DNA of 63,589 nucleotides, the filler included, from Parasitella parasitica NRRL 2501 (lineage: Eukaryota > Fungi > Mucoromycota), in NCBI GenBank assembly GCA_025201805.1. It is 11 parts of 11 records of this genome, joined end to end, with 100 filler letters (N's around TTAATTAATTAA, not from the genome) between each part and the next. Parts side by side here need not be neighbours in the genome. Positions count along the whole stretch, not along the records: positions 57,951 to 60,157 come from MU619574.1; positions 60,258 to 63,589 come from MU619402.1; 9 more parts are not named here. The stretch is one strand, 5' to 3'. How positions within the stretch are numbered: the first letter of the stretch is position 1; the number at the start of each line of letters is the position of its first letter. The notes beneath the pieces were generated by a model, which was not told where the DNA came from, did no database searches, and saw nothing but the letters and a program-made list of their open reading frames with translations. Positions 1-63,589 of this stretch are shown here, piece by piece. Made by a program: the position numbers and the translations under genes.

Positions 1-211
1 TGTTATATCAATAACATGGCAAGGCCTCACATCAGGATCTCAGATCAGTCCCAGGGTCTTACAGTAAATCATGGGTAGTCATGATTTACATTATGCAGCT
101 AGACAGTAGAACCCTAGTGTAATGAATGTGTATATAATACATCGAGAGATGTATTATGAATAAAGGTGTAATTCTTTGGCAGATTTATTTTATCAGACTT
201 TTGACATAACA
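1..211 (+). mobile_element. LTR (211 bp, TGTTAT...ATAACA)
   Basis: TG...CA ends with 6-bp inverted termini, a TATA-like tract and AATAAA. Near-identical reverse-complement copy at 20110-20320 (one mismatch seen by eye). Confidence 0.85.
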
Positions 212-737
212 ATGGCAAAGAGACATGAGTGGTGCCATTGAATGGCTGATCTTTATCCCAGTACAAAGTGGTGATATCCTATGACATGTGGTTCCTGAAA
301 TTGGTGTTAAATCCTGATAAATGTTCTTCCATCAAAACTACTATGAAGAACATTTTATCCTTCATACGTATCTGTGCTCTTGTCTTACTGGTAACTTGGA
401 AACTCTGATCCATTCAGCTCTTACGGATTGGTTCAAGGCGTACCCAATTATCCCTCATCCTGGATCATGGTCTTATTGCTGCCGCACTGTCAAATAACTA
501 TAAATACCTTCAAAGTGTTCACTAGTTTAAATTCTCATTCAATGTTGGAATAGCAAAATAAATATATTCAGTTCTAATTGTATTTTTCTGGCTATATTTT
601 GTTATTCTAAACAGTTTTAATTGGACCTCTTGCAAGGTTCCAGGCTTATTCAAAGAATACGTCTAGATCAGATTGTGGGATGTCGGGAAGACATCCTACC
701 CAATCTTCTCTTTAATGTAAAATAGAAAGGGAAATGC

Positions 738-919
738 TGTGATTAAATAAAATTTGACACTTCTTGTCAAACATCAGATGTTATGTGGATAAACACTGAT
801 TGGGATATATTTTAGTATAAATAGAGATCATATCTTATGTCAATAAAAGTCTTCAGTTTTGTATCTGGTTTTATTCAGAAAAGTCTTTATTACTTTATAT
901 AAATCATATTTACATAACA
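738..919 (+). mobile_element. Degenerate solo LTR (second family)
   Basis: TGTGAT...ATAACA; shares TTTGACA..TGTCAAACAT, TATAAATAGA and GTTTTGTATCTGG..AAGTCTTTATTAC with the LTR at 19288-19460; no TSD seen. Confidence 0.55.
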
Positions 920-1699
920 TTACGCTGCGCCCTTTGACACTGGCACAACAATATCATCTGCTAATTTTATGGATAACTTTGTAAATGTTGTTGTGTGTGG
1001 TCTTGAAAATGAGCACATCGGGTAGCGGTATACGCTAGAAATGCATCAGAAAGTAATAACGACTTAAATGCCAGCTGCTAAACAATTTATTTTATTTATT
1101 CATAAGAAGCTGTCTATTTATATTTGCGGAGAAAGGCATAAAAAATTAGATACGATTAAATCCTTCTTTATTTTGAAAGTATATTGAGTGTTCAATGATT
1201 TGTTAATTATGCCTCTATTAGTAATATTCGGGTGTCGTCTTACTAGCAGACAATTGTATTGTTATTTCTTAGCGGTTCCGTTATCCTTTATGTTGAGTGT
1301 CATAATTTCTAATCAGCCGTTCTGGCTTAGTAGTATATCATCATACTACTTGGGTTGGTTAGAGATGGTCATTCATCAGGGCAATAAAATAAATCTATTG
1401 CAGCTATCCTAATCCTACGTGAGCGCGAGTGCGAATATTATTGAGTTTTTTATTGACGTTGTTGATCTAGCGATGGATCAATGACGGCATTTTAAACATG
1501 TTTTTATTCATGCGATTAGGAAGCTTCCTTTGTTTGATAAATTGTTCCTTTTCAGGCTTAGTTTGGGGCATAACATGCTATTTTGACATATGTCAATTCT
1601 TATTCTTGCTATTTGTTTATCTTTGTAGTCATAGCTACTCTTATTGGGATGATGACAAAATTTTATGATGGGAAACTAGTTTAGTTTACTTCAATATTA

Positions 1700-2010
1700 T
1701 AGAATACATTTATACATGAATACAATTAGATCGTGTTTGACATTTAAATTTTTCAACAAGATTATAACACAATAGTAGTCAGAGCAAGATCTATCATTAT
1801 ATTTAACCAGCTAATTATTATGAATGTAAATCATTCATCAAAGGATTTGACTTGGTAGTATATAACAATTGGGACCAATAATGGATGTTTTCTTTTATAA
1901 GACATTCTATTGATTACTTCTATTTACTATATAGAGCAATCAGTGACATTTAACCTAATATTTTATCAGGAAAGTTTGTTATAGACTATGGTATTCTATG
2001 GATATAGCAT
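1700..2010 (-). repeat. Degenerate repeat, inverted copy of ~19030-19340
   Basis: Shared blocks such as CAAGATTATAACAC.ATAGTAGTCAGAGCAAG and TGGTATTCTATGGATA, found as reverse complements at 19030-19340. Confidence 0.7.
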
Positions 2011-2321
2011 TCTGGGTGCTCTGTCCATTGAGTCATTGGTTGTGTACTTAGTAGCTTCATTGTTGGCAGTTTCGACATTTCAATTTTATTAAATCTAAGT
2101 GCATTCATAGCAATCAGTCTCTTTTCATAAATTATTTACTCAATTTCTTCAACTTAAATTTAGTGGATTGTGCATGTGTGTATTTACTGTTAGATTTATA
2201 CAGTAGTATCTACACTTTTCAAGGAGTTCGAGGGGCAGTCCACTCAAACCGTGGCGATCATTATAATTTGACTGTTTTTGTTATAATCTATTGATCTTCC
2301 TTTTCATTTGCAATCTCTTCC

Positions 2322-3032
2322 ATGTTAAAACGACAAAATATACTGGCCTCTGTTGGTCTCTTTCTGTTGGTCTTTATTTCTATTGCTTTCGTTTACTCTA
2401 GTGAAAATAACTCGGAAACAAAACTGTATCAACAACAGCAGCAACACTCTAAAGCTGTACCTGAAACGCCATTTTTGGAGCAGGGGAAAATCATTATGAA
2501 CGCCATGGGAAATGAAACTGAAAGGTAAATGCATATAATAGTCTGTGTTGTAGAAAACGATTACTTATTTTCTCTGAATTTTAGAGCCGAGCTTGGTAGG
2601 GCAACTTGGAAGGTATTCTAAGTACGTTTGTTCATATGTTGCGTATTTAAATGGCCATGTATTTAGTTTTTACATACAATGATGGGTAGATATCCCGAGA
2701 AACCAACCAAAGAAGAGAGAAAATCATTGCACGATTTCATGATGCTATTTTCTACACTGTACCCTTGTGGTGAATGGTAATATTGCTTGATACAAATCAT
2801 TCATAATTGCACTAACAGCACATATCGTAGCGCCAACCACTTCAATAAATTAATAACGACGTATCCACCCCAAACATCGTCAAGATTTTCAGCATCTCAG
2901 TGGTTGTGTGCAATGCATAACAAGGTTAATGAGCGATTACAAAAACCTATTTTTGACTGCAATGACATTGAATCAAAATACCCTTGTGGTTGTGTTACCA
3001 CTGAAGAAAATGAAACATCGTTATCAGCATAA
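2322..3032 (+). CDS. ERV2: FAD-linked sulfhydryl oxidase, ERV/ALR family (Erv2-like), 4 exons
   Basis: N-terminal hydrophobic anchor; spliced product RAELGRATWKFLHTMM..YPCGEC (CxxC)..WLCAMHNKVNERL..DC..YPCGC (C-terminal CGC tail typical of Erv2); GT-AG introns. Confidence 0.88.
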
Positions 3033-3062
3033 GGCATAGAATATCGCGGTTTAACTTTTTGT

Positions 3063-3093
<31 letters not shown>

Positions 3094-3140
3094 GCATAAA
3101 TTTTTTTTATTGATAAACTACATCTTCTTGGTCCCAATCG

Positions 3141-3850
3141 ATGAATAATAATAATTATATTAGTCCTCATTACCAAGCTCATAAAAAGCGATTGCAATCA
3201 GAGGATTTTGAATTGTCCTCTTTTGGATTACCCAGAAAGAAGTTTATCTCGGAAGAAAGCTTTGCAAACGAAATGGCAGCAATGTCTCTGCATCCTAGTG
3301 AGTATCCAAGCAAGGAATACATGTCTAAAAATATGCTTAGCTGTTTATAAATAGGTTTGCAAACACAGCAGCAACAGCAGCAACAACAATACTATCAATT
3401 TTACGGCAATAGGTTTGAGTCCAATTTCAATCCACTATCAACTCGTCAACATGACAAAAATGTTGTTCGAATCGACCATTTATCTGATGATGAAAATGAG
3501 GATACTGATATACAAATGCAATCAAATGATACTATTTACGTGGACGTCAACGGGAAAAAGGCTATAATCAATGGATATTTGAACGGACTGCCATTAGAAC
3601 TGAGGCCAGGAGAGCATAAACCTAGAATTCCTGACTTTGTCCTAAAAGATCCAGAGTGAGATTGTGCAAAGTAAATTATGCTTTAAATAGCTTTTATTAA
3701 TGCATAGTTTTTTGTAGATTAACAGATCCAAGAGATAAGCTGGCATACCAGAATATATTAAAATCATTGAAAGAAAGTAAACAAACACACATAGAAGTAT
3801 TGAATGAATCTTCCATTCATTGTATGCCTACTTCGATGGATATTGATTAA
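3141..3850 (+). CDS. Hypothetical protein, 3 exons
   Basis: ORF pieces joined by GTGAG..AG introns; last exon reads ELTDPRDK..PTSMDID* (TAA 3848-3850). Confidence 0.65.
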
Positions 3851-3856
3851 AATGAA

Positions 3857-6056
3857 TTACAGATTTTCGAGGTATTCTTGATCTTTTGTCGGCTTCATTA
3901 CGAGAGATTCAAAGCAGGGCGTCTTGAATTTTGACAAAGGTATTTGAGTGATACCCTTTCCAAACTATGATGTCAATAGAGATATATAGTGAATGGGCAT
4001 TGTCAATATTTATCAAAGAATACATTTTAAACTTACAGCAACAACTATGTTATTGCTTTTAATGTGGCAACTAGCCAAGGATGTGTCATCTAATTTCTTT
4101 AGTTTATAAGTATCAATACGACCATGTAATACATCACCAAGATTCCACATAACCAGGCATTGGCCTGTGGACTAGCAAGTAGAAAATCAATGAATTAAGT
4201 CTTATGTGGGCTACAGAAAGTTGAATATTTACCACAATTATATGACTTTCCAAGTCAAAGTAAGCTTTGGAAAATTTTGCAGGTCTCTTCATTAGCATAA
4301 CATGTTCTGATTTGAGGCGAAGAATGATAGGTGTAGTTTTTTCGTCCATGTATTGTCCCTCAACGTCTACCAAGATCAAGAAATTGGTGCAAGTTGCAAT
4401 TATGTAGCGACCAGAATTTGTCGTGTCTAAGGACAAGATGGGCTCGCCGATAGGTGGAAATGTGGTTTTGGCTACGGTGTTCAGTGCACTGAACAGCCTA
4501 ATGTCACCACGCTTGCCAGCAACAGCCAAGTATCCGGACTCTGTTGATGTTGCCACTGCGAAATAGGTTTTGGTGATATGTTTCTTGTATTCAGAAACGA
4601 CGATTTTGTTTTTTCCAGGTTGACGAGGATCAATACGGAATACTGCACTTGATGTCATGCCACAAATCGTTTGCTCTTCAGTTTGCGAAGCTGATTTAAA
4701 GCTTGGTGCAATAAAAAGTACTAAAGATATAGTGAGAATTGCAAATTGCATTTAAATAGAGTTTTGATGATAACTTACGTGGATCTTCGTCTTCGATTTG
4801 CCATTCTTCCACTACTTTTCCCTGGGAAAAGTCAAACTTGTGTATTTTGTTGATGTTATGCGGATTTTGCGAATCAAGCAACAGCAAATATTGCTCATTC
4901 TGGTAAAGTATAGCATGACTAACAATTAAATCTTGGTTTTTCAGTGTTTTAATGCCATAAAACGCTCCAGAAAATTGGATTTGCCTTTGTATCTGTCGAT
5001 ATGTTGCAATATTGCTACCCTCTATCACGATCAGTCTAGATGATTTGCAAGCTGATAGCAGAATTGGGTTTTTCGGCATGGAGATTTCATAGAAATTGAC
5101 CTCTTCCGGGTCACCATCTAAAGACTCGTAGCTTTCTACAGTATCTTCCGTGTCAGAATACTCTTCGTCCCAAGAATATTCTAATGGATCAAAGTGGTCT
5201 AAAGCAGTGCTTCCAAATGCAGCGATTACATAGTTTTGATCACTTCTCTATAATTGGCCACTATTAAAATATTATATACCATGCCTAAAAGTATAGTTCT
5301 TACTCTAGACTTTCTAAATGGGATGCGAGTAGAGCTTTCAAACAAACATTGGGCAAAACTAGCACTGAAGTCATCATAAAATTCTTCTGTGGAAACCTTG
5401 AGCATAAGTGAATAGATTTTTCCGTTCTCCAAATAGTTCCAAGTGAAAGATTTTGCCGCCTAACATGTATTAAAAAAACTAGCTTAGATTCTATACTCAG
5501 AATTTGTTGTTTTTTCACGTCTACCTTGTTGAAGTTTGGATTCATTTGGTGATCCACTATTTGAGATAGTGGCGGCGTCTTCTGATTACTCGAAATAATT
5601 AATGCAACTACAAATAATACGCTTAGTAAGCCTGTAAACCGCATATATTTCGGCTGCATTACACGTAAAGTTGTTCTGCAATCGAGCTAGATCTACGGTA
5701 CACACATCAGCTTTGATAACAAATGAATCATTTCGGGGAATGTATTCATGCAATTCAGCTTGAAGAGAGCTTACGTATTCCGCGATGCTGTGGTCCTTGG
5801 ACAATTTGCTGCCTTTGTAAGGTACGTAATTAAACTGAACCAGTGAGGTTGTATTTTGCTGAATTGAAAATGCCAGGATGCTATCGTCGTATTTGCTATT
5901 CAACAGCACATTTTGCTGGTAGTTTTGTTGCTTTTTCAGCACATTTGAAGACGTTTTAGGTATGAATTGACTAAAGTAGTTTAGTTTCTGTTAACAAACA
6001 TTCTTCCTGCTCCACTTACGCTGGTAGCCATTGCCTAATATCTGCCTCTGTGGCAT
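3857..6056 (-). CDS. VID27: VID27-like protein (PH-like + beta-propeller), multi-exon
   Basis: GKVVEEW, FRIDPRQPGKNKIV, GYLAVAGKRGDIRLF..AKT..PPIGEPI..LD...GRYIIATC motifs of the Vid27 C-terminal domain; start and exon limits approximate. Confidence 0.75.
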
Positions 6057-6868
6057 TTGATCTGTGCTTTTGGCAGCTGTTTTCGTAAATACAATTGTAT
6101 AAAAATGAGACAAAATGTTTTATATTGTCATTTTCTACTGATTCATCGCATGAAAAATCAAACAGCTCATCATGCTCCTTTTGGAAAGATTAAATAAAAT
6201 GTTAGCATTTAACACTGATTATCAATGCACACCATTTACCTCATTGTACCAAGTAATAGATATTCTGTCATTGACGCAATTTGATCTACATAATTTTAGC
6301 TGCATTGAGTCTTGCACAGGGAATGTCTGTAATGATGCATCTACCGCATGTATATTCAAAATATTAGGCATACAGTTGACGAATCATAACACTGTTGATC
6401 TTACATTTAGGACGTTGCAGTGTTCGTACGGTTAATTCGTATTGAAACGGTATATTTGTTCGTCTTATTTGTAAAGTAGCATTATCAGAACTATTTTGTA
6501 ATAAAAAAAAAAAAGTGAATAATACGCCAGGAGGTATAATTATATATTTACATGGTATCTAGAGTTGTATAAAATCCATTGCGATATTGAACTGAAAATT
6601 GACCTGCGCCATGCAAGCTGTAAACTTCTGGCTCATCTGATTCGAAAAAACTACCAGTCATTATTCTGAGACATAAAACACAGTTATACGGACAGCCAAG
6701 GCTTCATCCTGCATCTTTTATATACGCTGAAAAATATTCAAAACTTATCCAGCTATCTTTAACAAACAATGTGTTTGTTATACGGTATGCCAAGTTGAAC
6801 GAGCTTTCTAGACGTTATACAGAGTGATTTCGGCGAATTTGAGTAACATAGATTACAAAAGTTATTTT

Positions 6869-8360
6869 TTATTCTACTTTTTTCATTAGAAGCATATCAT
6901 TGACTGTTCTTTTGTCTTTGTGATCATTGTAGTGTCTTGCTTCCATATACTCAGTCAAGCAGCTCATATGGTCAGTAAAATCTATTTCACATTAGATGAC
7001 GCTCAAAAATACTCCTATCTCTCACTAACCTAAACTCGCACTGGGATTGCAAGTGCAACGACGCATCAAACGGTCTTCTGCGGGACAGTGTTGGTATATA
7101 CTGTGTTTATAGCCAATATCATTAAAGAAATGAACCTCATCTTGATGCAAAAAAATTGCAGCAAAGATGGAATGAACTGGCGCATCACCCCATCTCTCAT
7201 AAAAAAAACCGCCACTATGGTCCAAGAAATCGAAAAACTGTTGATACGCTTCGGTGTGCCATAAATCCAGTCTTGCAATCTCAAAGTTTGTCCAGAAATG
7301 ACACCCATTGTAAGATTGGCCATCATTTTGCGACAAGAACTTGAAGATGGTGTCCGTTACTTTATGAGGAAAGTAATTCTTGCCCCTCTTGGTTGATTCG
7401 ACTGCAAATTTCTTGACTGTATCCCATAAGGTGATGATGGTGCCAGAGTGTTCCTTGAATGAGATGTTGAAGGCTGTGTGTGCCGTTAATTTATCCTGCA
7501 CCACTGTATATTACGCAAAAAGGATATACGTACCGTACTTTTTGTTGTTTTGTTTCATATAGAGGAATGGATCATAGTCCAAGTCGCAAAAGTATCTTAC
7601 ATCTGGCTCTACTCTCCAGTAATACTCCAAATTTAAGCTTAATACGAGCGGATGTCTCCAGAAAAACCCACTATGTTTGTTGTATTTATGCATGCAAATA
7701 TCCAAATTAAGTTAAATATGATTGAAAATTGACGCTGTGATTGCGTGTTTACCTTTGAAAACGACACATGTGGCGGTAACTCTCGCTCTTGCCGTAAGGC
7801 AGATCCTTCATGATTTCTCTCGCTTTGGCTGCCTTGTGCTGGTCTATCCAAGATGGGTATCCCCACATGGATTCATTGACGAGTCCGTAGTGTGTCTTGC
7901 TGAGAGCAGCTGCTCTGGTCGTTAATATCTTGAACTCCTCTGTGAATGGCTCTTCGTTCAGAAATACCCAGGGATAGTTGAATTTGTGGTTGAATCTACC
8001 TTGCACATCGTGCATTGATTGTAACATGCCTGGTAGTTCTGAATTTCTGACGAGTACAATAAACGCAGCTGCTTGACGCTCAGTTTTGTTCGTGGCTGGC
8101 GGTAGACTGACATGCTGGGTATAAGGCAAATTTGGCGGGTCAATTGTGTAAGAATCGGGTTGCGTGTTGAATTGAGGGTCATATTGAGGAACTTTTCTTT
8201 GAAGACGAACGTTATAGGCATTGAGAGTCTGCCAGAGATCAGAGGATGAAGTAGGCAGCGCCAGATTGGTTTTGCGTCCTACGAAAAAGAATAGGGCGCC
8301 TAACAGATAGACACCTACGCCTAATTGAAGCAATAAGCACGAGTATTTTCTGACGCCCAT
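6869..8360 (-). CDS. Alpha-1,2-mannosyltransferase, GT15 (KRE2/MNT1/KTR family), paralog 1
   Basis: Type II TM anchor; LVRNSEL, FNYPWVFLNEEPF, SYRHMCR, YYWRVEPD, YNGCHFWTNFEI, FFYERWGDAPVHS. Confidence 0.93.
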
Positions 8361-8582
8361 TGTTTCAGTGATGGATGCAAGAAAGAAGAGATACGTGTCA
8401 AGCAGAAAAAAGCTTCAACGTTTATCGCAGGTTGGCGGTTGCTGTTTTAGTCTATATTAATGTGTACAAAATAAACATAAATCAACATTCTCCCCTTTTT
8501 AGCTGCCAAATGGAGCGACTATCATGATTTCAACATTTTTCAGCTTCTTTCTTTTCTTTACATCAACTTGTTGTCTTGAAAT

Positions 8583-10091
8583 ATGGTTCATTTACTCGAC
8601 AATCCTTACGATACGGACTCAGTTGCATCTCCAAACAAGGTATCATCTTATAAACGTCGCAAGCTATGGAAAATCATCATTCGCTCCTCGCTGGTGTGCA
8701 TATTGGTTGCTGTATGCTATTTTTTTGGTCGTAGTATTCAATGGGGAACGTTGTCAGAAAATTACGGATTCAATGCCAAAGATGTTGACTTCATGCGCTA
8801 TTTCTGTAGCCAAATACAGACTACTTCAAAACAAAGCTTCGCAACAGCCAATTCGTTAATGCAAGTAGCAGCGGAAGAACTGGAGCATCACAAAGCGGGA
8901 TATCTGAATCCTCAAGACACTCCTCTCCCGGATGACACCATTCCTGATAAAGTATGGGATGATCTCCCAGTAAAAGGCGCATACTATATGATTGTCAGGA
9001 ATGAAAACTTGGCCGATGCTCGGTCCGTGATAAGAAGCATGGAAGATCATATGACGAACGGCACTAGATATCCTTGGGTGTTTTTGAATAACCAAGCCTT
9101 CACAGCTGAATTCAAACGATACGTCACAAGGCTGACCGATGCACCCGTCTTCTTTGGCAAGATTGATCTAGAAGTATGGGAGTATCCTCACTGGATAGAC
9201 ATCCCCAGGGCAGAATTCCTCATGCTGCAACAAGAAATTCAAGGTGCTCACAAAGGCGCAAGCCTATCGTACCACCAGTTGCTCAGATACCACGCTGGCT
9301 ACTTTTTCCATCACCCATTATTGAGAAATGTTGAATATACGTGGAGGGTGGAGCCGGGCGCAGATTATAGCTGTCAAATGGATCAGGACATGTTTTTGTA
9401 CATGAAACAGCAGCAAAAGAAGCTGGGCTTTGTATTAACCATGCGAGAAGCACCAGCTACAATCCCCACTCTATGGAGCCGTGTTGACGAATTTAAAAGC
9501 CATTATCCAGAGTACATTTTGCCTCAGGATGAAACTATTTGGCCGTGGATTATTGACCAAGAAACCGGCGAGTACAACATGTGCCACTTTTGGTCTAACT
9601 TTCAGTTGGCAGATCTATCGTTTTTCAAATCTGAAGCCTATCAGCAGTATTTCAAGTATTTGGACAATACTGGAAACTTTTTCTACGAACGGTAAGGATA
9701 CATGCAATCAGACACGCTTGATCAATAACTCACGCATCGCTGTCTAGCTGGGGCGATGCTCCCGTACAAACCATTGCAGCAGCTTTGTTCTTGCAAAAGA
9801 CGGACATCCACTTTTTTAACGACATTGGCTACTCTCATACAAGCGCATTGCACTGCCCGTATAATGAAACACTTTTGCGAAAATGCAGCTGCGACGTTAA
9901 CTCTAATTATGGCAAGTGTCCCGCCGTGTGCATATTTGTGTATTTTATTAATATAGCCTTAAACACATGTAGATTTATATCATGACAGTTGTACAAAGAA
10001 ATTGCTCAAGTTGATTGATCCTGCAACTCTCTCTGATATGACTAACTTTATTAAAGAAAAACTGATCGAAATTCCCTCTAAAATTGAATAA
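8583..10091 (+). CDS. GT15 mannosyltransferase, paralog 2 (more divergent)
   Basis: YPWVFLNNQAF, WRVEPG, YNMCHFWSNFQ, FFYER|WGDAPVQT; last intron uses a GC donor at 9912. Confidence 0.9.
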
Positions 10092-10192
10092 ATTAAATTG
10101 ACAACATTCCATAGAAACCTTAATAATAATATATGAAAGAATGATGCGTCCATTCTTTGGCTTTTTGGCTTTTTCTCACATTGCGCAAAAAA

Positions 10193-11813
10193 ATGACATT
10201 ACACTCAAGACAGCTGTGCTCTACAAGAAACGTATTTCGTATCATTGCAGCATGCATTTTGGTGCTGTGTGTTTTGTTAATATACAAATCATCAATTACA
10301 CGCAATAGCTACTGCAATTCATCGAAAGACTGCTACAACTTGATCAAAGATAGAGCAAAGCAATTTCGAGAAAACAGTCTCTCTAGCTACGGCCAACAAG
10401 AACCGCATCTTGAACAGCAGAGAAAGCAGCTAAAAGAGCAAGATGAGGCGTATGAAGCCATGTATCAGGACCCCAAGAAAACAGAACAGAAAAACGCACT
10501 TGGTGTTTCCATGGAAGATGTTCCAAAAGCTGCAGCCGCAGTCGCTGCCATCAAATTAGACAAGATCCAGGATCAACAAGCGATAGCTCATGACACTGCA
10601 GACGAGGAATACAGAAAGCTTACCGACCCGACTTTACCGCGTGTAAAGGGCGCATTTGTCGTGCTGGTGAGAAATAGTGAGCTCTATGCTCTTCGTTCCT
10701 CTATGCGCTATTTGGAGGACAGATTCAACCACAAATACAACTACCCCTGGATCTTTTTAAACGAAGAACCATTTACTGAAGAATTCAAAAACATGACAAG
10801 CATGATGACTAGTGCTGAAGTTAACTACGGGCTGGTGCCTCAAGAGCATTGGAGTTATCCAGACTACATAGACCAAGAATATGCTGCTCAATGCAGACAG
10901 GCTCTGGCTGCTCAAGGCATTCCATATGGTGGTAGTGAGAGTTATCGACACATGTGTCGTTATCAATCCGGCTTCTTTATGCTGCATCCGTTGCTGGACA
11001 AGCTGGACTATTATTGGTAAGAAAGCGAATATGTTTGTAAACAGGACAGCAAATAAATACTATGAATTTAGGCGCGTCGAACCTGGAGTCAAATTCTCTT
11101 GCGATATGGATTACGATCCCTTCCGCCTGATGCAAGAAAGAGATCTGAAGTACGGTTTTACTATTGCATTAAGAGAGTACAGAGCCACAATCCCTTCCTT
11201 ATGGAAGACCACATTAGAATTTGCCAAGACTCACCCTCAGTACATTTATCCTCGCACAAGACCAGACAGTTTGTTGAGACTAGTGAGTGATGATAATGGA
11301 TGGTCTTATAACCTGTGTCATTTCTGGAGCAACTTTGAGGTATCGTATTTGTAAATAAGTATATAGCACTTTTTCCTCATTGTCTGAAAACATAGATTGC
11401 ATCCGTGAAATATATGCGGTCGGAAGGTTACCAATCCTACTTTAAATATCTGGATGAGGCTGGAGGGTTTTTTTATGAAAGATGGGGTGATGCTCCAGTT
11501 CATTCGATTGCTGCTGCTCTCATGCTGAAGCAGAGTGATGTGCATTGGTTTTACGATATTGGATACAAACACGATAACTTTGAGCACTGTCCAACGGAAG
11601 AGAAATGGCTGACAAACAGTAAATGCTACTGCGATCCTTCCACTTCTTTTGGTAAGCTGTTACAGATATAGCTGACATGCAACACATGTGTACTCAAGTG
11701 TATGTCTAGATTTTAATTTAGGCTCTTGTACAAACTTATTCTTGGATGTAATGAATAGAACTGCATCAAGCTTCATAGTTACTCGACCTGATCAAGAAGA
11801 CCTGCCATTATAA
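10193..11813 (+). CDS. GT15 mannosyltransferase, paralog 3
   Basis: LVRNSEL, YNYPWIFLNEEPF, SYRHMCRYQSGFF, YYW|RVEPG, YNLCHFWSNFE, FFYERWGDAPVHS. Confidence 0.93.
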
Positions 11814-12234
11814 AGCCAATATCCTATTGCATGCATCTAATAAATCATTTAAAAAATAAATCAGTGCGCCACTGGTATAAGGGGACGAGATGTCTTTTGT
11901 ATGAAAAGGGTTTAATGGGCAGATGAAAACAAAAGCCAACGCATGCTATACCCAAATATTTTACAATCATGTCTGTTTGAGAATGAAATACACAAGTTAT
12001 TTGTGTCAAAACATGCTAAACGCTTCCTGCAGATGTCTGTACAGTGCTCTCTTCCTGTGACTCCTGGATAGAATGGAGCTCCATGACGTACCCGACAGTG
12101 ACGCATGCAATGCTATGTGTTGCGCGTCCCGCTATTTGTAATTCAACTTGGCAATTAGAAAAGACGCGATGCAGACAAAGTATCATCCTCTCTCTCTTGT
12201 TCTCTTTTAAGATATAACAGAAAGAAACGAAAGG

Positions 12235-15200
12235 ATGGTGAACGAAAAGAAAGAAGGAGCTAATACAAAGCCCACCGACGAAAAGGTTGAGGAAAAGCCA
12301 ACCAAGGATCAGAAAAAAGACAAAAACGACAAGAAGGAGCAAGAGGAGGAATTGGTAAAGTGGTTTGAGAGTGCATCTTTAGGGAAATCTTGCTAAAAAC
12401 AGATTCCATCTAGTCTGAAGAAGACCAGCAATTGAAGAATGAATTAGAAATGATGGTTGAGCGCTTGAAGGTAACATTGTTGAAGCAATTGCAATGACAT
12501 TTTAATAACACGGATGGCTCTCGTCTGTAACAAAAGGAAAACAACAAGGAATTACATCGCCCTGCACTCGAACAACTGCGCACAGCTATCCGCACTTCCA
12601 CTAGCTCAATGACCTCTGTACCCAAACCTTTGAAATTTTTGAGCAAATTTTATCCTTTGTTGAAAAAGCTTCATGAGTCGTGGTCCGAATCCCCTGACAA
12701 GAAGCTTTTTGCAGACATCTTGTCAGTGCTCTCCATGAGTTATGCGGAAGAAGGCCAGCGCGAGGCTTTGAGATATAGATTCATTGGATCCACCGAAGAG
12801 GATATTGGTTCATGGGGACATGAATACGTTAGACACTTATCAGGCGAAATTATGCAAGAGTACCAAGCTTGTTTAGAAAGTGATCAATCAACTGAAGAGC
12901 TGATTACATTATCCTTGGAAATCGTCCCCTTTTTTCTCAAGCATAATGCTGAGGCTGATGCTGTCGATCTTTTACTGGAAGTTGAATCTATCGATCAACT
13001 CACTCGTTTTGTCGATAAAGATACCTATGAGCGTGTTTGTCTGTATATGGTTGGGTAAGCAAAAAGAACAACTAAAACATATACAGGTAAGTGTCGTAGA
13101 ATCTAATATTTCTCGTTTAGCTGTGTCAATTTGCTGGCCCCTCCTGATGATCTTGAATTCCTTAAAACCGCTCGTGCCATTTATCGCCAACAAGAAAAAT
13201 ATGCCCAAGCACTTAATTTGTCTATTCGCGTTGGTGACATGGATTTGATCAAGGAAGATTTCGAGCAATGCCCTGATCCGTAAGTTGGTTTGAGAAATAC
13301 GAAAAAAGTAGAATTTAACCGACTAGCTTAATAGTTTGCTCAAGAAACAAATGGCATTCCAACTTGCCCGTCAACAAATTTATATTGAAACAAACGATGC
13401 TGATCTTAATGGCTGCATCAACAATAGCAATCTTTCTCGCTATTTTCTCTCGCTTGCCCGTGAATTAGATGTGATGGAACCAAAGGTACCTGAGGATATC
13501 TACAAGAGTCATTTAGAAAATCATAGAACTGCTTTCAGTAGCAATATCGATTCTGCTCGCAACAACTTGTCCTCTACATTTGTCAATGCTTTCGTAAATG
13601 CTGCTTTCTGTAAAGACAAGTTGATGGTGACTGAAGATGAAAGCGACTCTTCTTGGATTTATAAGACCAAGGAGCATGGTATGACCAGCGCAACTGCTTC
13701 GTTAGGTTTGATTTGTCTATGGGATATCGAGACTGGTTTGAGTTTGATTGACAAATACATGTATTCTACTGATGATCACATCAAAGCCGGTGCCTTGCTT
13801 GGTATTGGTATCCTGAATTCCGGTGTTCGCGAAGAATCTGACCCTGCATTGGCCTTACTGTCTGAACATTTGGAAAGTGGTAGTCTTTCAGTTAAGCAAT
13901 CTGCTATTTTTGGGTTAGGATCATTTGCAAAATTGTATATTACTTTTTTTTCTAATTTTCTTTATCCCATAGTCTTGGTCTTGCATACGCTGGTTCTGCT
14001 CGTGAGAAAGTTTCAGAATTGCTTTTGCCCATCGTTAGTGATACCAATCTAGCCATGGAACTTTCTTCCTTGGCTGCTTTGGCTCTTGGTTTGGTTTTTG
14101 TTGGTTCTTGTGATGGTGATATCACCAGCACTATTTTACAAACAATAATGGAACGTGAAGATATCTATCTCAAAGATTCTTGGTCTCGTTTCATGGCTTT
14201 GGGTCTTGGTCTTTTATACCTTGGTAAACAAGATGCTTCTGAAGCTACTTTGGAAACATTGAAGGCCATTGAACATCCTCTCGGTAAGCAAGCTGAAGTT
14301 TTGGTTGAAGCTTTGTCATATGCTGGTACTGGCAATGTATTGAAAGTACAAAAGATGCTTCACATGTGCAATGACCATTTGGATAAAGAAAAGGACGATG
14401 ATACCTTCCAAGGCTTTGCTACTCTTGGTGTTGCCTTGATTGCTATGGGTGAAGAAGTTGGGTCAGAAATGTCTTTGCGAACCTTTAACCATTTGATGCA
14501 CTATGGTGAGCCTGTCATTAGAAAGACTGTACCTCTAGCATATGGTCTTTTGTGTGCTTCTAATCCCCAAGTCAGTATTCTTGATACACTCAGCAAATAC
14601 TCTCATGATAACGACAGCGAGGTTGCCATCAGCGCCATCTTTGCCATGGGTATTGTTGGTGCCGGTACTAATAATGCTCGTCTTGCACAAATGTTAAGAC
14701 AACTTGCTAGTTTCTACCACAAAGATGCATCTAGTTTGTTCATGGTTCGTATTGCACAAGGTTTATTGCACATGGCTAAGGGCACAATGACATTGAATCC
14801 TTTCCATACTGATCGCCAAATTATGTCTCCTGTGGCTATTGCTGGTTTAATGACTAGTATCATTGCTTTCACCGATCACAAATCATGTAAGTGTCCATTC
14901 AATTTCAAATAGTGCCTCTTTCCTTACGGTTTTATTATTAGTTATCTTTGGTAAATTCCACTACCTGTTGTATTCTCTCGTAACTGCCATGTACCCTCGC
15001 TTCTTAATTACATTTGATGAATCTGTTGAAAGTCTACCTGTTACCGTCCGTGTTGGCCAGGCCGTGGATGTTGTTGGCCAAGCCGGTCGTCCAAAGACTA
15101 TCACTGGTTTCCAAACACATTCTACTCCTGTCCTTCTCGCCCATTCAGAGCGTGCAGAACTTGCAACTGAAGAATGTAAGTAATTATTTCTGTCAGCTTG

Positions 15201-15307
15201 TATTTATGCTAATAATCGTTTTTGCAGATATTCCTTTGGCACCTGTATTAGAGGGTATTGTCCTATTACGAAAAAACCCCGATTATATGGAGGAGGACAA
15301 AGAATAA
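12235..15307 (+). CDS. RPN1: 26S proteasome regulatory subunit Rpn1/PSMD2, multi-exon
   Basis: [95 protein letters not shown]. Confidence 0.97.
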
Positions 15308-15578
15308 AAGAACGAGGATGGCTGAACATTTATATATACAATAAAGTAGCAAAAAAAGCAAAAAGTAAAATATAAGAATCGAATGATAAGTGAGTAAATC
15401 GCCGCTTAGTGTGCATTGATGGTTACCCAAGTTATGCGCATTATTTTTCCCGATGTAAACAAGTACATGTGGAGGGTTGCCAAATGAAAAAATCAAGGCT
15501 GGCCAACACAGAAATGCCAAAATTTCAATAAAATAAGTAATGTTGCCATGATGAGTTTATTTGAATAAACAAGGGGAA

Positions 15579-16590
15579 TTATCTTGTTGAATTTAATGTG
15601 TAAGTAGTAGACATCAACTTTGCGTTAATAGGGTCTACTTTCTTATTGACCTTATCCAATTGCTTGTTTTGGCTATCAAGCTCATCATTCATAGAAGTCG
15701 CCATGGCTTTTAATCTCGTAGCTGCATCACCTAGTAGACCAAGATTATCGTTAATCTCGTCTTCCATATCGTTGTCCTCTTGATCAGCTTCGAACTGATA
15801 TCTGTTTCGATCCGATTGTGAACGATTATTATGGGAACCTTCCCCTCCTTTCAATCTCATTGCTTTTCGTTGAGCATCTTCAATACGGGCACTAGAGCCA
15901 TACTCAAACTGACAAATGTCCTCTCTCTCGTTCATATGCTCTTCATGGTTCCTTCTCGACCTCTCCATTTCCTTTCTATTCCTAGCACCTTTTGTGAACG
16001 GATTTTTGACTACAGGGATAAAAATGGAACGATTCAACTGTTTCAACTCTCCAGCTTGGTCAGCAGCACGATCCGAATATGCCTTTGATAAATCCACATT
16101 ACGATTAATATTGGCTATTTGAGCTACACAAATGTCAATATGATCTATTCTTAAAAGATGAAGTTTGCTTACTTGATTGAGTCCCCAACATGTTCATCGT
16201 ATTAGCAGCTGTACCTTCAGCTTCGCTGATTTTCTGGAGAGCATTGCGAGTACTTGCCAAGGTATCTTGCTTAACGTTGCGAATTTTATTTTGAATTTGG
16301 ATAATCTCTTGATCTTCATCACCCTCCGAGTACTTTTTTGTTCTAAATGAGTCTTGCTGTCCGCTAGAATCGTTAAGATTTTTCGGAACTTGATAGTCTC
16401 CAAATAAATCCCTTCTGTTCTGTGTTTCGTCCTTGACTTGATGAGCGACAGAGCCATAACGGCCTGCATAACTGCCCACATTAGCTGTCGACGTTTGCGA
16501 ATATTCGGTGGAAAAACTGCTTGAGTCACTGTTTTCTTCGAATGGGTTTGTGGATGTCTTGCCCTTATCCTTCTTTTTCCAAAATTTCAT
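15579..16590 (-). CDS. SEC9: Sec9/SNAP-25-like Qbc t-SNARE
   Basis: Two SNARE coils: IRNVKQDTLASTRNAL..TMNMLGTQS and YQFEADQEDNDMEDEINDNL..LKAMA..ELDSQNKQL; one coding intron. Confidence 0.85.
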
Positions 16591-16722
16591 TACTAGTATG
16601 TGTTTGTTAAACAAAAAGAGCTTGACATGTACCATCAATCTGCTGCATTGTTAAACATCCGAATGGATAACGTCACATCAGATTACATTTTTGGCACTTT
16701 TTCGCATCTGCAACTAGACGAT

Positions 16723-17948
16723 ATGACTACTACAGAACGACTATTATACAATAGAGACAAGATACCTATACTGGGCTGTATGATGTGTTGATTTATTAGA
16801 TGATATTTGATCTAAATGATGAATAAAGTAGGAACCTACAGAATGAAAACCATTCACGAGCTTCGTCCAGTCGTTTATGAAGCAATCCGCTCAGGCTACC
16901 GCTTAATAGGTCTGTGCAATTTGTCTTTTTTGATTGTTTTATCCACTCAAGAGGTCTCTTGTAGATTCAGCCACTGTTTATAGAAATGAGCATATACTAG
17001 GTCAGATCCTGAAAGAGGTATTTGAAAACCCTAGTTTTGGTGTACAGAGAAAAGATATATTCATTACCTCGAAATTGTGTATGTAACATTAAAATTTCAC
17101 AAAATATCATGTTCTAATTGTTCTAATGTCACAGCTCCACAAGATCAGGGCTTCGATGCCTGTTATCAAGGTAAGATCTTGGCTAGCTTTCTTCAAATTA
17201 CTTGACTCCATTTAACGGACTCATGCAGCTGTCAATAAATCACTTGAGAATTTCGATATAGAGTATTTTGATTTGTATCTAATTCATTGGCCAGGGTAAG
17301 GAAACTGGATGTAAATTCAATTATATGCATCTTTATTTACATTTAAATATGACGATAGCACCTCAAAAAAAAAGCTATCCGATCCTATGAATGAAGAAAA
17401 CCGTACAAACAGTTATAAAGCATTGGAAAAATTATATCAGGAAGGGAAAGTCAAGCACATTGGGATTTCAAATTACACAAAAAAGCACCTCAGTCATTTA
17501 TTGAGTGTTTGCACGGTCATTCCTCATGTGCATCAATTTGAACTTCATCCTTGTTTGTATCAACCTGAGATTTTGGATTTATGTCGTAAGCATAATATTC
17601 AGATACAGGCCTATTCTAGTTTAGGAGAAGGCTCTCTTATCAATGGCGATATAAAAGTTGATTGCTTAGACAGCATTGCTTACAAACTGAATGTATCTAA
17701 AGCATTAGTACTTTTGCGCTGGGCAGTTCAATGTGGATGGACCATTATACCAAAGTCAAAAACCGCCAGCAGAATTAGAGAGAATGCAAAGGTATTCTCT
17801 TTTGAAATTGCTAACAATGTAATGATTGAAAAATCAGTTTTATATATTTAATGTTGACTATTATAATCTATAGGATATGGACCTTCTAAACAACATTTAT
17901 ACATACGAGCCCCACCGCTTCTGTTGGGATCCCTCTCAAATCTTTTAA
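16723..17948 (+). CDS. Aldo/keto reductase, multi-exon
   Basis: IPILG..GTY, GYRLIDSATVYRNE, FITSKL, YFDLYLIHWP, GKVKHIGISNY, HQFELHP, IIPKS. Confidence 0.92.
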
Positions 17949-19287
17949 AAAATATAGTGCTGTCCAAATCTTTAACCTAGATATAGAGCTAGTAAAAATG
18001 AACGTTTGAATTGCATTATTAGATTACTGTATATATTTATTTGAGTGCGTACATGTACAAATCGTCTTTTCAAAGGCCTTGCTCATCATGATTTCAAACT
18101 GGCATGTACTTTCACAAAAAGTTTTCAGAAGCTGCAGGTTTTGGTATCTAGGTCATATTTCCAAATGCTAAGCTTGTCTGAGGACACATGATGCAAATAT
18201 CGTTTGATTTTCCATTGTGCACGAAAGTTTACTCATTTCCAACTTGAAAAAAAAAAAGAGAAACAAAAGTACTTGACAAAATACATGACATTACTAATAA
18301 TTCAATCTTTTTGTGATTTTGGTAGACGCTTTGATACGTGCAAGTAACCGCATTATACGTTTTTAGGTCTTACTTATAGTAATGGATCATAATGCTGTGC
18401 ATATAAGTTGTATACGTGAAACTTTGAATAAAAAAAACCTTTTTCTCTTGTATACTTTACTTCACATTATTTCACATGCATTTCCTCTCTGGTGTATATT
18501 TATTTATGATACAGAGAACTAGCCTTTTCACACGATTTGCATTATACCGGTATTATTGAATGTTATCCCTTTGTTTTTATAGTCGGCAAACACACTCTCT
18601 GCCGATTATATATTTTACACGTTATTGGATTCACAACAATTTGTACATATCAGCTTCGAAAATGGGTTATTATCTATTGTATAACTTTTTTATAGTTGAA
18701 AATAAGCGATATCCCGTTCAAACTATTAAAATAAAGATATATGATTTATGAAAACATCGATTCTTCTGAGAGTAAAGGGAAGTTGCTTAATGAATTTTAT
18801 TATTTTAAGATGTATATTTTGAATTTTTCAATGATATGGAATACATTCATTATGATGATATGCATTCCACTTCTAGATTTATCCACTTGTGTAGGGTACA
18901 ATTATCTAGTTGTAAAAGTGTAGATGATGTTGCCCTATGCTAATATCAGTTTGGCATTTCTAATTGCTATCTAGGTCATTATTCATTGTATAATATGCGC
19001 CAATATTACTGTAAAGTAGTAGATTGTGTTGTATCCATAGAATACCATGGTTACCACTATTTCAACTCGGTAGTCATGGCAACCGTTCCTGATCGGATCT
19101 AAGGTTAAATGGCATCGATTATTCTATCTAGCAAATAGAAGTATTCAATAGAATGTTTTGTATAAGAAACCATCTATTTGGGTTCTACTTATTCTAAATT
19201 GCGAAGCTCAACTTATCGATGAATAATTCACATTCATAACGATTAGCTGATTAAATATAGAAATAGGCCTTGCTCTGACTACTACTG

Positions 19288-19460
19288 TGTTATAATCTTG
19301 TTTGACAATTAAATGTCAAACATGACCTGATTGTATTTTATAGATTGATTTAGATAGATTTATTCTAATATAAATAGACAGCTTCTTGTCAATCAATACA
19401 TCAATAGTTTTGTATCTGGTAAACTAAGTCTTTATTACATTCTTATATTTTTATATCACA
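19288..19460 (+). mobile_element. Solo LTR with 5-bp TSD TACTG
   Basis: TGTTAT...ATCACA flanked on both sides by TACTG (19283-19287 and 19461-19465); contains TATAAATA. Confidence 0.75.
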
Positions 19461-20109
19461 TACTGTTATAGATCAGTATAAACTGATCATCACATAAAAA
19501 GAATCTCCGTAAATAGTATGAATATGAACTTCAAATTACCCCAGAATATTCCACAAAGATCACCATGCTAGCATGGATTTAAGAAGACGTAATCTAATAT
19601 CAAGAACAAATAGAAACAACTCCAACACTCGTCAAATCCGCCATTGTGTGATGGAGTACAATTATCTAGTAGTAAGGGTAGAATGATGTACTATGTTAAT
19701 GGACGGTTGGTGTATCTAATTGTTGACATTGCTATCAGGGTTATTACTTACTATATAATATATGTAGATATTATTGGACAAGAAGTAATTGACAGCAATG
19801 CGGCGATGTTTATATGAACTATAAACTTATATGTAAACAACAATCGGTAGTGACAAATCAGGTTTGCAGTGATAAGGATGATTTATAGATAATAGATTTG
19901 CTAGTATATGAGAAATGTATATGGTAATAAGCTATAGTAGCTATTACAGATATTTTCACTAACGTTCCAATATCTGGTAAAAGTTGAACCAATTAATAAC
20001 AATTGGATGTTTCATTTAAAATAAGACATCATGTAATGTGAATCATTACACATTGGTTACCTCTTTATCAATCCTTGCTGCCAAGACGTCCTAGATGAAT
20101 AATCCAATA

Positions 20110-20320
20110 TGTTATGTCAAAAGTCTGATAAAATAAATCTGCCAAAGAATTACACCTTTATTCATAATACATCTCTCGATGTATTATATACACATTCATT
20201 ACACTAGGGTTCTACTGTCTAGCTGCATAATGTAAATCATGACTACCCATGATTTACTGTAAGACCCTGGGACTGATCTGAGATCCTGATGTGAGACCTT
20301 GCCATGTTATTGATATAACA
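20110..20320 (-). mobile_element. Solo LTR with 5-bp TSD CAATA
   Basis: Reverse complement of 1-211; CAATA at 20105-20109 and 20321-20325. Confidence 0.92.
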
Positions 20321-21339
20321 CAATATAATTTAGTAGGTTCACATCCATAATCATTCACCCTTGGAAAACTAGTATAAAAAGATAGTTTTTAATTGATATT
20401 TTGATGAGTTTCATCTAAAAAATAAATAACAGTTTTAAAAAGTATTTTTTATATATTTTTTACTGGCAATTTCACACATACAATTACCTGCTGCGTGCAG
20501 TAAATTTGAAAGATTTACGAAATAAAAAAAAAGTAAAAATAAAAGCGATATGAAATTACAATTATAATTAAGTTTGGGGTTCTTTATTATAAAAGTATAC
20601 TGATCTTTTATCTAGAGAAAAACATCTTAGTATTTATAGGATTTGAATTGTTGTATATCAGTTCTTATGAATGAAGCATTGATCCTAGAGTCAATGCGTT
20701 AATTTGTCGTTGTTTAATTTCAGGTTTTAAGGAGAAGCAAATTATGCTGAATGCTTTCACCATTGATGGAGATTTGCGTAACATTGGTTGGCCGTGTTAG
20801 GATGACTATCGTCATACTTTAGTTATTCTGTTAAAGATATCCTTATCTAGAATGATGGGAAAAACTCATTGAATGACACGAGCTGCCATAATTGATATCT
20901 TTGTCATTATTATTCTTATTCTGAATGTCTATTGTGTAAGGGAAAGCACTTTGATCAGGAGTGTTTTCCTTCACACGACATTCATTGATAAGGTCTTAAA
21001 TTGTATTTGTAATTCGATTTGATTTATATGACTTAATATGTTAAGCGAACTCGAATGGCATGAAATGACTATGCGTGACATTTGAGTCTTATTTTATTTT
21101 TTTAGTTACTTGCTTTTAGTTATACCATTCCATTGCAGCTTATTCCTTGTCATTGTATACAGAGAATTCCCAATCTAATAATTGCTTAATCTCATCATGC
21201 CTTTCTGGCACAACAATATGGGGGCAGCAGATAGATCAACTAAGATCTGCTTTACTAATTCAATATGATGTGTGAAAGACTGCCAGTAATTCACATCACC
21301 ATAATGTTGGTTAACTCGCTCAGTACCTGAAATAAGCTA

Positions 21340-21682
21340 TTATTGAAGTTGTTGCAGTAGCAAATGTAGTTGATTCATGTCCATAATTGTAGATTATCAG
21401 TCATGGTTGGTAGAATATATTTTTTATAAATTTAAAATTTAAAAAAATATGAAGCAGTTATTCGACAAAGTTGAAACAAGAGCACAAGCTACTCTAATGT
21501 AGAGCAAGTATATTTATATAATTTCGAGTTGATTGCGTTGCTGACTGTCGAGAAAATTTGTTTTTTGTTGAAGTGAAAGTTTTTCATTAGGATATGGTGG
21601 TAAAAAGTGCAGAAAAAATCAAGGAAATGCGGGTATAGCTCAGTTTAAGATTGAATTTTTATTAATAGTATCTAATGCATTA
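21340..21682 (-). mobile_element. LINE 5' end remnant (5'UTR + ORF1 start)
   Basis: Close copy of 22720-23000, including the ATG (21404) of MTDNLQ.MDMNQLHLLLQQLQ. Confidence 0.65.
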
Positions 21683-22117
21683 ATCGATATGATCATAGGT
21701 TGCTATACTAAGAGAATCTATTACAATAAAAAAGTTTATAACTAGGATGTCAGATCCATTCAGGTATCATCGGGATGATAACAAGAAAGGAAATGCATAC
21801 TCGATCGTCGGAATAAACTTGAAAAAAGTTGTAATGTCAGGAAAAAGGAGTACGGGAAAAAAGATGAAGGAAGGCTGATAGAGAAGTTGTCGTGTATGAT
21901 CACAGTGCAATAGAGGAGACCTCGACCGGCATACAGCAGCACAAACAAAACTAACANNNNNNNNNNNNNNNNNNNNNNNNNNNNNNNNNNNNNNNNNNNN
22001 TTAATTAATTAANNNNNNNNNNNNNNNNNNNNNNNNNNNNNNNNNNNNNNNNNNNNACTGTCAGTATCCTATTGAGCTTCAAAAATAAAAAGAAATATGC
22101 TACAAACACCATTTCTC

Positions 22118-23000
22118 TCATGTCAGCCTAAAGTTACTCGGATCAGATGCATCACCCTTCTTGTAAATTGGGAAAACTTGACGCCACAACACTGGAGTAT
22201 ACGACCACTGATAACACAGAGTAAACAGCAAAGACAATACTGGAGCAACTTCATGTGATAAAGACTTCAACATTTCAGACTTGATGTGATCAGGACCAGG
22301 TGCTTTATGTGTCGGCAGGCGTTTAATGTATGATACAAGAGTATCCACATCAAACAAGGACATTTCCGAAGTGNNNNNNNNNNNNNNNNNNNNNNNNNNN
22401 NNNNNNNNNNNNNNNNNNNNNNNNNNNNNNNNNNNNNNNNNNNNNNNNNNNNNNNNNNNNNNNNNNNNNNNNNNNNNNNNNNNNNNNNNNNNNNNNNNNN
22501 NNNNNNNNNNNNNNNNNNNNNNNNNNNNNNNNNNNNNNNNNNNNNCCCCCCCTTCGCTTTGAGCTCCTTTGATGTCACGTGATCTAAGGCTTGAAATTTC
22601 CAGATCCTTCTGTTGTAAAAGTTTTTTCAGTTCAATATTCTCTTTTTCCAACATATCCAGACGCGACAGTATCCCATCATGTTGATTAACTCGTTCAGTA
22701 ACTGAAATAAGTTGTTGTTGAAGTTGTTGCAGTAGCAAATGTAGTTGATTCATGTCCATAATTTGTAGATTATCAGTCATGGTTGGTAGAATATATTTTT
22801 TATAAATTTAAAATTTAAAAAAAATATGAAGCAGTTGTTCGACAAGGCTGAAACTATAACAAAAGATACTCTAATATAAGGCAAGTATATTGGTATAATT
22901 TCAAGTTGATTGCGTTGCTGACTGTCGAGAAAATACGTTTTTTGTTGAAGTGAAAGTGTTTCTACCAGGATAGGGTGGCAAAAAGTGATGAAAAAACGTG
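22118..23000 (-). mobile_element. Non-LTR retrotransposon (LINE): ORF1 coiled-coil start and RT N-terminal fragment, split by a gap
   Basis: KAPGPDHIKSEMLK..LFTLC..P..WR..FPIYKKGDASDPSNFR is the canonical region preceding LINE RT; ORF1 ATG at 22780. Confidence 0.8.
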
Positions 23001-23608
23001 ATAATTGTCAAGTTCTCTTTTATGATTACCTTCGTAAGTGAGCAGGTAAGTCAAAGTGATATAAATTTGTTTGTAAATAGGGAGACTGTAAGAGCTATTT
23101 AAATTGTATATCGAGAAAATGAATTAAGATCTAGGGTAGTTGGTGTTAAATGTGAAAAAATAACAATAGTAACCAAAGTGTAGTAAAAGAAAGAAAAATT
23201 CGATATGGTTTATTAAAAATAAAATGATCGTTTTTATACGATTTCATAATGTCTATCTACATCTACATGTCTACTTTCTAAATTTCAAACTATCATAAAC
23301 TGTCAAATCGAACTGTCAAATCTCCATTTCAAAATAAAAATAAATGCCCCAGATCAAAATGTAACCATGAACTTCAACATTTAGCCATCGGCAACAATTA
23401 TATAATCCAAAATAAGAGGCTAAATTTAGATTGACCTTCACCTCAGAACACTTGAGACTCCAGAATAAACATGCATTCAAACACCATTTAAAAAATACGT
23501 ATTACTTGACTCTTCATAAATATCACGTGAAAATGAGTTGCCTTTTTGAGAAATAGTATATCGTAAGTTGAGAGAAGAAAAAATACGCATGTATCAAACG
23601 AAAGAGAT

Positions 23609-23681
23609 GCTTCCTTGGCTCAGTCGGTAGAGCGTTAGTCTCATAATCTGAAGGTCGCCAGTTCGATCCTGGCAGGGAGCA
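23609..23681 (+). tRNA. tRNA-Met (CAT), elongator type
   Basis: Acceptor stem GCTTCCT/AGGGAGC, D arm GCTCAGTCGGTAGAGC, anticodon loop CTCATAA, GTTCGATCC T-loop, downstream T-run terminator. Confidence 0.95.
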
Positions 23682-24399
23682 TTATTTTTCTTATTTAAGA
23701 AAACGTGGTGTGTGCAGATATTTCATTCTGCAGCTATTTTTTTAATGTGTCGTGATAATTGTGAATTCAATAAGGCAATTATATGTATCAGTTAAAAGAT
23801 GAGGTTTATTCAATTTGACATATGATCTACTATTTATATTGCTTTGAAGTTGAGTGACAAAACTAATGTACGACAATATCCCCTTCTCAGAAAATTGATG
23901 CAATTTTTGAGATATTTGCGAGCTGTGTAGTTCACTGAAATGTGAACTAGACTATTTACTATAATGTGGGTCAATTAGGTAAATAGGATATCGTGGATCA
24001 ATAAGTCAATAGTATAATGTGGATGAGTAAGGCAAAAATGACAGCGTTAATCAGAGAGGCAAGAATGCAATGTGGATCGATTAGGGAAGAACGAGGTGAT
24101 ACAGTATGTATTTTTAGATCAAGATGTATAATTGTTTTGGCTTGACAGGTTCATGACAGACAGAGTACAATATGAGGTTATACAACAAGGGCTACACGTC
24201 TTTGATCTGACAGTGCCTTAACCTTTATCATGGTGCTCAGATCTGTGTTACTTACAGGAATAACCTTCTTGATTTAAAACAGAGATTATTCTCCAATTTA
24301 CACAAGCGTATATCACATCACATCATTGGACAATCTTCAATCTTCGATTGAAGTACATTGCCATGGTCTCCTGTCTATAATCATGGCAGATCACAACCA

Positions 24400-24945
24400 T
24401 TATATTGAAGCCAATAAAACATCATTTGGCTGCTTTACATGACAATGAATATGACATCCATTTGAACACTTACCTAAACTGTCTTTTAGATTTAGGTTTA
24501 AAGTCTTTTATAAAGCTGCTCAAAGACCACGGTTAAGAACAACTCACAAGAAAAGAAGGCTACAAAGGGCAAAGGATAAAGTGGATTTCACTATGGATCA
24601 ATGGAGACATGTGATTTGGTCAGATGAATCAAAATTCAACATTGTAGGTATAATGATTCTGGTACTAGAGTCATCCGCCAAATCAATGAAAAGTTTCATG
24701 AAGACCATGTTATGGAGACCACAAAGTTTGGAAGTGATTCAGTAATGGTTTGGGGATGTTTTTGGGCGGGTGGATTTGGACCAATTAAAGTGATCAAGAC
24801 ACGATATGATCAGCTGGAGTATAGCAAGTGTTTAGAAGAAGTATATATTTTTTATACCACACAGCTCACTCAGAAAGAAGGAAAACCATTTATTCTTCAA
24901 GAAGATGGTGCCACATGTCATACGGGCAAGGTTACAACTGCTTAG
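24400..24945 (+). pseudogene. Degenerate Tc1-like transposase
   Basis: WRHVIWSDESKFN, KFGSDSVMVWGCF, FILQEDGATCH; frameshifts and stops. Confidence 0.8.
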
Positions 24946-24961
24946 AAAATGGTCAACCGGA

Positions 24962-25273
24962 TGTCCATGATGTGTCAATTTCCCAACCGGAAGTCAAACT
25001 CAAGTAAACTCAATCCTGAACACAATTCAGGAACATATCCCAATAGATCATGTTCCTTATTTATAACTTAACATGACATGTTCATGGGCAATAGATACAA
25101 TCTATCGTTCCACTCTCTAAATCACACCATGTCTCACACTTGCATCTTATCCTCCCATCAGTCCATTTAGATTCACTAGTATATAAACCATCATTTTTTC
25201 CATGTAATAAACGAGATCTTTACCTGATTAATTCACAACCGTTTTATTTAAATAATTTCTCATTCTTATAAAT
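24962..25273 (+). mobile_element. LTR-like sequence (runs into gap)
   Basis: Shares ATAGATACAATCTA, AGTATATAAACC and TGTAATAAACG..ATCTTTACCTGATTAATT with 34590-34850. Confidence 0.6.
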
Positions 25274-26288
25274 NNNNNNNNNNNNNNNNNNNNNNNNNNN
25301 NNNNNNNNNNNNNNNNNTTAATTAATTAANNNNNNNNNNNNNNNNNNNNNNNNNNNNNNNNNNNNNNNNNNNNCAATTACATAAATTTTCGGTGACTTGG
25401 TTGAAATACTAATTGATGAGAGTAATTTGCAAGAAACATCATCCTTAACAGGGTACGATGTATTATTATACTACAAGGCTATTGATCTTTGATCTGACAG
25501 TACCTTAGTGTTTTACAATCACACAGATCTGTGTTACAGATTGATCTGCCATAATTATAGATAGGGGATCATGGCAATGTACTTCAATTGAAGATTGAAG
25601 ATTGTCCAATGATGTGATGTGATACGCTTGTGTAAATTGGAGAATAAAAGTCTCAATATTTAATACACAAAAAGAGCCTCATTTAAGCGTCAATGTACGT
25701 AGCATTTACCATTTGCAGCCAAGTTGCTAATTATTAAGAAGATGACAATGCGGATTCTTAATTTTTAGCGGCAAATATAAGGCGAACACACGTTTCTACG
25801 TTAAAAAGTATAATAAAAATACATTAACCATCCTCGGTATTTTGTACAGTAAATAAAGCGATATTGGGCCCTAGTTTCAGAAAAAAAAGAGGGAATTAGC
25901 CATATTTATAGGATATTACAATAAAAAAATCAAGTACTTCTTGGCCTACTCCTGCTTAACTATTGCTTTACCTAATAAGAAAAGGTCAGTTATGCTTTTT
26001 TGTGGTCGAAAGTTATCAGTTTATACTTTAACCACCATGATGAAAAGGAAAGGTATTTGTTGTGAATATAATTCATATTAGTAAATGAAAAGAATGCAGA
26101 TAATTCTTTCATGCGAGTCCATTAAATGAGCAAAACCATCGCCACTTCACCCCCTCTGAAACAAACGTAAAATGGCGAGGGAACATTCTAATTTAAAGCC
26201 TAAATTACACCCGTGCACCATACAACAAGGGTAGTTTATACTTTAAAGTCAGCAGGATATAAACTATGGAAGGTTATTACAACGATGA

Positions 26289-28565
26289 CCAGTATATGTG
26301 CATCAACTTACACAAGTTTTGAACCATCACTTATTGAAAATGATATGCATGTCAGCGACACAAATGCAAAGCATGTATTTACGTTTATTTTATATTCTTT
26401 CCATCTGAAAATTGAAAACAAAACGCCAATAAAATTACATCATTGTGCCCTAATTTCTTCATGTGTTTTTTGATCATCTTTACAAATGTGATAATGAAAA
26501 TCGACGGCAGTGAATGCATAATGCATGAATATTTTGTCAGCGATGGCAAAGGAAACATTTGGTTTTATTAAACTTTGCAATTTAGTCTCTTCACTTTCTT
26601 CTTTGTGAAACACGGTGTTGAGGTATATCCTCGTCATCATTATCGGTGATGTCGCTATTCGATATAATCAATCTTTTCTTGCGATTACTCTTGGGAGCAA
26701 CCGTATCGTCAATGACATCTTCACTTACAAAAGATGATGGAGATAATGGTGATGTTGCCGATGACATCGCGTTCAACGTGACCGAAGATTCAACTTGGCT
26801 ATTGAAATAGGGCCATTTTTAAAAGATGTAAAGAAACTAAATATCAAAGCACTTACCTGCTAACTTGATCCTTGGCTGCCGCACGAAAACACTCAAAAAG
26901 AAAACGATCAGCGCCCCATTGGTTTTCGCACAGGTGCAGCTTGATACCTTCTTGCAAATAGGCCTTAGATTCCAGATTGCAAATTAGCTGCTTGTGTAGT
27001 GAGGTGAACTTGTCTTCAACACCCTTCCAGGACAAAGATTTGATCTCAGAATTAGTCTCACAAGCTGTGGCTCTAATCCTACGTGCCATCAGCTTGATGT
27101 CAGCGTAGTAATCTTTGGCTGTCTTGTTTCTGCTGTTATTTTGATGCCCAAGAGAAAGATCAGCATCAACAATAGGGATTTAGTCAGGCCCGCTTGGAGG
27201 GTAATGATCAAGCAAATATTGTAAAAGAATCATTAAGCGAGCCGATGTCTTTTTAACTCCTGTTCCAGCCAAGCTTGAGGGTATAACTCGATTGCCTCTC
27301 ATATTCGAGTTTGCTATGCTTGTGATACCCGTTAATTGAGCTATTGATTGTGCGATGCAACGAATTAATGTGTTAGAAGTGTCAATGTAATATAGGTTAT
27401 TACCTTTAGCAGCTGCTTCCTCTATTTCAGTACTTGCGTTATATATATTCGTTGATGGTGGAAACAAAGGTGCTAGCAAGTTGATCAACTCGAGATTCAA
27501 ATCGTTAGATTTGACTTGTTTTTCGAGAACTTCCCTGAGCAAACATTGAGTCTTCTTATGCTCCTCCATTAACTTTTCCAAATCAGTCTTATGAGACATG
27601 GCGCTGGCGTGATTTACTCTTCTGCTAGTCATTTTGAATCTATTGTTAATAATAGCATTTGTGTATAGAAAATATGTTAAAACTGATTTCTGATCGACAC
27701 TTGATTTTTATAAATCCGAAGGTTGATTTTTGCATGAAAAACAAATCACAAAGCACACACATACTGTATAAGTAGAGCCCTTTTTGTTTTCAATCACTTT
27801 TTATCATTTTTATTATATAAAAATACTCTTTTATTTTACCCATGTCCACTGTATCATATCCTTGCCAAAGAGGCTGTAAACGTACTTTTTATACAAGCAA
27901 AGATCGAAAGAACCAAGAAAAAGTCAAGCATCGTGCTAATTCCCAAAAACAAGATGATGACACTTACATGCAAGAAGCCCAATCCCCTAGCTTAGATGAA
28001 CGTCAGTAGACATGTATAATGCTTGTAAAATAACATATTTTAAACTTCGCTCTCATAAAAAGCAGTTCAAAATCCACAAACACAAGCCATTGTATGCCAG
28101 GTGCCATCTGACGAAGTTACGGGATTCACTCCAACCGAGCTGTTTCAATTAAGTATGCCGATATAACAGACACATATGGGATTTCAAGAGAAGCAGGTAG
28201 AGAGAACATGTATCTCTTTAGATCTCTATTGAAGCGTAACGCCGTTAAACACCGCCATCAAGGTAAGCCCTAATCGACGAGCTGTTTGTATATATAATGG
28301 CACTTACTGATCTTTCTTGCTTCACAGTTAATGCTTCTGATGCCACACTTTTATTTCCTGAAAACACTGTTGATGAGGCTTTCAAGAAGAAAACAGGTGT
28401 TGAAACTGAGCTTTTTGATATTTGCAAGTGTGGATGCTGTTTGTTTGAGGATAATCAACGTTTTTGCGCCAATCAAGATTGCAAAGAGCCACGATATAAA
28501 TTCACTACGGCCTCGCCAATGTTCTCATGAGAATATTGATGTGCATGAACGGGAACATTTTTTAG
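26289..28565. mobile_element. CACTA/EnSpm-type element, copy 1: minus-strand accessory gene (27632 to ~26590) and plus-strand transposase 5' part (27842-28565)
   Basis: FDICKCGCCLF..C...C is the CACTA Tnp2 Cys motif; ~1.7 kb is similar to 55896-57500; in-frame stop at 27180. Confidence 0.7.
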
Positions 28566-29567
28566 NNNNNNNNNNNNNNNNNNNNNNNNNNNNNNNNNNN
28601 NNNNNNNNNTTAATTAATTAANNNNNNNNNNNNNNNNNNNNNNNNNNNNNNNNNNNNNNNNNNNNCCCTTACGAATAAACTTGTTCTATGTGTGCACTAC
28701 TGCAGCAAAGGCTATTCCAACCAGCAAAAAAAATTGAGATTTTCGTAACTTGGAGGTTTTTCATGTGCATCGAAGTTTCTTGGATATCAAATATATCCCG
28801 CACTTTTCATTGTCATTTTTGCATGAATTAAAGCAGTAACAAACAGAGATTTGAACCTTTCGCCAGTTGCAAAAGTAGAAGCTTCGTTAAAACGATTAAT
28901 CCAGTCGCCATCATCTTGTACGAAGCCCAGTGCAAGCTAAAATTTTCATTCATGCTAAAGCGGTCAAGATTTTCTTACTAGGATGTCAGAAAGCTCTACC
29001 TCAATTTTCCATAGAGTTACGGTGTCTTCAAAATTAGGCCATCTTGAAGATGTTTTTACCCAGAACATCCAAGTGCTCAAATGCGACCTTTTTTAGTTTG
29101 CATTTTTCGAGTATGCGTTTTTTTTTGTGCAAATATAGTTTAAACCGGACCAAAGTGTGCAATTGACACGGTAGCTATAGTGCCCATTTTAATTTGCTTA
29201 CCTGTGTTAACACAGCCTAATTTTTATACAGTGAACTATCATTCTCATTTACACTCTTATTGTACCTATTAGCCTAGCTGGGTTTCAGGCATCACATCAA
29301 GCATCACTATATACAAAACATCATGTTCGCGTGAGATTGATCTCTGTTTTCTTTTTTCTCTACGCTAAATTTTTTTTACACGTATGCAATGCTACTACCT
29401 ATATAAAGTTCGACTAGTTTCTTATTTTGAGGTGTCTTGATAGCACTTGCAATTTATATCAAAAGAGATTTGGAATTGGGACGTTCACAAATATCACAAG
29501 TAGAACAACACCAACAGTTTTATTATCGTAAAAAAAGAGGAAAAGCAGTTTTATTCCTCGTTCTACA

Positions 29568-30980
29568 CTAAAGATCTACGATATTGCCAGCATTTACAAA
29601 CATATCTTGTTCAAAAACATGATAGTTTCCTATCACACTAAATTTCAGCTCGTCATCCAGAGATTGTACAAGTCCAACTTGCAGCAAAATATCAACAATT
29701 TTGGTAACAGCATATTTGGATTCGATCACTCGTTCGTTCCCTATGGCTAACTGTTGCAATCGACTTTGGTTCATGTAGACCACTGGAATGGATTTGTCGT
29801 GGCTTGCAACTGTATGCCTTTTCATCACTTCGACAAACGCCAAAAAGTATCTCTCGCCTTGAAAGGTATGCTCGAAGAAAAAAAGTATTGCACCAACAAA
29901 CCAGTGAGGAATGAATCGGCCATTTATGCTGTGTCTATGGTAGCTTCTGAACATGACCCGATGATTTCCTCTTCTAAACTCTTCAATTTTTTTTCTGTAG
30001 CGTTCACAAGGGATTTCGATCGTATCCACCCAAGCTCGCAACGCAACAACAAAGACCAGAGCACCTGGAGCTGCCAAAGCATCATCAGAAAACAAACGAC
30101 GATAAAATTTGGCAAGCGCTTTTTTGATCTTTCGAATCGTAACGTTTTCAAAGGTTTCATCCAGAGCAGCATTTTAGAAATCGTGGTTTTCGAATGGTTC
30201 CCACAACTGATTAGATGGATTGGGATGATCTAAGAAACTGGCGGAGGAGTATGGTGGAGGGCAAATACCTTGCAAATGACTATTCGTGTCAAAAGTCCTT
30301 TTGACAAAGTTTCGGATTGAATCATAGTGAAGGGGCGCCCTCCGCGATTTTTTTGTGACGAATCCATCATCGAAAACAGCAATAGCTACATCATGTTCAT
30401 TTTGAAAGTTGTTATTGTTCTTGAAAGCCTTGTATTCTTCACCATCAAAAAAATCAGCAATGACGTTGGGCTCTGCATTTTCTCAATTATCGTACTCATG
30501 CCTGTATCTGAGCTCTGCACGGGTATCAGGATTTGCAAGCAATCGAGATATAATATCGCCAATCGACATTCTCTTCATTGTTGACAACGAATTTCGAGGA
30601 CTGTCAACCTCAAATCTCTCGCTATCACAGTAGATACAAGTTGTTTGCCCATCCTCCAAGTTGTACAATTTGCAACCGTTTACACATACATCATATGAGT
30701 GTGCTGCCTAGCTTGTTTGCCGCTTCATCATTTTTTTCGACTTGAGAGCCATGGAAAATTTTTGGATTTGTCTCTGTCACGTATGATGATGGTAAGTCTT
30801 GGACACTTTGACAGAAGATAATTTGCCAAATACACGTACCTCTCTCTAACTTCTCTGAATCCCTAATCATAGTATTCATGAGTCTCACCAATTGTCTGTA
30901 TGCTTCTCTGGGTATAGCAAAATCGTTGACCAGATCATAAAGTACAATGAAAATCAGCTCGGAAGTCGTATATCTATTCC
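29568..30980 (-). mobile_element. CACTA/EnSpm transposase (Tnp2-like) remnant, internally deleted
   Basis: YDVCVNGCKLY..CIYCDSERF, SIGDIISRLLANPDTRAELRYRH, IADFFDGEEYK..DVAIAVFDDGF, and C-terminal WFVGAILFFFEH..LAFVEV. Confidence 0.75.
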
Positions 30981-31346
30981 CCCCCCCCNNNNNNNNNNNN
31001 NNNNNNNNNNNNNNNNNNNNNNNNNNNNNNNNTTAATTAATTAANNNNNNNNNNNNNNNNNNNNNNNNNNNNNNNNNNNNNNNNNNNNAAAAAAAAAAAA
31101 AAAAAAAAAAAAAGGACACATTGTCAGGTAATGGGAGTAGTAGATTTAACAGTTTCTCGGTTCCAATACTGCTGGGAAGTCCCTCAATCAAAGCTCAGAT
31201 TTTGTTGCCAATAGTTTTCATGCGATCTTTGAGAATATGATCATGTTCTGGGCATACCAGGCCGTCGAAAAGCATGTATATGTTTTATTAATAGTTTTAG
31301 TCAAAATCTTGTGTAAAAAAGATACAAAACAAGATTTGTCACATAT

Positions 31347-32338
31347 TTACACTAACAAGTGTGCTGCTTCTAAACTTGCAAATATGTCACTTGGTGTGAT
31401 TGTGGATTGTGTTTGTTGTAATAATGCGCTTTGATGCTGCTGTTGCAGGATTTGAAACTGCTGCCATTCAGGCACATTGAACAGCTTGTTTGAAAATGGA
31501 AGCATAACATAATGCTCAGTTGATGGAACATTTGTTAGGGTGTATAACCTTGTCGTGGATGCAGACACAATACCCTTGATTTTCGAGTATGTTCGGAGAT
31601 GATCTGCCACTTCTGCTCGTCTCGCTACAATGTATTCCGTCACTTCTCTCGCTAATGGCACTGAAAGATCGAGATTATCGTGTATGAGCTGCAGCAATTC
31701 ACATAATTCAGCTGCAGTGGGGCGATTTTCGGGTTTCGGCTCTAAGCAGGACACATACAGCTTTTGGTACCAATCTGGCAATCCAGGCACCGGTTCAATA
31801 CGGTAGGCATTTTCTGAAAAACCGCCCTGGACACTATGTGCATCCAGTAGCACATCTGGTGATGGGAAGATCACTTTACTCACTAATTGCCAAATGATAA
31901 TTCCCAGACTATAAATGTCGGATTTCTCGGTATACACTCCACGTCTAATTTCTGGTGCAATGTAAGGCAGTCGGCCATACACTGCTTTTGTGAGGGCTGT
32001 TACTGAAGAAGACTCCTTGGACGGAGTGGAGAATCGATAATCAACTAGAAAATAATCGCTGTCGGTGCACATAATATTTCTTGGATGAACATTTCGGTGA
32101 CACAGTCCAGCTTTGTGTAAATCGGCCAAATTCACAGATAATCGTAAAATGGTTCCTGTAATTGTCTTAAGATCCAGATCGCCTAGAGGCAACTGCTGCA
32201 TATGATCTTCCAAATTGCCATCGTTGCTCATTTTCATCACCATCATCAAGTCGCCCGTGCTTTCGCAAACAGTGAGTCCTTGGAAGAGTAGTGGCAAAAA
32301 TGCTTTGGATTGGACGGAGATCTTAATTTTTGTTAGTA
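31347..32338 (-). CDS. Protein-kinase-fold (TKL-like) protein, probably a pseudokinase; 5' end lost in gap
   Basis: GNLED, HRNVHPRNIM, DYRF, YGRLPYIAPE, YTEKSDIYSLGIIIWQL, CLEPKPENRPTA. Confidence 0.8.
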
Positions 32339-32438
32339 NNNNNNNNNNNNNNNNNNNNNNNNNNNNNNNNNNNNNNNNNNNNTTAATTAATTAANNNNNN
32401 NNNNNNNNNNNNNNNNNNNNNNNNNNNNNNNNNNNNNN

Positions 32439-34335
32439 GCTGAGAGAACAGGACTACTAGCAAGTAAATTCTGAATGTTGGTCATGGCAAGAGTATGCTC
32501 TCTTGTCCATACCTTTTGAATATCAGGAGCATTTTTTATTGCATCTAGAGGAGCAGTTAAAGTGGAAAGACATGGTAGATGACCGCGAAAGTAGTTGATT
32601 AGACCTAGGCGAGATTGCAACTCTTTGCTGTTGGCTACGATAGGGTTCCAGTCCAACACGTTACTGACTTTACGTGGATCAAGGGTAAGTCCTTTTTCAC
32701 AAAGACAAAACCCTAAAATATTGATGCTTCTCTGAGCAAAATGCGTTTTGGCGTGATTGATTTTGAGATTGGCTTTGGTAAGACGATCAATTACAAGTTT
32801 AACGTATTTTAAATGCGTTTCCATGTTAGATTCTGTGTGGATCGTGATGCCGTCGATAAAATTGGTAGTTACTTCTTGGAGATCAGAGAATAAATTGGTA
32901 ACATGGCGCTGCACAAAAGAAGAGATGGGCAACAATCCCATGGGACAATTCCTGAAACTCCATTGCAAACCTGTCGTAGGATCTACAAACGAAACATATT
33001 TTCTTGACGAGCTCGATATGCGAAAACTATGGAAACATTGCGATAGATCGACCACAGTGAAAATGGAGTGTTTTGACATCTTTCTGTGTAAAGAAGCGAT
33101 CAATGGTAGTGGAAATCAATCAGACTTATCAGGGTCGAGAGCAGAATTGACTAAACGACAGTCTACAACTACTCTGTAAACACCTGGAGCATATTCCCCT
33201 GCGCTGGTTTTCTTCCTGACGCAAAATATGGGTGAATTGTACGGCGTACCTGGTGGAGCGGGTTCAATAACACCATTCTTAATCCAAGTAGCCATATGCT
33301 CTTTAATCGTAGGCATAAATTTTTCTTCAAGAGGCCATTGAGGTCTATACATTTTGTGCTCATGATATTTGAGAACATGCAATGTTAAAGTACTGCCTGG
33401 AATATTACAGTATGCTTTCGGATCGATTTTCTTATTTGCTTCTATGTAAGGTTCTATTTCTTTCAAGAAATATTCTCTTTCAGCTGCAGTGCCATATGGA
33501 GAATCATTTGGTTTGTAAGGATTAGGTTCAATTTGTGGAATCTCTGGGTTGTTATTGTCCTCCCAATCCATTGCCATATGAGAAATAGTTATCCCTATTT
33601 TCATTATTAAATCCATTCCTATTACCACATCAATGTCGCTAAAAATATCAAATATTTCAAATTTGGAAGAACACTGACGAGAGTTATAAATTATTTTAAT
33701 AGGATGTTCTGTAGTGCCAATTCTATCAACCACATTATCTTTTTTGCAAGTTTTGATAAAGCCATTTATTTGTTTGTTTATTTTTACATCTAAAAGTTTG
33801 GCTAACTTGGGCGAGATACAACTAAAAGATGATCCAGTATCTAGCATAAAGTAGGTACGGACCTTAACATTGTCATTTTCTAGAGTAATGGGTAAAATGA
33901 TAGAATTTTTGCTTAGTATATTGCTTGGTGGTTCATTCAAATATTGATACTCACAATCTTCTTTGATATGCATGGCAGCAAATGTAAGGTTTTGATCCTC
34001 AGGTGAGGATTCAGTGTCAGTATCCATGTTATCATCGGGATTCTGATCCTCGTGAGGGATCGGAACAATGGTTTTGCGACTGAAAGAACCTTTTTTCTTA
34101 TTGCCAGCAATTTTTTTGCACACCAAGTTGTGCTCAGGAGACCAGTTTGGTTCCTTGCAATATTTGCAAGATCTCTTGGCACCATTCAATCTTGTGTTTG
34201 CTGTGAGCCTACGTCGTTTCTTGTCATCACCAAGGAAACATTCATCGGTCGTATGGTTGGTCAATTTTGGGTGGTAGATACACCTTTTGTGGGTGCTCTT
34301 GTTGCCATTACCGTGACGAGCGATCTTGTATTGCA
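32439..34335 (-). mobile_element. Ty3/Gypsy LTR retrotransposon gag-protease-RT (inactivated)
   Basis: Zinc knuckle CKYC..H..C, protease LDTGS, YNSPIFCVRKK..YRVVVDCRLVN, DLSQCFHS, MPMG-like motif; in-frame TGA at 33116-33118 and FIDG in place of the F/YxDD catalytic motif. Confidence 0.92.
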
Positions 34336-34589
34336 NNNNNNNNNNNNNNNNNNNNNNNNNNNNNNNNNNNNNNNNNNNNTTAATTAATTAANNNNNNNNN
34401 NNNNNNNNNNNNNNNNNNNNNNNNNNNNNNNNNNNCAACAACATCTCAACTCATCAGGATATTCAATATTTTCTTTTTTTTTTTTCTTTTTTTTCACGGT
34501 TTATCATCTCAACATCACTTGCACTGTTCAAGAGGTGCATCTACTTATGGTTATCGCTTTCTACCCGTGGTCGACAAGCTGTTGTGGGG

Positions 34590-34850
34590 TAATGATGTAT
34601 CAATTCTAAAACCGGATGTCAATATAATATAAACTCATACTGAAGAGTAAAACATCAGATCATAAAATAATATGACATGACATTTGGGATAGATACAATC
34701 TACCCTATCTCCCGGATCTCATCACTAAAACCTTTATCCTCACATCGCTTCCCTCAGTTCATGGAAAGTATATAAACCCTCTATTTTTGAATGTAATAAA
34801 CGGATCTTTACCTGATTAATTTCTACTTGAACTTTTCTGATAAATCAAGC
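34590..34850 (+). mobile_element. LTR-like sequence abutting a 5'-truncated Tc1 transposase
   Basis: Similar to 24962-25273; ends ..TCAAGCA; contains TATATAAA and AATAAA. Confidence 0.55.
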
Positions 34851-35817
34851 ATGTCTTAAATTACTCAAATCATTGGGATTTCAGGCAGCCAAAAAGAAGA
34901 AAAAGCCTATGCTGAAGCCTAATCATAGAAAACAAAGACTTGAATGGGCCAAAGCTCATCGCAGCTGGACAAAAGATGACTGGAGAAGGATGATTTTCTC
35001 TGATGAAACCAAAATCAACATCTGGGGCCCTGATGGTATCAAGTACTGCTGGAAAAGACCAGATGACAAACTGCAATTTCACCACTTAGATCTTACAGTC
35101 AAGCACGGTGGTGGTAGCCTCATGATGTGGGGTTGTATAACATACGATGGTCCTGGATACGCTTGTCAAATCTTCGATGGCACCATGAAAAAGGAAGACT
35201 ATATACATATACTGGAAACAGCCATGATGGATACTTTAGATTGGTATGATTATGACCCAGAAAAAATCTATTTTCAGCAAGACAAAGACCCTAAACACAC
35301 TGCAAAGGTTACTAAACAGTGGTTTGTGGATAATAACTTTAATGTTGATTGGACTTATAGCTGGCCACCCCAGAGCCCGGACCTAAACCCTATTGAACAC
35401 GTCTGGCACCATCTAAAATTAAAATTGAGCTCATATCCCACCAAGGCTAGAGGAGTACATGAATTGTGGGAGAGAGTAGAAGAACAATGGGCTACGTTTA
35501 CCAAAGAAGATTGTCAACGATATATTGATAGCATGCCTGCACGAATTGAGGCAGTAATCAAAGCTAAAGGTGGTCATACTAACTACTAAAGTGATTTTAT
35601 AAGCACCCTGAAAAATGGTCCGGATGCACACATGAATTTTAACCCCATATTATTTCAACCTCAGTTGACCAACTAAAATAAAACTTTTTTCATTTTATTA
35701 AATTTCACTTGCTCTCTTTAATGACGTTGGTTTCATGTTGATCGGATAACTTGTTCATAATCTACATCTGGTTTTAGCGAATTTTGCAAAACATCCGGAC
35801 CATTAATCCACCTACTG
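34851..35817 (+). mobile_element. Tc1-like DNA transposon (DD37E), 5'-truncated, with right terminus ..CCTACTG|TA
   Basis: IFSDETKIN, VKHGGGSLMMWGC, QQDKDPKH, WPPQSPDLNPIEHVW, IKAKGGHTNY*; end is the reverse complement of CAGT plus a TA target site at 35818-35819. Confidence 0.92.
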
Positions 35818-35819
35818 TA

Positions 35820-36148
35820 GTCAGTTGGGGCCTCCTTGAATTCTTTATCACTGATTTTGACAGCAAGTACGTTTAGATTTGGATCTTTCGAATAAATTTT
35901 CCTTTGTTTTATAATTTGGTTTCCTTTTACTCTTCGTTGTAAAATCAATTTTTCTAATTTCTTGATTTGTTGAGCATATTCATCCGCAAGCTCCTCATCT
36001 TCAGTTATGGCAGGGTACAATCTTGATAGACGATCAGCAAGAATGTTTTCCATTCCTTTTATATGTGCTACCGAGAAATTATATTCTCCCAAAATTTCCA
36101 GATAACCTTGGAGAGTGCTATTTAATGGGGAGGATGTGAACAAATATG
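35820..36148 (-). mobile_element. Gypsy RNase H end/linker segment (inverted)
   Basis: TYLFT..LQGYLEILGEYNFSVAHIKGMENILADRLSRL..EAPTD. Confidence 0.85.
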
Positions 36149-36153
36149 TACAG

Positions 36154-36623
36154 TATGTTTGCCCGCCCAAAAGTGATCGAAAACAAATAATTCAGGATGC
36201 CCATAAAATTGGTCATTTTGGTATGGCAGCTGTCGTAAAGCATATCCACACCTATCATGGCCTTCATTGAAAGAACATTTATAATGATGTCAAGGAAATT
36301 TTGATGTCCTGTAAGGAGTGCCAATTGCATAATGTTGCAAAAAAAGGGTTTAACCCGGCGAAAAGTGTTGTATCGTATGAACCATTTGATTTCATCAGCA
36401 TGGATATGATCGGACCCTTACCTGTAACTGAGCGGGGAAACTGTTATATTCTTGTTGTTGTAGACATCTGTACGAAGTACATCATTGCCCGAGCAGCCCC
36501 AAACAAGCAAAGTGATACTATTGCCAATCTATTAGTATCAATTTATGGAGATTATGGATTAGCAGTAAATGTTACCTTATCTGATAATGGACGCGAGTTC
36601 AAATCAAATCTCTCTGAATACAT
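36154..36623 (+). mobile_element. Gypsy integrase N-terminal part
   Basis: YVCPP..AHKIGHFG..CKECQ (HHCC), PFDFISMDMIGPLP, LSDNGREF; W-to-stop at ~36268. Confidence 0.9.
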
Positions 36624-36751
36624 NNNNNNNNNNNNNNNNNNNNNNNNNNNNNNNNNNNNNNNNNNNNTTAATTAATTAANNNNNNNNNNNNNNNNNNNNN
36701 NNNNNNNNNNNNNNNNNNNNNNNTACTTTTGGGTTTTCTAGGCTTATTTTT

Positions 36752-37275
36752 CTAATATGAAAAAAACGCTGTTGATGGTGTAACTGCAGTCATTGGGACA
36801 AGATAGTCGTTTGAGCAATCATCGATATCATCTTGGATACCATGTTTAACATGATTTGTGGATAATTTTGTAAAAAAGAGTGGGCCGCCTGTACATATAT
36901 TTGTGTTCACGGTCAATTTGGGCTTCTTTTTCTTGAGACAGTCTGTTGCAGGTATTTCGATATCAGGGCTACTCGCTTCAGAATCACAGGGAGAGGCAGG
37001 TATTTCCAATGAAAGCGTAAGCTTGGCTGTGTTGGGTATAATGTTGAAAGCGGGATTGAGTTTGTACTGAGTTGTTGCTGTTGAAGGAAATGAAGAGTAC
37101 CCGCGGTCATAATCTAGTGCTGACCAAGTCTCGACAATGACTACATTTTCGATATCAAATCGTACAGTTTTTTGGCTTCTTTTTCTTTTGCGAGATAATT
37201 GTGGCAATGATGATGCTAAGCTTGATTGGATTGGCAATGTTTCATTGTGATCGACTGTATAAGATGTCATTTGCA
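36752..37275 (-). CDS. Small protein with a PP1-docking-like motif (KTVRF...TWSALDYDR)
   Basis: Single ORF; RKRKR basic patch followed by RVxF-type and YDR motifs as in Bni4/neurabin-type PP1 targeting proteins. Confidence 0.6.
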
Positions 37276-38427
37276 TTGTATTGTTGTATGTATTTACAGA
37301 AAAACAAAAAAGAGAAAGAAAAAGATGTATTGTGTTCAAACCTTTCTGTAAAACAGCGTATTTATATATAATTTTTCTTGTGCAAATTCAATATGATAAA
37401 AATAGCATTTTTATTTTTATATTTCTATTGGGAAAGCAGAGCTTATTCGTACTTGGTCTCACGTGGCTAAACACACTATTACCTTAGTTGCTTACAATAC
37501 GCGATACTCATCACTTTCTTTGTCTTATTGGAAGCCAATTTGAGTTAAGCTTGTATGTAAAAATAGCTTCGTTCTTTTGGTCCAGAACGAAAAAAGACTC
37601 GTCTGTTAACGATTCCTCTCTTTCTTTTTCATTGTCTTTCTTATATTATGAAAATATACATAGTAGTCATTGAAGGTTTATAACGACCATTGTCACGATA
37701 AATTAATTAACAATTTCCAATACAAAGTATTAATTGCTATTAGCAAACAGCTTGGCATATAGACTTTATAGATTTGTGCTCGGAGTGTGTTTCATAATGG
37801 AAACATTGGATGTTGCCTTACTTGTATAAAGAAGGCTACCGCAAGAGGTCCATACAGGAAATAGTGTACAAACTTTCTAATATCGTCTTGATTATGTCGA
37901 ACATATTTATATATAGTAGGTTAAACTTTTATGGAAATTTATGACAGGGAGTGTCCAGCAATTATTTTAATTGTCATTTTACCATAGAAATAAAGGAATC
38001 CTCTCCTTTGTTGGCAAAAACATACATTGTCATCGTGTTTTCAAATTCGATGCGTCCTTAAAAACAAGCATTTTTAAGGTATTTTCACGATTCGAATTAT
38101 CCATGTTAAACAAGAGCTTAATGATTGTATATATATATATATGCGCATGTATATCAAAACTGTGGCAGCCTTTCTTATTTTTAATCAACTAAACAATAGA
38201 CTAGCTAATCTCACATTTGTTAAGGAGTATATATATATATTATGCGAACCTTTTATTCGTAGTTTCTCATGACATTTTCTAGCTCTAAAATGCAATATTT
38301 CATCTATTTTTGAAATTTCTATTCAATTGTCAGTTTCTTGGTTACTTGATGAATAGTAGAAAGAATCGGTTTTGTTTTTATTTCGATAGTAGTATATATA
38401 CACAAAAAGAAGGGAGTAAGATCATTG

Positions 38428-40898
38428 TTATTGATTTTGATGGTGTTGTAATGAGCCTTTTACGAATTCTTGGATGTGAATCCGTTCATTTTCACGGATT
38501 GGACCAACGCGTTTCATCATTACCAACAACTGAGCAACGTAATTGTCGATGTCTGCTGAAGGGAGGAGACCAGATTGTAAGGGCACATTCATATTTGAGA
38601 GTATTTCAGTCACTGAGCGTTTGAATTCAATTAATTTTCGATTTTCTTCCCTCATTCGCATGAATTCTTCTTTTTCTCCAGCTGCCATGATTGGTTTTCT
38701 ATTGTTACTATTGTCCATTCTATTATTTAAAAAAAAAAAAAAAAGAGAATAATGAAAGGGGGGTGTTAAAGACTATTACCACACTATGAGATGGACTGTT
38801 GTTTTACATACCTTTTGCCATCGTTTTCAAAAAATGACGAAGAAATTGAATGAGGAGTCGTTGGTTGAGGGTGATGAAGGGGAGTGTTGGATGAATTGTT
38901 CCATCGCTGAGCACCAGCCCTGATATCATTTTGAATCTGTTACAACAATGAGTTGGTGTGTCCTGAATGGCAAAAAAAAAAAAAAAAAAATATATAAAGC
39001 ACAAACCTCGTCAATGTCCTTGATAATGCCGGGTCCGTTCTGCTTCTTAATGGGGGGAGTGCTAACAGGGCGAATACCAGCCCCTACATTCGATGCTAAT
39101 GCAGTTGATGAAGATGATGAGGTATTTGCAGGTGGGTTTGTAGTAGAAGTAGAGATATTATTATTCAGCAGATGCGCCTTGTTGGGTAACTTTTGCTTTG
39201 TGGGTGTTCCAGTGGGGAGTGGTGGTGTCACACTAGCGGGAGGTCTTTTGATCTCCTCAAATAGGCCTGTTGGTCTGGATGAGGTTGATGCTGATGATGC
39301 CGTCGATGCCGGCTCCAAGCCAGACTTCTTTCTCTTGGCCTCGATTCTTTCAGCATGCTTTGACGACATGGAAGAAAGAGATTTGTTACTGGTGGCATTG
39401 CCGCTATTTGCATTGCCGATGGTGGTTTTAGGCCTGCTTTTAGTGCCCATATCATCATCACTGTCATCTGAACTTTGATCTTGCCCAAATAACGAGTTTG
39501 GAGAAAGGCGTCTTTTCATGGGGATTTCTTTTTTCATTGAGGGCGAAAGTACGGAAGATGGCGAGCTGAGCCCCGAGGATGCAACAGAAGAAGACGATGT
39601 TTTGTTTCCTATGGCAAGCACCTTTTTGGTATGAGATTGTCCGTTGAAAGCGCTACTGCTTCCGCCACTGCTGCTGCTGCTCTCGTCATCCTCTTTGGGT
39701 TTGTCGCCTTCGTTGTTTTCCTTGATACTTTTTCCGTTACCACTCTTTTTCTTGTCTACTGCATCCATATCTTCATCTTCATCTTCCTCTTCCTCTTCAT
39801 CTTCATCTTCATCTTCGTCATCATCGTCATCATCATCGTCATCGTCATCATCATCTGCCCCTTCAAAATCATCGTCTTCGACTTCATCAGAGTCTTCTGA
39901 ATCAGAAATCTTTTTAGACTTGACAAGTCTCCTAGCCTTTTTCTTTTGCGGCGTTGATGAAGAAGCTCTTGATCTTGACGCTTTGCTTTTGTTTATCTTG
40001 ATCTCATGTTTGACGCATCTGACAGAAAAACTAGCAGGCACAGTAGCAGCGGGGGTTATAATGTTGTTGTTGATAGCACATGTTACGTGCCATCGTCTAT
40101 AATGATTTATAAGCACTGTTAGTGAAAGGCATACAAGTCTTGTAAGTTTTACATACTCGGCGCAGCCAGGCTCCTCACATTTGATGCATATTCCAACTTT
40201 CTTATGGCAGAAGCCACAGGCCTACAGATGCACAAAGAATGTATGATGAGCGACTCTATATCAACTTGTCTTCATCACTCAATGAACTTACATGCTTATT
40301 CAGTTGATTTTCAGGCACAGGATATGGCTCTAAAGCATTGTCAATATCCTTGTTCCAAAGGGCGCACACAATGTGCATGTATTTGTCTGGTAATTCGGTT
40401 TTCTTGACAGCTCCCGTTTGCACTGAACAGCAAACAATATTCTACGCAGGAGATGAGTCTCCGCGTAATGAATCAGCTTGAATGTACGCTTACCGTTGCT
40501 TTCTTTTTCTTCTTATTTTCACAACGTTGACAAAACCAATCGCCTTCAGGCACTTGTTTCAAGCCATAACAGCCTACGCGAGCGCGAATAAGTAATTCCA
40601 TAAAGATCCAATTGAAATTAAAGAAATCCACGACAACTTACGCTTGTGAACTGGCATATTACAGCCTATAGAAACATTATCATGAGACACATGTAGGTTT
40701 CTTTTGGGTAGCTGTACATGCTTCTTACCTTTGCCATCACAGAAAATGATGGGATTTTTGCTAGGGGAGCTATCACCTTCACAAACGTTACAGGCATCTT
40801 GCTATGATGTTACATGTAACATTTTTTATTTTCAGTACTCGACTGCATGCAAGCTTATAAGGTTTTTTTTTTTTTTTTACCTCATCTTCCGAGGACAT
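38428..40898 (-). CDS. PHD + extended PHD (PZP) chromatin protein, AF10/BRPF-like, with acidic tract and C-terminal coiled coil
   Basis: ACNVCEG..NPIIFCDG..CNMPVH..CYGL..VPEGDWFCQRC; HIVCALW; GICIKCEEPGC..WHVTCA; many small introns. Confidence 0.8.
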
Positions 40899-41451
40899 GG
40901 TATGACGTTTTTGATTAATATAACAAGTCTAGTATACAGATTTGTTATTGATTTTTTCTTTAGGTTAATCAATTCATTGTTATGCTGAAAATGTGTTACC
41001 TGTTTGCTGCTTGTGCTTTATTCTATTAATTTTAGGTGACCGCCTTTCTATGTTTATGGAATAGGATTCCTGTGCTTTGCTTGCTTGTTTCCTTTTATGT
41101 TTTAGGGAAGCGTATGCGTGAAATAATATGTAAATAATCAATTTCTCCTGTCCAATGCGTAAAGACCTGGAAATATTGAATTTGTCGATTTTGAATCAAA
41201 AANNNNNNNNNNNNNNNNNNNNNNNNNNNNNNNNNNNNNNNNNNNNNNNNNNNNNNNNNNNNNNNNNNNNNNNNNNNNNNNNNNNNNNNNNNNNNNNNNN
41301 NNNNNNNNNNNNNNNNNNNNNNNNNNNNNNNNNNNNNAAAGAAAAGAGAAACAAATTATCATCCAAAGGTGGCGCTCGCTTTCATTTCCTTCTTCCTTTG
41401 GCATTTCGTTGAAAGGCCGAAGGTTCTATCAATTCAATGGTTTCGCTCCAG

Positions 41452-44145
41452 TCACACGGCATTGGCTGTGACGTACGGGTCTTGCTGATTGATCTGTGCC
41501 TCCATGATGGAAGCAACTTGGTCTAGCACTGAACAAGACAAAGGTATGGAAAAGTACGAGGGAGAAGATGGACAAAGAGTTGGGAGGTTTGGAAAGAACG
41601 GGAAGTGGTCTAATTCAGAGGCAAAGTCATAGTTTTCTGCGGTGTAGTTCAGTATTGTATGGATTGATTGAACCAGAATGCGGAATTTGGTAAAGTTGAT
41701 CAGGCCATCTGGCTTTTTAGTAGGATTGCCATCCATAAGAAAGGTTAGATCCTTGAGAACGATGGGGAAAAAGGGGATACACGGCGCCTTGGCAGATTTT
41801 TTGAATGCGGCTCGATAATAGCTCATATTATTGCACACATTCAAGTATTTCAATAGGCTTTTGAAGGTCAAGATGTCTCGATTTGGCAGTTGTCTGCCGT
41901 CTTCAGTTCCACCGTTCATACCGCTGCTGTTACCATTGCTGCTACTACCACCACTGTTACCGCAGCCGCCCCCTTTAAATTCTTGCAACTGTGTCAGCCC
42001 CATTGTAATCACCATGCTCGTATGGAAGTTGTTCCAGTTTAAGCAGGTCTTTATATATAAGGGTATAATAGGTTAGTATGGAACTCGTGAGATTTAGGTA
42101 TATGCAAACCTTGGCAATTTCAATCATCTTGCGGATCACCACTTTTCTTTGTTTACTATGCATTTTATGTACAGATGTTTCCGTTAAAACCCATTTACTT
42201 AGTTTGTTGGCTCTGTCAGTCATCATTGCAATGTAGTTGACATTGGTCAGTGGTTGTTCAGATTGCCTTTTTTTCGAAGGATAGTACATGGCTAGATAAT
42301 CTTGGGCCGTGATGCATTTCAAAATGTAAAAATCTGCTAGTGTGAGATATTTTGCAATGTCCTTTGGATTCAGAGTTAAAAACGTATCTTGTTGCTGGTA
42401 CAGTTGCTGGTACAAGGGATATGTGGGCGTTGCTGGCGACGCTGGCGACGCTGGTGGTGTTGCATAGGATGCCATGGATAAAAGGCTGGGTGTAACTGAA
42501 GGCCTTCTCACAAGGACACCTGCATTGGATGCTGTGTTATTTTCAAACGAGCCCAAGGATTGTGATGCTTGAATAACAAATGAGCGTTCTGGTGTAGAGA
42601 ACTGACTTGACTGTATATGTGAGCTATTCATTAGTACTTTATGCGTGCTACGCTAAATGAAAACTTACTTGGCGATCCAGCGCTTCTTTGATCATGTCTG
42701 CCTCGATTGTGAAACCCGCACGATTTACATCGCCATTCAAGAATGCCTCTAAGCGCGTAACCAAAATGGGGTTCTTTTTGAAGTCGTGAAATTGCAATTT
42801 GATCCAACGTGAAATAATATTCAGCACCCTAATATGCTGCACATAAGGATCCCATTTAACTATATATGGCACATCAAAGAAGATCCACTTACTTGACCTG
42901 AATGCATCGCTGCCATTTCTTGAAATAGCTCTTTTCTCCCGGAAGCGCTTCCAAGTGAAATCTTGCCATCAAATTTTCCAGCAATTCAAAGGAATCAGTG
43001 AAATACAAATGGCTTAAAATGTATGTGTCTACATAATCCAAGTCTTGAGATGTTTCATCCGCCAATTTCATAAACAATCGCTCTAGAGTGCCTGCTAAAA
43101 CTTGCAGTTTATTAGACACCATTTCCATGACAAGCACATCTTGTCCATCTTCCGAAATATGCAGGATGCACCCTTCTTTGCCTTTTTCTTTAGCATGGCG
43201 AAGAATTTCGTCATCTTCATCACACGCAAAAATGTTATATAGCTTTTCTTTGTCCTTTTCCTTGTCGAGGAAGGGCGATTTTTTCAAGAGTTGCTTCTTT
43301 TTACTGTTGAACCATTGCGCTGAGGACGATGAGATCGAGGGTTTTAGTATCTGCAACAGATCGCTCTCAGAGCGATTGGATTTCATTGGCTTTTGTTGGA
43401 CAAAGACCGGCTGCGCATATTCTTTTTGTATGGATGTAGTGGTATGTACAATGGGTGCTGGGTTATTGCTGCTACCAGTTGAAGTGAAGCAACCAGAATC
43501 AGAGTTAGACAGCTCGTTTTTTGTTCGTATGTGCAAGTTTTTGGTATTGGGGCATTTTAATACTTGTACAGAGCTTCGCTGAATCGAATGGTCACGCTAC
43601 ATATCTTCATTAGATTGCTTACAATGATCCTGGTGCAAAAGATTTACCTCATTATGGGCATCGAACATATCTCTGACATGCGACGTCGTTTTTGCATTTT
43701 TGTTTACTTTTTTATGAAGTCCACCCATAAAAAACAATCGCATGCTGCCTTTATGTACATTTATGTCTTTTGGTGATTGTATCCATGGTCTTTCTTGATC
43801 AATCTTTTGCCTTGGCGATGTCAGATAGTCTTCATCGTCTTGCATTGGGGTTTTTCTCAGCGTAGAAATACTGCGAATGATTCGTTTTCCTGCCAAAATC
43901 AACATATTTTATTAGCTTAGCATTGAAATGAAAGTTAATGTAAAATTGTACCTGTATCAGTCATGTTGCTGTTGTTGCTGCTGCCGCTGTTGCCGTTGCT
44001 ATTATTGGCATGGTTACTTTTTATCTTGCCGCTACTACTATTTTTTAAGATGAACATGTTAATAAAAGTAGAAAGAAAGAGAAAAAGAGGAAGGGAATGT
44101 GTCTTCTATTATAATATCCCCTTCTCTTGTATAATGTATACATGT

Positions 44146-44202
<57 letters not shown>

Positions 44203-45100
44203 CTAAATGTACCTTTTGTTAGTCCTAACACGAGTTGTATGTTGCATTCCTCCCTGGTAGTAATGAGAGAAATCAAAACCATGTTGAGCTATATGATTGT
44301 TAAACTGCTGTAGCGATGGTATGGCTATGGTAATGTTTATGTGAGCCACATACCTGAGGGTTGCTGCTTTTGAGGTTTTTGCTGCTGTTCAAAAGCTTCA
44401 GGTGTCATTGTATCATGTGTCATTGTATCTGGTGTTGCAGGAGGTGTGATTAACTTTACTGATTGTCGCTTGTTGCTACTGACTTGCTTTTCGTTGATTA
44501 GAAACACAAATAACAGTGATTTCACCAGCTGATATAGACTTTGGAGGATAGCCAACTAGCATAAAGACACTTTAATAATCGTCCCCTTTACAATACCACT
44601 TTCAGATCCCTGAATCCTGTCCCCCCCCCTAACCTTTAAACTTTTTTCCATTATCAAGAATTTCATTCTTTGCACTGTATTCGTAAGTCGATTCACAGCC
44701 ACTAAAGTTTCAACTACTGTTGTCTCGTTTGTTTTAAATTTGGAGAGAATTACTTTGATAACAGAAGCTAATAAAGTCGATGCATTTATGATGGTTGTTA
44801 CATGATCCTTCGCTGCGTATTTGGTTTCGATATCTAACTTTGGTGTAAATATGAATAATATGTCTATGGTTGAATCAAATGTACGCCATAAGCAAATTTC
44901 TAGCTGTACTTGTTGTTCTTTGATTAGTTACGGTGTATAGTATATCAATAAAAAATTATACAATTACACTTTGGTTTCTTTTGAAGATAATAGACTCGAG
45001 TTGTTTGATGACTCGCTTAGTTTCGATAATATATTCCTCCTCTTCTGTTTCCTCCGCATCTTCTGATACAGCATTCGTATTTTCTATCATATGCATTTAT
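41452..45100 (-). CDS. Ras guanine-nucleotide exchange factor (REM + CDC25 domains), multi-exon; 5' end uncertain
   Basis: VLAGTLERLF..DYVDTYI (REM), VLNIISRWIKLQFHDF, IAKYLTLADF, WNNFHTSMVI.MGL, NNMSYYR, PCIPFFPIVLKDLTFLMDGNP, GLINFTKF. Upstream minus-strand exons at 44350-45100 have GT donors and probably belong to it. Confidence 0.82.
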
Positions 45101-47036
45101 CGATTTCCACGTATATATATATAGGAAAGAAAGAAATGGAAACAGTTCAAAAGAATAAAGAAATCAACAAAAAATAAATCAGTTTATTATACGCACTAAC
45201 AATAAATTGGCAGGAAAGCAGGAGTATCGTATAGAATGGTGTAATTTGCACTCACAAGGAGTAAATTTCTTGAACCATTATGTCAAAACTGCTGGTGTTT
45301 GGTCAACCAGGATTAGCTTTGTGTCACTCAAAACATCTCTCCTTATTTTATTTGGCTAGGTTGGAACTGTAAAGTGTTCAGATACGATGTACCTAAATGA
45401 AGTATTTGACGTCTGTGCAGACAACAGAACCTTTGTTTCTTTTTATTCTTCTATTTTTATTTCCCATCGGCACATTCGGTCGATCTAAATTCATCTACCT
45501 TTTCAAAAGATCAGAATTGCAATTTTCAAGTTACTGTCTCAATAACTACGACTTTAGACTTCTCAGTCGATGGATTTTGGTGTGTGGATTGCAATATCAC
45601 ACACCAACAAAGTAGTTCAAGTCCTCAGATGAGTTGCTGTGCTGATTGACATAATGTTTATACAAGTAACCTCTTTAATAAGTGTACTGCCTTTTGTCTA
45701 GTTGGTTCAAAAGTAGAATACCTCAAGTGAGCTATTCTTTACTGACGCAGGATCAAATTTTCTTAGCTCACTGATGCTATTTATGGGTAGAAACGGTAGC
45801 TGAAAAAATGTCATGATGCAACTAGCTGTTACAATGACAGCAGGTTCGATACGGATGCTTTCTTTTTGATTATTGCATTTTGGAACTGAGTCTCTAGGGC
45901 ATGTTTTAAAAGGAAACTTGTATGGTGGCTGAATATTTAAATATTTATCAAAAGCAATGGAAGTCTTCGCAGCCTTATACCACTCAAAACGCTTTCATAT
46001 ACCCTTTCACTAGCCGGCAATATACCATGAGGCTCAGGATCAGCCTTTTTCTCTTTATTTGTTATATGTTCTAGATACATTCTTTGTTTTTTAAGCGGGC
46101 CCAGCCTAGCTAGAATGCCTTTCTGCTGCTTTTTCTTACGATCTTCAATGTATGATATTAGAGTCTTACATCTATTTGACTCGGCCTCACTTTTGCCTTT
46201 TTCTGTACGCATTAAAGCGTCAGGAACAAGGAAAACTTAATTTTTTTTCGATGCAAGTGGACAGCTTGGGCCCGGTTATGGGATGTCAGATCACTGTATT
46301 CATCGTCTGGCTTTTCAGTTATGGTAATAGAGGAGACCGTAATTGACAAACTGTAATGTTGCAAATCAATAGACTCTAACTTTAAGAATCTCACCCTGGA
46401 GGCTTGAAGGATATTACTTGATAAAGAGATTTTGACAAGAATATTGCTGATCCAGGATAAGCCCCGCATACATGTATCAATAGAGTCTTGTAACTAAACA
46501 TCAGATTGGTAGTCTTCTTCAATGGCCTTGACACAATTTTAGATTGCAAATCATGACCTTTATCTACTTTTCTGGATCTTCTGGATTTTCTGTTATAAGT
46601 CCTTGATCCGCTGAATCGTTGGAGATGTCCCAAAAGTTTTTACAAGGCCTTCAGTAGAAACGGTATTGTTGTTCGAGCCCTCAAAGTCAAATGATTATTC
46701 AAACAACTAGAGTCTAGTATTTCGAAAGAAATCTATATATTATACTACCATATAATGAAATTAAGTTAGTATCTTTTCTACGGAATTTGGGTGCAAAGAT
46801 TGATTAAGTGTTTGGATGGATCAAGTACACATTTCAAACAATAACGTGGGTTAGCAAAACCTCAATTATATTATATGACATATTTATAAAAATAAACGCA
46901 CGCACAATCACACATTATAAGTTATGGGGAGTCAAACAGTGTTCACCATGAAGAGCATTTTTGTTTTATTAACGAGTTTCAGAGTATCATATTTACAGAG
47001 GTTATATTCCATAGTTGCTTGTGAGAGACTATATAT

Positions 47037-47258
47037 CTATTCCATAGGATTTGTTTTTCCATCTTGAGGTTTCTTTGCGCAATCTTGACCATGGTGATGA
47101 TCTCGTTGCAATGTTTCCTTGACATTATCTTTGATGTCAACTATTTTTTCCTTGATATTATGTAATGTCGAGTGGTTTGTGGCAGTATCGGTTGCAGTAG
47201 CTGTAGATCGAAGAGGGTCTGTAGATTTTGGAGGATAAGCTGTATTTAATGCTTCCAT
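47037..47258 (-). CDS. Small hydrophilic hypothetical protein
   Basis: 73-aa ORF with good start context (AACAATATGG) and a repeat-like IKEKIVDIKDNVKETL helix. Confidence 0.45.
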   Translation of the reverse strand: MEALNTAYPPKSTDPLRSTATATDTATNHSTLHNIKEKIVDIKDNVKETLQRDHHHGQDCAKKPQDGKTNPME

Positions 47259-47939
47259 ATTGTTAATATTATTTGAATTGGAGAAGTAAAGATAATAAAT
47301 TTATCGGGCAGGTATCTTTTAAATATGGAGCGCCGTGTAATACAAATGATATCATGTTGCCTTTTATAAAAGGGTTTATGATGTCATGGTAGATCTCTGT
47401 TTTATATTTTAGACACGAGCAACAAGACCAGGTATACTAAATGACGTATAGAAGCCTTTATCGAAATAATGTAGGAGTTTGTAGAAGTATTCAATGAGTT
47501 ACTGACTTAGTCCGACCATAAATATCTATCCTAGTATTCACAAGGATGTTCCATCACTGATAATTTTCAAAAAAAAAAAAAAAAAAAAATTGAACCTGCC
47601 AATACCTGGACGACGCCAAACTTGACATATACTTCATGCGCCCAATGTAACAATTACGTTTATAATGTTAAATCTCTCACTAATAGCTGTATATCAGAAA
47701 GAACAACCTTGATTGGACATGTCTAACATCAAACTCTGATATAAAAGTAAATTCGCTCGATTTATTGGTTACTGACCCCAAAATACGAGCCACAGCAACA
47801 ACCATGTTAGCCGCGATTTCTGCTAAAAGCCTATTTAAATGTAGCCTTTAGACTTCCACAGCGCTCATCTATTAAAAATAGAAATATATAAAGTGGGGAG
47901 ATGGCATTGAGCGTGTGAGCAAAAGAACAGTTACAGGAC

Positions 47940-48275
47940 ACTGTTAGCTTTCTAAAAACCACAAAGGATGAAATGGATCAGTATCCAAACATGAAAGGTC
48001 ACTACCTCGTGATGGGTAATGCCCCTATCCATACACCAGAAGACATAACTGAATACGTAGAACCTCGCGGCTACGGCTGTGTTTGCTTGCCTCCATATTC
48101 TCCTAAGCTCAATCCAATTGAACAATTCTGGTCAGTGGTCAAAAGCAAAATGAAACGCAGCAAGTTTCTCGAGAAGGAAATATTGATGGCTTGGATCACT
48201 GAAACTTCTAATAGCTTGAAACCAAGTAATTTTAAAGAGATTGTTAGGCATCTCATAGAAGCATGGAAGAGGGGC
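47940..48275 (+). pseudogene. Tc1/IS630-like transposase fragment
   Basis: YLVMGNAPIH (catalytic D lost)..GYGCVCLPPYSPKLNPIEQFWSVVK. Confidence 0.85.
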
Positions 48276-49149
48276 CTTACTGTCCTTACCGGTATGTCAA
48301 AATCAGTCAGTAAAACGAATCTGCCAAAGAGTTACACTTTTATTAGAAATACATCTTCTGGATAACGTGTATATGCACCAGCATTATGTGCTAACGTCAT
48401 AATGCACAATCGTAACTAAGGTTCACTATGTAGAGCATGCAGTGCAAATCCTTGTTTTACCAATGCACATTGGCTTTTGCCCCTTGATCTGGATATAAAC
48501 CCTATATAGCATGTTATTGATATATAACACTTACGGTTCTGTCCTAACCCAGAAGTTTATGTGGCATCAATTCCAGTGATTCTCTTGTAAAATTTGCCCA
48601 TCTTATTTTCGTCTTTGTGGTCATGGAAGCAGCTGTTTCAGGCATGTCAATTGAAAGCATCAGAGGAAATTCTTTTTTTTTTTTCTTATAATTCAGATAT
48701 AGACAATCTACTTACTCAAACTCTGCCATCAGAGTACATACCTGCAGGCGACAGACTTAGTTGTATGATCTTGAATCAAAAAGTCATTGATTTAATTTCC
48801 CATGATCCCAGTTGTTCGTACATGACAGCCGATGAGGACTGAAATGACACGAACTTACTGTCATTTTTGCTGCTTCTGAAAAAAAAGTTCAAGTAAATGA
48901 TAAAGGTCATGGTGATTGTGATAATATATATGAGGGTTTCTGATAACAAACCTTCTATTTCTGATAAAAGCTCAGAAGTTTCTTAGAGAAGAGAAATGTC
49001 TGCCTAAAAAGATTCTAAAGTAAGGATTTCCATCTTTAGAGTAAAAGAGTAATTGCTTTGTTTTACTCATGATGAAAATACAAAGAGAATGTGTTGTGAG
49101 TTAAGCTATCTACAACATATATTCAAGTTTAAGGCAATTTTTAAAAAAG

Positions 49150-49275
49150 GTTACGGTTATCTATTGGCAAACATCTGTGATTCTGAGTGTAAGTGTGTCT
49201 GTTGACTTTGGATCAAAAACTTTTAATTGGATTCAGGAACGGAGAGCAAGGTTGAAGATAAACACATTTATGCCC
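49150..49275 (-). pseudogene. Tc1/IS630-like transposase C-terminal fragment
   Basis: YLQPCSPFLNPIKSF*SKV..TLTLRITD resembles LPPYSPFLNPIEEFWSK..TLTLRILE of the 58774 transposase. Confidence 0.6.
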
Positions 49276-50528
49276 TTGGAATTTCATAAATTTCTATACA
49301 GATAATTTTTTTACGAATGGTGGCAGATTATTTTCTTTTCTCTGGCCTATTCTTATATCTTCAGTTGATCTGGCGGCTTCTAATGTAGACCGCCTTGTCA
49401 GAAAAGTACCAAGCTGGGCTGGTATATCCAGTTGCACAGTAGAACAGCTAGTCAAACCTGTGCCATCTTTTCCATAATATTGGAATGGTTTAAAAGTGTG
49501 CATCTCTTTAAAGCCAGCGTAGATTTTAGGCTTCTGATTTTTTTTTTGGATGATATCTCTGTAAAGTAAACCTACGGTATCTACGGCACTGAACCTATTT
49601 GCTTTCCACATTTTGAAGGCAGGGATAGATCCAGCAATTTTCATAAGATGGTGTCCCTTACAATAAGAATTAAATTGCGGAAACCAGGCTCTTACATGAC
49701 AATAACACCAGAAGAAATTGCTTTGCAATCCATGCTAGAAAATGGCTTGTTTATATATCTTTGTTACATCTTGCTCATTAAGCTTCTGGGTGAGTTACTT
49801 CTTTGTGTTTCGATCCTTTAATTTCACCTCGCCTATTGGTGTTGTCGTTTGTTTCATCAAAATTCTTTGTGGTTCCATTCAGAGTTATATGAATGGTATT
49901 CAACAATGACAGTACCCCTCTTTGTGTTCATGTTGCACAAAATAAGTGTATTGCATGGAGCAGTAATAATGATACCAGTAATGTCCAACAATCCAATTCT
50001 GTCAGAAGCAATGCAAAGAATAAAAAAAAAAATAAAAAAAAATAGAAAGCAACCCTGAAATGAGGAATTCACCAACTGGAAACATTTTGAAAATCCAAAT
50101 CAGGACGCCATTGTATCTTCTGATCTTTAAGATATTATATGGAAGAAACAATTGATCATGTGCGGCATGAAGTACCGTCGCCCGTTTTGTTTTTTCCCAT
50201 GTGTACCTAGTTCGCAATCAAATTGGCCATTGCTTCACCTACTCTTGATGTTCGATATAAAAGAAGAAGGCTATAAATCAGCTAACTTTCAATAAACGAT
50301 GCCCAGGACAATACACCAAAGTATAAACCATGACTTTTCTCAAAGAGACAATAACTCATTGTTCTCATACTATAATGGCGCTTTTGCGAACGGTCTTTGT
50401 ACTATTATACTGCTCTGGTTCTTTGTTTTAAAATACAATAAGGTTTACTAATATTGAAGATGGGGATCTAATATAAATGCTCCCTTTCATAAGCTCAGAT
50501 TGATGAAATACATCTCTTTTATCACAAC

Positions 50529-52211
50529 ATGAAGCGTATAAACGAATTCCCATCTGAAATTATTTCCAAAATCTTTACTTACTTGACATTTTCAGAGAAA
50601 AAAAGTTGTGCAAGCACTTGTAGAAAGTGGCAAAATTTGATCTTGCATTCGAACTTTTATGAAGATCTTCAAATTGAAGGAGAAGAAAAATTCACGCTAT
50701 TTAATCAGTATTTCCAAAAAGAAGAAAACAAGCTTTATCGTAATCAAATCCGTCGTTTGGGGATCAAAGTCCACTTTAGAAATGCTGATCAAGCTAATGC
50801 CCTATTAGCTCTGCCAGAAATACATCCCAATCTTCAAGAACTCGTCTGGGAGAATGCCACTCGTTACGATATTGATGAATCTGACACACCTAAAATAGTT
50901 GTCAATGAAAATATTGCTGAACACTGGAAAAGAATCACTAGTTTTCAAGATCGCAACAAGTACTTTTTGTCCTCAAAGATATTGGAGTATGGTGGATTTT
51001 GTAACCTGGTTGAGTTGCGTGTGGTCTTTGTGGGAAATGAGAGATCCGAATTCAAGTGTAATTTGTTAATTCAACATCTTTCGAATGCTCCTAAACTGAA
51101 GACACTGAGACTGGAACATGGTGCAATGTCACTGAGTCATTTACATCAGCTACATTGCAACGCACAACAACTGGAGGCTCTTTGGTTACAAGATATGGAA
51201 TTGGCAAATGTTGGTGTGAACGAGCAGAGGCCCTTAATTTCCCCTAATAATACATTGAAAGAGCTTCGCATATTTGACTGCTCGAAAGAATACAACGAAA
51301 ACATGTTACAGCATATGAAATACCCGAATTTGCAAACCTTGCGAGTTTGCTTTTCAAAGCGGTGTTACGAGATGTATGGTGAGAACCAGCTGGCTGAATT
51401 TGTCTCTCATTGTCCATATCTCGAGACTTACAATGTCGGCATGCACCCAATCACACCGGCAATTATGGGAGCAATCGATGCAAGTGGAGCCAAATTGAAA
51501 AACATTTCGATTACGATATGGCCAGAGGAGGACCCTCTAAGACAATTCAAGGATGTACTAAAATCTAACCAGAAAGATTCTGTGCACACGATGAATACCA
51601 ACTATTCATATATTTATCCATTCGATAAAGCGAAGGTGAAAGGTACCTTCGACACCTTGGAAGCTTTTCCAAGCCTCAAGAATTTGGACATAGCGTCTAT
51701 ATATTTTCCTTCTTCCCATCACTTTCCTCTCAGTAATTTTTTGAGGAAAAACCTGCATTTGGAAACACTCAGGCTAACAGATTGGAATATTGAAAATTCA
51801 AACCCTCTAAAGAAGCTTTGGAATGATTTTTCGAGCGAATTTAAAACAACAATGACGATAAAAAATTTGATCTTGGATAACGTTCATTGCGAAAATGAAG
51901 AATTTGTACCGCTCATTTCGAAGACATGTCCTAAGCTATCCAAACTAACAATCTTTCATGATTTCAATCATGAACTTTGCAATTATGAATTTCCTAATCA
52001 TAGCTTTGCTTCTATTACAGTCATTGGGCCACATAATTGCTACTACCAAGTGACAACTGAGAAGGAAACTAAATGTTATAAATTTGTCAAGGGAGTTCTT
52101 CAAAAAACTTGTAAAGAGTCGCCTGATTCAACAAATAGTCCTATTTTTTCTTTGAAATATAAAAGCTGCAAGGTTTTGAAGATTGGAAATGCTTATATCG
52201 ATCAACCTTAA
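50529..52211 (+). CDS. F-box / LRR-like protein, intronless
   Basis: N-terminal FPSEIISKIFTYL..CASTCRKWQNLI F-box; repeated P.L..L.L segments; 560-aa open frame. Confidence 0.85.
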   Translation: MKRINEFPSEIISKIFTYLTFSEKKSCASTCRKWQNLILHSNFYEDLQIEGEEKFTLFNQYFQKEENKLYRNQIRRLGIKVHFRNADQANALLALPEIHPNLQELVWENATRYDIDESDTPKIVVNENIAEHWKRITSFQDRNKYFLSSKILEYGGFCNLVELRVVFVGNERSEFKCNLLIQHLSNAPKLKTLRLEHGAMSLSHLHQLHCNAQQLEALWLQDMELANVGVNEQRPLISPNNTLKELRIFDCSKEYNENMLQHMKYPNLQTLRVCFSKRCYEMYGENQLAEFVSHCPYLETYNVGMHPITPAIMGAIDASGAKLKNISITIWPEEDPLRQFKDVLKSNQKDSVHTMNTNYSYIYPFDKAKVKGTFDTLEAFPSLKNLDIASIYFPSSHHFPLSNFLRKNLHLETLRLTDWNIENSNPLKKLWNDFSSEFKTTMTIKNLILDNVHCENEEFVPLISKTCPKLSKLTIFHDFNHELCNYEFPNHSFASITVIGPHNCYYQVTTEKETKCYKFVKGVLQKTCKESPDSTNSPIFSLKYKSCKVLKIGNAYIDQP

Positions 52212-52448
52212 ACTCAAAGATAATTGTCAACTCCCTCTTTTTCTTTGCTTCTACTTATGCTTATTCACATTATATGCGTGTCTTTTTTCCTTTTCTTTTG
52301 TTACTTGTATTTCGGTCAAGCTTATGCTTTTAAATAAACTTATGCCTATGCCACAAAAATAATATATTATATGTATATGACAAATAGTGGATATATATAT
52401 GTATATTATTACGTTATCAATTGAAAAAGAAGAAAGAGCTATTGCGCT

Positions 52449-52790
52449 CTATTTATCACTCAAACCTTCTGTTTGCTCAAAATAAGTGTCCCAAAGCGCA
52501 ATTATCTGTTTTTGATGTTCAATCATGCTACGAAAAAACTGCTCCACACTATCGCGGAAATCGTCTACTTTATCTTTATCAAAGCGATCCAGTTCTTTTT
52601 TGATCAACTTTGATATGTCTTGAAAATCCTGCTGCAATTCCTCCACTCTTTCTTTTATCTCGTCTAGTTCCTGCTGTGAGCTCACTAGTTTCTCAGGTTT
52701 GCGTTGTTGTTTAAGCCTTCGCCTAGAGGACTGAGCGCTTTGTAGTTTTTCTTGTTGGTGTATAGCGTTGGATTCGAAAGGCAACATGAG
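52449..52790 (-). pseudogene. Vps5/SNX1-like BAR domain C-terminal fragment
   Basis: QQDFQDISKLIKKELDRFDKDKVDDFRDSVEQFFRSMIEHQKQIIALWDTY matches the Vps5 tail; no recognisable PX domain upstream. Confidence 0.65.
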
Positions 52791-53569
52791 GTTAGTGCAT
52801 AGGTTGTGTCTCGAGCACTTGCCAGAAAAGAAGACATGATTAGTAGTAGTAGCAGGTAGAAGAGTAAAGACACTGGCCGCCTTTTTTCTTTGCAGAACGC
52901 TTTTGTTATTGAAGCGGCATAGAAAAGGCAGGCATGTGGCGTCGTAGGCTGCATTGCGATTGCAACATCATGAATAGGTCAAATCCTCCATCTTTCAAAT
53001 ACAAGAAAAAAGGAGAGTGAGATAGGAGGAATGGTGGTTAGGGAAAACCTTGTATGCTTTCTCAAGTCCCGCCGCACTATCAATGGTGATATGCTGTTAG
53101 CGGCATAAAAACAACCCCTATCCGTTTTGGCCAACTTGACTCTTTATGCTTTGCCCAGTGCATAAGCTCACATAACACCAAGACAGAGAAAAATAATGAG
53201 ATTAAGACTGGAGAGCTTCCACATGAATTTATAAAAATGCTGTCAATGATACCATGGTAAAAGCCTGCAATTTGGATGTCAAATTTGGGAGGACACTGTA
53301 AGTGAACAAAGTGATAATCTTGGTGTAAAGTAGCTATTGTGAGGTACCTAGCTCAAGAACCGCCTTGCAAGCGTTCTTCCATGCATCCATTATACGTCGA
53401 CAATCAGCTATCAGATGATTGGAATATTCAAATTCCTAGCATAAAGCACGAATGCTAATGGTCTACGCGAACTTCAGTGTGTTGTTGTTAGAAAAAAGAC
53501 AAAAACTATAAGAAAACAATGTTCAGCGAATTCAAACATAAAAACAAGCAATTCAAAGTAATGCATTAG

Positions 53570-55560
53570 ACTATAAGGCTCCTTTTGATTACATTTTAGC
53601 ATAGCTTAAAGCAAACTTTTGTACTTTTCAAGCTGACCTAAGATGAAGGTACCGACTTTTCAGACTTTTTTCGGAAAAGTATTTTTCAAAATCGGAGCGT
53701 GAGATCGTCAGGCCAGGTACAGACATGCAAGTGTTACCATTAGGAAAGTGAGAGGCAAAATATTTAAATAAACTAGTTTGCAATTGCTTTTTTTTTTTTG
53801 AATTGAGTAAGCTATGGCTTCTCAAAGCTAATGCTTTCGTTAAAAAAATACCATTTTTCTTTGATACCGGAGATTAAACGCGTCCAAAATCAGGAAGGAA
53901 AAATTCTTTCAGAAACTCCATTTGTACAATTAGAAAACAAAATTACACTTTTTCGCATGGTAGAATCACAACAGCAACAGCAACAATCTTCTAGCGATTC
54001 CAACAACAGGAGGCCCATGTTATGGACCCATGTTGTCAAATCTCGAAAAAAAGGCAAAAATCAAAAGGAACAGATTGTTTCTTTCAACCCAACCTTGATA
54101 ACGAGACCAGTAACTGAGGCAGAGTCGACTCAGAATGCACTCAACGGCGCTACACCTCCGGCTCCCATGGCCGTTATACGTCCGTTCATTAAAGGAATGG
54201 AGCAGGATTCTATATTAATTGACCTTACGACTATCAAAGATAGATCGCTCTTGAACAAAGAACTTCTCAAGTTCAACGAGGAAGCTGAAAAACATGGACT
54301 TACTGAAGAATTTTTGGGTTATCGACGCCAAACCCGTAAATATCTTGGACATGAATTCCTCGAAACGATGTGGACTCCTTCTTCTCCTAGCCGCCAGACT
54401 ATCATTGACTCTGGTATCACTCTTGAAGATGGCACCTTTGTTAAAGGTTTCCCATCCTACAACGCGGACGCCACCATTGTTCGCTTGAAGTTGGAAAACC
54501 TTCCTTTTCTTCCAGCAATGGAACTAAAAGACGAAATGGCAAAACGTTTGTCTGATTTTGGCAATGTTTTGGACCATGGCATCTCTAAAACAGATGGCAT
54601 CTTTCATGGGGAAGGTTATGCTACCTTAAACCTCACCGTCAAAAACTCTGCTGAGAGTCAGTGTCAGGAAACACACACTCATGGATCATCTTGTTCGCGC
54701 TTCTACCAATTGGAGCAGCTATCTCGGGTTATTATTTGGGACCCTCTTGCAATTGATCCTCGCAAGATTCTCTTACAATGGGATACTATGCCTAACTTTT
54801 GTCGCAACTGTCAAGCTTCTGATCACTGCCGTGCGGATTGCCCGGATTNNNNNNNNNNNNNNNNNNNNNNNNNNNNNNNNNNNNNNNNNNNNTTAATTAA
54901 TTAANNNNNNNNNNNNNNNNNNNNNNNNNNNNNNNNNNNNNNNNNNNNATCTGCACCCCATACAACTGGTTTGTGAGGACATTGTATACGTTATTTAAAG
55001 ACAATCGCATTCGTACCAATGTCAATGGAATAGTGTCTACTTGTAAAGTCTTGAAGCTGCGTGGGTTGAAGCAGGGTGGTGACCTTATCTCTTGCATCTT
55101 GTACAATTTTGCTCTGGAACCATTGTGCTTTGCTCTATCTTGGACGACCCACTCTTTCATGGCTACGAGTTTTACGACAAACATGCTGTGCCCCAGGTAG
55201 AAACTTTGCCGACTATCAAGCTGTTATGTTACGCTGACAACACGCTGGTCTTCCTTTGGGATGCGGTGGATCGGGATCGTACGGTGTTGTATTTGCGGCT
55301 TTATATCGCTGCATCTAATGCCCATATCAACTTCCACAAGTTCCAAGCTATGTCTTTGTCTGGCAAGGGTCACGATGATTATTGGCTCCCTCGCCTTACT
55401 GCGTTAGACATCAAGAAGGTGTGGAACTCGCATGATCCTGACCCGGTCATTTATCTTGGATATCCACTTTTTGCAGAGTGTGATCCAGCGAACCATCTTC
55501 TCTGATGAGTTTCTCCAAAAGCTACAGACTACGACTGCGCTGCACTTGTCCCGCAATGTC
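53570..55560 (+). mobile_element. L1/Tx1-like LINE: ORF1 (53957-54848, CCHC knuckle) and degenerate RT fragment (54949-55560)
   Basis: VRLKLENLPFL, FCRNCQASDHCRADCP; RGLKQGGD.ISCILYNFALEPL, LCYADNTLVF, YLGYP; frameshifts; gap between the parts. Confidence 0.85.
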
Positions 55561-55895
55561 TCAGTGTTCTTGATCGTGCAACCATCGCCATCCAATTCTT
55601 CGTCGGAAGAAGGGAGGTCCCAGCAAGCAACATCGTATGGACCTAATGATTTCTCATACTCGTACATTTTTGTTATGGTTTTTTAAAAGCTTATTATCGA
55701 AATATAAAAGAAAGACATTATTCTTTTATCAAGACAGGGCAGGTTTTCTATTTTTCTAAAATGCGAGAGCATTGCGTAACTGCTAATTTGCTTAATTTAA
55801 TAAGGAAGTAAAATGTTAAGACCCAAATTCGTCATTTATCATCAAAAGAAATGATTTAAAAGCTTATTGATGAGAGAAGGAGGATTAGAGAGAAC

Positions 55896-57850
55896 CAGTA
55901 TACATCAACTTGCAAATGTTTGAACCAACGCTTCTCATTTTGAAAGTGATATGCATGTCAGCAACACATATGCGAAGCGTGTATTTAAGAGTTTTCCGTC
56001 TCCCATTCTATCGTCTGCTTTTGGTAAGGTTTGGTGCTCTGAAAACTGAAAACAAATGTCATCATTGTTTTCCTCAATGACATCTTCATATACAAAAGAT
56101 GGCGGAGAGAATGGTGGTGTTGCCGATGACAGTGCGTCCAATGTGGCCGACGATTTAGCTTGGCTGTTGAAATAGTGCACGTTTTTAAAAGATGTAAAGA
56201 AACTAAATGTTAAAGCACTTACCTGCTAACTTGATCCTTGGCTGCAGCACGAAAACATTCAGAAAGAAAACGATTAGCGCCCCATTGGTTTTCACACAAG
56301 TGCAGCTTAATGCTTTCTTGCAAATAGGCCTTGGATTCAAGATTGCAAATTAGCTGCTTGTGTAGTGAAGTGGACTTGTCTTCAACACCCTTCCAGGACA
56401 AAGATTTGATCTCAGGGTGAATCTCGCAAGCTGTGGGTCTAATCTTACGTGCCACCAGCTTAATATCAGCGTAGTAACCTTTGGCTGCCTTGTTTTTGCT
56501 GTTGTTTTGATGTCCAAGAGAAAGATCAGCATCAACATCAAGGTTTTTTCAGGCCGGCTTGGAGGATAAAGCATCATTAAGCTAGCCGTTATCTTTTTAA
56601 CTCCTCTTCCAGCCAAGCTTGAGGGTATAACGCGATTGCCTCTCATATTCGAGTTTGCTATGTTTGTAATAGCCGTTAATTGAGCTATTGATCGTGCAAT
56701 GCAGCGAATTAATCTGTTAGAATTCTCAATGTTATATATTTACAATGTTTTGAGGTTATTACCTGTAGCAGCTGCTTCCTCTATTTCAGTACTTGCGCCA
56801 TATATATTCGTTGATGGTGGAAACAAAGGTGCTATCAACTTGATCAACTCGAGATTCAAATCGTTGGATTTGACTTGTTTTTCAAGAACATCCCTGAGCA
56901 GACATTGAGTCTTCTTGTGCTCCTCCATTAACTTTTCCAAAGCAGTCTTATGACTCTTCTGCTAGTCATCTTGAATGTATTATTAATAGTGTTTGTGTAT
57001 AGAAAATATGTCAAAGCTGATTTCTAACTGATACTCGATTTTTATAAAGCCGTAGATTGGTTTTTGCATGATTATTTTCTATCCAACTATATAGAATTTT
57101 CGATGGCCAGATCAAAAAAAAAAAAAAAAATACACTCTCTCTCAAAACGTTTGCATAAAAAACAAATCACAAAACATACACATGTAAGTAGAGCGACTTT
57201 AGTTTTCCATCACTTTCTTTCATTTTATTATATCAAAATACTCTCTTATTTTAACTATGCCCTCTGTATCATATCCTTGCCAAAGAGGCTGTAACCGTAC
57301 CTTCCATGCAAGCAAAGATCGAAAGAATCATTACCGACGAAACTACCAAGAAAAAGTCAAGCATCGTGCTAATTCCCAAAAACAAGATGATGATGCTCGT
57401 ATGCAAGAAGCACAATCCCCTAGCTTAGATGAAAGTCAGTAATTATGTATAATGCTTGTAAAATAACTGATTTTCAAACTTCCCTCTCATAAAAAGCAGA
57501 TCAGTATGAATACAACCCGGATGGCTATTCTGACATATTCGATGGTGAACGCTACAAGGCTCTTTTAGAAGGTGGCTGCTTCACCAATTCTATTGACGTT
57601 GCGCTGGCGCTTTTCATTGATGGGTTCGCGGCAACAAAGTTGAATCAATCTGCAAAGATGTGAATCATTCATCTGATCAATTACAACTTGGATCCACAAA
57701 TTCGATACAAGGATGAATACACTCGCCAGATTGGTGTAATTCCTGGCCAAACAATCCTATGATTGAAACCTTTCTAGAGCCCATGATGAAGGAAGCCGAC
57801 AAATTGGCACACCACGGCCTGGTTGTAATGAAGAACGACATGAGAGTCTG
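55896..57850. mobile_element. CACTA/EnSpm-type element, copy 2
   Basis: Similar to 26289-28065; continues YSDIFDGERYK..DVALALFIDGF..IIHLINYNLDPQIRYK..GVIPG (Tnp2 core) with stops. Confidence 0.78.
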
Positions 57851-57950
57851 NNNNNNNNNNNNNNNNNNNNNNNNNNNNNNNNNNNNNNNNNNNNTTAATT
57901 AATTAANNNNNNNNNNNNNNNNNNNNNNNNNNNNNNNNNNNNNNNNNNNN

Positions 57951-58050
57951 GAAATATGCATAGGTGGAAAAATTGAAATATGCAGAAATGGAAATATAGA
58001 AAACTGTGAAAATGCAATGCTGGAAAAATTGAAATATTGCAGGAAATTAA
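57951..58050 (+). repeat. Short degenerate tandem repeats (TGGAAAAATTGAAATATGCAG-like)
   Basis: GAAATAT(G)CA/GAAAATGCA recurs about five times. Confidence 0.55.
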
Positions 58051-58280
58051 TTAAGGGTAAGCATCCAGTAACTGGCATAATCGTCGAATGCTTAATTTTT
58101 ATAATATGTTATATGATGATTAAATAACTGCCAGTATTAAAATTTTGGCCCCTGCGTATAATAAAACGTATATTAAAATGCACCACAAAATGAGGACACA
58201 CGCTCCAACTTTGAGCCTATGTTTTGCTATATAATGGAGCCATTATTCTGTTTGTAGTGCTCTATGTTCAATTATATATC

Positions 58281-58547
58281 ATGAGAAAAGGACCATACGC
58301 CAAATATAGTAAGGATACCATTAAATTTCTTTTTGAAGGGTATTTTCTTAGGAGAATGACCGTTCGGGAGGCCTGCCAGCGATGTGAAATGAATGTGGCT
58401 ACTGGATATACGTATATCAGAAAGTTACGAAATAGCTTCATGGATTCTCATATGTGTGATGGTGCTAATCGTCCGGAGGATTTGCTACTCGAGGACCTGT
58501 TTGCTCGATTTGAAGGCCTTCGAATTCGACATAATAGGCGTATTTGA
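58281..58547 (+). CDS. Small HTH-type ORF resembling a Tc1/IS630 N-terminal DNA-binding domain
   Basis: KGPYAKYS..MTVREACQRCEMNVATGYTYIRK parallels YRNYK..SVKEAAAITGIKLKTAYGL in the neighbouring transposase. Confidence 0.5.
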   Translation: MRKGPYAKYSKDTIKFLFEGYFLRRMTVREACQRCEMNVATGYTYIRKLRNSFMDSHMCDGANRPEDLLLEDLFARFEGLRIRHNRRI

Positions 58548-58773
58548 CTCATACAGTGTAAGTATCGTAAGCATACTCAGCTCCTGTTCTGACTAAAAAT
58601 ATAGTTCATACACGCGTGATTATCCCCTTCAAATAAATGATATGTATCCTTTCTTCAAGACGGCAATGTTGCATGCAGTATACTTTATAAGTTTTGCAAA
58701 CTAGGTTTATATAAAATAAAATAAAAAAGCTTTTTTTTTGAATGTTTGAATCAATTCTTCAATATAATAAAAT

Positions 58774-60157
58774 ATGGCTCAAAATACGTCCACACCTATG
58801 CTATTAGATTTTCAATCAACAGACATTGAATATGATTATTCTTACGAAGATTTGGATGAAATTATGAATGAAAGTGACAAAGAAATGGATGGCACTTTCA
58901 GCAGCCCATTTGTCAGCCTGCTGAATGCAGTGTCCAGAAGTAGCCCAGAGCAAGGAGAAGTAACCATGGGAATCGATTCGGAGGCACACGATATTTTGAT
59001 GAATGATGATGAGGAAGAACCTGTTTCTGCCAAGCCTGAATTAGCAGACAAATATTACAGGAATTATAAAGTAGGCCAAAAGATAGACTTTATAAGATTA
59101 ATATTGGACATGAAATCAGTCAAGGAAGCCGCTGCAATCACAGGAATAAAGCTGAAGACCGCGTATGGCCTGAGGGATTACTGGAACACGTATGGGGAGA
59201 TTCCTAAACCTATGAAAAGAGGCCCCAAGCTATCCACAGATTTAAAAGAAGAACACGTAGAATTTATTGTAAACATCATTGATCAATGGGCATCAACTAC
59301 ATTGGATTCAATGAGGGAACAATTGATGAATAATTTCCCTGGATTGAAAGTATCTAAATCAGCATTTTATAGGTAGTGAAAATATTGCTTAAATAGCAAT
59401 TCATACATGTATTTATGTTTTTTTTTTTCTAGGTTCATCAAAAGTAAATGCGCTCTTAGCATGAAAAAGCTTGAGCTCCATTCAGAAAGAAGACGAGATT
59501 TAGTTTTACTCGAAGACAGGCGAAGAACTGTTCAAGGATGGGTGAACAATCCATCCATTGATTTCGAGAGCAACTGCGTTTTCATTGACGAGTCTGGTTT
59601 CAATATGCATATCACAAGGACAAGAGGATGGTCCAGCAAAGGAAAACGAGCCATTAACAAAGCACCCAAGGATCGCGGTGTCAATATTTCTATTCTTGGA
59701 GCCATCAGCCCGGAAGGTGTCATTGACATCTCAGTCAGGAAACCTGAATTTGTCAGTTGCAAGAAAAGAGATGCTAATGGGAAGCTTGTCTCCGAGAAGA
59801 AGCTTATCGGAACAAGAAGTCAGCATTTTCGGGCATACGTGGAGAGTCTTATGGACACTTTGGATAGCCTGGGGTTGGTAGGCCGTAATCTTGTTATGGA
59901 CAATGCCAGCATCCATAAAAATCCTGATACCATCGCTGAAATCGAACGAAGAGGTTACCGCCCTGTTTTTCTTCCACCATATTCTCCCTTTTTGAATCCT
60001 ATAGAAGAATTTTGGTCCAAAATCAAATACGGTGTGAAAAGGCATCCTTTTGACAAAAACTCTACTTTGACTCTGAGAATTTTGGAATCAACAAAGGCTG
60101 TTACAATATCCGATTGTAATGGTTGGATTAGACACTCTGTTTCCTTTTTCGACGACT
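58774..60157 (+). mobile_element. Tc1/IS630-type DD34E transposase, one intron (59373-59432), runs into gap
   Basis: HTH region; CVFIDESGFN, LVMDNASIHK, FLPPYSPFLNPIEEFWSK; 34 residues between second D and E; no stops. Confidence 0.93.
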
Positions 60158-60257
60158 NNNNNNNNNNNNNNNNNNNNNNNNNNNNNNNNNNNNNNNNNNN
60201 NTTAATTAATTAANNNNNNNNNNNNNNNNNNNNNNNNNNNNNNNNNNNNNNNNNNNN

Positions 60258-60827
60258 TACAACTCTGCTCACCTTGCAAAAAAGAAGAGACAATACGAGT
60301 TGCGGAAAAGAAAATTCATTGATAAATTATGCTCCGCTGAACGAAATCATTGCATCGTCGAAGAAGACAAAAGGCTCAAGCGCCTTGTTATGTTTGTAGG
60401 TGATCGCGGGCTTGGTATCGGTTCACGAACGAAAGGCTTTCTGCGTTATGGTGGTCACTGGAAGCCCAAAAAGAATAGCCTGTATTCTTCGATACTGTAC
60501 ACAAACGAGCATAATACATCCCAGACTTGCCCATACTGCTTTCGTAAGCTCTCTCACCCGTTACGTGTCGTACGAGACAACGACCAAACCCAAGTCAAGA
60601 CAGTCAAAGGTGCATTCATTTGTGTCAATAAAGACTGTATCTCTGTCAAGTCTGCCCACAACACTCACAACAGAGACATTCTCAGTGCTCTTGCGATCGG
60701 TTTGGCAGGTGTGGCCCAACTCGTCTTCGGCGTGACATTCCCATCCTTCGACCCAAAAACCAGTTTTTCAAGAACTGACAATTTCAACAAACTTGCAGAT
60801 GTCTTTCTGAACAAGAAAAGAATATAG
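60258..60827 (+). CDS. Fanzor (eukaryotic TnpB-like) RNA-guided nuclease, C-terminal half; open from contig edge
   Basis: VMFVGDRG.GIGSRTKG..RYGG, RuvC-II TNEHNTSQTCPYC, second Cys pair CVNKDC, RuvC-III HNRDILSALAI, tail FPSFDP. Confidence 0.85.
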   Translation, partial: YNSAHLAKKKRQYELRKRKFIDKLCSAERNHCIVEEDKRLKRLVMFVGDRGLGIGSRTKGFLRYGGHWKPKKNSLYSSILYTNEHNTSQTCPYCFRKLSHPLRVVRDNDQTQVKTVKGAFICVNKDCISVKSAHNTHNRDILSALAIGLAGVAQLVFGVTFPSFDPKTSFSRTDNFNKLADVFLNKKRI

Positions 60828-61204
60828 GCCTGCCCTCGATGAGGGCTATATTCGGTAAATTCAGAAACTCTATAAAGCTTATTACTATCAGAAACTCATC
60901 CTCTTTTTCTTCTATATAATTTTTTTACAACATAACCATCTCTTTTGTTGGTACGTATGCAATTACTCTTTGCGCTATTTTTTATTAACGGTCTTAACAT
61001 TGTGGCTTTCGTTTGGTCTCATAGTTCATTTACCCTATAAGTATTGAAAGAGTGTTTATGTCATACTTTAGTATTTATAACATCTAACAAATATGCTCCC
61101 TCCAGAATAGATTTAATTTGCTTAGGCGTGACAAGTGAGAAGTTTTTTCTTTTTATTATTATTTGCATTATTTCAGAACTCTGTTCATTTAGCAATAAAA
61201 GAAA

Positions 61205-61582
61205 ATGCATTCAACACAACTTAGAAAAGCCCTCAATGAAATGCATCCAACTACGCTCATTACGGAAATCCCAGAAGTTCAAAATACCATTGCGCATTTA
61301 TTAAAATCAAATCAGGAAATGCGCGAGTTCGACCCAGAAAGAAAAGATTTAGAATTTGTTCAAGCTATTAGAGAAAATGCAGAGCTGATTATTCGCAAAG
61401 AAAGGCAAGTTGATATAACACTACAAGTGATTCGAGAACGACTTGGCGAAGCTGCATGGAGAGAAATGGGGAGTAACGTGAAAGAGTTTAGAGAGGTGTA
61501 TGCACAAGAATTAGAAGCAGAACAAAAATTACAGTCCAATGAAGAAAAAAAACAAGAAGCAGAAGAGGGCGTATTTTTATAA
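61205..61582 (+). CDS. Conserved small coiled-coil protein, possibly Tma17/Adc17-like
   Basis: LRKALNEM..LITEI..VQNTIAHLLKSNQEM..QAIREN..and terminal EEGVFL resemble the Tma17/Adc17 pattern (from memory of the family). Confidence 0.55.
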   Translation: MHSTQLRKALNEMHPTTLITEIPEVQNTIAHLLKSNQEMREFDPERKDLEFVQAIRENAELIIRKERQVDITLQVIRERLGEAAWREMGSNVKEFREVYAQELEAEQKLQSNEEKKQEAEEGVFL

Positions 61583-62407
61583 TAAATACATATATCACTG
61601 CAAAAGTATTGGAGTATACATTGATATACATACTGTGCTAATTCGATGGAATAAAAGATACTCTCGATTGTCTAAATGAAAACATTTTATAATTAGAACA
61701 ATTGCAATCTTTATAATAACGTGTATCTAGCAAGAATGGGATCAACAGTTATAAATCCAGTTGAAAATAATCCATGCGTCATTAAATGGATCCTAGAATT
61801 ATTTTAAAGAATATAAGATAAGATAAAACACAGACTAAATAGAAAATAACTTTTTAATTTGAGTAACCTGGACATGTAGGAAATCAATGATGCTTCAAGT
61901 TAGTGTTTAAAGAGGCTAAAAATAATAGAAGGGGTTACAGAGAGGGAAAGAGGGAGAGAGGGGTGATCACAGCTGTTAGACCCGATCCGCATGTATAATA
62001 TTTCGTACACTTTTTGCTAATTGGAGGGTTCCAGATTTTTTCTAGACATCTCATGTATACATGAATCCTGATCAAGGTTTTCTCTTTTTACATGTATCTA
62101 TAGCTTCTCCTCAATAAAATTACATAGTCATTTGTTTAATCAATCTGCTTTCCTTTTTCCTTTTTTTTTATCAAAAAGAGAGCCAGAATGCCTCTCTTTT
62201 CTTGCAAATATCAAACCCAGTTTAGTATGCCAATTTACAAATGTGTAACAAATACAAAAATAGATGATTACATTGAACGATCAATATAATGAGGACCATT
62301 TAGCTTGTGTCTCTTAGTTTATTTATCCCCGCCTTATTAGTTAGTTCGTTCGAGTAAGGAGAAGGCCATTCACACTTTTTTTTCCTTTTTTTTTCTTTAT
62401 CATCAAA

Positions 62408-63589
62408 ATGAAGTTGATATCAAACTTGGCTACCTTGTCTATAGCGGCAAGTTTATTGCTTCAAAGTGGCAATTTTGTAGCTGCTACACCGTTTTTCAAT
62501 ATACCAACAGTTGCTAATCACAATAATGATGCATCGCTCGACTCCAGCTGCAAAGACTTTAAAATCACTTATCCATCTTCCAGTGGTAGTTGTTTTCCAT
62601 GATGGTAACAGAACAGCATAGTGACAACTTTTTTTTTTATCATAGGCCTTTCATTTGAAGAAGGAAGTAAGCATTTTGTTGCATGGCAAGCACCAAACGG
62701 TATAAAGCAAGTCAACATCACGATGATTGATAATGCATCTTTGAATAATCAAGTTCATATTGGCACCTTGGGTAAGTTCTTATATTACGACTATGTATAT
62801 TTTAATAAACATTTCTTGAATAGATACTGATCGTCTTGTTACTAACGAGTTCCCCTTTAAACTCCCAAGCCAAACTGATGGCGATTTCCATTTTCATATT
62901 TCTGGTCAAGGCGATAGCCAGTTTTGTGTAGCAGATTCCGTAGCTTTTCATATTAAAAAACGCCAGCAAGACACAGCAGCAACGCCTGCAACTAAATCTG
63001 AAGAAGCAACTTCTACAGACGCATCAGCGACTTCTACTACCAGCACACTAAACAAAGAAGATATCGACAGAATCCTTCAAGAAATTCAAAACAGTGGCAA
63101 TGGCCAGACAGCTTCCGACACACATGCAAACGACATTTCTGACGGTAGAGCCGAAAAAACTAACAACAATGCAGCAGCTGCATCTGATAACCACAAAAAA
63201 CAAGGTTTCTACGCCTATATCGAAAGTTTAGATCAAGATCATAAAAAATTCATCCACAAGAACAAAGAAACAGAAACAGAGGCTGTCACTCACAAGAATG
63301 ATCTTGCATCAGATGACAACAACGGCAGCAATTCCTGGTTCACTAATGAAGATAAATCAACTCACAACAATGCTGCTGAAAAGACGTGGCACTCTGATGA
63401 TACCAATCCTTATTTCACTAATGATGACCAATCTACCCATCGCAATGATGGAGCTTCTACTAAGTCTTGGCATTCTAACGATGCTGATGCTCACTCTTAT
63501 TTTACAAATGAAGATCAATCTAGCAATGCAATCAACCATCACCAAAATGCCAATGAGTGGGTTTCTGCACAAGATACTCAGATTAACAA
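62408..63589 (+). CDS. Secreted protein: signal peptide, small beta-rich domain, then His/Asn/Asp repeats; truncated by window end
   Basis: MKLISNLATLSIAASLLL signal; CKDFKITYPS|..VAWQAP..|..FHFHISG..CVADSVAFHIKKR; two GT-AG introns; third exon open to 63589. Confidence 0.75.

Follow-up and report, generated by a model that had tools for sequence, protein, structure and literature searches.

The question raised by this locus is whether a DD34E Tc1-like transposase gene and the 3' part of a Fanzor1 gene, which follow each other in the DNA analysed, are parts of one mobile element or of two. The window is the whole stretch of DNA that was analysed, 63,589 nucleotides of Parasitella parasitica scaffold sequence joined end to end. 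It had been read earlier, in a first-pass annotation, as containing a single Tc1-Fanzor element, recent and autonomous, with its middle part collapsed in a gap. Our analysis leads to a different answer: it is likely that two scaffolds are joined here by an artificial spacer alone, each of them ending in a multi-copy transposon, probably not the same one. The features on which this answer is based are collected in Table 1.

Table 1. Features of the two scaffolds and of the block between them (positions count along the whole window)
Feature	Position	Strand	Basis or remark
Tc1-like transposase exon 1, acidic N-terminus and helix-turn-helix	58774..59372	+	Splice; HTH_23; N-terminus like P0174
Transposase intron, 60 nt, GT..AG	59373..59432	+	Intron-free relatives align straight across the junction
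Transposase exon 2, DDE_3 catalytic domain, DD34E	59433..60157	+	DDE_3 match; cut by scaffold end
Artificial spacer N44-TTAATTAATTAA-N44	60158..60257	.	10 identical copies in window; palindromic, stops in all frames
Fanzor1 gene 3' fragment	60258..60827	+	189 codons + TAG, open at scaffold start
Parts of this ORF: long basic helix, FVGDRG strand, RuvC-II Glu E84, zinc ribbon, RuvC-III Asp D140	60258-60827		
Non-coding 3' tail of Fanzor repeat to right end	60828..61043	+	Depth and divergence of contigs
Terminal motif TACCCTATAAGTA	61031..61043	+	Fits TACC[GC]TNN[CA]AGTA, common to distant clade members
Single-copy host flank, two unrelated genes	61044..63589	.	Contig depth
Flank gene: coiled-coil-like ORF, 125 aa	61205-61579		No Pfam family
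Flank gene: Ser/Thr/Asn-rich	from 62408		No Pfam family

The block between the two scaffolds

The transposase lies on a scaffold of 2,207 nt (57951-60157) that is separate from the Fanzor scaffold. The 100-nt block between them, N44+TTAATTAATTAA+N44, is one of 10 copies in the window, where these copies separate pieces of 1.2-22 kb; its central 12-mer reads the same on both strands and brings a stop codon into all six frames. The interval 60158-60257 is a concatenation linker joining two scaffolds, and no assembly gap within one locus. Therefore, the adjacency and the shared strand of the transposase and the Fanzor piece are artefacts, and the window does not tell in which order, how far apart or on which relative strand the two pieces lie. 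The earlier description of a transposase lying upstream on the same strand, across one spacer gap, is thus not confirmed. The point applies to other windows built in this way: their 100-nt blocks of this kind are scaffold joins, so that synteny across them is meaningless.

The Tc1-like transposase

The spliced transposase is 441 aa long without a stop and carries the triad D252, D356 and E391, with 34 residues between D356 and E391, i.e. the DD34E spacing. Pfam DDE_3 matched it at E 2.3e-28 (99.3 bits, cut-off 28.6), and HTH_23 was found at E 1.2e-4 (22.2 bits), under its cut-off of 24.6. The translation, the spacing and the DDE_3 match bear out what had been claimed of this gene, namely an uninterrupted spliced DD34E transposase. 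Its catalytic exon is 86% identical to that of P0173 and 84% to that of P0174, and the scaffold end cuts the protein 7 residues short of the C-terminus of these two closest relatives. That scaffold end is a branch of the assembly graph, past which the contig of public run X2 continues for 13 nt. In X1, X3 and X5 no contig covered 58018-60157, to which no weight is given as evidence. A candidate left terminus of the Tc1 element, TA/CAGTG, is located at 58552; no inverted counterpart of it was found in the window, and the right end lies past the scaffold.

Frame and motifs of the Fanzor fragment

The frame of the Fanzor scaffold is open from the first base past the spacer to the TAG at 60825-60827. 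Translation showed 189 codons free of stops, as had been claimed, and all the motifs quoted earlier (YNSAHLAKKKRQYELRKRKFIDKLCSAER, VGDRG, TNEHNTSQTCPYC, CVNKDC and NRDILSA) were found in it. Over the whole window, translated in six frames, the pattern [TS][TS]xxCxxC...CxnC...RD gave a single match. The RuvC-II Glu is E84 in TNEHNTSQTC, which fits the Glu-then-[TS][TS]xxC motif of Bao & Jurka 2013; in the profile alignment it pairs with the Glu of SpuFz1 LDEYKTSSVC, and it is kept in all 40 of the 40 aligned relatives having a residue there. The C4 zinc ribbon (TNB domain) consists of C91/C94/C122/C127; for each Cys, 35-38 of the aligned rows having a residue there retain it. For RuvC-III, the Asp of an 'RD' lying 5-50 residues past the zinc ribbon was sought; R139 and D140 (NRDILSA) lie 12 residues past C127 and pair in the profile alignment with SpuFz1 NRDMLS, and the Asp is kept in 37/40 aligned relatives. 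The catalytic Asp of RuvC-I was to be sought 125-275 residues upstream, and the scaffold begins after that region. Full-length relatives carry a RuvC-I-like motif, SGTDSG in P0001 and GTDNG in P0003 and P0004, with GTDNG placed about 200 residues upstream of the point that matches the start of the window ORF.

In tblastn alignments the ORF matches residues 901-1079 in P0003 (1082 aa, Rhizopus arrhizus) and residues 928-1107 in P0004 (1114 aa, Mucor circinelloides). It corresponds to the last ~180 residues of relatives of ~1,100 aa, so that about 900 residues are absent and one sixth of the protein (17%) is in the window. A fragment devoid of the RuvC-I, REC and WED domains would be unable to act alone. 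With 17% of the protein present and a family published as early as 2013, the term candidate new programmable nuclease, which had been applied to it, was overstated.

Assignment to the Fanzor1 family

Single-sequence phmmer searches of the PDB with the ORF and with P0004 returned no Fanzor or TnpB match, an NCBIfam search of the ORF returned no match, and Pfam TNB (PF07282) scored the ORF at 18.9 bits, under the cut-off of 26.3. A profile of 38 relatives searched against the PDB had SpuFz1 (8gkh) as its top match at E 8.6e-5, the next match being at E 0.048, and the SpuFz1 alignment paired both catalytic residues, the Glu and the RD. In the fold search with the predicted model of the relative P0001 (pLDDT 81.3), Fanzor1 structures, the best at E 8.4e-6, took Foldseek ranks 1-6 and 8, with Cas12f and TnpB coming after them. 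For the predicted model of the window ORF itself (pLDDT 85.8), the top five matches were PpFz and SpuFz, with a best E of 4.4e-3; VIA-align superimposed this model on SpuFz residues 465-633 with a middling Z of 7.6 (rmsd 5.2, 150 residues), and all of its ranks 1-42 were Fanzor1, Cas12 or TnpB chains.

The earlier annotation had proposed a C-terminal TnpB/Fanzor architecture and had named profile and structure searches as its check. In these searches SpuFz1 came first in the PDB and Fanzor1 structures were ranked first. Together with the conserved catalytic residues and the motifs that the ORF has in common with two published Fanzor1 proteins of Mucorales, MCi-8 and MCi-10, the results support the assignment of the ORF to the C-terminal part, with RuvC-II, zinc ribbon and RuvC-III, of a protein of Fanzor1/TnpB type. 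On motif look-up and by-eye comparison with the published supplement sequences, it is placed in the long Mucorales clade of Fanzor1.

The closest matches outside Parasitella, full or partial, are 45-54% identical to the ORF. A metagenome scan with a single protein query found no relative, and one with the smaller alignment A4 found 5 loci; at 1.1-2.3 kb, their length did not suffice to reveal the upstream neighbourhood of any relative.

The Fanzor repeat and its right end

Contigs of the Fanzor piece were compared in depth with the adjoining unique DNA, using Logan contigs of four public runs (X1, X2, X3 and X5). The ratios, which are depths and not copy numbers, were 7.3 in X1, 6.4 in X2, 6.7 in X3 and 7.4 in X5. 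Public contigs reach 458-462 nt upstream of 60258, by 462 nt in X1 (contig of 525 nt) and by 458 nt in X2 (contig of 1,127 nt), and in the other direction the raised depth (6.4-7.4x unique flank) holds to about 61033. Diverged copies part from the window sequence after 61044 and 61049, and the contig of unique DNA begins at 61004; this contig of 2521-2522 nt covers 61004-62000 and was present in all 4 runs at depths of 26-121. These data show that the Fanzor piece sits in a multi-copy repeat ending at about 61043. No inverted repeat was found in the window for the carrier of this repeat.

The 216-nt 3' tail of the repeat holds blocks that are conserved across the clade. Some of them look like splice signals: GGTAAGT directly past the stop, a second GGTAYGT, a branch-like CTRAC and, some 20 nt from the end, a YAG. 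The 13-nt terminal motif lies 204-216 nt past the stop of the window ORF, and a search with its pattern gave 1 match in the window against 0.06 expected by chance. Related motifs occur at a similar distance past the stops of other members (ATACCGTTACAGTA in L001 and L002, TACCCTCTCAGTA in L003). In the MAFFT alignment of the four 3' tails, L001-L003 were aligned at the terminal motif, and the window copy was placed by the pattern search. RNA folding of 60800-61049 showed no excess folding energy (z 0.18), and a search of 57951-63589 with Rfam gave two chance-level rows and nothing else.

Alternative readings of the locus

If the two pieces belonged to one autonomous Tc1/Mariner element with a DD34E transposase and a downstream Fanzor on the same strand, a middle part of at least about 2.7 kb would have been lost in assembly. 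Mariner elements encoding a transposase together with a Fanzor1 are known in Mucorales (ROr-1, ROr-2, MCi-1), and the window transposase resembles by eye those of ROr-1 and ROr-2 (NCVFIDE, RGY, LPPxSPxLNPIE). Moreover, each scaffold ends in a repeat at a graph branch, the scaffolds are neighbours in the source file of the window, and the sequence past 60157 could hold another gene. However, neighbourhood and strand stem from the artificial linker alone, which in the window is the sole link between transposase and Fanzor; the two were not found contiguous within one inverted-repeat pair. A search for an inverted repeat shared by 57951-58774, on the left of the Tc1 scaffold, and the right end of the Fanzor repeat at 61000-61049 found none. 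Counting both strands, the terminal 19 nt of the Fanzor repeat are found at a single place in the window, and the same holds for TA/CAGTG at 58552. The right end, ...CCCTATAAGTA, carries the clade-wide motif seen in MCi-10 and L001-L003 and is not the inverse of TA/CAGTG. The Fanzor itself has long-clade motifs, whereas the listed Mariner-borne Fanzors are of the short clade (686-928 aa) and have other motifs. In addition, in run X2, the sole run covering both, the Tc1 contig was at 3.7x single-copy depth and the Fanzor contig at 6.4x. Taken together, the linker, the ~900 missing residues, the long-clade motifs and the lack of a paired inverted repeat speak against one recent autonomous Tc1-Fanzor element with its middle collapsed in the gap, which we regard as highly improbable.

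The reading of two scaffolds with probably different transposons leaves two questions about the Fanzor piece. It might be a decayed relic, in which case a whole-protein copy would be missing from the genome and the 189 open codons would be what is left of a gene that died recently. Broken copies do exist: a frame-breaking deletion of 95 nt (60455-60549) was found in X3 and X5, and another copy diverges after 60356. Among the database relatives, short gene models are common; depth over the final ~120 nt of the repeat is 2.6-3.7x that of the ORF, as if ends outnumbered genes; and the conserved tail of the relatives, P-A/I-V/I-D-D-G/S-N-T-F/L-stop, appears as RPALDEGYIR-stop in another frame than that of the ORF. 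On the other hand, the main contigs keep the frame with 3-4 differences from the window in 636-669 positions, the six variant sites of the Fanzor piece are three synonymous and three conservative, and every catalytic and zinc-binding residue is retained. The closest relative, P0008, also stops early (...FLNKKSA), which indicates that the short tail is a family trait and no lesion, and fragmentary gene models are expected given the short contigs. We therefore consider a relic unlikely, though it deserves more weight than the single element discussed above. The other question is whether the ORF is a Fanzor at all, as an unrelated zinc-ribbon protein might resemble the motifs by chance. The TNB score under its cut-off, the NCBIfam search without a match and the phmmer searches of the PDB without a Fanzor would agree with this. 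Against it, the SpuFz1 profile match pairs both catalytic residues, two independent models put Fanzor1 first and Cas12 and TnpB chains after it, full-length relatives have the RuvC-I-like GTDNG, and the family was placed in Fanzor1 by Bao & Jurka; a chance resemblance is extremely improbable.

Proposed mode of action

From a complete copy, the 3' tail (about 60.8-61.04 kb) would be transcribed into an omega-RNA to which the nuclease would bind, with the guide of this RNA reading into the flank. By analogy with SpuFz1, GtFz1 and PpFz1, the RuvC site may then cut matching DNA beside a transposon-adjacent motif. The scaffold of the omega-RNA is predicted to lie in 60828..61043, and the mapped right end at about 61043 indicates where the guide RNA of the long clade should end. 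Transposition of the Tc1 element would be of the cut-and-paste kind, driven by its own transposase, independently of the Fanzor.

A bolder proposal is that the fragment represents a several-copy, recently amplified Fanzor1 of the long lineage, on a carrier that has no inverted repeat found here but a sharp 3' end with the clade-wide 13-nt motif, and with the splice-signal-like blocks named above in the omega-RNA region. We consider it highly improbable; if true, the movement of this Fanzor lineage would be defined by the 3' end, and the spliceosome would mature its guide RNA. The find is otherwise an ordinary one, because the clade was catalogued in 2013, cleavage by Fanzor1 was shown in 2023-2024 and Mariner-Fanzor composites are in print.

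Comparison with known systems

The Mariner-borne Fanzor1s of Mucorales (ROr-1, ROr-2 and MCi-1) are proteins of 686-928 aa with the C-terminal motifs ...GDWSAPN...NEYKTSSHCP...WNRD, carried on elements of 5,190 bp (ROr-1), 4,073 bp (ROr-2) and 4,036 bp (MCi-1) with TA duplications and 20-90-bp inverted repeats (PMC3627910). Mariner-Fanzor elements have also been reported more widely (PMC10530073). ROr-1, ROr-2 and MCi-1 come from the same fungal order as the window, and their transposases resemble the DD34E transposase described here. In contrast, their Fanzors belong to another clade with other motifs than the window ORF, and they are bounded by inverted repeats, whereas no such pair links the two window scaffolds. 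The transposase has its closest counterparts in the Tc1-like transposases of Parasitella parasitica (P0173, P0174) and of other Mucorales, with the same N-terminus, a DDE_3 domain and a catalytic exon 84-86% identical; compared with P0173 and P0174, the window copy is without its last 7 residues, owing to the scaffold end.

The Fanzor piece is to be compared with the long clade of Fanzor1 genes that Bao & Jurka 2013 catalogued in Mucorales (PMC3627910). Its members, of 1,067-1,375 aa, are listed with MuDr-like, Crypton or Harbinger elements or with no assignment, and no Mariner is listed for them (PMC3627910). Two of them, MCi-8 and MCi-10, share FVGDRG, NEHNTSQTC and SALAIGLAG with the window ORF, and the signature [FI][VI]GDRGxGxGSxxK...GGxWK, TNE[HY]N[TS]SQTC, RDxxSA[LM]AIGL is common to them and to the window. 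In the DNA record of MCi-10 given by Bao & Jurka, the terminal motif TACCGTTACAGTA lies ~100 nt past the stop, compared with 204-216 nt in the window. MCi-8 and MCi-10 were each entered as a single copy without termini (PMC3627910), whereas the window element is a repeat of several copies. For the long Mucorales clade, no RNA, TAM or cleavage data were found in the literature searched.

SpuFz1, PpFz1 and GtFz1 are Fanzor1 proteins with solved structures, for which RNA-guided cleavage was demonstrated in 2023-2024 (PMC10432273, PMC11423790). Their RuvC-II Glu, zinc ribbon (TNB) and RuvC-III RD match the window ORF by profile and fold, with a structure-based identity of 13-22% and no single-sequence match. 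Given this match by profile and fold, an omega-RNA from the 3' end of the element is expected. The relatives of the window protein are ~300-500 aa longer at the N-terminus than SpuFz1, PpFz1 and GtFz1, and if a copy were complete and active, the eukaryotic RNA-guided nucleases would gain a Fanzor1 of large format.

Identity of the open frame

The open frame at 60258-60827 (+) had been read in the first-pass annotation as the C-terminal part of a Fanzor nuclease. Already open at the base that follows the spacer, it runs without a stop for 189 codons to a TAG at 60825-60827, and all the motifs that had been named for it are present. The pattern [TS][TS]xxCxxC...CxnC...RD gave a single match across the six frames of the window. 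Single-sequence tools were weak for this ORF: the Pfam Cas12f1-like TNB model scored below threshold (E 0.0017, 18.9 bits; cut-off 26.3), an NCBIfam search found no family, and phmmer against the PDB recovered no Fanzor with either the ORF or a full-length relative as query. Structures of SpuFz1, GtFz1 and PpFz1 are nevertheless deposited, as reported in PMC11423790.

Profile and fold evidence was clearer. The ORF aligned to residues 901-1079 of P0003 (Rhizopus arrhizus, 1,082 aa) and to residues 928-1107 of P0004 (Mucor circinelloides, 1,114 aa); a profile from these two gathered 1,163 representatives (E <= 0.001), among which many are fragments. When a 38-member profile was searched against the PDB, the top match was SpuFz1 (8gkh, E 8.6e-5; runner-up E 0.048), with TnEhntSqtC aligned over LDEYKTSSVC and gRDslsa over NRDMLST. 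In Foldseek, an AlphaFold model of another relative, P0001, which includes the RuvC-I motif (pLDDT 81.3), matched Fanzor1 chains at ranks 1-6 and 8, the lowest E being 8.4e-6; Cas12f and TnpB came next. For the model of the window's 189 residues (pLDDT 85.8) the top five matches were PpFz and SpuFz, the best at E 4.4e-3 and none at or below 0.001. VIA-align placed it on SpuFz residues 465-633 with a middling Z of 7.6 (rmsd 5.2, 150 aligned residues), and ranks 1-42 were held exclusively by Fanzor or Cas12 chains. Among the aligned relatives the catalytic Glu is kept in 40/40, the Asp in 37/40 and the four Cys in 35-38. Moreover, FVGDRG, NEHNTSQTC and SALAIGLAG are found in the MCi-10 and MCi-8 Fanzor1 proteins (Bao & Jurka 2013, PMC3627910). 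Because of these profile and fold matches, the kept catalytic residues and the motifs of MCi-10 and MCi-8, the Fanzor reading is supported, and the HMM and structure check proposed for it came out in its favor. Relatives of the ORF are confined to Mucorales, plus contigs, and the nearest partial ones are from Parasitella parasitica.

The fragment represents the final 17% of a protein of ~1,100 aa. The RuvC-I Asp, within GTDNG in P0003 and P0004, falls in the absent part.

The relatives end in P-[AI]-[IV]-D-D-[GS]-N-T-[FL]-stop. A similar peptide, RPALDEGYIR-stop, is encoded at 60811-60858 in a frame different from that of the ORF, which ends (…LNKKRI) 10 codons before it; the nearest relative, P0008, likewise terminates early. 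The same DNA holds a hairpin, GAATATAGGCC...GGCTATATTC, at 60820-60853.

Copies and right end of the Fanzor repeat

Contigs from four public runs that cover 60258-60900 are deeper than the contig over 61004-62000 by factors of 7.3, 6.4, 6.7 and 7.4, such depths being a rough guide. Comparison of the main contigs with the window shows 3-4 mismatches over 636-669 positions, and the six variant sites comprise three synonymous and three conservative changes. A minor copy with a 95-nt deletion (60455-60549) was seen in runs X3 and X5, and a minor copy diverges from the window after 60356.

Since the unique contig starts at 61004 and diverged copies cease to match the window past 61044 and 61049, the right end of the repeat is at ~61043. 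Exactly at this end sits TACCCTATAAGTA. Three distant metagenome relatives (protein identity 45-49%) carry ATACCGTTACAGTA or TACCCTCTCAGTA at a similar distance after the stop, and the MCi-10 DNA record carries TACCGTTACAGTA ~100 nt past its stop. The window has a single match to TACC[GC]TNN[CA]AGTA, versus 0.06 expected.

The last ~120 nt of the repeat (60907-61024) reach 2.6-3.7 times the ORF contig depth in 4/4 runs (2,854 vs 772 in run X2). There seem to be more element ends than gene-bearing copies, and the surplus could be non-autonomous derivatives or solo ends.

The transposase scaffold and its relation to the Fanzor

The sequence at 60158-60257, previously taken for an assembly gap within one locus, consists of N44, TTAATTAATTAA and N44. 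An identical 100-nt block is present 10 times in the window, separating pieces 1.2 to 22 kb long, whereas two further N runs (172 and 135 nt) represent normal scaffold gaps. The 12-mer is self-reverse-complementary and stops every frame. Given the 10 identical blocks and this palindromic 12-mer, 60158-60257 is a linker stringing separate scaffolds together, and how the two scaffolds beside it are ordered, spaced and oriented in the window is uninformative. The three transposon pieces on small neighbouring scaffolds (Table) fit collapsed repeats of a short-read assembly; none is near the transposase (identity 22-32%).

Table. Transposon features of the Tc1 scaffold and neighbouring scaffolds
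Feature	Position	Strand	Remarks
Tc1 scaffold	57951-60157		2,207 nt
Transposase exon 1	58774-59372	+	weak helix-turn-helix matches (Pfam)
Transposase intron	between 59372 and 59433		60 nt, GT..AG
Transposase exon 2	59433-60157	+	DDE_3 E 2.3e-28 (Pfam)
RVT_1 reverse transcriptase piece	32438-33115	-	E 7e-17; neighbouring scaffold
Second Tc1-like transposase	34831-35586	+	DDE_3 + HTH_Tnp_Tc3_2; neighbouring scaffold
DDE_3 relic, Tc1-like	47919-48362	+	neighbouring scaffold

The transposase itself is as first described, uninterrupted and spliced: its translation gives 441 residues without a stop, and the 34 residues that separate the second Asp from the Glu make it DD34E. By its family, the Tc1 element would move by ordinary cut-and-paste transposition.

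A candidate left terminus of typical Tc1 form, TA/CAGTG, lies at 58552, ~220 nt 5' of the transposase ATG. A 110-codon open frame at 58215-58557 (Met 58284), with weak helix-turn-helix likeness (HTH_28 E 0.1), has its stop 5 nt before this terminus, and the Tc1 copy may be nested in another repeated unit. In run X2, 57988-60157 falls entirely within one contig. The scaffold start (57953-58037) holds short tandem-like repeats, AATATGCAGAAATGGAAATAT and variants, where contig depth peaks for this scaffold, and in 4/4 runs a separate 825-nt contig shares 57988-58017 and diverges afterwards.

The transposase and the Fanzor had been proposed to form one composite element. Mariner elements with both a transposase and a Fanzor1 are known from Mucorales, namely ROr-1 (Fanzor1 of 928 aa), ROr-2 (690 aa) and MCi-1 (686 aa) (PMC3627910); compared by eye, the window transposase resembles those of ROr-1 and ROr-2, and its scaffold is interrupted at an assembly-graph branch shortly ahead of the stop codon. 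However, the Fanzors of these three elements end in ...GDWSAPN...NEYKTSSHCP...WNRD (Bao & Jurka 2013, PMC3627910), whereas the signature in the window ORF is that of the long clade (ROr-4, PBl-3, MCi-2 to MCi-10; 1,067-1,375 aa), whose carriers are listed with MuDr-like ends and 9-bp duplications, with a partial Crypton or a Harbinger gene, or as unassigned (PMC3627910). A search for an inverted repeat between the left-hand portion of the Tc1 scaffold and the Fanzor repeat end found none, and TA/CAGTG and the repeat's final 19 nt each occur once in the window, both strands counted. In X2, the sole run covering both, the Tc1 contig stood at 3.7x and the Fanzor contig at 6.4x the unique flank, as a rough guide. 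A composite is further disfavoured because ~900 residues of the Fanzor are missing, the RuvC-I Asp included, versus just 7 of the transposase, as judged from Parasitella relatives at 84-86% identity. Taken together with the artificial linker, these results make a single Tc1-Fanzor element highly improbable.

The 3' tail and possible mode of action

The folding energy of the 3' tail shows no excess (z 0.18). Splice-signal-like blocks are kept in the clade's tails (window, 60854-61043; metagenome loci L001, 881-1151, L002, 1284-1550, and L003, 534-790). Directly after the stop stands GGTAAGT in the clade and GGTAAAT in the window; a second block, TTGGTA[TCA]GT, lies at 60949 in the window, and the tails hold branch-like CTRAC motifs and a YAG ~20 nt upstream of the terminal motif. 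The MCi-10 record has one splice-like segment, whose end is the terminal motif's CAG. Judged from sequence, these blocks could represent introns of the 3' UTR or have a role in guide-RNA maturation.

The Fanzor piece in the window alone cannot act. Judged from its family, the product of a complete copy would be a RuvC nuclease that binds an RNA transcribed from the 3' tail. Toward its 3' end this RNA would extend into the flank past 61043 and direct the nuclease to cut matching DNA next to a transposon-adjacent motif, which would aid the element's persistence or spread.

Comparison with known Fanzors

Mariner-Fanzor composites are in print (Bao & Jurka 2013, PMC3627910; PMC10530073), Fanzor1 activity has been published (PMC10432273, PMC11423790), and the Fanzor family of the window ORF, the long Mucorales clade, is itself already published (Bao & Jurka 2013, PMC3627910). 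The main texts of the 2023 Fanzor papers yielded no mention of Mucor or Rhizopus, and full-text literature searches that combined Fanzor with Mucorales or Parasitella gave the 2024 structure paper as their sole result; judged on this basis, the long clade seems to be without published experiments. In P0003 and P0004, ~800 residues without any Pfam family precede the RuvC-I motif. This N-terminal part is ~300-500 residues longer than that of SpuFz1-type Fanzors.
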